A DNA stretch of 64,000 bases from the human T2T-CHM13v2.0 reference genome, Homo sapiens. The notes under the pieces were generated by a model. It searched no databases. It was not told the DNA's origin and saw only the letters and a list, made by a program, of their open reading frames with translations. The position numbers and the translations under genes are program-made. Location: NCBI RefSeq assembly GCF_009914755.1, contig NC_060925.1; one strand, written 5' to 3'. Positions within the stretch are counted from its first letter, which is position 1. Each line of letters opens with the position of its first letter. Below, piece by piece: positions 1 to 64,000 of this stretch.

Positions 1-224
1 CACACCTCTAACTACTTGGGGGACAATTCCACCTGCATGGTCCACAGGCAACTCAGACTTGCAAGGTCCAAACCAAACGAGTTCTGCTCCTTAAATTTCC
101 CCCCTTCCCCTATACCAAGGGCGGAGCCACCATTCACACAACTCACAAGCCATAAACTTGGGAGACATTTTTCACTCCTCCCTCCAGCCCCACATTCCAA
201 CCATCTGCTTTCTCTTTTAAATTT

Positions 225-384
225 CATTTTATTTTTAGAGACACTGTCTTGCTCTGTCACCCAGGCTGGTGTGCAGTGGCATGATCATGGCTCATTGCAG
301 CCTTGAACTCTTGGCCTCAAGCTATCCTCCTGCCTCAGCCTCCTGAGTTGCTAAGAATACAGGCTCAAGATATTGCACCCAGCC
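225..384 (-). mobile_element. Alu monomer (FRAM/AluJ right arm)
   Basis: Alu right-arm sequence with T-rich tail. Confidence 0.8.
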
Positions 385-489
385 CACCTTCCTTCTAAAT
401 CAGTGGCATTGTCCTTGCCACGGCCACTGACCTAGGCTCACGTCACTGAGACACTCTCCAGCCCATCTTCCACATCCAGTCTTGTGCCC

Positions 490-670
490 TCCAAGCCATT
501 GTATGGACATAGCTAGAGAGGTCAAAAGTAAGCCCGAACAGCCCAAATGTCCATCAGTTGGAGGAATGGGTGGACAATTCGTAGTGCTCACCCACACAAC
601 GGAATATTATTCATCCAGAAAGAGTAATGAAGTCCTGATACATGTTACAATGCTGATGAACTTCAAAAAC
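490..670 (+). mobile_element. Old L1M 3' fragment
   Basis: cagcccaaatgtccatcagttggaggaatgg...ggaatattattcatcc...gatacatgttacaatgctgatgaacttcaaaaaca. Confidence 0.6.
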
Positions 671-1378
671 ACACACCATCACAGCCACCACACACACACA
701 ATCACAACCACCACACACACAATCACCACACACACCATCACAGCCACCACGCACACACACAATCACAACCACCACACACACCATCACAGCCATCACACAC
801 ACAATCACAACCACCACACGCACAATTACCACACACACCATCACAGCCACCACGCACACACACAATCACAAGCACCACACACACCACCACAGCCACCACA
901 CATGCACATCATCACAACCACCACACACCATCACAACCACCACATACACAATCACCACACACACCATCACAGCCACCACTGCCACCACACATACACCATC
1001 ACAACCACCACACACACAATCATGACCATGACACACACCATCACAACCACCACACACAATCACACACATACCATCACACACACACAATCACACACATACC
1101 ATCACACACACAATCACCACGCATACCATCACAGCCACGACACACACAATCACAACCACCACACACAATCACACACACCATCACAGCCACCACACACAAT
1201 CACAACCACCACACAATCACACACACCATCACAACCACCACAGCCACGATACACACACCATCACAACCACCACACACGCAATCACCATCATCACAACCAC
1301 CACACACAGTCACCACACGCATCATCACAACCATCACACAAACACACAATCACGACACACCACCACACATCATCATCA
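668..1378. repeat. About 700-bp CA-rich degenerate tandem repeat (units such as CACACACAATCACAACCAC / CACACACCATCACAGCCAC)
   Basis: Directly visible; accounts for the His/Thr-rich and Val/Cys-rich ORFs. Confidence 0.95.
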
Positions 1379-2634
1379 TTCTCCACAGAGCACAGCAGCA
1401 GGGCGGGTGCAGGCAGAGCAGTGGCTGGGGGCGTCACTGCAAGAGTGAAGGGGCCAGGCCGCGCAGAGCCTGTGAGCCAGGCTGGAGCGCTTCACCCTGC
1501 AGGCAATGGGGGGCCGTGGCTGGCCTGAGCAGAAAGGTCCCTCTGCTGGGGTGTGGGAATGGAGTAGAGAGGCGGGAGTGGCCATGGCCAACTGTTCAGA
1601 AAAAGCCCCTGAGGGAGGCAGATGGCACCCTCGCAGTCCCTGCAACGCGGGGTAGGTGGAAAGGGTGTGCTCAGGTGCCAGAGCAAGAATTCTTGGACCT
1701 AGAACCTGGAACCACGTGCAAGCTGACATCCTCCCTCACCCTTAGTGCACCACACTCCGTGGCTTGGTCGTGGTCTGGACGAAATTGGGGCATGGCTGGA
1801 GGCGGGAGCTGGGTGGTCTGGTGGTGGCAGTGGGGCGAGAGAGAAAGGAGTGGACTGGAGAGATGGTGGTACGTGGGCGGACAGAGCTGGATGAGAGACC
1901 TGGGAGAGGGAGAAATCCGAGGCCAGCGCAGAAGTCTGGGTGTGGAGAGGCCGCTCATCCAAACGACAGGAGAGGCTCAGGGAGCGCCAATGATTCCGTG
2001 TGAGGCACAGGGCGTGGCTGCGGGTGGGTGGGAGGGCGACTGCAGCATGGGAAATTTCGGTGGAGAACCAGATCAGGAGTCACCAAATACCATGGAGATG
2101 GTAACAAAGCCTACAGGGAGGCAGGGATTGTGCGGGGAGTCTGCAGCAGCAAAACCCCTGCTGGGATGAGGGGCCGGGCCCTCTCTGACCCCAGACCAGG
2201 CAAGGCTCCCGTCGTCCCCACTTTGCCACACTTGCTCGTCTAGGGGGACTGACCAGCCCCTGTTCGCCCAGGACTTTTCTCCTTTAAAACTGAGAGTCCC
2301 ACGTCCCGGGAATCCCCGAGTCCCAGGCAAACTGGGGTAAACCGGAACAATGGATTACGCCTCGCTTATCTCAGCCTTAAGGTTTGTTTGCTGTCTGTCT
2401 CCCCTAGTCAACGGTCACAGGAGGGACTAGGGGCTGCTTTGGGATGGAGGAGGAAAGCCGCAGGAAGCACCTTGGATCTTTTCCCGGCCTGGAAACCGGC
2501 GCCACTCGGCTGTGGCGTCTGTGGGTGTGTGGGTGGTTTGGCCTCCCAGGTCTCCCAGGCTCTCTTCCTCATCACTCTTTCTCTCCAGGGTGGCCGGCAG
2601 CTCCCGGTGGTGCCACGGAGCCCTCCTTGTGGTC

Positions 2635-2650
2635 CCACAAGATGGCGCTG
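2635..2650 (+). promoter_or_regulatory. Candidate CTCF site overlapping a YY1 core (CCACAAGATGGCGCTG)
   Basis: Close match to CCASYAGRKGGCRS inside a CpG-enriched non-repetitive segment. Confidence 0.5.
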
Positions 2651-4228
2651 TGTCCAACGCTAGCCCCGGCCTCTGCCAGAGAGGCAGGGGGACCCGGAGC
2701 GGAGCCACCTCTGAGCCCTTCCCAGACTCGGGGGTTCAGGGACGCGCAGGCAGCACGCACAGGCCGCCTCTTTCTCCAGGCATAGTCGTACTCACACGCA
2801 CTCTCCCGCCCACCCAGACCCCAGATCCCCCGACACTCACAGCACGGCAGGAGCATAGGCAGAGCCAGGAGGGACCCGAGGGAGCGTCAGTTCCAGTCCC
2901 CTCTAGAGACAGTGCACGCGCGTCCACACACACGGGCATACACGCACATGAACACACACAGGAACACCCCACACACAACCACACACGCGCACCCCCACCT
3001 TGGGCTGTCAGGCGCCCCGCTTTGCTGAGGCTCCACCTTCCCCTTGAACTCTCCCTTCCCACTACCCCTGCCGTGCCCCTCACAGCTCTGCAGTGGGCAT
3101 CAAATGAGGCACTGGGGGAGACAGTCTCGCGTGAGGTGTGGGGGGTAACATTAGATCCACAGGCACATATGCAAACACACCCAGGCACACCCGCCCCCTC
3201 ACACCTGTGCCCCAGCCACATAGGAGGGAACGCCCGGGAATGCCAGCAGGGGACACACGGACACGCGGCTCACAAACTTGAGCTCGGGCTGCTCGGAGCT
3301 GCAGGTCCGGTCTGGACATCTGACACCAGCGGGGTCCCCCCTCCCAGCATCTCTTTCTGCCTTGAAACTAAACTGGGGACAGGGGGCCAAAGCCCAGGCA
3401 GGATTTCCCCAAGTTCAGTTCTGGCTGGGAATATGCTCTTGCATCCCACTGGCACCCCTGGCCCTGGTTCCAGCTCCCTCTATCCTGGCTGTGGGACCAC
3501 AGGCAAGGTCCTCTCCTCTCTAATCCCTCCCCTGCTCCCTGGGGCTGAATTTTCTTCTATCAGACCTTAAAGAGGGCTTGGGGTATCCTGGTGAGAGACT
3601 TGGGCAGTGAGAGATGCACTGGGCTGGCGGGTCTGGCACACCTAAGTCAGAAATCCCTCTCCTCTGCAGACCCTCTGGGTGACCTTGGGCACCAGGATGA
3701 ACCTCGCTGAGGGAATTCTGTCTCTAAGGAGCCTGATGAAGGCCCTGGTATGCCAGCGGCAGATGGGAGCTCTTTGCTTCCTCTAGGACACAGGGAATTA
3801 TTATTTTGTGGCAGGGGAGTGTGTGCAGGGGGAACCTGGGGAAAAGAAAGGATTTCCACAGCCCTGATAGAGCTGAGATTATCAAATGATGAGATCTGCA
3901 TCCGCAGAGAAGAAAAGGGTGAGCCAGTCTCAGAGCCCACCTGACTCCTTCCAACCCCACCCAGCCCTGTGAGCTCCTTCACTCTGCCAAGGTGTGGCCA
4001 AATCAGAGGAGGAGTGGGTGTCCAGGAGCGTGGGCTGTGGCCTGGGCATTCCTGCTTCCGTGTATATCTGGGTCTGTGTGGAAGCATGTGCAGGAGGGTA
4101 TCTCTCCACGTGGCCGAGAGTGTACACCAGGGGAGCCTGGTGGTTTGGGTTGAAATCCCAGCGACATTTGTGGGCCTTGTGACTTTGTCCAAGCTCTTTA
4201 CCTCAATGTGCCTCTATTTCCCCATTTA

Positions 4229-4552
<324 letters not shown>

Positions 4553-7500
4553 TTATGATAATAATAACTGAATAATAGCACAGATCTCACAGGGATGAAA
4601 GCGATGATACTAGTAAAAGCAGTTAGCTGAATGCCTGGTGGCACACGGTTGGTGTTCAAAAAAGTGTTAATAGCTATTTTGTGTATGCAGCTGCACTACA
4701 TATTCCTTCATTCATTTTCATTCATTCGATGAGTCCCTCTCTGTGCCTGGCTGGTCCTGTGCTGGAGACTGAGGACACAGAAATGAATCAGACGGGGTTC
4801 TTGACCTCCAGGAGCATCCAGGATGACAGGGGAGACAGATCTGAACGCTGATGGCAAAGCAGAGCAGATGATGAAAGAGGAGCCAGGAGGCAGGAACGGG
4901 GAAGAGGCCCCTGGAAAAGGAGGGGCGCCCTCTCTCAGATCCCCACGCTCGCTGTGCACCAGTTCCGCTGGAGCCTTCATTGTTCCTGAACTGACCACCT
5001 GCCTTCCTACTTCCAGGCCTTTGCTCGTGCTCTGTCCTCTGCCCAGAATGCCTTCCCCTGCATTCTGCCTGGTCACTGCTGCACATCTTTAAAAGATTCA
5101 GCCTCAACAGTACTTCCTCCCTCCCACTCAGACTAAATGGCTCTTGGCTTTGACCACCACACGGATCAGAGACGACCCACACCTACAGTCTCCGGGAGCT
5201 ACTTGTTTCCAACCCTAGATCTATCATCAACTTACTGTGTCACCTTCAGCATTTGAATTTACCTCTTAGGCCTCAGTTTCCCCTCTACAAAATGGGCAAC
5301 ACCTCTTTCTCAGGACAGATATGAGGATCAAAGGGCGGAATGTCTGGGGAAAGCACTTTGCAAATTGTAAATTGCTGGGCACCTGGACAGGGGAGTTGTT
5401 ATTCAAACAGCTTCCTTTCCTCTCTTGGATGGGAGCCAAAAATTGTGTATACCCCACCGGTTCCGGCTGCGTTTACCTGGAGCTCAGGTGTGGGGCTGTT
5501 TCTGTTTAGGGTTTGTTTGTGTTTGATTTCAAAGGCAGGGAAACTCCCTCGAACAGGTGATGTGGGCGGAGCCTAGTCAACACAGTTGCCAGGGGAATCC
5601 CGAGGGATGGGGGCCCTGATCACCCCCCACGGTGATCAGGCAGAAACTCACCCCCTGGAAGGAGAAAGGGCAGTGAGATTGCACTGCAGGGACAGGATGT
5701 CCTTTGGAGTCAGGTGACCTGGGTGCAAGTCTGGCTTTTCCGGGGAACCTTAGGCCAATCACCTTCTCTCGAGGGCTTCAGCTATAAAGTCAGTCCGTAG
5801 GATTTATAATTTGGGAAGCCTCTTTTACCCTGGGAGGCTGGGGGAGTCAAGTGGAGACCAGGAGCTGGTGTGACCATCCAAGGTCTCCCAGGCCTTGACC
5901 CTGCTGCGTGGGAAGTCCCTCCCCAGACAGGCCCTGTCCCCACCTGCCTCTCTGGCTTCGTTGCCTCCGCTCTCTCCTTTCCACTCTGTGCTCCAGCCAC
6001 CTGGTGAACTCAGAGTCCCCTCAAGCTCCCCAAATCTCTAATCTCCTGCCTCCCCCAGCCCCCGGTCTGAAGCACCCTTCCTGCCCTTTCTCCTGTTCGG
6101 TGTTACCTCTCAGGACCCTGCCCAGGCATCACCTCTTCCAGGCCGTATTGGGGCTTCTGTTCTGGCCACAATACTCATTTGCTTTGAGTCACTGTTGGTT
6201 TATGGGCAGGTCTCCCCAAACCACTTATATTTGCCACTGTCTACCCTACAGCTCCTGGGTTCAGGGCAGGGCACCCAAAGGCATGAATAAATACCCCTGG
6301 AGTGCCCTTCGCTTGGTGGGGCCATCTGGGAAGTGCATGTGGTTTCATAGGAAGCCTCCAGGAGGAAGTGAGCTCAGGTCTCCACTCCATCACTTACTCC
6401 CTCACAAGACAGCAGGCAGTCTTCCCTAAGCCCCTAAGCTTGCTGAGCCCCAGCTTTCTCACCTGTGAAGTGGGGGAATTGTGAGGGTTAGAGTGGGTGC
6501 ATGCCCGGGGGGCTCAGTGACCAGAACCCACTACTACTGTATCTCCATTGCTTCCAGCTAGACCAAGGGAGATGGCGTCCTTGGCTCTTTGCAATGCGCT
6601 CTGCGGAGCGGCAGCCAGGGAGGCTCTGAGTAGCTGTGAGGTCTAGGCCCAGCTGGGGCCAGGGTGCTCAGAAAGCCAGAGCTGACTTCCCAAAGGTGCC
6701 CAACTCCCATGGCTGGATGGGCTTGGAAGAAGCCAGCAGAGGGCAGTGAGCCCTGCTGATTTTCCAGGAAGGAGGCCAGCCAGGGCCTTGTTGACTTTGA
6801 AGGGGAACATCAGGTGGCCCTGGGAGGAACTGAGGCTCAGTGTCCAGGTCAGCAGGGCCTGGCTTGCTCACTGTGTTTCTGGTGCCTGCGTGGGCACAAC
6901 AGGCAGGCCAGTCAGTCATGAGTTCCTGGAAGACTTGACTGGGGGCAGCTCTGAGCTCTGACAAGGCACCTGCCATGGGGCAGCAGTTTGTTGGGGCTTC
7001 TCTAGGGCCTCAGAAGCCCAGAACCCATTTTACAGCCTCCAAGGGGGCTGTGTCTTAATGGTCAATACTTAGGGAGCCTGTACTCTGCACTGATCGCTGT
7101 ATCCAGAAAAGGAGTCAGAGTTCACGTGTAGAAGCGGGGACTCTGAAATCAAACCACCAGTTTGAGGCCTGGCTATGGTTACTATGGGTTACTCTCCATG
7201 CCTTGCTTCCACCAGCACTGAGGCCTAAGCAATTAATACATATGAAGTGTCTAGAACAGTTCTTGGCTCTTGGTATTAGCCTTCACCTAATGGGAGCTAT
7301 GAGCTGTGACCTCAAGCAAGTTACCCAAATTCTCTGTGCCTCAGTTTCCTCATCTGTGAAATGGGGCTCCTAACAGTACCCACCTCACACTGTTATTACA
7401 AAGGCTACATGAACTAACTTAGGCAAAGCGCATAGATTCTTAGAACAACATCAGGTGCACAGTGCTCTGTGTGAATACTTGGCATGTATTTTGTTACAGC

Positions 7501-7568
7501 TGCAAATGTGAGTTGGTTATGACGTGTTTTCTCATGACCTCCCTGACATGCTCTACTGTAATGGTTGA

Positions 7569-7922
<354 letters not shown>

Positions 7923-9047
7923 TAAATGAGCAAATAAATGCAAACAAATCTAGAAAAATGCCTGGCATTGAGTAAATCTCAATAAATGTTCCTACTATTA
8001 GTCTTAATTTACAGATGAGGAAACTGAGGCTTAGAGAGGTTTTGGAATATGACTGAGCTTCCAGACACTGAGTGGCAGGGCCAAGATAGGAACAACTCCA
8101 ACCCCATCTCCTGAAACCATGTACCTCATTCCTCCCTGGATCCGAACACCCCAGCCTGGGTCCTGGCTCGTGATGGGTGCTGGGGAAGGGTGTCCCAAAG
8201 GAGGCATGGGGAATTGCTCGGTCTATAGACCAAAGTTACTCAGGTGGAAGGTGGCAGAGATAGACTGGAATCCAGAGCTCAGCTCACTGTGTCAAACTGA
8301 CATTTTCCAACAGTGTGTCTGGTTCTAATAGATCAAGAGCCTTTCTACATGGTAGGCTGTGTCCCAGGAGAAGACATCAATGACAGAAAAGGATATTCGC
8401 TTGCCCCTCTTGGTCCAGTGGGTGCCCTTGTTCTGAAGCCAAGGACACAGGGGGCCGCTTCCACAGTGGTTCCAAGAGAAGCAGCCAGTGCCATCTTGGT
8501 GCCTTAAATAATAACTTCCCAGCCTGTCTTTCTAACATTGCCCCAATACACCTCCCAGCACCCCCTACAGCCCTCTTCCTGGCTCCCAGCCATGACAGGC
8601 TCTTTCATGCCTCTTTGCATTTGCACATGCTGTTCCCTATGCCTGGGATGCCATTCCCCCTCCTCCCTGTGCCTGAGGGATGAGTCTCCTGGCGGTGTGA
8701 GTCCTCCCTTATACAAATTGAGTCATTCATCTTAACCCTGTCTTGTTCTCAAAAGTCTTTGACACAAAAGCACTTTGTCTATTTCTCTGCAAGTCTCCAT
8801 GTGCGCCTCTGGATCTACCCGTTCCTCTTCACCCTGCTCTGTGCCCTGGGGAGGCCAACCCACACTGACTGCATGCACTGCCTTGGAGGCAGGAGGAGAA
8901 GGAAGCCAGGTCCTGTGGTTGGCTGTGCCCCTCCGTGGAAGCACACATCTCTTCCCCTCACCCTTCAGACCTGAGGATGATAAGGGCTCCTCACTGTCAC
9001 TCGCCCCAGGTTCTGCACTCTCCCTTGTGGCTTCTCTATCCCCCGCC

Positions 9048-9510
<463 letters not shown>

Positions 9511-11232
9511 TAGACAGTGAGCTCCTGGGGGCAGGCCATGCCTGAGCCAGTCTGCATCCCTGTGCAGGAGGACACGGAGAAGGCACCTGAGAAATGCCCT
9601 TGACTTAGATTGCACCACAATACAGGCATCCCACACACAGGACTGAATGACTTGAATGAAGTCGAATCCATCCATTCATTCACTCATTCAACCACAGATA
9701 CTCATTGGGTGGCAGGGGTGAACAAGATGAAGATAGCCTCACGAAGCTGGCTTTGCAGTGAGGGGAATCAAGCATAGACAAGCAGAAGCAGACAGCTAAT
9801 GGCATTTCAGATAGTGATGCCTGCTAGGAAGGAAATGAAGAAAAGCAAAGGGGTACCAGGGACAGGCTGGGGATGCTATTTTAGGTAAGTGGTCGGGGGG
9901 TCACGTGAGTAGAAAGGGACATGAAGGGGCCGAGTCAGGAGACGCTGTGGTGGAAGGACATTCCATGTGGAGGACTGTGGGTGGAAACAGCCTTGGTCTG
10001 TTGGAAAACAGCAGGGAAGCTGGGAGGTGGGATAGGGGATGGGGTGGGGACTTGCTTTCTTTTTAGGCCTCTCCCAACTCTGGGATATGAGGACTCCTCA
10101 GGGAAGCCCTTACCCAGGCCAGAGCCCACCAGCCAACCATTTCCTGATCCATCCAGGGGAAGCCCTGCGCTGGGTGCTCTCTCTATGTTCTCTCACTTAA
10201 TCCTCATGATAATCTGGTGAGGAGGGTGTTTCTACCCCCATCCTACACATGAGGAAACCAAGACTTAGAGGTTAAGCAACCTACCCAAGGTCACACAGAG
10301 TCAGGGAAAGAACTGGAAATGATCCCAAGTCTGCCTGACCTGCAGCCTGGAGAGTGTTTTCCCAAGACCAATGCATCCATTTGCCAGGGACCCTTTCCTC
10401 AGTGACATCAGCCTTGCTGGGACAAGCCGGCAGCAGGATCCAAAGCTCCCATTCAAGGGTTGGCATGTCCCGTGGTCACACAGCCTATGGGGAGGGAGCT
10501 GGGGTTCAAGCCTGGCTCTTTCCACAGCCCCTCACTCTGAAAAGAGAAAATTGGTAGGTGAGCAAGCAAGCTGTGCCGTGCCCGCCGTGCCCGACACTCT
10601 TCCAGGGCCAGGGCATGTTGGCTAATGGGTATCATTTCAGCCCTTTCATTTCTAATAGACACTGTGCTGTCATAAAGACTATCATTTTCCACAGCTCACA
10701 CAGATAATCAACATGCTGGCTGCCTGGAGGGCTGGGAATGTCAGTATTTGGGCACATCTGTGAAGATAAAACCATCCTCTCATTCTCTACTATTTCAATC
10801 CTTTCCCAACCAGACACAGCCCTTGCATTTGAGGGCATTGGCCTGGGATCCCAAGAGGCTCCAGCCTGCTGCACGATGCCCCCAGTTCAGGGAAGAACTA
10901 AGTTTCAACATTCCATAGCCATATGACCTTGGGCACAGCACTTACCCTTCCAGAGCCTCACTTTCCCCATCTGTAAAATGGGGGCAATTAGGGCTAACTT
11001 GCAAAGTGTCTTAAACGAGATTATTACCATGGACCTGTGAGTCCACTTAAAAGCTCTGACTTAGAAACCCAAGTTCTAGGCCCAGCCTTGCCATTGATTT
11101 GCTGTGTGACCTTGGGGGAGCCATGTTAAACATCTGCCACATAGTCGGTGCTTAGGAGGTGGTAGCTAGGACAGTGATGGTGCTGAAGGTATGATGTTTG
11201 TCACATTTTGCCAATAAGAAAACTGAGGCCAA

Positions 11233-11515
11233 GGACAGGCACGATGACTCACGCCTGTAATCCCAGCACTTTGGGAGGCCAAGGCAGGCGAATCACTTGA
11301 GGCCAGGAGTTCGAGATCAGGCTGGCCAACATGGCGAAACCTCATCTCTACTAAAAATACAAAAATTAGCCAGATGTACACCTGTAATCCCAGCTACTCG
11401 GGAGGCTGAAACAGGAGAATCGCTTGAACCCGGGAGGCAGAGGTTGTAGTAGTGAGTCGGGATTGTGCCACTGTACTCCAGCCTGGCAATAAAGTGAGAC
11501 TCCGTCAAAACAAGA
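11233..11515 (+). mobile_element. AluS
   Basis: Dimer with small internal deletion. Confidence 0.9.
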
Positions 11516-11634
11516 AAGAAAGAGAAGGAAGGAAGGAAGGAGAAAAAGAAAGAAAAGAAAGAAAGAAGAAAGAAAGAAAGAAAGAAAAGAAAGAAAGAAA
11601 GGAAGGAAGGAAGGAAAAGAAAAGAAAAGAAAAG

Positions 11635-11665
<31 letters not shown>

Positions 11666-11685
11666 GAAAAGAAAAAAAAAGAAAA
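11510..11685. repeat. (GAAA)n/(GGAA)n/(GAAAA)n polypurine tract derived from an Alu tail
   Basis: Directly visible after the Alu at 11233. Confidence 0.93.
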
Positions 11686-13043
11686 CTGAGCCACAGAAGG
11701 AAATGGGCTCATGAAGATGAAGGTACCTGGCTGGTGAAGGTAACTGCTTGAAGGTACCTGGCTCAAGACTGACAGTGAGAAGGTGGGTAGGAGAGAAAGA
11801 AGAAGGGGGCTCTACTCCCAACACCCTAGGGCAGATTCAAGACTCTCCCGCCGGCACACCTACCCTGACAAAAGTCCCTAATTCACTAGAAGAGCTTAAA
11901 CCCATTTCTAACTCTTCCAGTTGGACTTGAACCCATTTTAATTCCTAATGTCCAGGCAACTTTTTCCCTTGCTTAATTCATTTCTTACTTTGTTGGCTCT
12001 TCGTCATTTTTTTTCCAAGTTACCAAAGCATCTGTCCCTCTCCCTCCGCAGTTCTGCTCTCCCACACCAAACGCCTTGCAGGTAGGAATCTCATCTGGCG
12101 TGTGTGCTGCTGTGTGCCTGGAGCCTCTGCCACAGCAACAGACACAAAATCTGGAATCCAGTGGATGCTTGTTGGGTTGTTGAGTGAATTGTAATTGGGC
12201 CATAGTTTTTTTAACTTGATGCCAGTGGGCAGCATGGTCAATCTGGAGATTTCTGCTATTGTGAAAGGACTCTCCGGAGTGATCATTACGCAAATACAAA
12301 GACGAGCAGGGGGAAAATGGTGTATTATAAATGCATTTTTTGTTTATTTTTCATTAATAAGATTGCTTCACTTCTTGGTGTCAAGAAGAGCTCTGAGAAG
12401 GATGGATCAATTTGTATAATAATCCCAGAGGTCTTCTCATGAGGAAACCCAACCCCAGCTCCCTGTGATATGAACTTAGAAAATGTGGGTAGACTGGAGT
12501 AGCTCTGAGTAGACTGGAGTAGCTCTGACTGAAGTCCAAAGGCAGGAGAGGGTACAGAGGGCTCCAAAGAGAACTCCTCTGGAGGGCAAAGATGGGCTGG
12601 TGATCTGAGCTTGGCATCAGGGGCAAGGACAGAGACGTGTGGGACTTCAATCAGCTTTTGTCAAGGATCACAGACATTTAAGGAAAAACTCCAACATGAA
12701 AGAGAGACACCAGCCTTCAGCTCCAATCTCACGACTGAGCACAGTGTGTGGCCTGCCGCGGTTTATATGGGGCTGTGACCCAGCAGGGCATCGCCACCTC
12801 CACGGACAAGCGTCTGCCAAGATGTGCAGGTCCAGCCTTCAACACTGACACCATGTGGCAGGGGCTGAAGTGAGGGCACTGGATGGGACTTCGGCTCCCT
12901 TTCTCTATTCCTGGAGTTTGGAGGCAGAGACAGCTTGCTTTAGACAAAGTTCCCAGGGTTCCTGGGTCAATTCAGGATGGTGAAGGCCCCTGGATGGATA
13001 CTTCATTAGCTTCCTGCTAATGAAGGTCTAAGATGAGCAATTA

Positions 13044-13473
<430 letters not shown>

Positions 13474-13839
13474 TTATAGAATGAGTCAGTTTTATCTACA
13501 CTCTGCCACCAGTGACCACAACTATCCAAACTGACAAGTAACACACGTGGGAGAGTTCTTTTCTACAGCAGAATATCTTTAAAATTAATAACAGCAATTG
13601 CATATACATACACAGCATGCTACAGATTACAAAGCTCTTATCCATCTCTGCCCGCCTCTGAGCCTCATGCCAGCCCTGTGAGATAGCAGGGCAGAATGAC
13701 TGTCCCTAGGAAATGGAGGCTCAGAGAGGGATATGACCTGCCAATGGTCACCAAGTCAGCAAGTCCCCGTCCCACCCCTGTTATGGGTCCCTAAGCTGCC
13801 TCCCAGGCATGTCAGATGCCAGGTCCCTATGCTGTCTAT

Positions 13840-14223
<384 letters not shown>

Positions 14224-14486
14224 CTATATATGTGGGGTTCTCAGTACCAGGGGGGCAGAGCCCGAGGAGCCTGTGTTCTAGTCCTAACTCTGAGCCTCAG
14301 TGATCCCATCTGTAAAAGGAGTACCGTGAAGGTAAGCTGTCTGGAAGGACGATATCAGATTTGGTGCCAGTGTTTCTCTGGCTAATGTTCTGGGGCCATT
14401 TACCATGGTCCAGGCTCTATATTTTAAGTATCTTATTTAATTCTCACAACAATGTTCTCTTATTGGTACCACTAAAACCCCCATGT

Positions 14487-14905
<419 letters not shown>

Positions 14906-15575
14906 TCAGATCTGCCCAACTCTTAACTGTGCTCTTGGCCATCACACCTCACTCAAACAAAAGAATATAGAACCAAAGGGGGCTTTTCAAAGCATCGACT
15001 CCAATCCCCCATCCTTGGCAAATTTACAGACATGACTACTGAGGCCTGGAAGGGCGATGACTTGCCCAGAGCTAGAGAAGCCAAGTCTCCTGCCTCCACC
15101 TTAGGAGCTTTGTCCCCGGTGCTGTATGGCTTCCCCCTGCAGCCTTTTCTCCCGATGATATCTGCAGTAGGTATCCTGCCGTTGAGCCCCTGGCCACCCC
15201 AGGGACAGCAGCCTAGTGTTGGGAAGAGCCATCGAGGAACAAGATGTGGGGGCCTGGCACCCTGCTGCCCTCCCCACCTCAGATGAAGGAGTCGAGTGGC
15301 CCTGAGACAATGGGCCTGCAGGCCCAGGCTGGAGGGCAGCATTGTGATGGGCAGTCTGGCGTGGTCAGCAGTGATGCAGAACTACTCTCCCAACCACGCC
15401 CAATCTGCAGCAGCCACTGCCTTCTTCAGGGTTTCCTAACTGGCCCCATCTAGCAAGTAGCACTCCTGAGAGGACGCTTCTAAAAATCAAAGCTGCCTAG
15501 CAGAGTCACAGTAGCCGTGAATAGTAGGAAGTCCCCAGCACCAGAGACTGGGTGACCCTTTTGGGGAAGGGTTGA

Positions 15576-15843
<268 letters not shown>

Positions 15844-17450
15844 ACAAATCAGTTTTATGGACTAGGTGACTTTATGTGTCTATTCCAACTTTGGGCTTCC
15901 AAAAGGCCATGTCCCCAGAGGAGCTCCTGCTCCCATCTGAGAACTTGTGCCCTGGATTTTTGGGATATAGAATCAGGACACTGGGGAAAGAAAGACTCCT
16001 GAGAGTGGAAGGGGACCCAGTGAAAGGCTAAAGTAAATCTACATAATAAGGAAGGGAGGGAAAAATCAGAGAATGGGGGTGGGGGGAAGCTTTAGGGGGT
16101 TTTGATGAGTGACAGACTTGACAAAGAAAGAAAAGCCACACAACATGGGTTGTTGATGGCTGTGGAGGGAGTCAAGTCTCTAATGTTTTTAAAGAGTTGC
16201 ACGTAAAGATTGGCATTACTTTTTATTGCTGTCAGCCGTTTGAGCTGCGTATCTTCCAAAGCAACTCTATGCAAAGACTGATCCTTTGAGGGTCTAGGAT
16301 TTATTTATAAGGGTTACACTAATAATCCATGAATCAAAGGTTTTCTGATTTTATGTTTCCAAGATACTGACCCCAAGATTTCATGGTTCTGTGGATCTGA
16401 GTTCTGGTGGTGGTTCTGTGACTATGAGACAGTGAGTGTCTATGAGTCGTTGGTTCTAGGATTTCCTGAGTCCCTGCTTCTCGGATTCTTTGTCTCCATC
16501 ATTCCATGACTTTATGGAATGTGGTTCTGTCCCAGACAAAAGCTCTGGGAGACTTAGGGCATGGAATAGGGGGAGGGCAGAATACCTCGGCAGCCAGGAC
16601 TGGCCCCCTACCCTCCTTCTCTTCTCAGGTCAAAAGGATGGTGGTTGCCAGGAGGCTGGGGCAGGCAGAGGGTGGCCTGGAGGGGCCAGAGGCATACATG
16701 TGGCTAATGTTGGGAGGCGGGGGAGGGTTTGCTGGAAAGCACATAATTTCTGCTAAGTCAGACTGCAAAGCCCCTGGATTTCAAGGCCAGAGAGTTTTTC
16801 CAACAGAGGCCACTGTTCCTTTTCTCCATACCCCACTTCCTGACCTGTCCCTAAGCATACAAATATCCAGGGTGCTTGAGCCACTGCCCAGTGACTCTGT
16901 GAGGGCCCTAAGTCTGGGTTCACGGCCTCCAAAATACAAGGATAGTAGGGAAAATGGACTTGTAAGGCTCACAGCCTTTTGAGGGAGGGAATCCTGTGCC
17001 TTGAAAGGGCCTTTTGTGCTGTGGAGCCCAGGAATGGATTTGGATCACCAGGTTGGGGATGGGTGGGAGAAGCAGGGCTCCCACACAGCTCTGCATACTA
17101 AAGGGGTGAGGTCTTCAGGGTCCTTGGGGAGCACTGAAGGGAAAGGGGAGGAACAGCAAAGAATAACTGCTGGCAGCTCAGCCAGCAGGGACCCTGTAGC
17201 AGGAGTGACCGGTAGCGTCTTTAGGTTGCTGTGGGGTTAAGCAGCAGCAGCTGGGGTTAGGAAAGAGAGCTGGGAAGAGAAAAGGAAGAGAGCTGGGAAC
17301 CAGAGGGACACCCTCTCCTCTGTCTCTCCTATTGGAGTTCTTTGCTACATTTACCCTAAGCAAATTGGTTGAGGTAAGTAAAGCCAAGAAGGGGTTAGCT
17401 CTGCATCCAGGCCTGTGTGGCCCCCAGAGCCAGGAGAAGCTGAATTTTCA

Positions 17451-17825
<375 letters not shown>

Positions 17826-18553
17826 TTACGGAATCCTACAGGGCACAGTGTGGGATATCTTATACGGGTTACTCTGTTCACCTCCATCAGACTGTGAGCT
17901 CCTCAGGGAAGGCACCAAGTTTGATCCTCTCAGCGTCCTCTGGGCCCAGCACAGAGCTTGGCAGGCCCAGTGAATGCTGAGTGAATGAATGAATGTTCTT
18001 AATAATTATAAAAATTCATCTGCTAATCACTTGGCCATGTGCCAGGCAATTCATCCAATTATTTAACAAATATATTGATGGCCTGCTATGTTCAGGTCCT
18101 ATTCTCAGCACCACAAATACAAAAATGAGGAAAAAACACAGCTGAAATTCTTGCCTTGTGGAGCTTACATTCTAGATGGGGGAGGGGGCAATAAATGTAA
18201 AATACACCCACGTGTCAGCGTGCCCCAAAGGAAAATCTAGCAAAGAAGAAACAGCGGGAGAGTAGAGCGAATCGGAACTGGGGAGGAATGAGGAAGGAGA
18301 GCTTCAGTTTTAAAAAGGGTGGTAAGGGAAGCCTCACTTTCCCTCCCTACAATGACCCCAGGAGGTGGATGTGACTAAACTCATTTTACAGGTTTGGAAA
18401 TGGATGCTCTGAGAGATGAAGTTGTTTGCAGTGGCCAACCGGGTCGACAGGATTTCAGAGTTCGTGGTCTGTTTGCCCTATTCAGCAGGCTCCTGCAGCC
18501 CTCCTGGCCAGGACAGTGTGCACATGACTCAAAATGTCTGCTTTGGGTGAGCA

Positions 18554-18613
18554 TGTGTGTGTGTGTGTGTGTGTGCGTGTGTGTGTGTGTGTGTGTGTGC
18601 GTGTGTGTGTGTG
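18554..18613. repeat. (TG)n microsatellite with two CG interruptions
   Basis: Directly visible. Confidence 0.95.
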
Positions 18614-19799
18614 CATGCGGGGGCAGGGGTGAGGATAGGGGAAATGAAGGCAACTGCCTGGTGGGAGGAAAAGGAAAGAGAGCTGGCAGGCAGAGGCCTG
18701 GAACTCTCAACCCCTCTCCGGGAAATGCCTCAGACATATTTCAGCCTCTGGTGTCTGGGCAGTCGGGGATTTATGGGCCAGCCATCTCCCACGATGATCT
18801 CGGTGGTGCTGAACTGTGTGTCACCCCCAGCTGGCACTGTGGCTGCCCTCCCAGTGGGGAGGCCTCCTGCAGCCTGGGCCACATCTGGAGCCTCGCCCAG
18901 TGTGAGTGCCCTTGTCTGCCCCTGGGCCCCCACAGGGATCTGAGGGGGAGGGAGGTGAGGTGGAGTGGGGGGTGGGCACTCCTGCCCCGAAGCCCCTGGA
19001 ACAGGAGCTGGGATAAGAACCCCCGCTAACTTCCTCTCCTTCTCTGCAGAAGGGGCTTGTCCTAAATCACACAGGGCTGGGAGAGGGCCTGGGAGAGTTC
19101 TGGAAATAAGACTATCAGAGGCAAAAGGAACTTTAAAGATCTTTCTGTCAATATCCTCATCTTACAGGTGGAGAAACTGAGGCCCACAGAGACATGGGGC
19201 CATGCCAGCTAGTGGAGGCATAGCCAATGGAGCTGGGCTCTCCAGGGCTGTGCTAACAGAGCCACAGCTCTCCCACCCCAGCTTGCATGTGGAGCCCACT
19301 AAGGCCCGAAGGGGCTGGCCTGCCCAAGTTCACGGCTCTGCCGCAAGCTTGCTGCAGATCACCATCTCCTCCATTCCTGGCCCCAACTCCCCTTGCATAT
19401 GGAGCAAGGAAAGATCTTTTGAATGCTGAACGGGCCTGAGACACCTTCCTGAAGGAAAGCTGTCCTTGGATCCAGGCATTGTGACCTTGTTACTTCATTT
19501 GGCCTTCATGACCACCTGTCTAGGGCCTTCATCAACCTCTTTTACAGATGAGCCCTCTTGGATGATAAGTAAATGGCAGCATTTGGATGTGACCCTGGTC
19601 TCTCTGAGCTTAGCTCTGGACTCCCCTCCCTCGTGCCCCTCTCAAACAAGCAAGAAGAAGGCAGGAGAGTAAGTTCTAATCCTGGCTGTGCCACTGACTC
19701 CCTATGTGGTCACAATGAAGTCTTTTCCCTCTCAGCACCTCTGTTGCTATACCTGCACAACGAGGAGCTTTGCTTGGCCAGGAAGAGGGCACAATAGGT

Positions 19800-20260
19800 A
19801 CAGAGTGCAGATATTTCTGGGCCCATAGACAAGGAAGGGTGGGAGGAGGGGAGCAATGGTGGACCCTCTTGGTTGACAAATCTAAACAATAATATGGAGC
19901 CTGAGAAAGCCAAATACCAGCTCCCCAGCTTCCTCTGCAGCCAGGCATGGCCATCTGACTGAGTTCAAACTGATGGGACATTTTGTAAAAGTCTTATGAG
20001 AGGTTCTAGAGATGCTTTTGCTTTCTTGATAAAGAGCCATTTGCAGCTGGCACTTCCCCTGTCCCCTCCAGTCTTGAACATGGATGCGATGCCTGGAGCT
20101 ATGGCAGCCATCTTGCAGCTGTGAGGCTCAGAGAGTCCCAGAGATAACATTTGGAACAGTGTTGAGCCCCTGGACCAATACAGCAGCTGCCTAGCTCCAG
20201 GCTTCCTGTTGAGTGAGGAAAAACAAGCACCATGTTTTCAATGAGTAGTTCTGAATGATA
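19800..20260 (+). mobile_element. Old MLT1-type LTR remnant in CDCP2 intron 4
   Basis: gatgcctggagctatggcagccatcttgcagctgtgagg...ttgagcccctggaccaa signature. Confidence 0.55.
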
Positions 20261-20422
20261 CAAGCAGGGCTGGTAGACATCCCCACAGTTATACCAATTT
20301 TTTTGCCATAAACAATATTACCATATTTTGTCTATTTCCCCTGGATACAGGGGACCAATAACAACACAAGAGGGGCCAGGGGCCCAGGGGGAAGGAACCA
20401 GATGGGGAGGGGTGAGGACTCA

Positions 20423-21067
<645 letters not shown>

Positions 21068-21842
21068 TCACTCTCTGCAGTTACAGCTTAGGCAGCAGGT
21101 GCCACAGTGGTCCAAAAACCACCAGCAGGTTGTGGGCACCATGGCTAGCACACCAGACAATTGATCCCAACTATCTGAAAGTTGGGATGCTTGATCCCAA
21201 AGCTTGTTTTAAACTGCAACTAGCTGAAAGCTGGGACTTGCATTCCAGTTGACAGTCCCCTTCACAGGTGTAGGCCCTGTTAGGAATTCAATAATAATAC
21301 ACAATACCTGTCCTCAGAGTTACCTCTGAACTCCCTGGCTTGACAGATGATGTGGTTCATGCCTGGCCTTTCCCCTTTTCTCACTGCCCCATTTGGTATG
21401 TACTATGAGCATACCAAACACTCTCTGCCCTCCAGGCCTTTGCACATGCTGTTCCTCCTGCTTGGAATGCCCTTCCCTTCTGCTTCCGTCTAACTCCTTC
21501 AGGGTACTGCTCAATTCTCTTCTCCACGAAGTCATCCATGATTCTTACTGATGGATAGCACAGATCATAATGGCTTGTGCTGTCTGTTTCCTTATAATCT
21601 CTCTAACTAGACTGTAAAGTTCCCACGACTTCATCCATTCATTTGTACGAAAATTGAGTACCTACTATGTGCCAGGTACAAAGATAAGCCCATAAGGGAC
21701 TCAGTCAGACAGGGGAGATTGACATGCAAACCACACACAGAAGTGACAAATGTTAGATCATAGTGTAAAAAACTTATATAAGGAGTTGAAAAAAGGATTA
21801 ATTCTGGTAAAACAGTAAGTCTTCGCAGAGGTGACATGCTTA

Positions 21843-22454
<612 letters not shown>

Positions 22455-22639
22455 TCATTACCATCCAGCAAGCACCTGCTACCCAAGTAGCAAGTGTAGC
22501 ACGTGCTCAGGCCCAGCACTTGGCACCTATGCTGCCTGTTCAAATCCTCAGAGTAGCCGCACAAGGACTGTGCTGCAGTTTCTCTGATTTTATAATTAAG
22601 AAAAGGGAGGCAAAGACAAGTTCAGTAGCTTACTTGAGT

Positions 22640-23010
22640 TTGAGTTCACCCAGGCAGACCTTGAGATAAGGATTTGAGTGCAAGGAGTTTACTTGGGAGA
22701 TCCAGGGGCCCCCAGGTGGGGAGGGAGGGAGAGGACAGAGAAGGGGAGGTGTGTTCAAGTCAGCTGCTGACCTTGGGGGGATCTCTGGGGACGGGGTAAA
22801 GCACATACTTCAGAGTTCTGTCAATCTAGGAGCAAGGGAGCTGCGGCATTTATATGCCAACTCCCCAGAGTGCAGGCAGAGGGCTGCTGTGGGCTGGGAG
22901 TGCCCTACTGAGACTTCAGAAAAAAGCCCTCCAGCATAGAACTGTGGAGGTTGGCAGAAGCACATCGACGTGGCAGGGCCCAGGGAATGTGGTCAGGGCC
23001 CTGAGAGCAG
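22640..23010. mobile_element. Ancient ERVL-type LTR remnant (LTR33-like); related copies at ~35790-36225 and, inverted, ~48250-48685
   Basis: Shared motif cagaccttgagataaggatttgagtgcaaggagtttacttgggag and its degenerate copies. Confidence 0.5.
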
Positions 23011-23937
23011 GTCACCCGACTGGTAACTGGGAAAGTGGGATTTGAACCCAGGAAGACTAACTATGGATCCTGTGCACTTGACCCTTGTGACCTTCACTGT
23101 CCACTCCTACGAGGCCAGTGGGGCACAGAGGCTGAGGTGCCTGAGCTCAGGAATGTGATCAAACCTCCCTAATGGATGAGGAAACCAAGACTTAGAGAGA
23201 GGACCTGATGAAGTAGAGCTTGGTTTGACATCTGAAGACAAGTAGTCTCCCATCTCTGCCTTTTATTAGCTGTGTGACTCTAGGGAAGTAACCCAGCCTC
23301 TCTGAGCCTCATTGGAACATTAGAAATCATAAGACTGAACCAGCTTGATCCACTGGGCTCAGACTTGAGCACAGTCTGAAAATATGCTGCTGGAAACTCT
23401 CAGGAAGCCAGCTTGGCCAGTACAACTACACGGCAAGTGTGGGTGAATGCTGCGACTTGCTGGAGGTCACCAGCAGGGAGGACATATGTGGGATGTGTTT
23501 CCTGAGACTCCAGCATCTCGCCCTATGGCACGGCTGTGTGACCAGGGCTCTGGATGGGGCATCTAAGGACTTGGCGTCTTTTCCCAGTGCTGGCCCAGCC
23601 ATGTAACTTTAGGAAGGCCCTCTCAGGGACTCAGATTTTGTGAAATGAGAGGGCAGGTTTAGATAGCCTGTGAGATCCCTTCCAACACTAACAACCTTCG
23701 CGGAGACTTCCCAACTGTGCCCTGGGGCTCCCCAGCAGCCCCCTGGAGCACCTGCTGGCACCTGGTGCAAATTTCATTCTTATGGTGTATTTCAAGCTCT
23801 CTTTTAATGTAATGAAAAGATAGCACCCACAGACTTTAATATCTTTAACAAGATATTAAAATTTAAATATTCTACATTTAAAAATTTAACTCATTAGAGG
23901 CCATCAATATTTACTTGTGTTTTTAATGACTGGCTTA

Positions 23938-24310
<373 letters not shown>

Positions 24311-25272
24311 TTATTTTTTATTGCCTTTATCTTTTTTTTAAAAAAAAAAATAGGGGATTAACATAAGGTTCCATTTGACATAAAGGTATTCCTGTTTTTA
24401 AAAATGTTAGGAAATGTGGCTGATGGTATTAAGACTTTGATATCCTAACATTCTACAAATCTAAGGGTCTAAAATTCCAAAACTATGATTAGATCAGCCT
24501 ATGGTTCTTGTGTTGTGGCATTCTACAATTCTATCCTTCCAAATGCAGCAGTGACTGGGGTCCCACCTGAGTCCCCCAGGATTGCTGTTGGCGGACCCTG
24601 GGAACCAGTAGCCTCTGTGGGTGTCTACTGTTTGAGTTAACATCAGTGAGGTCTTTGGTTCTGGCATTGGGAGGAAGCAGGAGATTTGAGCCTTTGCACA
24701 GAACCTGGAGACAAGGATGAGTGAGTGAAAGAGAAAGGCAAGAAGAACAAGGCCTCCTCTCCCTCACTAGACTGAGAGGCAGGTGTCAAGCCTGGTTGAA
24801 GGAGAGAGGGGTTAGGGACACATGATATAACAGCCACTAGCTCCACCCAGACCCTCGTGTGGGAACTCAGGCAAGGATTCCCAAGCTGTGAAGTGGTGGG
24901 ATGCTGCAGAAGGCCCCAACAGCGGTGGTGTCCTCTCCTGTGGCCTTATGCCATGACACAGGACAAGAATGACAAGGGTAGTAGAGCATGAGAGCCTCAT
25001 TCCTGAGCGCAGTGCGACCCTCTGACGACTCTAGGAGAAACGGAGGCGGCATGGGGAGCATTGCCATGAAGGTGGGAACCCCAGCTACAAGCATGGTCAT
25101 GAACAGTGAGGAGGCTGCTTTTGCCTTATAAACTATGCATGAGAGCTGGGTCCTGCAGGTTACAGAGCAGCCTACGTGCCAAGATGCTGAGACCCTGTAG
25201 GTCTCACCTGAGCCCTGCTGCTATCTTCCCATCTCCACCCCAGGGCCAGCTCCTCCACTGCCAAATCCCCCC

Positions 25273-25854
<582 letters not shown>

Positions 25855-26053
25855 TCATGCATCTACTTATTCTTCAGATGCTGACCAAGCATGCTGGTAT
25901 TCATTCCACAAATACTGTTTGAGTGCTAGACATTGTTCTAGGTGCTGGGGTCACAGCAGAAACAAAACAGACAAAACCCCTACCCTCATGGAACCTACAT
26001 TCTGGCAGGGAAGACAGACAATAAACATAGCAGGTAAAATATAGAGTTTATGG

Positions 26054-26512
<459 letters not shown>

Positions 26513-27088
26513 TTAATAATAATAATAACCTCCCCAAGTGAAAATGTGCACAGTCTACTACGATGTTAAAAGTACATTTTTATATGTGCTGATTTGCTTG
26601 TGTTTGACAAAAGAAAACAATGGAAGGAAACTAATAAGAATAATTCTCTGTCAGGGGAAGTAGTAAAAAGAGGGGAGGAAGCAGGCATGATGGCTGGATC
26701 TCCTTAAATGTGCCCTGTTTCATAATTTTCACTGTGTAAGCATATAAAATACTTTATATAATTTTAAGAGATCAAAACAAAGTTAAGTAACCCCTAAATA
26801 TCCCAAACTGAAACAAATAAACTGAATCTTACCAACTTGGAGACACAGTCACATGAGGAAAAATGATTTCAAATGACTTTGAAAGACAGTATTTTGACCA
26901 CACAGTCCTAGTGGGATATATCTCAAGGACAAAATGAACCACAACAACATCTTAAAGTATATTCAGTAAACTTACTATTAGTAATAATATTCAATATCAT
27001 TTTGCAATTATTATATATTAGAATAGAGCAAATAAGTAAGTTAATGTCAATAGAAACCAATATTTTCAGTGTAAGAGTGGTAAGTATA

Positions 27089-27441
<353 letters not shown>

Positions 27442-27649
27442 TGAAAGTATCAGTGTGAACTTGATTATTTTTATGTTTTAAAAATTTATTTCCTAGTTCT
27501 GTTTACCAAGAAGGCCTAGAATCCAGTAGCATTTTACACCTCTAGGCTTTCGATTAGGATTCTTATGTTCAACTAAGATGAACAAGGCTCTTTAGAGCAA
27601 TGTCTGGTACCAGGTTTAATACAGGAAATACACAAAATATACTTGGTTA

Positions 27650-28066
<417 letters not shown>

Positions 28067-28294
28067 TCAAAAGAGAGTAATGCTTGCAGTGGATTGAAAC
28101 ATATCACATATATAAAAACAAGAATTCACAATGCAACTCAAAAGAAATTGAAATGAAACTCATTGGTTTATTTTAGAGGTTGCTAGGCACTAACTCATTT
28201 ATCAATTTTTTTTAGGAAATTGATAATAGAAATTTAACATCTACTTGGCCTTTCCTATATGGACTGTATTTCTGGACAACTAAATAGATGGTGA

Positions 28295-28571
<277 letters not shown>

Positions 28572-28582
28572 GGGAAAACTTA

Positions 28583-28932
<350 letters not shown>

Positions 28933-29874
28933 AATTTAAACAAGGAAATCATACTTTCCAAGGCTTAATGAAATAATGGATCCAGACAACATTATCAAAC
29001 CCTGTTCTAATCACTGAGTAAAAAGTTGATGAAAGGTAAAACATGATTTGGTTATACAGGCATTCCCTGTAAAATTCTTTCAACTTTGCTAAATGTTTGA
29101 ATTTTTTTTTACTGGTCAAATAAGCCAGGCAAATAAAAATTTTTATAATTAAAAATATATAGCCAGGTGTCCTCAGCACTTTGGGAGGCTGAGGCAGGAG
29201 GATCACTTGAACCCAGTATTTCAAGACCAGCCTAGGCATAGCAAGACCCCAACCTCTAAAAAAAAAGAAAAAAAGAAAAAAAAAATTCACTTCAGCTGAC
29301 TATTTGACAGTGAAAAAAAAAAACTGAAAAAGTTAATTTGGAGAACTTTGTAACAAATAGACCAGGCTAACAAACCCTGAACCCACTGATGTAGACAAGT
29401 GTCAAGTGAAACACGGGCCAGTAAATCTCTTCTTGAAAAAAAAAAATGAAGAAATATGAATCTCAGGAAGTCTCTGGATCTGTCTACAGTTAGAGTAAAT
29501 ATGGAAGCTAGAGGAACATTTTAAGTAATTCCATGAGGACATATTTGGCAAGTCCAGAATGTGGGAAGTTCTATAAGATAAATGACGCTGGGGCTTCAAC
29601 AACAAAAGATAAAGGGGGGAAGGAGGCACAACTGTTGTACTAAAAGAGTCAAGGCCGGGTGCCATGGCTCACACCTGTAATCCCAGCACTTTGGGAGGCC
29701 GAGGCAGAAGGATCACCTGAGGCCAGGAGTTTGAGACCAGCCTGAGCAACATAGTGAGACCCTGTCTCTGCAAATAATAATAATTTTATTAAAAATATAA
29801 AAGTCAAATATCAACCAAATGCAATGTATGGACCTTGTTTGGATTCTGATTTGAACAAATGAATTGTTTAAAAA

Positions 29875-29927
29875 ATATATATATATATATATAATATATA
29901 ATATATTTATTTTATATATATATATAT
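29875..29927. repeat. (TA)n-rich tract
   Basis: Directly visible. Confidence 0.85.
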
Positions 29928-31203
29928 TTGGTCAATAGTTGGGGAAAACTGAACATGAATTGAGTTAGCACATAAATTAAGGAATGAAGCCAGGAGTGAT
30001 GGAGTGCTCCTGTGGTCCCAGCTTCTCAAGAGGCTGAGGCAGGAGGACCACTTGAGCCCAGGAGTTCGAGGCTGCAGTGAGCTATGACCACAGCACTGTA
30101 GTCCAGCCTGGGTGACAGAGAGAGACCTTGTCTCTAAAAAAATTTTTTTAAATTAAGCACTTATTATACCATGATAAAGGTATTGAGGTTATATACAGTT
30201 TTATGTGTTTCTCTGTTAGAGACACATTCTGACATATTTATGGGTGAAATAATATGGCATCTGAGATAGGCTTTAGATTTCTCCACACCTCCCAGAATGG
30301 GGCTGGGGTGGGATAAAAGAAACAAGAAAGGCAGAAGGTTGATAATTATTGAAGATGATTGATGGGGACGTAGGGATTCATTGTATGATTTTCTGTGCTT
30401 TGCGTGTGTTTGAAATTTTTCATAATTAAAAGTCAACAAAATAACCAGCACATCCCTGGTCATCTTCTCAGCGAGGCCTTCCCTAACCACCTGATTTACA
30501 CCTGAAAACCTCTCCCCAGCCCATGCTCCTTCTCTCCCTTTAGTGCTATATGCTTCTCCATAGAATTCGTCACGATCTAACATGCTATTTATTTTACTTA
30601 TTGATTTGGTTCAGTATCCTGCTCTCTATGAGAGCAAGGATTTCTGTGCCTCTCCCTACCGTATTGCAAGCACCCAGAGCAGTACCTGGCACAAAGCTGG
30701 TGCTTAGTGTATATTTGCTGAATGAATGAGTGAGTGAATAATCTTATATAATCCTCACAACAGCCCCATGAACTAGGCAGGGCAGGTGCTACTGACCCAT
30801 TTTACAGATCAGAAAACTGAGCCCGGGAAAGGGAAGTCACTTGTTGTAGTGAACATCTATTGCTTTGGGTCTGCCCAATACCACTTCCTTTGCCTCTTGC
30901 AACAATAGCTCCCTCTTTTAGACACTGCTCCCCTCCTTGCCTCCATGTGGTAACCCTCCCTCCTCTTCCTTGACCCAGGGGTGGACGCCTGACTCTAGCT
31001 GGGGAGTCTTGGGGCTCCCACCACCACCACAGTGACTGGCCCGCAGGGTGAGCATGTGCTCCAGGCTAGGCCAGAGTTCTGCTCAGAATGCCCAGATAGG
31101 GGTTCTTTCCTTTCTGGTCCCTTGACTGGGAGGGGGAGCCCTGGGGGTGGAACAAGGTCCATACATTGCATTTGGTCGGTATCTGACTCTTTTAAATTTT
31201 TTA

Positions 31204-31516
<313 letters not shown>

Positions 31517-32985
31517 TTATTATTTATGCTCAGGACTTAAGGAAAAATCCCCTGTGGGAACTGGAAGAGCCATGTGAGAAGTGGAAGTAGCCCTGGAGCC
31601 CAGAGGCTCTGGCTGTGGCATCCCTGAGCCCAGCTCGGCTACCTCCTGCCTCCCTGGTTACAGAGCCAATGTATTCTTCTTTTTGCTTAAACTCATCCAG
31701 GTTGAGTTTCTGTCACTTGCAACCAAAAGCATCCTGAAGAATACACTTAACCAAATCCCTATAAGAGAAGACACATTCGCTAAACATGTGCCCTGTACCA
31801 GGCTTGTGCTGATTCAAAATGGGCCCCTCTGTGGGAAGCTCACCATGGAGTGGGCCAGGGGGAGTCAGGCAAATGAGACAAAACACACAGCGTGATTGCA
31901 CTGTGGCCACAAAGGGGCTCTGGGGTCCGGGGAGAGGAAAGCCGATCTTGCTGGGGCCAGCAGTATCAAGGAGGGGCAAGATTTCCAGAGGGGGTGATAT
32001 TTGAGTTTGTCTAGGAAGAATGAGAAGGTTTCTTCAGTTGGGGAAGATTTTCAGGGAGGGAATGGCATAGACAAAGGCCCAGACGCACGTGCACTTAGCC
32101 TCTGTGAGCCGTGACATGGGGATAGTGGTGCCTCCCTTGCTGGGTGACTGTGAGCACTGATGAGCTAAAGGCTGTGTGAGGGCTGCACAGATGCACATTA
32201 TCAGCTCTCTGCCTAGCTCTTGGGGTGGGACAGGGCAGGAATGGCATCTAATTCATGCCTTTATGGCAAAAGGACAAATAGATATTCTGTCCAATGCCTG
32301 TTATTGTCCTTCTCCCAGCCCTACCCACAGGGCAGGGAAAGGCGCCAGAGCATCAGAGTGGAATTCCTACAGCCCAGGTGGCTCCAGTCATCAGCATAAG
32401 CAGAGGCCTTGTCCACTAGGACCCAGCCAGGCACACTGATGTCCAGGGTTACCCCAAGGCCCCTTAAGCCCCAGTGGCCAGAAAATAGGAAAAGCTACCT
32501 CCTCCCACCACCCAGGCATGGGTTGAGATGCTTGGGTGCCCATCCCATCTCTGCCAGTGACTGGGTGACTGGCAAGGTACAATTCCTCCCTGAGCCCCAC
32601 TTGAGCCTTGCCGAAGGGTGAAATGATATCACCCCGGCTTCACAGACAGGTAAACAATGCTTGGAAGGCCAGAGCAGCACAAAACCACTGGGGACCACAG
32701 TGCAGGCAGAGGGTTCCAGGAGCCCCAGTGAAGGCGCATGTGAGGTTGATGGAGGATGTGGAAGGCCGATGGAGGGAGTGGTATTTGATCTGAGCTTGAA
32801 GGGTGAGCCAGATGTTCTCAGGTGGAAAAAGGGAAAAAAGACTTTCCAGACAGAGGGGACAGCAGGGCTTAAGATCCCTGAGGGTGAAGCAGAAGGGGTT
32901 GTGATTCCCCTGCCAGAGCATGGGATGCCCAAGGGATGCAGGAAACTGAGGCTCAATACGATATGGAAGTTGGAGCCCACACTCA

Positions 32986-33385
<400 letters not shown>

Positions 33386-33626
33386 TTAGCAATAAACCTT
33401 TAATAGTTTTTGGAGCCATTCCTTTCAACCTTGGTGACCATGTAGCCTTGGACAGGTTACTTAATATCTCTAGTCCTCAGTTTCTTCATCTGGAAAATGG
33501 GGGACTAACATCCACCTTGAAGTTTGTTGTGCAGATTAAATGCAACCTACATGTGAAACATGCAACACACGGCAGGCACTCAATATTGTCTCCCCCCATC
33601 TCAGGAACAAACACATTCTCAACTCA

Positions 33627-33878
<252 letters not shown>

Positions 33879-35202
33879 TCAGGGTCCGGAGCAAGGGAAA
33901 GAGAGGTGAGGCTGAAAGGGCCTCCAAGTTAATGGTGGCATGAATAATTCACCGGCCCCTAGAATTAGTAAGCCGATCCCTGGGTACTTCCTTTACTCAC
34001 TGTAAAGTGACGGATCTGGTGTCACCAGGTTTACACGTTCTGAGATCTGCACCGACCACACTATCAGGAAGGGAAGGAACTCAGGCCTGGAAGGAAAGTG
34101 AGTGGAGGAGAAAGGGCATAACTTTTAGGGCCGGGTAGATCTGGGATCAATCCCAGTTCAGCCTGTAACTTGCCAGGTCACCTTGGACAAGTCATTTAAC
34201 TCCCCTGGTCTGGGTCTTCTCATCCATCCAGTGGGGCTGTTCAGCTCCGACCCAGGGGCTGTTGTGCAAATGAAAGGAGATCTCACTTGCTAAAGCACAG
34301 AGTAGGTGCTCGCTACAGGTTCTTCCCATCCCCACTCCGAGGGAGCTGAAAGGAGCCTGTATTTAGTGGGACACGCAGGACAACTTCCTTCAGACATGCG
34401 GATTTAGCTCAGAGGAGGGAAGGAGGTTGCTGCAGACAGTTGAGGGAAAAGTCTTTTTCACGCAAGAATGCAGCAGGAATAACAGAATTGGAAAATCGTA
34501 TTGTGCAACTCTTAATGCAATAATAGGTCTGGGAGCCAGTGTAACTTCCGGCCGAGAATATGGAATGCTCGCTCCTTTATTGATCCCAAGCCTTGCTTGA
34601 ACATCGTATGTGCCAGGCCCCGCACAAGGAGCTGGTGCTGCAGAAATGCCCCGGGGACTTTGTGTCCAACAGGAAGCGGGCTCTTTCTTCTCATCTAGAG
34701 TCTTTTGATTTGGTTCAGTTCAGCCCAACATGCATTTCTAAGCTCCTTCTCTGTGCAGAGCCTGTGCCAGGCATGGGGACAGCAGGGGAACATGGCGCAT
34801 TCCTGCTCTCCCAGTGAGGATCCTGGGCTGTTTCTGGCAGACTAAGGTCTGAATCCTGGCTCCACCCCTGCCTGGCTGTGGTAGCCCGGGAAAGTAACCC
34901 AACTCTGTAACTCTGAGGCCAGGTTCCTGGATTGCGAAACTGGAGCAAGAATTAGCAGCCTGCAGTTTGCTGAGAGGATTAAACGTGATAGTGTATGAGA
35001 AGTCTTAGCCAGTGCCTGGCTCAGTGCATAGACGCACTCAAGATTTCTATTTATCCTAGAGGAACCCAGACAGCCTCATCTGCCAGACAGCATGTGCCTC
35101 TGGCCCATCCTTTTGTCAGAAGTCCCCGGGGAGCCCTTTGCTGCAGGCATAGGAAGACTCGTGGAAGGTGTTCAGCGGAGCCTCAGGACCCGTCAGGCCT
35201 GA

Positions 35203-35596
<394 letters not shown>

Positions 35597-36239
35597 GATG
35601 GGAGTTTCTTAAACACCTATTGTGTGTATGAGAGAGGAAGGCAGGGAAAAGTGCCAACCCAGTACCTGCTGGGTGCAGGGTCTGGTGCTGGGAGCCTCAC
35701 ATGTGGGTGCAGCCTCCCAGCTTTCACAGCATTCGGTATACTCCCAAAGGACAGGGGAGGAAACTGAAGCTCAAAGGGCTGGAGCCACTGTTTTGGGTTG
35801 AGTTCCTTCACACGAAGACCCCGGGACAAGTAGTGGATTTGGGAGGTGATCCCAGGAAGCACAGGTAAGGAAGTGGGACAAGGAGAGGAAAGAAGCTAGT
35901 TCAAAGAATGTCAGTGAGCAAGTTACCACTGTGGGCAACCAGGGCTAAGTCCCAGTGGGAACCTCCAGGACACAGTGTAGACTGTGCCTCTCACTGTTTC
36001 ACCGGTGGAGGAAGAAGTAGAATGTTGATCACCAACTCCCCGTGCCCTTGGTTGGAAGCTGCTCTGAGGATCTTATCTCCCAGATATTTCCAACCTGCTG
36101 TGCATGGCCCCAAAGCCCTGAGGCAGAGAGTACAGGGGGCTACAGGCAGAAGCTGCCTGCATGATGGGAACAGTGAATGACACAGGATGGGGCAGGGCCA
36201 TAACAGCACCTACTGAGCCATCCATAATGAAAGACTGTC

Positions 36240-36548
<309 letters not shown>

Positions 36549-36588
36549 TCATCATTCCAGTGACCTCACCCTGCACTTGATAGACTCG

Positions 36589-36961
36589 TGTATTAGTCTG
36601 TTCTCACACTGCTATAAAGAACTATCTGAGACTGGGGTTATGAAGAAAAAAGGTTTCATGGACTCACAGTTCCACAGGCTTAACAGGAAGCATGATTGGG
36701 AGGCCTCAGGAAACTTACAATCATGGCGGAAGGGGAAGGGGAAGCAAGCATGTCTTACCATGATGGGGCAGGAGAGAGAGAGCAAGCGGGGAGGCACCAC
36801 ACACTTTTAAACCATTCGATCTCATGAGAACTCACTATCATGAGAACAACATGGAGAAATCTGTCCCAATAATCCAATCACCTCCCACCAGGCCCCTCCT
36901 TCAACACATGGGGGTTACAGTTCTATAGATTTGGGTGGAAACACAGAGCCAAACCATATCA
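36589..36961 (-). mobile_element. Solo MST-family MaLR LTR
   Basis: tgtattagtctgttctcacactgctataaag...gccaaaccatatca termini. Confidence 0.85.
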
Positions 36962-37465
36962 CCTCCAGAATCATCCTACCTCTGAAATATTTGTCCCACT
37001 CCCTGAAACAACCACTTCTGTTTTGGGCACCCTCAGCAGACTTTTCAATGACACCCCATCCATGGTAACTGCCATAGTGGCCCCTGGGTCCCTCAAAATC
37101 AACAGCTCCCACCCAAACTAAACTAGTCACTGTCCCCAACACCAAATGTGCTTCTCCTCTGATGGTTCATATTTTAGATAATGGTGCAACCAACCCATAA
37201 AGCCAGCAATGTAGGAGCCTGCCCCAACTTCCTTTCCCCTCACTCCCACACCCATTGGTCACACTTGAGTTTAGTTACCACTTCTGCCTCTGAAATGGCA
37301 TCTGAAGCCATAACTACCCCAGTTCGCCATCTCTCCTGCATGATTCAGCAGCCTCCTCACTGGCCTGGGTGTCTCTGCTCCTGCCTGCTCCCTGCCCACC
37401 CTAAAACCACATTCTACTACTTGCTGCCCTGTCCCATCCTATGATCTTTCTAAAATGCGAATCTG

Positions 37466-37803
<338 letters not shown>

Positions 37804-38354
37804 CTACCACTTAGGCTAAAATCCAAAGTCTTCTTTTTGGCATTCATACCCCTTCAGGTCACCTCCCTAACACGTCTCAGACTTTCTCCACCTCTCGAGC
37901 TCCATACCCTGGCCCCCGACATCTCTCTCACTTCTCTGCATGTGCTGTGCCCTGAGCCTGCATTGCCCTGCTTTCTGCCCCACTGGCCCTTGGTGGACTC
38001 TGAACCTTTAAAACAGTTGTCACCTCCTCCAAGGGGTTATCTTGACCCCACCCCAAGCTGGGAGAGTTCCTTTTCGCTGGGTGCACCTCTAGCACAGAGG
38101 GGACACCTGCACCCCAGCTGGATGGTTTTTCCGAGGATATCCTCGGCCTTCTGGGCTTTCATTCCAGTGCTCTGCACAGAACTTGGTCCAGAGCGCATCC
38201 TCTCCCTTATGTCCGTCTCCACTGCCTCCCTAGCACATCCTAAGTGCTCAGCAGCCATCCATGGATTGCACTACTCAAGGATGCACCGCTAGGAAATGTC
38301 TTTGTCAATGTGAACCCATGTTCATATGTGTTCAAAATCTGCTTTTAACCCTGC

Positions 38355-38670
38355 TGAGTTCATGTGGGCTGCCATAACAAAATGCCGTAGACCGGGTGGC
38401 TTATCATCAACAGACATTTACTTCTCCCAGTTCTGGAGGCTGGCAAGTCCAAGATCAAGGTGCCAGCAGATTCTGTCTGGTAGAGGTCGATTTCCTGGCT
38501 CACAGATGGCTTCTTGCCATGTCCTCACATGGTGGAAGGGGTGAACAAGCTCCTGTGGGCCTATTTTATAATGGTGCTAATCCCATCACCTCCCCAAAGG
38601 CCCTGCCGCCTAATACCAGAGCCATGGGGGTTGGGATTTCATGAGTTTTGGAGCAGCCATTCAGACTACG
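38355..38670 (-). mobile_element. MLT1A-type MaLR LTR remnant
   Basis: gctgccataacaaaatgcc...cagttctggaggctggcaagtccaagatcaaggtgccagcag signature. Confidence 0.75.
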
Positions 38671-39920
38671 GCACCTGCTGGATGGAGTGGCAGGGTGGCC
38701 TGGTAGAGCAGTTCAGCACGAGCACCCAGAACCCAGACCATGTCAGTACAAATCACAACTCTGGCAGTTACTAGCTGTGTGGCCTTGGACAAGTAAAGTT
38801 ACTTGGTCCCTCTAGGCCTCTGATTCGTTGTCGGTGAAATGAGGAGAGTGGTGTCTACCTGCAAGGCGTGATAAGGATTGAAGGGGCCAGCACATGGGGA
38901 ATGTGGAGACCTGTGCCAGCACATAGTATAATAAGTTCAGAATGCACTGACCTCATTGAAGACCTCAGGTCTTCTTGTATTTTTTCTTTTGAACCCATCT
39001 CTCCTTGAAGTCACCTCTGGGTGGGGCCTCCTGCTGCCTGGCTGCCCCTCCCTCCAATCAGCAGCCTGGCCGTGACTTCTCTCCTGGTCCCCAGGGGAGG
39101 TGGTAGAGAGGGAACAAAGGCTGCCTGCCTGCCAGGGGCATTAGGGAGTGCCTGAGCCACCCACAAGATGAGTCAATATGGATGCCTGGGTGCCTGCCAG
39201 TGCCCTGCTGTGCTGACTCCCATGGCTGAGCCCGGAGGACCCAGCCTCAAACTTCCAGGGGCTCTCTTGGCATATGATGACCGCTTCTGTCTATGGCTGG
39301 CTCTGCAGCACCCTGGAGCTAGTAGGCCTAGGGCTCTCCAGGAGGTTGAGAGTATGCTCCTGGGATGGATGCTGTCCAAGGGCAGGGGGCTGATGCTGTG
39401 TGTGCCCATTTCTGGCACTGTGCACCTATGTGCACCCATCTCTGGGTGTATGCCAGAAAATTCATGTTTCAGAGACCCCCAAGGTTCCTTAGACCACACC
39501 TTGAGAACCATGACTTGACCTCATATCACTTAGAGGGCCAGGAGGGAAGGAGCAAAAAATGAAGAACCGAAAGAGTCCAAGACAAACCAAAGCAAAAACC
39601 ATGTGCTGAAGGGAAGTTTTATTTTAGTTTACTCTGATGCCTGTATAAATAGTAAACATTTGCGTAGATGATATTATGTTTAGATGTTTGGTGTCTCCCT
39701 CCTCATGACTTAAAAATTAACTAAAAGGTTTTTTTCTAAAAGAGCAAATAACTGGAACTCCCCAAATGACCTTAACAGTAGAATGAAGAAATAAATGTTC
39801 ATCATCTGGTCTTGCTGTTTTCTTGGGTACATGATCCCATCTTAATATCTATGCATTGGGCACTAAGTATAGTAGTCTTTCTGTGGGTGACTGTCCTCTG
39901 CTTGTGAATATGCCTTGTGT

Positions 39921-40367
<447 letters not shown>

Positions 40368-43300
40368 CTAGATCTGCATGTACCCAGACATATATGTGTT
40401 TATTTCTCCCTCTGGATATATACAAAGATTTTGAGTGAATGTCCATGTCTACATGCAAATGTCACAGCTGTGTGTGTGAGTATCACGAGAACTATGTGTG
40501 TGTCTCTTCATATGGACACGTCTATCTTTATAAGTGCACATCTATTCCATGGGTACACAGCTTCTGCTGGTGTATAGATCTGTGCCCGAGTGTGTGGAGC
40601 TTTGAGTATAGATGGTCACAAAGCTCTGGGGTACACATCTGCATACCTCTGTGCATGTCTGTGGAGGTCTCCAAGGGTGCACCTCTATAGCTGGGGCTCT
40701 CTCTAAGCACGTTTTGTCTTCATATCTGTATCCTGTCACTGGTTCCCGGGTCCAGGGGTGGTGCCCAGGGGATAGCAAGGTGCTGCCTAACACCTCCTTG
40801 TCCACAGAGGTCTGGGCTGACCTGGGGGTGTGGCAGAGGGCAGGAGCAGGAAGGCCACTCCACCCCTGGGGATTCCTGGCTGGGCCCCAGCAGCCACATT
40901 TCTCCCTTAACAAGGGCCCTGGGGACTTGGGGGGGAGTTTTCGATGAGTAGGGGCCCTATGCAGAGGCCACAAGGCAGGGCCCTCGGGAAACAGTCCTCA
41001 CTCTCTGCTCCTGAGGTGCCTGTTACCTCCAGACCTCCTCTGTCAGAGCCTGGTAGCCATGGAGTCAGCACAGTACAAGTGGGTGTGTGTATGAGTGGGG
41101 TGGGGGTCCCTACATGATGGAGGAGGGGAAGGAGAAACAGGGCAGGAATACAGGAGAGAGAGGGGTGAAGGATCACACAGAAAGGTGGAAAGCTGACAGC
41201 AAGGGAGGTGAGTGGCAACCCTGACCGAGCCAAGGCTGCTGGTGGACTGGGATGCAGCCCATGGGGTCTTGCTGGCTCCTCACACCCCACCCTAGGGATG
41301 GGACTGTGCCAAGAGGAGGATGAGGACGCTGTGTCCCCTTCCTTCCCCTCTCTCTGAGTCTCTCAATTTCTCTCACAGTCTCTCTGCTCAGTTCCCGTTC
41401 CCAAAGGCTGGAATGTGACAATCACATGCCAGGAATGACATCCTGGAAGTCCAGATGGGCCAAAGACAAGATTTCCCAAGAGCCCTCAGACAAGGGCATG
41501 ACCTTCATAGCCTCCAGCTCCTGGGCCAGTGGGAAGAAAGTAAGGAGGGGGCCAGAATTGCTGCCATTTTGACCCCCACCCCTAGCTCTGGGCCCTCCCA
41601 CACCCTATCTCGCTGAGCCTCCCAAACCTGCAGGAGAGTGTACTGTCCCCACATCACAGATGAGGGACCTGAGGCCCAGCAACGTGAAGGGGCTGCTTCC
41701 AAAGCTGGGGCAGGGTGAGTGCTGGGAGTCAGCCAAAGAATGGCCCCTCGTGGGATCCGCCTGCCCCTCATAGCTCTGTGAGATGTGAGTGTTCCTGGCA
41801 GCACTAGCCACTGTTCCTGCCCATGGTTTTGTGGAAGGAGCAAGGGTTTGGATTCTAGTTCCACATCTGACTTGCTGCATAACCTGGGGCAACTCACTCA
41901 CTTATTCTTGTGGGCCTCAGTTTCCCACGTGTAAAGTACCTTGCTGGGCTGCCGTGAGGACTGATGCAAGATCCAGAAGGCAAAAGGGCTTTGTAAACTG
42001 TAAAGCACTGTGCACCAGTAGGTGTCCATGTGTTCACAAGTGGATGAGTGCCACCACAGCAACCTGAGCAATGACTAGAGGGGCCGCGGACGGGGCTGGG
42101 GGATTCACTAAGCACTTTGCAGGGGGCATTTAATCCTCATCATGGCCCTCTGAATAGAGACCACAACTGCCCATTGCACAGATGAAGAAACTGGGGTGAA
42201 GTAACTGCCCAGGACCTCACATCCTCTAAGTGGCAGAACCAGGATTCAAATCCGGGACTGTCCAGCTGCAATGCTGGTCCTCTGAGCCACCAGATCGGGC
42301 CGCCAGGGGAGTCGGATGGAAGAGGGTCCTGAAAGAGGATCGGCAGGGCCAGGAGGCAGCAGGGTGGGGAGATATGCACAGGAAGCCTCCTGTTGGTCCA
42401 TTCTCTCCTCACACTCCTTTGACCACTAATTAGTCTTGCGTCTTTGGCCAAGTTAGGGCCTTCAGCAAGCCAAGGTACGTGGAGGAAGTTCACGGTTACA
42501 GAAGGGAAGCTGCCCTGTGCCCTTCCCTGCTGGAATGGCTGTCCCAGGACCCTGACCTCCAGGGCGTTGGCTGGAATGTTTTGCTGCTGGCTTTTCCCCT
42601 GTGGGCCTTCCCATCCTCACCCCTTCTCATCCTTCCCACCACACTTCACCCCTCCCTAACTCCCCTCGGCTACTCATTCACAACCAGCTCTAGGGACTAA
42701 GAACAGCTCAGCACAGGAGCCTTCCACAGTGCCCTGCCTTGCCCTGGATACCAAGCCTAACACCTCCCTGCTCCACAATAAAGCAAATATTGAACTCCTA
42801 CTGTTTGCCAGGCACACTCATATCCAGCCATATCCAAACTAGGTGACCTTGGGCAAGTTTCTTAACCTCCCCTCTGTATCTCAGTTTCCTCATCTGTAAA
42901 ATGGGAACAATGAGGTAAAATGTAAAGGGTATGGAAGAAGAGCACATGGCCGTGTGGGAAGCTGTATTTAAACGTTCATTAATTTAAATTAAGATCTGTA
43001 TAACACCTTTGCAAGGTAAGAATTACCAGCTCCGTTTCACTATTTGGTGACTAGGGCTCAGAGAGAATGGCTTTTATTCATTTTATTTATTCAACCAGCA
43101 TCTATTGAGTACCTACTATGTGCCAGGCTCAATGCGTGATACTTTTGCACATTATCCCATTTAATACCCATAGCTGTGTGGGGAGGCGTTAGCATCCCCC
43201 ACTATTTCCAAACACTCCCCCAGGGGCAGTATCACCCTGCTTGACACCCCTGGTTCGCTGTCTGACTTCCCTACCAGCTTAAACACTGGGAGGGCAGAGA

Positions 43301-43418
43301 ACTGCATTTTGTTCACTGCTGTGTTTCAGCACGTGGCACAGATTAAGTGCTCAACAGATACCTGTTGAGAGAAGGAATGAAAACATCCACAGTTTAAAAA
43401 TGTGGAAACTGCAGTTCT

Positions 43419-43720
43419 GGCCCCAGGTGCAGTGGCTCACGCCTGTAATCCCAGCACTTTGGGAGGCTGAGGCGGGCAGTTTACTTGAGGTCAGGAGTTC
43501 AAGACCAGCCTGGCTAACATGGTGAAATCCCGTCTCTACTAAAAATACAAAAATTAGCCGGGCATGGTGGCGGGCGCCTATAATCCCAGCTACTTGGGAG
43601 GCTGAGGCAGGGATAATTGCTTGAACCTGGGAGACAGAGGTTGCAGTGAACCAAGATGGCGGCCACTGCACTCCAGCGTGGGGAACAGAGAGAGACTCCG
43701 TCTCAAGAAAAAAATAAAAA
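43419..43720 (+). mobile_element. AluS
   Basis: Full dimer; TSD gaaactgcagttc. Confidence 0.92.
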
Positions 43721-45040
43721 GAAACTGCAGTTCAGAGAAATTAAGTGATTTGCCCAAAATCACACAGGGGCTCAATGGCAGAGCTGAGATTTGAACCTAT
43801 GTCTGACCAGCTCCAAAGCCTGTGTTCTTACCACAGTGCTAATTCCACACATGGGAACCTCACTGGTGGAGAGGAAGAGCTGTGAGCTGAGGTGCAGATG
43901 AGGGCCGCGGGCTGTAGATGTCTGGAGAGGCAGGCAGCTGGGGGCAAGACCCCCATAGAGGCTCCTTCTTTAAGAGCCCTGGGTTTCTCCCGCCTCCAAC
44001 CTGTCCACTTGTGTTTCCCCTCAGGCTGCTGGTCATTCCGGTCAGGGGAGCAGTGCTCCCTCAACAGGTCCTCCATCAGGAAAGAGGGCCAGCCAAGCTG
44101 GAGCTTGGAAAGCCCAGACACAGAAGCTGCCACACCCAGGCCCCTGGGCCTCCTACTGTTCACAGGCTCAGCAGGGAGCTCAGAGTGACAGCGAAGAGCT
44201 CAGAGAGAAGGGTGTGCCTAAGCTTTGGACTAGCAAAGCTGGAGGGGACTCTAGAGAGCAAGTCCAACCCCCTCTTCCTACCCCCTTTGCTGGCTGTGGA
44301 AACTGAGGCCCAGAGAGAGCAGAAAGAAAAGACAGAAGCCCACACTCACTGAGTGTCTACTGGGTAGCAGGCCGAGCACCAGACCTTTCACATTTGTTTT
44401 GACAGCATCTGCAGCCCCCAGGAGACGGTGGACTCCTCGAGTCAGGGTCCTCAGGAACTCAGCAGAAAACCTGCATAGAAGCAGGTGTTCGGGAATGTCT
44501 GCTGAACACCTGCATGAATGACTTATTTAGTTCCCAGAACAATCAACTAGGTAGGAATTACTATCCTATTGAGGAAACTGCAGCCCAGAAAGGAAGCAAT
44601 TGACCGTTGCCTCAAATGCTGCTGAGAAATGAGCTCTGGATAGCAGGGACCTTATCGGGAGCACATGGGGTGGAGATGGGGAGTGGACACCAGGCTGCAG
44701 TGGGTTGAGGAATGAAGGGAGGGGAGGAAGCAGGCGCTGCAAGTTGTAAGCAGCTCTTCAAGGCAAGGTGGGAAATATGAGGGGGCAGGGGCGAGGCATT
44801 CTTCCCTGGAGGAACCCAGAGTAAGGCAGGCTGGTGCTGGGCTTTGTGGCATTACCATGGGGGAACTTGGACAGGCTTCAGAGTTGGCTGGACAGAGCCA
44901 GTAGAGATATTCTGGAGATTCCCTGGAGGAAAAGATCCATTTATCCAGAGGGCCAGGGATCACTGAACTGGGCAAGAAGGTTTGCTCCTTGCCAAAGACC
45001 CCAGCTCCCCTGTATTAGTCCGTTTTCATGCTGCTGATAA

Positions 45041-45368
<328 letters not shown>

Positions 45369-46745
45369 AAAAAAAGAGGTTTAATTGGACTTACAGTTCC
45401 ACATGGCTGGGGAGGCCTCAGAATCATGGCAGGAGGCAAAAGGTACTGGCAAAAGAAATGGGGAAGAAGCAAAAGCGGAAACTCCTAATAAACCCATCAG
45501 ATCTCGTGAGACTTATTCACTATCACGACAACAGCAGGGTTTGAAAGAATGGCCCCCATGATTCAATTACCTCCCCGAGTCCCTCCCACAACACGTGAGA
45601 ATTCTGGGAGATATAATTCAAGTTGAAATTTGAATGGGACACAGCCAAACCATATCATTCTGCCCCTGGCCTCCAAATCTCATGTCCTCACACTTCAAAA
45701 CCTTCCCAATAGTCCCTCAAAGTCTTAACTCATTTCAGCATTAACCCAAAAGTCCACAGTCCAAAGTCTCATCTAAGACAAGGCAAGTCCCTTCTGTCTA
45801 TGAGCCTGTAAAATCAAAAGCAAGCTAGTTACTTCCTAGATACAACAGGGGTACAGGCATTGGGTAAATACAGGTGTTCCAAATGGGAGAAAATGCCAAA
45901 AAAAAAAAAAAAAAGGCATTACAGGGCCCATGGAAGTCTGAAATCCAGCAGGGCAGACACATTTTAAAGCTCCAAAATAATCTCCTTTGACTCTAGGTCT
46001 CACATCCAGGTCACACTGATGCAAGAGGTGGGTTACAATGGTCTGGGGCAGCTCCGCCCCTGTGGCTTTGCAGGGTACAGCCTCCTTCCCGGCTGCTTTC
46101 AAGAGCTGGAGTTGTGTGTTGTCGTGTCTGCAGCTTGTCCAGGTACACGGCGCAAGCTGTCGGTGGATCTACCATTCTGGGTCTGGAGGACGGCGGTAGC
46201 TCTTCTCTTCTCACAGTTCCACTAGGCGGTACCCCCAGTAGGGACTCGGTGGGGGCTCCAACTCCACATTTCCCTTCCACACTGCCCTAGCAGAGGTTCT
46301 CCATGAGGGCCCCGCCCCGGCAGCAAACTTTTGCTTGCGCATCCAGGCGTTTCCATATATCCTCTGAAATCTAGGTGGAGGTTCCCAAACCTCAACTCGT
46401 GACTTCTGTGCACCCACAGGCTCAACACCACGTGGAAGCTGCCAAGTGGGGCTTCCATTCTCTGAAACCATAGCCCAAGCTGTCCATTGGCCCCTTTCAG
46501 CCATGGCTGGAGCAGTTGGGTAGGGCACCATGTCTCTAGATTGCACACTGCACGAGCACCCTGGGCCCGGCCCATGAAACCACTTTTTCCTCCTGGGCTT
46601 CCGGTCCTGTGATGGGAGAGGCTGCCGTGAAGTTCTCTGACATGGCCTGGAGACATTTTCCCCAAGGTCTTGGGGATTAACATTAGGCTCCTTGCTACTT
46701 ATGCAAATTTCCATGGCTTGAATTTCTCCTAAAAAATGGTTTTTT

Positions 46746-46992
46746 GGCCGGAAGTGGTGGCTGACGCCTGTAATCCCAGCACTTTGGGAGGCCGAGGAAG
46801 GTGGATCACGAGGTCAGGAGATCGAGACCATCCTGGTTAACATGGTGAAACCCCGTCTCTACTAAAAATACAAAAAATTGTGAGGCAGGAGAATCGCTTG
46901 AACCCAAGAGGTGGAGGTTGCAGTGAGCCTAGATTGCGCCACTGCGCTCCAGCCTGGGCAACAGAGCAAGACTCCATTTCAAAAAAAAAAAA
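46746..46992 (+). mobile_element. Alu with internal deletion, nested in the THE1A internal region
   Basis: Left arm joined directly to the mid right arm (aaaaaattgtgaggcagg). Confidence 0.88.
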
Positions 46993-49165
46993 TTTTTTTT
47001 TCTACTGCATCATCAGGGTGCAAATTTTCCAAACTTTTCTGCTCTGTTTCCCTTTTAAAATGGGATGCTTTTAACAGTACCCAAGTCACCTCTTGAAAGC
47101 TTTTCTGCTTAGAAATTTCTTCCACCAGATACCCTAAATCATCTCACTCAAGTTCAAAGTTCCACAAATCTCTAGGGCAGGGGCAAAATGCCGCCAGTTT
47201 CTCTGCTAAAACATAACAAGAGTCACCTTTGCTCCAGTTCCCAACAAGTTCCTCATCTCCATCTGAGACCACCTCAGCCTGGACCTTATTGTTCATATCG
47301 CTATCAGCATTTTGGGCAAAGCCATTCAACAAATCTCTAGGAAGTTCCAAACTTTCCCACATTTTCCTGTCTTCTTCTGAGGCCTCCAAACTGTTCCAGC
47401 CTCTGCCTGTTACCCAGTTCCAAAGTCACTTCCGCATTTTCGGGTATCTTTTCAGCAACGCCCCCCTCTATTGGTACCATTTTACTGTATTAGTCCATTT
47501 TCACGCTGCTGATAAAGACATACCTGAGACGGGGAAGAAAAGCTTTAATTGGACTTACAGTCCCACATGGCTGGGGAGGCCTCAGAATCATGGCGGGAGG
47601 CGAAAGGTACTTCTTACATAGTGGTGGCAAGAGAAAATGAGGAAGACGCAAAAGTGGAAATCCCTGATAAAACCATCAGATCTTGTGAGAGTTATTATCT
47701 ACCATGAGAACAGCATGGGAAAGACTGGCCCCCATGATTCAATTACCTCCCCCTGGGTTCCTCCCACAACACATGGGAATTCTGGGAGATGCAATTCAAG
47801 TTAAGATTTGGAAGGGGACACAGCCAAACCATATCATCCCCTTAGAGGGAAGCAGGAGAAGGGAATTAACATTCACTGACACTCCCCTGTGGGCTAGGCA
47901 CTGAGCTGACCACTTGGTTCACACAATCTCCTCTACTCCGCAAAGCAGCCCCGGGAGGAAAGAACCAGCATCTTCATCTGACAGAAGAGTGGTCACCAAC
48001 TCACGGTCACACGGCTTCCACCAGCTCACCCCTTCCTTCAACAGACACTGCCTCCACACAGTGGCCAGCCAGACATCACACTAGATGTGGTCATGGGGTG
48101 GGGAGGGGATACAGTATCGAGCCCTGCCCTCATACAAGAACACCACTTTCTCCACTAGCTCCTTTACCTCTTGCTTATCAATTTCTTTGCCTATAAAATA
48201 AAGAAGCTGCTGATCCCTAAGGATTGTGAGAATAAAGCAAAGTGACATAGCAGACACTGTTGATGTGCTTATCCATATCCCCCGCCCAACTGGAGGTAAC
48301 TGCGGGAACTTTTCTATGTGCACTGATGGCTTCCTGTGTGTCTCTGCCTGGGGGCTTCTCTGGCTGCCAAACACTTGGCCCACCCAGAGGAAGCTGAAGT
48401 GCCAGGAGTTCATGTTCTCGGCCAATAAGGAGTCTGGTTGTCGGTGCATAAATGCCCCAGCTTCTCCATCCCTCGGTGGGATCACTGAGGCATGTTCCAC
48501 ACAGTCTCTTGGCAAGGCCCCAGCAGAAAGAGCTCCGGGTGCCACCAGGAGTAGCCTGTCCATCCACATGCCCTTCATTGTCTTTCCCCATGACTTCCTC
48601 ACCATGCTTCCCTGAAGCACCTCCACATAAACTTCTTGCACCCACATCCTTGTTCAGCGTCAGCTTTGGGGCAAACCCAGCCTAAAACAGTAACATTTTA
48701 CAGCCTGGTACCCAGTAGACACTTAGCAAATGCTGTCTACCTTGACACTCATTTTCATTTTTATAGAAACAGACAGCTTTGAGAACACGGTTGCAGCTCT
48801 AGCTGAGTCACCGGTGGCTCATCAGCATCTTCCAGGAGCAAGTATGGGCCTGTGGCCTGGGGATGCAGCAAGAGGGAGGGGACTGAGGGCCACGGGCCTC
48901 AGCCTGTAGCCTCATGGGTCTGTAGCCTCAGCCACTTGGAAGCTAGGTTAATCTCTGTCATATACACACACTCTACAGTTTATAAAGTTGTTTTCTTGTG
49001 TTCCAGGGCCTACATCCCATTTTCCCTCCCATTGTTCCAAATCATATGTTCCAACTCAGGGTTCTGTGTTCAACACATTAGGCTTCAAGCCTAATGTGCC
49101 AAATGCTCTGCTTGTTGCAAATACACCCCTCCTCCTCCACCACCACCACCTCCCTCTCCTTCCAG

Positions 49166-49504
49166 GTTCCCTTGGGGTCCACCAGGCTGGAGGTGAAGTT
49201 CCCCTGCATCTGGGCAGAGGAGCTGATATGGCTCACCTGCCTTCTAAGCTGGCTGGTGAGGCCCACCAGCCGGCCCATTGTGCCCACCTGGCCATGATTT
49301 TGAGTGCTGGGACCAGGTCAAGGGTGTCACCTTGCCCCGCTACAAGTTAGTCTGCTCTATTAGCATTGGGAGCCAGGGGCAGGACGATGTGGTGGTCTCC
49401 AGCCAGAGCCTGTGGGACCTGCATGCAGACAGCTTTCCCACCTCCCACTATGTGAACCCACGCTCTTCTGCGTGGCACTGGTGCATGACATCTGTTTGGA
49501 GTGA
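49166..49504 (+). pseudogene. Frameshifted Tctex-1 domain (DYNLT4/DYNLT5-like dynein light chain) pseudo-exon
   Basis: Four frame segments join to ...EVKFPCIWAEELI/AHLPSKLAGEAHQPAHCAHLAMILS/DQVKGVTLPRYKLVCSISIGSQGQDDVVVSSQSLWDLHADSFPTSHYVN/TLFCVALVHDICLE*; PRYK, LWD-xx-D and N-x-x-LF...E* hallmarks; polypyrimidine-AG acceptor immediately upstream. Confidence 0.82.
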
Positions 49505-50781
49505 GCCCTGCAGGATGAGGCCCACGTGGGGCCCCACATTAGACCCTGGCACCCAAACCTCAGCCTCCAGCCCATCAGTCAGTGATCCCCTGTGAAAGCA
49601 GCACCTACCTGGGCAACCCCAGCAGCTTCCATGACTCATGGTCCATTAAAAAAAAGAAACAGAGTAAGATGCACCTACGTTTCCCCTCCTTGGGCCACCT
49701 GGGCCACACACACTGCTGAGCTCCTTTGCCTCTGGCTGGAATTATGTCAACCACTGCAGCTCCCAGCTGGATGTACAGATCAGAAGCTCTGAGGGGCAGC
49801 TATCTGTGTCTTTGATTAATAAAAAATGGGAGATAAATTAATAATGACTTAAAACATGCAATTTGGGATCAAAATCTCCCAAAGCATGGGAAAAATAATA
49901 AAAAGGAGAGTTCTTGATAGTGAAAGTCTGGAAATAAATGCTGTCCTCAGAGGTCAACCATGAGTCAGGGCACTGTTGGGGAGGGAGAAAGAAGGGGGAA
50001 CGGGGTCTTACACCCACTCCGTGCCAGGTGCTGTGTTTGGGGTTTACACATTTCCCTCATCCTCACACAACCCCAGGAGACAGTGTTACCATTCCCATTT
50101 TATAGATGAGCAAACTGAGGTTCACAGAGCCCAAGTTACTTGCCCTAGGTCACAGGATCAGTAAGAGACTCAAACCTAGGTCTGCTTCCTTGACAAAGGA
50201 AAACAAAACGACAAAAAAAGAAAGAAAAAAATAGGCCAACAGTGTGGTGCTTGGCAAGTCATTCTGGTTTGAGTTTATGAGGAAGAGGGACAAGTAGAGG
50301 GAACAGCCCATCAGCTATGAATACCAGGAATGATTTATATGATTTACTGCTGTGTCTCCTGCACCTAGAATGGGGCCTGGAACACAGTTCATGCTCAGAA
50401 ATAATCTTCAGTGAATGGCTAAAATGTGTGGGGGGATAAAGAGGCATAGTCCATTCTGAGGTAGGAGAGAGAAAGTGAATGTTTCTAAGCCCCTAGTTTC
50501 TAGAGAGCATTGAACAAGCACATTGGATTTTTTTTTAAATGTTTAATTATGGAACTATTTGAAAAACAGAAAAAGGTAGAAAATAATATAGTAGACATTG
50601 GGGAACTCATTGCCCAGATTTACCAGGGGTTCATATTTTGTCATGTTTATGTCAAGTATTTTTATAGTAAAATACAAATACAGATATGGCTAAAAACCCC
50701 ATCACCCCATCCCATTCCCTTCCACCTATCACCACAGGCCACCACTATCCTTGAAGCTGGTGTGTCTCTGTCTCTTCCTGA

Positions 50782-51587
<806 letters not shown>

Positions 51588-52963
51588 CAGTAACAATCTT
51601 TATACACATCTCTGGTTGCACTCATGTGTCACACACAACCTTTACCACAATCACATGCTGGAACTTGTGTATCCCTACATGACCTTGGAAAATCGCTTGA
51701 AGTCTCAGAAGCTTAGTTTCCTCATCAGTAAATTGGGGTAATAAAATAGCATGTATATTGGTGAAGATTCTTGCTTCAAAGTAGAGGAAACACCTTTTGC
51801 CACCTGGAAAGCACTTCCTGAACATTAGTTGTTTATCGCTCAGGTATTCGACATCCAGGAAGTGCTGAGCATCCTCCCCTGTTAGGGGTACAATGGGCCG
51901 GCCCTCATGCTCACATGCAGATGACACTTATGGGTACAGCGACAGAAAAGCACACAAGCCTCTCTGCTCACTGACCAAGCTGGAGTGGAAGAGACAGGCG
52001 AGGCTCCCGGGAGGAAGTGACACTGAGCTGAGACCTCAAAAGATGAGGAGGCAAAAAAGGTGAGTGGGAGATCGGAAGGTGGGAGGCTGGCCAGGCAGAG
52101 GAAGCAGCGAGTGTAAGGGATGAGCTGACGCAAGAGAACATGTTTGGAGCCTGAGAGGTGGGTGTGAGTGGGCGGTGGCATACAAAAAGTCTGGAGAGGT
52201 GGCAGAGCAGAGAGGCCCTACCCCAAGGCCACAGGGAGACAGGGAAGGATTTCAAGCAGGGGAGTGACAGGCTTGGATTTGTGTGTGGGGAAAACTGGTC
52301 TGGTCTCAGCGTGGAGGTGGCATGGAGACTGGGAGCTGGGAGACCCATGAGGGGAACACAGAAGTGACGTCGGTAAACATGGTGAGGGCTGAACTAAAGC
52401 CAATGCCGCTTCTGCGACCAAGAATCTGTCCTCAGGCCCTCTAGTAGCTGTTGCCTTCCTGAAGCTTGGGATGCATATGCACAAAGAGAGCTCTGTGTGG
52501 CTCACAGATTGTGGACACCTGGTTGACCTCTTGATGCCTGCGTATCATGTCTAGCTCCTAAGTCTCCCTTCTCCTACTACAACATCACACGGTGGCCACG
52601 CCTCCCACAACACGCAGTGGACATCATCAGAGGAACAGCAGCTGATGGGAACCATGCCCCCACAGCTCCAAGAGGTCTGAACTCACACACCACACCCCAC
52701 ACTCTTCTTCTTGGGCTTGCTCAGCACCTTGTGGGGCACAGCACCCGACCCTGCACTCTCAAGTTTCCAGGCGACAGGAGCCCTTTAGGCTTCTTGGCAC
52801 CAAGGGCACGGCTGGGTCCCCACCAATGTCCCATGATAAGAGATGCCACCAGCAGCCAGGCTGCACAGAACCTACACGGAGTGAGGGGAAGAGGAGGCCA
52901 GCACATTCTAGGTTGGTTACCACTGGGTGGCCTTGTATAATATCTAAATATCTAAACATCTAA

Positions 52964-53353
<390 letters not shown>

Positions 53354-54070
53354 AACACTCTTAATATGAGTGACTTCAAAGCTTTTGAAGCCTCTATCCC
53401 CGCTGGCAGTGGTGTGCCCCTGGGCTCTCCCTAGACTAGGCTAAAGCCCCTGCCAACCACTCTCCCAGCACCCTGCACTTACCTTTTCATGACACCCATC
53501 ACTTTTAGACTTACAGGTTGAATTGCTGCCTTCCTTGCTAGGCTGTAAGTTCCCCGATGGACATAACTGCATCTGCCTGGTGTGCTGTTGTTTCCCTGGT
53601 GTCTGAACAGAGTCAGGCTCCTGACAGGCCCCCGCTATTTGGAGCTGAGTCAATAGGATGTGCAAACTGAGGGAGAGGAAAGGGTGGAGGAAAACTCGCA
53701 GACCTCAGAGGCCTGGGGAGAGGAAAAGTGTCTTGCTCAAGTCACATACTAGGCAGGAAGAGATCATGGTTCCTGCTCAGAATCTTTGACTCTCAGTCAG
53801 GGCCTTTCCCACTCACTATACTGTGCTAGAAAGAGGCTACGAAACCCACAGAAAAGTGTTCTATAGTTAAATAAGCTTGAAAAACTCTGGATTAAACAAA
53901 ATGAAAGGAGTTTCTTTGCCACTGGTCTTTTCAGGGCCTTTAACATGCTCCTGTGCCCGTGCTTCTGGAAGAAGGTCACACACAGTACTCCATGCTCTCT
54001 GACCCTGGAACTCTGCCTGTGAGGCGGTCTGAAACCTCCAGCACCACCCCCCAGCTATGTGTCACAATTA

Positions 54071-54076
54071 TTTATT
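54071..54076 (-). terminator. Candidate proximal polyadenylation signal of CYB5RL (AATAAA)
   Basis: tttatt on + strand about 1.4 kb past the stop; TGTA element upstream in transcript sense (~54136-54141); G/U-rich sequence downstream. Confidence 0.55.
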
Positions 54077-55498
54077 AAATGTGACACAGCAGAGAGATTT
54101 GTTGCCATTTTTTTTAGTGGCTAGGAAAATCCTTTTGTACAAATAAAAATAATTCAAAACCCCAATATATGAATGGGATAAAAATGCAGCTGCTCTGGTT
54201 GAAGGGGGTACTGGGGATCCATCTGGAGCTGTCCTTTCACTGCTGCTATGCAAAGAACCCTTGCTTCCTGTAGAGCGCAGTTCGAAAATCACTGATGCAG
54301 AATTGGCACATGAGGTTGAAGCTAGGAGGCTTCTAGTGCTGGCTCTGCCATGGACTGTTTTACCCTGGGCAAGTCATTTAGTCTCACTGGGCTTCAGTTT
54401 CCCGTGTATACGATAAGTCTGTCACACTGTATGTTTCTTAGAGTCCTGAACTTTCAGCTTTGATATGGTGAAGAGTACATTTCTATGACTATAAAAGTCT
54501 AACTCTAAGATTCCATGGCTTAATATTCCAATTCTGGGACTGCCTGTAGCTAGCCCAAGCTGGTGCAGCACGCTAGAGCCCAGGCTGTTGAAGGCAGAAT
54601 TCATTAACTGCAGTGCGCTGCCCAGGGGCACTGGGTTCCTGGGATAGGGGTGCCAGGTTCCTGGGGTGGGTGGACCGTGATCGGCAGCCGCTCAGTGGGA
54701 CAAGCTGGGAGAGGGACCCAGGTCTCCTGACTCCTGCTCTATCTTTAGATCTCCATAGCAACCATCACCAGGGCACCAAGCTGAAGGCACAGGCTGAGTG
54801 GCTGCCTGCAGGAGGAGGGAGGGGCGTTTCCTTCCCGTGCCTCTTCTTTTGCTAGGCTCGATTTTTGAGCCAGGAAAGGGGACTGAGAATGAAGCTGTTC
54901 ACAGCAAGAAAGGCTTGGGGCCAATACAAGACAGTCGAGGGCCCCACCTTGCTCTCAGGATGTGGTCAAGTCATAGAACCCAAGACCTTCATGTGTCAGG
55001 CTCATGGCACTGGAGGAAAGGCAGAATCCTCCTCCAAAGAGCTCTAAGCCTCTCCCGTGTCCTTCCCTACACACTCAGGAGCCCCTAATCCGAGATGGTG
55101 CTGAGGCCACAGTTGGAGCCCCCATTAGATCCTCTAATCGGAGGGGCCAGGGAAGCTCCTCCCGACTCTTCCCCTGCCCAACTCCTACTCCTCCTGGGGC
55201 TCAGCCTGGACTTGGCTTCCTCTGAAGAGTCCTCCCTGACTCCCAGGCTGGTTGCTCACCTCCTCAGGGCCCCTACAGCCCATCCTCCTTCTACATAGTA
55301 GGAGGCCAGGAGGAGTGATTAACCTCATGGGGCAGATGAGAAGTAGAGGTTCTGAGCAGTAAAGACACTTGCCCAAGGTCACCTGGCAAATGAGCAGCAG
55401 GACCAGGCCTGGACTCCGTGTCTTCTGATTCCAGTCTGTGCTCCTTCCTGGGTCCCAGTAGCAGGCTCATGGCCTAGGCTTTGGAAGAGAGGCCAGGG

Positions 55499-55702
55499 CT
55501 AGAAGAGGAAATAGGAGTCCTCAGTGAGGCCTGCGCACAGTAAGCACCTGGCTATGTCTTTGGTGAACTCAGCCGAGCCACAGACCAGTGCGAATGGCTT
55601 TCTCCGACAGCAGCTGACCAGCTCTTTAATTAGGTCCTGGCCCAGGTGGCCAAAGTGGGTTTTCTCTTGGTAACTCCAGGGAAGCTGCTCTGAGGAGCTC
55701 TC
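55499..55702 (-). CDS. CYB5RL: CYB5RL last coding exon
   Basis: Acceptor cttcccag|GAG; ...FALVCGSAEF...SYFLF*; FNR-family CG motif and terminal aromatic residue; TAG stop. Confidence 0.93.
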   Translation of the reverse strand, partial: ESSSEQLPWSYQEKTHFGHLGQDLIKELVSCCRRKPFALVCGSAEFTKDIARCLLCAGLTEDSYFLF

Positions 55703-56492
55703 CTGGGAAGACAAGAAAGGCATGGGTGACTACAAGGGAGCGGGGGGTCCTTAGTGTTCACACAGCCAGCTCTCCTCTGCAAAATGAGGAAACCAAGGCA
55801 GAGGGTGTAGGAAGCCAACCTATATCCAGGCCCACCATGGGCCAGGCATTTCCTCCTTATCTCCAAAACAAGCCTGTGAGAACTATCACCCTCCCACGAC
55901 AGCAGAGGCACAGGGAAGAGGGACTTCCCTGTGGCACACAATGAGGCGGGGGCAGCAGCAGGACCAGAACTCAAGTCCCACCATTTCTCACTGCCTTCCA
56001 GCAGCCACACCTGTCACTGTGGGACGGATGTTTTCTCCCCTGACTGTGGGTTTCCCAGAATCTTTCCAAGGTTAGCTATCATCATCACCCTCGGAGCATA
56101 ACTTTTGCTCATTTCTTTTAAGGTTTCAATGAACATATTCATTTAGCAGATATTTACCAAGTGCTTATTCTGTGCCAGGCACCGAGCTAGCCACTGGGGA
56201 TATGGCAGCTGCTCAGAAGAGACAAGGGTCCTGGCTGCATACAGCACAGATCCCAGGTCACAATGCCTTCACTGAGAAAGGCTAAGCTCGCATTCCAAGG
56301 CTGGACGGTGACCCCACGGACCCAGGATCCTTCTCTCTGCCCTTCTAGCCTTAGCTGCAGCTTTCCTCCTCAGGGTCACAAAATGAAGGCTCCACTCCCA
56401 GGTGACTTGAAGGAATTTCTTCTATTTTTTTAAATGAACATTTTATTGGAGTACAACATATGTGTAGAAAAGTATACAAATCATTAAGTATA

Positions 56493-56809
56493 CAGTTAGC
56501 CCTCTGTATCCATGGGTTCCACATTTGTGGATTCAACCAACTGTGGATTGAAAATATTTTTTAAAAAACATTAAAAAATAACAATATAGCAATAGAAACA
56601 CACAAAAAATACAGTATAAGAGCTATTTACTCAACATTTACATTGTATTAGGTATTATAATTTAGAGATAATTTAAGTCACATGGGAGGATGTGCATAGA
56701 TTACATGCAAATACCACACCATTTTATATCAAGGACTCGAGCATCCTCAGATTTTGCTATCTGCAGGGGGTCCTGGAGTCAATCCTCCATGAATACCAAG
56801 GGACAACTA
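56493..56809. mobile_element. MER2-like non-autonomous Tigger DNA transposon in the last CYB5RL intron
   Basis: Imperfect terminal inverted repeats cagttagccctctgtatccatgg / ccatgaataccaagggacaacta with TA flanks. Confidence 0.75.
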
Positions 56810-57130
56810 TATATAGTCTGAAGAATTTAAATGAAAAAACCATCTTACAAGCCCACAAAAAAACAAAATCCAGAACAGAGCCATCACTCTGCAGATCCTA
56901 TGAAGGCAAGTTGCTAGTTCCTGGGGCTAGGCACAAAGACAGGATTGGTGGGGAGTGGAGCTCCACTGCCACTTTCCTGCTGAGTGACTGTGACCTCTCA
57001 GGATCATGATTGTGAGGAGAGTATCCACTATGGAAAGCCACTGTCCAGAGAGCCGTGGTGCTGGTGTAAGCCCTGGGAGAGGCCCTGTGAGGAGAGGCCT
57101 CTATTCTGAGGCACACTCAAAGGGCCCTGG

Positions 57131-57425
57131 AGGCAGGTGCAGTGGCTCAAGCCTGTAATCCCAGCACTTTGGGAGGCTGAGGTGGCAGGATCGCTTGAGC
57201 CCAGGAGTTCAAGACCAGCCTGGGCAATGTGACAAAAGCTGGTCTACAAAAAATACAAAAATTAGCTAGGGGTGATGCTATGTGCCTATAGTCCCAGTTG
57301 CTTGGGAGACTGAGGTAGGAGGATCATCTAAGCCCAGGGAGGTTGAGGCTTCAGTGAGTTATGATTGCACCACTGCACTCCAGCATGGGCAACAGAGTGA
57401 CACCCTGTCTCAAAACAAAACAAAC
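57131..57425 (+). mobile_element. AluJ
   Basis: Diverged dimer. Confidence 0.88.
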
Positions 57426-60028
57426 AGGGTCCCCTGGAGCCCCACCTCACAGAGTCTGTGCTGATGAGGGGGATCCTCTCTGATGATCTGGCATTTCCCA
57501 AGCTCCCACTATGGTCTGACCCACCAGATGGGGCCTTGGGGCCCACTGGCCTCACCTCCCCTTTTCCACTGCTCATTTCCCTCAGACCACTTAGGTTCAG
57601 CTCAGCCTATCCCACCATGCACCCTGAGATGCCCTGGGCCTGGCTGCTGGTGAGACGGATAGGGGACCCCACAAACAGTGACGGTGCAGCAGGTGGGTGC
57701 TGTGAAGGAGAGCCAGGGTGGTGGCAGCAGAACCATCAAGGCCAGCCTGGGGGCTCTAGGAAAGCTTCCAGGATGGACTTCTACCTCAACAGGGATGTGA
57801 GGGGTACAGAGGTGGGAGGTGAGGAAAGGAGAGCACTCCTGGCAGGCAGAATGGCGTGAGCAAAGGCCCAGAAGCCAGAAAAGCACAGCACACTTGCAAC
57901 CATAGGCAGACCCATGACATCAGGCCACAGCTCACGGGGAGGGCGGGCTAGGAGATGAGGCCACAGAGGGAGGCAGTTCCCAGGCATGGACCTCATCCTG
58001 TGAGCAGTAGGGAGCCAGGCAAGGGCTAGAAACAGGGTGGTGGTAGGGTCAGATCTGCCTTTAGGACTGCAGGAGGCAGGACAAATCAGCAGGGAGTGGC
58101 TGGTACGGGGAGACTCTTGAGGATGCTGCAGCTGTGGCCCAGGCAGGGGAGAGAGCACACTGAGTCAAGAGAGTGTGTACAGGCAGGAGCCACCAGTCAC
58201 CCCCTTCACCTGCCACTGATGGCCAGCCCACTCGCTTGCCCAACCCCAGGCCACTGGCACCACCCTGGCCCAGCTGGGGACTAAAAATCTTCTATTGCTG
58301 GTGAACTTTAACGGAAATGCCACCTGCTTGGTAAAGCCATCCCTGACCCTGCCTGGCCTCTACCCACCACTGGCATCCCGAACATCCTCACAGCACCTTG
58401 TGCTGTGCTGCCTTATTCTGAGGAGCACTAAGACCACAGCCTTTGAACAGGACCTCCTGGGTTCATACTCCACTCTCCACTAACTTGCTGTGTTACCCTG
58501 GGCAAGGTTCTTAACCATTCTGTGCCTCAGTTTCCACATCTGTACAAGGAGCATGATGGGAGTATAAGCCTCATAAGATTGTGGTGGAGATTAAATTAAA
58601 TAAAGTGCTTAGAATGGTGCTGGCTACAGAGAATGTGCTGAATGAAGGGGAGTCCTTTTCAGCCGTCTCTGTGGCTGTCACCCATAGATAGGTGAGCAGC
58701 CGGAGGGCTGGGAGTGGGTCACCTTCACTGTTGTGTGTCTGACACCTGCCACATTCTCAGGCGACAGAGGAGGGAAAGCAAGGCTGGCCAGCAGCTTGGG
58801 GACCCTCTGCCAGGTGCTGCCTTCCTGCCCTCCTCCCAGCATCCTTGTCCAGGCTCTCAGGCAGGCTGCCCATGCTGCTGGGCAACAGTGGCCCATCCCT
58901 CGCGCCCACCCCTTGGGCTGCACGCTAGCCTTTGGCTCCATTCTCATTCCTTGGGCACTTTCCGCTGCTATAAATGTTCACCACGCTCTCATGTCATGCC
59001 ACTGAGCATTCTGCCCCATGGACAGGCCTGCAGAACCCAGCCCCTGGGGAGCCCAGGGACCCTTATATTGGGACGGGAAATCCAATTTCCTCACCCTCCA
59101 CACCCAGCTACAATGTTGAGGATCAAGTAAGTGTTTAGGGACTACATAAAGCTGCCTCATAGCGGGACCAGATGAGAATGGTACCCCACAGCACCGGGCA
59201 AGAAGGCTGACCCTGAGCACCAGGGAACACAGGGGGCCCAGCAGGAATCCCAACCCAGAGGGGACAGGAGGGAAAAGTGAAGCTACCAACCAGGGAAAGG
59301 CAGGCCACCAAAGGTAGCTGAGGGCCTGGCTTGAGATGAGGGGCAGACAATCCCCCATGCTCTAACCTATGGGGGTGGCCCCAGAAGGGTTACCTGAGTG
59401 AGCAGAGGGGATGTGGAGTCAGAGGGAGGAGGGGTCAGCAGGGAGAGTCGCTGCCAGCTACGGCGGGGTCCTCCTATGGAGGGACAGGCTGAGGTGGGAG
59501 GATACTAGCAAGCACAGGGAACTCAGATCAGTTTACTCCAGCAGTCACTAATGGAGTCCCTGTTCTGTGCCTGGCATCATGCTAAGCACTGAAGAGAGAG
59601 TGCTGAGGCAGACATGTGGTCTCCACCTCAAGGAACATCACTCAGTTGGAGGGAGGTCTGCAGCCTGCCCTGCCCTCTACAGCCAGGCCCCTGCCCATGT
59701 AACTGATGATGCCAGAGGGCGATGGGAGGCAGTAACGCATGGGGTGAGAGCCAGAGCTCAGCAACCAGACAGCCCTGGGCTCAAATCCTGGCCTCAGCCC
59801 TGTCCAGCAGCGTGAGCCGGTGGGCAGCTTCACCCACTGAATGTGCATCTCCTCATCTGTATAATGAACATGAGAACACCTGCCTTCCATACAGGTGGGT
59901 GCTCCACCAGTGGCAGGGATTATGACCACAGCATCCATTGCCAAAAGAGGCTAGAGCTGGTCCTCAGGACAGGTGCAAAGGGACAGCAGAGTCTCAATCA
60001 AAAAAGAAAGTCACCACCCTGGGCTCAC

Positions 60029-60232
60029 CTGGCTGAGTACAAAGAAGGTACGGACATTCCAGAAACGGGCCTGCTCTTGGAGGAAGGTTTTCAGGTAGAT
60101 GCTCTCAAAGGTCTTGAAGCAACCGACCAGAGTGACAAAAGTCTCGTCATTCTCATTGTCTGTGATGCTCTGCAGGATAGGCACCATGGGGGCCAGGCCC
60201 GTGCCCGCAGCCAGCAAGAGGAGCTCACCATA
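60029..60232 (-). CDS. CYB5RL: CYB5RL penultimate coding exon, NAD-binding domain
   Basis: Acceptor ttccccag|TAT; YGELLLLAAGTGLAPMVPIL carries the FNR-family GTGxxP motif; donor CAG|gtgagc; 204 nt, phase 0-0. Confidence 0.94.
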
Positions 60233-60767
60233 CTGGGGAACAGAAGGGGTATGTATGACAGGTGGGTTGGGAGAGTCTCACCTTATCCCCTCTACTATGG
60301 GACTTTTCCTTGAGCTTCCTTCAACTGGACGGCAGTGCCCTTCCTTGGTGTCCAACCACCTATGTCCCCTCTCTACCTCCTCCAGAAAGCCGTCCTTGTT
60401 TGTGAAAGGCATGTGAGGTTTGGGTAATGGAGATGATGGGATATGGGGACTGAAAGGGAACATAACAGCATAGCCCATCCTGTAAGTGGCCTGGTTGCCT
60501 ACTAAAGCATCCCCACAAGAACTCTGCTTACATACTTCTACTGACAGGGGGCTCATTACTTCCCAAGGCAGTTTGCTCTACTGTAGGCCAAATCCTTTGC
60601 CAGGGAGGTCTTTACAACTTACATTGAGCTGAAACCTGCTCCCATCAAAGCCTTGCCCACTCCCAATGCCATTCCAGCCCTGCTCTCTGGGCTGCTTCCT
60701 CTGCCCCAGGGTACCTCTGCAGAGATCTCAAGGGCCCACCTTGGACCTCTGAGCTTGCTCATCTCTA

Positions 60768-61166
<399 letters not shown>

Positions 61167-61226
61167 TCAACTCCTCCTCACTGAATCTATTTCCAGGCTC
61201 TAGGCCTCTTAAAGAGGGGTGAACCT

Positions 61227-61531
<305 letters not shown>

Positions 61532-62468
61532 TTAAAGTTTAGTACCTGAGTGATGCAGGGGTATTTACCACCCTCATTCTAGAGATTAGGCCTCTGGGTA
61601 TAAATCCCCAACCATGTGATCTGGGCAAGCTCTTTCACCAATATAATCCTCAGTGTCCTCACTGGTAAAAAAAAGAAACGCACTTCCCCATAACAGCACC
61701 TATCTCAGAACTGTTACCAGGATTAAATGAGATGAAGAAAAGTGCTTGGTTGGCTGGGTATGGTGGCTCATGCGTGTAATCTCAGCTACTCAAGACTGAG
61801 ACAGGAGGATCGCTTGAGCCCAGGAGGTTGGGGCTGTAGTGAACCATGATCATGCCACTGCACTCCAGCTGGGCAAGAGTGAGACCCTGTCTCAAACAAA
61901 ACAAAACAAAACAAACAAAAAAGAAAACTGCCTGGTGCAGATCCAATTAGATTCCTCCCCCTCCCTAAGCTGCTGAGACTCACGCCTGGCAGCTGTTGCT
62001 GTATCTGTGCTCTCTCCAGCCTCCAGGCCTTCAGCTTGCCATGCTCCTCTGCCTCCTCCCATCCTAGCTCGGGCTATCCTTTGGAGGGCCTTTCCCAAGC
62101 CAGGGCAGGGGAGGCTCCTTTCTTTGTGTTTCCACAGCTCCCTGTGAGTCCCTCTGAACCACACTGGCCACACTGTGCTGCTGTCACCTGTCTGTGTGTC
62201 TGACTCCCCCAGCAGACTGTGAGCTTCTGGAGAACAGGGGACTCATCTGACCCATCTCTAGGTCCCCAGAGTCCCCTGGCCCTGGGTGAACACTTGTGTC
62301 TGTTTGTTGAATGAATGCACAGACAGATGCTAATATGTCAGTCTTCAGGGCTGATGTAATATCCATCTGTAACGAAGACGACTGCAGAGCAGCAAAACAG
62401 GGCCCGGAAGAGGGCAGGAGCTTCCCAGACATCCTCGTGTGGTGAAACCAAGGCTTACTGAAATTTCA

Positions 62469-62808
<340 letters not shown>

Positions 62809-63434
62809 GGAGGGAAGGAGGACGGGAAGACAGGAAGGCAGGAAGGTAGGAAATAAATGCAGGGCCTTTCAAGTATTCCGTGCATGTGAAGGAGCAGCCA
62901 CAAGGCATTGGGAGGCTCCACCAGAAAAGGCGGTCAAGACAACGTTCATCTGTTATCCACTCTAGACAAGGAGGAAACACAAACGATTTCCATTCCCTGC
63001 TCTCAAGCATCTGGGGGATGCAGGGTCTAAAATGCAAGGCTAAGCATGGTTAGTACTAGAAGAATACTATGGAATAGTATTAACATATGCATAGCACATA
63101 TCTGTAGAATGGGGTTGTAGCACCTAAGAGCTGCTGTGAAGACTATGTGAGTTACCATATAGCAAGTGCTAAGGTCTGAGCCTGGCACACATGAGGTGCT
63201 ACACGTGCTTGATATTATTATACATATATACTACACATGTGCATGCAGTGTGCATTTGTACATATACTCATGTGGAAGAGGATTTGGAAGGATATACACC
63301 AAGCCATAAGATGGGTGTGTCTGGGTAGAATGCCTGTGAGTGTTTTTTCTTTTCTTTTTTTTTTGTCTCTTTCCATCTGCTGATTTTTGGGTAATGAACA
63401 TGTACTGCATTTATAAAAGGAAAAAAAACAATAA

Positions 63435-63746
<312 letters not shown>

Positions 63747-64000
63747 TAAAAATTAAACAAAAAGAATGGAGAGGAAGGCATGATTCATTCTTTTCCATTT
63801 GTTTTCATTTTGCTTTGTTTTCCTAATCATAAAGTAATAGGTGTTCGCTGCAAATGATTTAGAAAGTATAATGAAGAAAATAAAAATCACCCATAATTTC
63901 ACCACCCAGAGCTGCTAACATTTCATTGCATTTTCTTTTCATATTTTCTCTGTGCATTTTAACTTAATTTCCCAACCTCCTGTATATTCAGTTTTGTACC

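What the first reader, a model, noticed from the sequence alone, without database searches (positions are those of the whole stretch)
49166..49504. Hidden Tctex-1 dynein light chain gene remnant: candidate unitary pseudogene between CDCP2 and CYB5RL
Seen: no single ORF shows it, but changing frame at ~49230, ~49306-49310 and ~49459 gives a contiguous ~110-residue sequence, VPLGSTRLEVKFPCIWAEELI-AHLPSKLAGEAHQPAHCAHLAMILS-DQVKGVTLPRYKLVCSISIGSQGQDDVVVSSQSLWDLHADSFPTSHYVN-TLFCVALVHDICLE*. It follows a good acceptor (cctccctctccttccag) and is followed by ATTAAA (49645-49650) and AATAAA (49818-49823). Established: the KF...helix...helix-PRYKL-V...G...S..LWD...D.......N..LF....V.....E* pattern is the Tctex-1 domain of DYNLT4/TCTEX1D4 and DYNLT5/TCTEX1D1. 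Inference: it looks too divergent to be a recent retrocopy of either paralogue. The acceptor and the lack of an obvious poly(A)/TSD suggest the last exon of a separate spliced paralogue lost in the human lineage, possibly a ciliary or sperm light chain. I cannot tell whether it is already annotated.
Basis: partly seen in the sequence, partly recalled or inferred. Interest (0 to 1): 0.85.

Follow-up and report, generated by a model that had tools for sequence, protein, structure and literature searches.

The report
Dead Tctex-type dynein light-chain gene
Between CDCP2 and CYB5RL on human chromosome 1 lies the broken, unannotated remains of a seventh Tctex-type dynein light-chain gene, most like DYNLT4; it is an ordinary old pseudogene unless other animals prove to keep a working copy.

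Summary
Window 49196-49504 (+) reads as almost a whole Tctex-1 domain once three -1 frame shifts are allowed, and it ends in a stop at the family's own C-terminus. Pfam Tctex-1 matches the central part: 33 bits against a cut-off of 22.8, with E 1.7e-4 for the whole genome and E 7e-8 for the piece alone. It is the only over-cut-off Tctex-1 match in T2T-CHM13 that no RefSeq gene or pseudogene covers. A family HMM built here places the C-terminal piece and the piece upstream collinearly. The relic has no DNA similarity to DYNLT4, DYNLT5 or anywhere else in the genome, so it is not a recent retrocopy. Identity is 44-45% to bird DYNLT4 and 34-35% to human DYNLT4 and DYNLT5. It lacks DYNLT5's intron inside the domain. 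The tree puts it inside amniote DYNLT4 but outside mammalian DYNLT4, on a long branch, and AU tests do not settle the place. The best reading is the relic of a once-selected DYNLT4-like paralogue that is now dead. Whether it is "unitary", with an intact syntenic orthologue elsewhere, could not be tested, because no vertebrate genomes were on hand. None of the 194 named proteins I retrieved is its orthologue.

The parts
49196..49228 (+). Piece 1 core (KFPCIWAEELI), frame of 49100. It would be family-HMM columns 14-24, the start of the Tctex domain.
   Evidence: Collinear ungapped score 4.2 bits, rank 1 of 108 offsets, reached by 39 of 5000 shuffles, but I trimmed it after seeing it. The whole piece 49166-49228 scores -2.9 bits, reached by 274 of 5000 shuffles. 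hmmsearch gave no collinear hit.
49229..49230 (+). Frame break 1: two bases stand where one codon (HMM column 25) is expected, a net -1.
   Evidence: Follows from the frames and the registers. It holds only if piece 1 is accepted.
49231..49305 (+). Piece 2 (frame of 49102), HMM columns 26-50, the two helices of the Tctex domain.
   Evidence: 14.7 bits in the collinear register, rank 1 of 94 offsets, 0 of 5000 shuffles. hmmsearch 2.7 bits at HMM 28-50, reached by 2 of 2000 shuffles. MAFFT placed it at the collinear columns unaided.
49306..49313 (+). Frame break 2: eight bases stand where five codons (HMM columns 51-55) are expected, a net -7. It lies at the place of DYNLT5's phase-0 intron (HMM 51|52), yet there is no intron here.
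   Evidence: DYNLT5 exon limits from RefSeq.
49314..49457 (+). Piece 3 (frame of 49101), HMM columns 56-103: QVKGVTLPRYKLVCS...SLWD...HYVN, the beta-sheet core of the Tctex domain.
   Evidence: Pfam PF03645 33 bits, over the cut-off. Local HMM E 2.2e-13, rank 1 of 2946. tblastn 48-51% identity to bird DYNLT4 over 48-49 aa.
49458..49459 (+). Frame break 3: two bases in a run of C stand where one codon (HMM column 104) is expected, a net -1.
49460..49504 (+). Piece 4 (frame of 49100), TLFCVALVHDICLE plus TGA. HMM columns 105-118, with the stop exactly at the family's C-terminus.
   Evidence: Rank 2 of 2946 six-frame pieces, collinear. 7.9 bits, 0 of 2000 shuffles.
49127..49165 (+). Pyrimidine-rich CCT/CCA tract ending in AG: an acceptor look-alike just before the domain.
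   Evidence: Sequence only. Not tested: no RNA data and no splice model were on hand.
49645..49650 (+). ATTAAA, running into an 8-base A run (49646-49653), 141 bases after the stop. It could be the old poly(A) signal. AATAAA at 49818-49823 is a second candidate.
   Evidence: Sequence only. No flanking target-site duplication was found.

Best explanation
Window 49196-49504 (+) is the dead remnant of a seventh human Tctex-type dynein light-chain gene, closest in type to DYNLT4. The whole Tctex domain lies in one stretch of DNA, as in DYNLT4 and unlike DYNLT5.

Shown: it is a true Tctex-1 homologue; it cannot make a Tctex protein today, because it has three -1 frame breaks and no recognisable start or N-terminal part; it is not a recent copy of any human gene.

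Inferred: the copy arose long ago from a DYNLT4-like gene, by DNA duplication or by retroposition (these cannot be told apart here). It was kept by selection as a working light chain for a long time. It then lost function, very roughly 40-100 million years ago, and has drifted since. It does nothing now.
For: Family membership:
- Pfam match over the cut-off.
- Pieces 2, 3 and 4 match a family HMM collinearly, with the stop at the family's C-terminus.
- The nearest solved structures are Tctex2-type light chains: Chlamydomonas LC2 7kzm_F at E 3e-4, then DYNLT2B.

Not recent:
- The only genome-wide DNA match of 48900-49700 apart from itself is a 25-base stretch at E 0.6.
- blastn against the DYNLT4 and DYNLT5 loci gives nothing better than E 0.14.

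Type:
- Identity over 86 columns is 38-39 to two birds, 37 to a turtle, 30 to human DYNLT4 and 29 to human DYNLT5.
- There is no intron where DYNLT5 has one.
- The tree places it inside an amniote DYNLT4 clade (95/97) and outside mammalian DYNLT4 (100/100).
- Holding it with eutherian DYNLT4 is disfavoured (AU p 0.032).

Once selected:
- About 55% of residues differ from the nearest relatives, yet I see only three indel events and no stop across the four pieces, 49196-49501.
- My simulation needs about 0.35 hits per site to reach 50% identity by neutral drift, and leaves no stop in only 7-17% of runs.
- At the indel-to-substitution ratio of roughly 1:8 to 1:10 that I recall for human neutral DNA (no call supports this figure), about ten indels would be expected.
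Against: - No intact orthologue turned up among 194 named vertebrate proteins. The best is 51% identical over 49 aa, and all are DYNLT4-type. Few lesions would suggest a recent death, and a recent death predicts intact copies in other mammals.
- The searches were limited, however. One search found no candidate at all. One search saw only proteins of 122-387 aa. One search listed 120 of 303 hits.
- The tree position rests on 100 columns and a branch of 1.83. AU tests do not reject a place next to mammalian DYNLT4 (p 0.137), with DYNLT5 (p 0.169) or outside all vertebrate DYNLT4 (p 0.067). I chose the tested groups after seeing the tree.
- No trace of the DYNLT4 N-terminal extension was found anywhere in the window, and single-protein frameshift-aware alignment of the N-terminal half did not stand out (ranks 4 to 187 of 428 bins).
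- The stop-codon argument alone is weak (7-17%).
Confidence: 0.7

Rival explanations
1. It is an ancient processed pseudogene of DYNLT4, or of another Tctex gene, that was dead on arrival. An mRNA copy landed here in stem mammals and has decayed neutrally ever since.
For: - The domain is contiguous, with no intron. DYNLT4 itself has a single coding exon, so a retrocopy would look like this.
- An A run follows 141 bases after the stop, and DYNLT4's own 3' UTR is 110 bases.
- The tree place, DYNLT4-type and outside crown mammalian DYNLT4, would fit a copy made before mammalian DYNLT4 sped up.
- Zero stops at 50% identity still occurs in 7-17% of neutral simulations.
- No intact orthologue was seen.
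Against: - Only three indels across the 306 bases of the four pieces (49196-49501) despite about 55% residue divergence. The stop is kept at the family's exact end.
- ATTAAA is part of the A run instead of lying some 15-25 bases before it, and there is no target-site duplication.
- No trace of the 110-residue DYNLT4 N-terminal part, which a retrocopy of the mRNA would have carried. That part is low in complexity and evolves fast, so this point is weak.
Confidence: 0.2
2. It is a true unitary pseudogene in the reader's sense: the last exon of a separate, spliced, ciliary or sperm light-chain gene that is still intact and syntenic, between CDCP2 and CYB5RL, in other mammals or vertebrates. This is a sharper form of the best explanation, not an alternative to it.
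For: - An acceptor-like tract lies directly before the domain, and poly(A) signals lie after it.
- GC is raised to 0.57-0.59 over 49050-49800, against 0.42-0.49 beside it.
- The few lesions fit a fairly late death.
- The stretch 47843-50973 is not repeat-masked.
Against: - No such protein is among the 105 plus 120 listed hits. All mammalian hits are DYNLT4 proper.
- The ten residues after the acceptor have no family support.
- No upstream exon was found.
- The consensus nomenclature paper counts six paralogues and names no seventh in any species (PMC8754002, passages read).
Confidence: 0.2
3. It is a chance resemblance or a still-working element, such as an exon of an unannotated transcript or a regulatory stretch.
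For: A 111-aa frame is open over 49260-49592.
Against: - Pfam E 7e-8 and local HMM E 2e-13 rule out chance.
- That open frame has no ATG and runs out of the domain into unrelated sequence.
- RefSeq lists no transcript or functional element over 47843-50527.
Confidence: 0.03

Closest known systems
DYNLT4 (TCTEX1D4), human chr1:44.68 Mb, and its vertebrate orthologues
   Same: - Tctex-1 domain with PRYKLVCS, SLWD and LF.VA.VH...(C/L)E-stop.
- The whole domain lies in one stretch of DNA.
- Best tree position is inside amniote DYNLT4.
- Highest identities are to bird and turtle DYNLT4: 37-39 of 86 columns.
   Different: - Only 30 of 86 identical to human DYNLT4.
- No DNA similarity.
- No trace of the N-terminal extension carrying the RVSF motif. 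Its role as the PP1-binding site I take from the abstract and title of PMC3654263 as listed, and from memory.
- Broken by three frame shifts.
- It lies 9.4 Mb away on the other strand.
DYNLT5 (TCTEX1D1), human chr1:66.63 Mb
   Same: - As close as DYNLT4 in the human genome: 37% over query residues 4-46, E 4.3e-4, the best human hit, and 39% over 54 aa by tblastn.
- AU does not reject a pairing (p 0.169).
   Different: - DYNLT5 has a phase-0 intron at HMM 51|52 and a phase-1 intron before the domain. The relic is unbroken at the first of these.
- The C-terminal signature differs: NVYAVYLE against LVHDICLE.
Annotated human DYNLT pseudogenes (LOC103156999, LOC100287951, DYNLT3P1, DYNLT3P2)
   Same: Non-functional Tctex-1 copies found by the same Pfam scan.
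   Different: Those are copies of DYNLT1 or DYNLT3 that score 40-98 bits and carry RefSeq names. This one is DYNLT4/5-type, has no near parent in the genome and is unannotated in RefSeq.

Membership tests
Tctex-1 family (Pfam PF03645) | Match to the family profile above the curated cut-off | tested here: met
   33.0-33.1 bits against a cut-off of 22.8, profile 35-87 of 95.
Tctex-1 family (Pfam PF03645) | Whole domain present and collinear, ending at the family's C-terminus | tested here: met
   Local HMM columns 26-118 of 118 are covered collinearly by pieces 2-4, with the stop right after column 118. Columns 14-24 are only weakly supported and columns 1-13 not at all.
Tctex-1 family (Pfam PF03645) | Intact open reading frame able to give a light chain | tested here: not met
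   Three frame breaks (49229-30, 49306-13, 49458-59) and no start codon in register. It is a relic of a member, not a working member.
DYNLT4 orthology group | Falls inside the DYNLT4 clade on a tree | tested here: inconclusive
   Inside amniote DYNLT4 at 95/97 support but on a branch of 1.83. AU p is 0.067 for a place outside all DYNLT4 and 0.169 for a place with DYNLT5.
DYNLT4 orthology group | N-terminal extension with the RVSF motif (recalled as the PP1-binding motif) before the domain | tested here: not met
   The HMM of the N-terminal parts gives nothing near the locus. The best hits in the window, at E 0.27-0.39, are elsewhere.
Processed pseudogene (retrocopy) | No introns, a poly(A) tail after a signal, flanking target-site duplications, a recognisable parent | tested here: inconclusive
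   It lacks the intron in the domain, but so does DYNLT4. The A run overlaps ATTAAA instead of following it. No target-site duplication was found. There is no parent at the DNA level. At this age these marks would be lost anyway.
Unitary pseudogene | Intact orthologue at the syntenic place in other species and no working copy in human | not testable with these tools
   No vertebrate genomes were on hand. Among 194 named proteins none is closer than 51% over 49 aa.

The most novel reading that the evidence does not exclude
The relic marks a seventh vertebrate Tctex-type light-chain gene, a DYNLT4-like paralogue between CDCP2 and CYB5RL. This gene would still be intact and expressed, probably in testis or ciliated cells, in some mammals or other vertebrates. 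It would be missing from the dynein nomenclature, which counts six.
Probability: 0.2. Interest if true: 0.5.

Novelty: new member of a known kind. Interest (0 to 1): 0.3.

Why it matters
The human dynein nomenclature lists six Tctex-type genes (PMC8754002, passages read). This adds a dead seventh that RefSeq does not annotate. As it stands it is a small correction to the pseudogene catalogue and a data point for how the DYNLT4/DYNLT5 branch grew on chromosome 1p. It would matter more if a working orthologue exists elsewhere. That would be a new light chain to place in cilia or sperm dyneins, and a dated human-lineage gene loss.

Tried and rejected
- Second relic on the minus strand. tblastn of DYNLT4 proteins gave weak minus-strand hits at 47940-48365 (best E 3e-4 in a 4-kb database, 21-26% identity; 20 of 105 queries scored 22 bits or more). 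The translation shows no Tctex motifs, and no piece from that stretch and strand is among the top 25 of 2946 in the family HMM search. I rejected it as chance. The queries are close kin of each other, so their agreement counts for little.
- Weak upstream + strand hits at 48846-48962 (E 0.015-0.76). The N-terminal HMM does not back them.
- chr4:162462784-162462936 (E 2.6). It has no Tctex features and scores at most 1.0 bit. Chance.
- Frameshift-aware alignment of the N-terminal half-domain of six proteins against both strands of the window. The locus ranked 87, 187, 41, 152, 43 and 4 of 428 bins, which is not convincing on its own. The profile-based register test was sharper.
- P0103 and P0105 looked like a possible second mammalian paralogue (43-51% to DYNLT4). 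They are DYNLT4 models with the middle of the domain missing and score 15-19 bits on the window.
- Protein search with the window's own 111-aa frame found no candidate. That blank means little: the 151-aa pigeon protein P0084, which carries PRYKLVC, was in the length range and still was not picked.
- The Atlas search could not be run.
- Literature. No paper holds 'CDCP2' + 'CYB5RL' + 'pseudogene' or 'unitary pseudogene' + 'Tctex'. 'TCTEX1D4' + 'pseudogene' gave 5 papers, none on this locus judged by title and abstract. No paper holds 'Tctex-type 4-like', 'DYNLT4-like' or 'TCTEX1D4-like'. Supplementary tables were closed and might list such a pseudogene. GENCODE and Ensembl could not be consulted.

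Rows dropped:
- The family HMM used 101 of the 105 proteins (without P0103, P0105, P0020, P0049) plus human DYNLT5.
- The N-terminal HMM used the stored proteins of 200-260 aa, without five named ones. I did not print the number.
- The tree used 29 of the 194 stored proteins, picked to span vertebrate classes. To these I added human DYNLT4 and DYNLT5, four human outgroup rows and the window row.

Full report
WHAT IS THERE

- Piece 1 is VPLGSTRLEVKFPCIWAEELI, in the frame of 49100.
- Piece 2 is AHLPSKLAGEAHQPAHCAHLAMILS, in the frame of 49102.
- Piece 3 is QVKGVTLPRYKLVCS...SLWDLHADSFPTSHYVN, in the frame of 49101.
- Piece 4 is TLFCVALVHDICLE plus TGA, in the frame of 49100.

IS IT MORE THAN CHANCE

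Yes.
- A six-frame scan of the whole T2T genome with Pfam Tctex-1 (PF03645) lists 21 places at E up to 10. Window 49305-49463 is one of them, at 33 bits (cut-off 22.8, E 1.7e-4 for the genome).
- Of the 15 places over the cut-off it is the only one under no RefSeq gene or pseudogene. The others are exons of DYNLT1, 2, 2B, 3, 4 and 5 and four named DYNLT1/DYNLT3 pseudogenes.
- hmmscan of the frame piece alone gives E 7.1e-8. The three other pieces give no Pfam match on their own.

I then built a 118-column HMM from 101 DYNLT4-family proteins plus human DYNLT5.
- Among all 2946 six-frame pieces of the window, piece 3 ranks first (E 2.2e-13, columns 56-103). The frame holding piece 4 ranks second (E 0.88, columns 97-118).
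- Shuffle controls: piece 4 is matched by 0 of 2000 shuffles. Piece 2 is matched by 2 of 2000 and aligns at columns 28-50. Piece 1 is matched by 495 of 2000 and aligns in the wrong place.
- Scored without gaps in the register that collinearity demands, piece 2 gives 14.7 bits. That is the best of 94 offsets, and 0 of 5000 shuffles reach it.
- The whole of piece 1 gives -2.9 bits (274 of 5000 shuffles). Its part from KF onward gives 4.2 bits, the best of 108 offsets (39 of 5000 shuffles). I chose that trim after looking.
- Single-protein frameshift-aware alignment of the N-terminal half was not convincing, with ranks from 4 to 187 of 428 bins.

The three breaks are each -1 modulo 3:
- 49229-30: two bases for one codon.
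- 49306-13: eight bases for five codons.
- 49458-59: two bases for one codon, in a run of C.

No stop lies within the pieces, and the TGA sits right after the family's last residue.

WHAT IT IS NOT

It is not a recent copy.
- The 801 bases around it match nothing else in the genome beyond a 25-base stretch (E 0.6).
- Sensitive blastn against the DYNLT4 and DYNLT5 loci gives nothing better than E 0.14.
- The stretch 47843-50973 is not repeat-masked.

A second relic on the minus strand (47940-48365), suggested by weak tblastn hits, did not survive the HMM search. A weak chr4 hit did not survive either.

WHICH PARALOGUE

In the human genome the closest are the last exon of DYNLT5 (37%, E 4.3e-4) and DYNLT4 (39%, E 1.7e-3).

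Over the 86 columns filled in the relic, identities are:
- 38-39 to two bird DYNLT4;
- 37 to a turtle;
- 32 to a lungfish;
- 31 to a sturgeon;
- 30 to human DYNLT4;
- 29 to human DYNLT5.

Bird DYNLT4 is simply the slowest-evolving member. It is also the row closest to human DYNLT4 (44-47 of 86).

Two things lean to DYNLT4.
- The domain is unbroken where DYNLT5 has a phase-0 intron (between TISE and VIKAQ, HMM 51|52), and DYNLT4 carries its whole coding sequence in one exon.
- The signatures PRYKLVCS and LF.VA.VH are those of DYNLT4.

A maximum-likelihood tree of 36 rows and 100 columns places the relic inside a starred amniote DYNLT4 clade (95/97) and outside the mammalian DYNLT4 clade (100/100). 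Its end branch is 1.83, and the bootstrap had not settled.

AU tests, on groups I named after seeing the tree:
- with eutherian DYNLT4, p 0.032;
- with all mammalian DYNLT4, p 0.137;
- with DYNLT5, p 0.169;
- outside all vertebrate DYNLT4, p 0.067.

Only a late, eutherian-type DYNLT4 origin is disfavoured. The rest is open.

No trace of the DYNLT4 N-terminal extension was found in the window.

WAS IT EVER A WORKING GENE

This is inference. About 55% of residues differ from the nearest relatives, yet there are only three indel events and no stop across the four pieces (49196-49501).

In my simulation, neutral drift needs about 0.35 hits per site to bring identity to 50%. It leaves no stop in 7-17% of runs, so that argument is weak alone. 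At the indel-to-substitution ratio I recall for human neutral DNA (about 1:8 to 1:10; recalled, no call), roughly ten indels would be expected, against three seen.

I therefore think most of the divergence built up under coding constraint, and that the gene died later. The lesion count fits very roughly 0.05-0.2 neutral changes per site, some 40-100 million years. This cannot be dated without other genomes.

THE OPEN TENSION

A fairly late death predicts intact copies in other mammals, and I saw none.
- (human DYNLT4 domain as query, proteins of 122-387 aa) listed 105 proteins. All were DYNLT4 proper or broken models of it.
- (a profile including the window pieces and DYNLT5 exons, proteins of 83-264 aa) listed only the best 120 of 303 hits, all DYNLT4-type.
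- (the window's own frame as query) found no candidate.
- tblastn of all 194 stored proteins against the window gives at most 51% identity over 49 aa.

These searches cannot see short proteins well, did not show DYNLT5 orthologues, and left out thousands of unnamed candidates. The blank therefore lowers the unitary reading but does not refute it. Death in stem placentals would reconcile both facts.

WHAT IS KNOWN

- The consensus dynein nomenclature counts six human Tctex-type paralogues and calls DYNLT4 and DYNLT5 poorly characterised (PMC8754002, passages read).
- Five full-text searches found nothing on this locus or on a DYNLT4-like gene.
- Supplements were closed, and GENCODE and Ensembl were out of reach, so I cannot say the relic is unannotated everywhere, only in RefSeq.

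VERDICT

This is a real, old, unannotated pseudogene of the DYNLT4/DYNLT5 branch of the Tctex-1 family, probably DYNLT4-derived, and it is not functional. Its interpretation is partly supported. The 'unitary, spliced paralogue' claim awaits comparative genomics. Interest is modest.

Noticed in passing
window 49127-49165: A CCT/CCA-rich low-complexity tract lies directly before the relic. It reads as a run of nine prolines in the frame of 49101. It makes the 'good acceptor', but it could just as well be a simple-sequence expansion. Tandem Repeats Finder did not call it at score 30.
   Followed up: partly
window 49260-49592: A 111-aa frame is open from inside the relic to 88 bases past the family's stop. 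It has no ATG, and after HYVN it is unrelated to the family.
   Followed up: yes
window 47940-48365, minus strand: Weak tblastn hits of bird and reptile DYNLT4 (E 3e-4 to 0.1; 20 of 105 queries at 22 bits or more). The family HMM and the reading of the translation do not confirm them, so I take them for chance.
   Followed up: yes
proteins P0103 (Bos mutus) and P0105 (Ceratotherium simum): These public DYNLT4 models lack the middle of the Tctex domain (180 and 166 aa). They look like gene-model artefacts, not paralogues.
   Followed up: partly
proteins P0089, P0151, P0184, P0191 (sturgeon, bowfin, skate, whale shark): Public sources name them 'Tctex1 domain-containing protein 1-B-like', 'DYNLT5-B' or 'DYNLT5'. 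Yet the one whose sequence I read, P0089 (sturgeon), carries the DYNLT4-type N-terminal RVSFSGLPL motif, and all four sit with DYNLT4, not with human DYNLT5, on the tree. The names look misleading.
   Followed up: partly
window 45916-46417: RefSeq lists an H3K4me1 hESC enhancer about 3 kb upstream of the relic. I looked for no link to it.
   Followed up: no
window 50528 (3' end of CYB5RL, minus strand): The relic lies tail to tail with CYB5RL, about 1 kb from the end of that gene's 5.2-kb last exon (given annotation).
   Followed up: no
G000 chr1: 44.68, 54.05 and 66.63 Mb: DYNLT4, the relic and DYNLT5 all lie on chromosome 1p within 22 Mb. That would fit old local duplications, which I did not test.
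   Followed up: no
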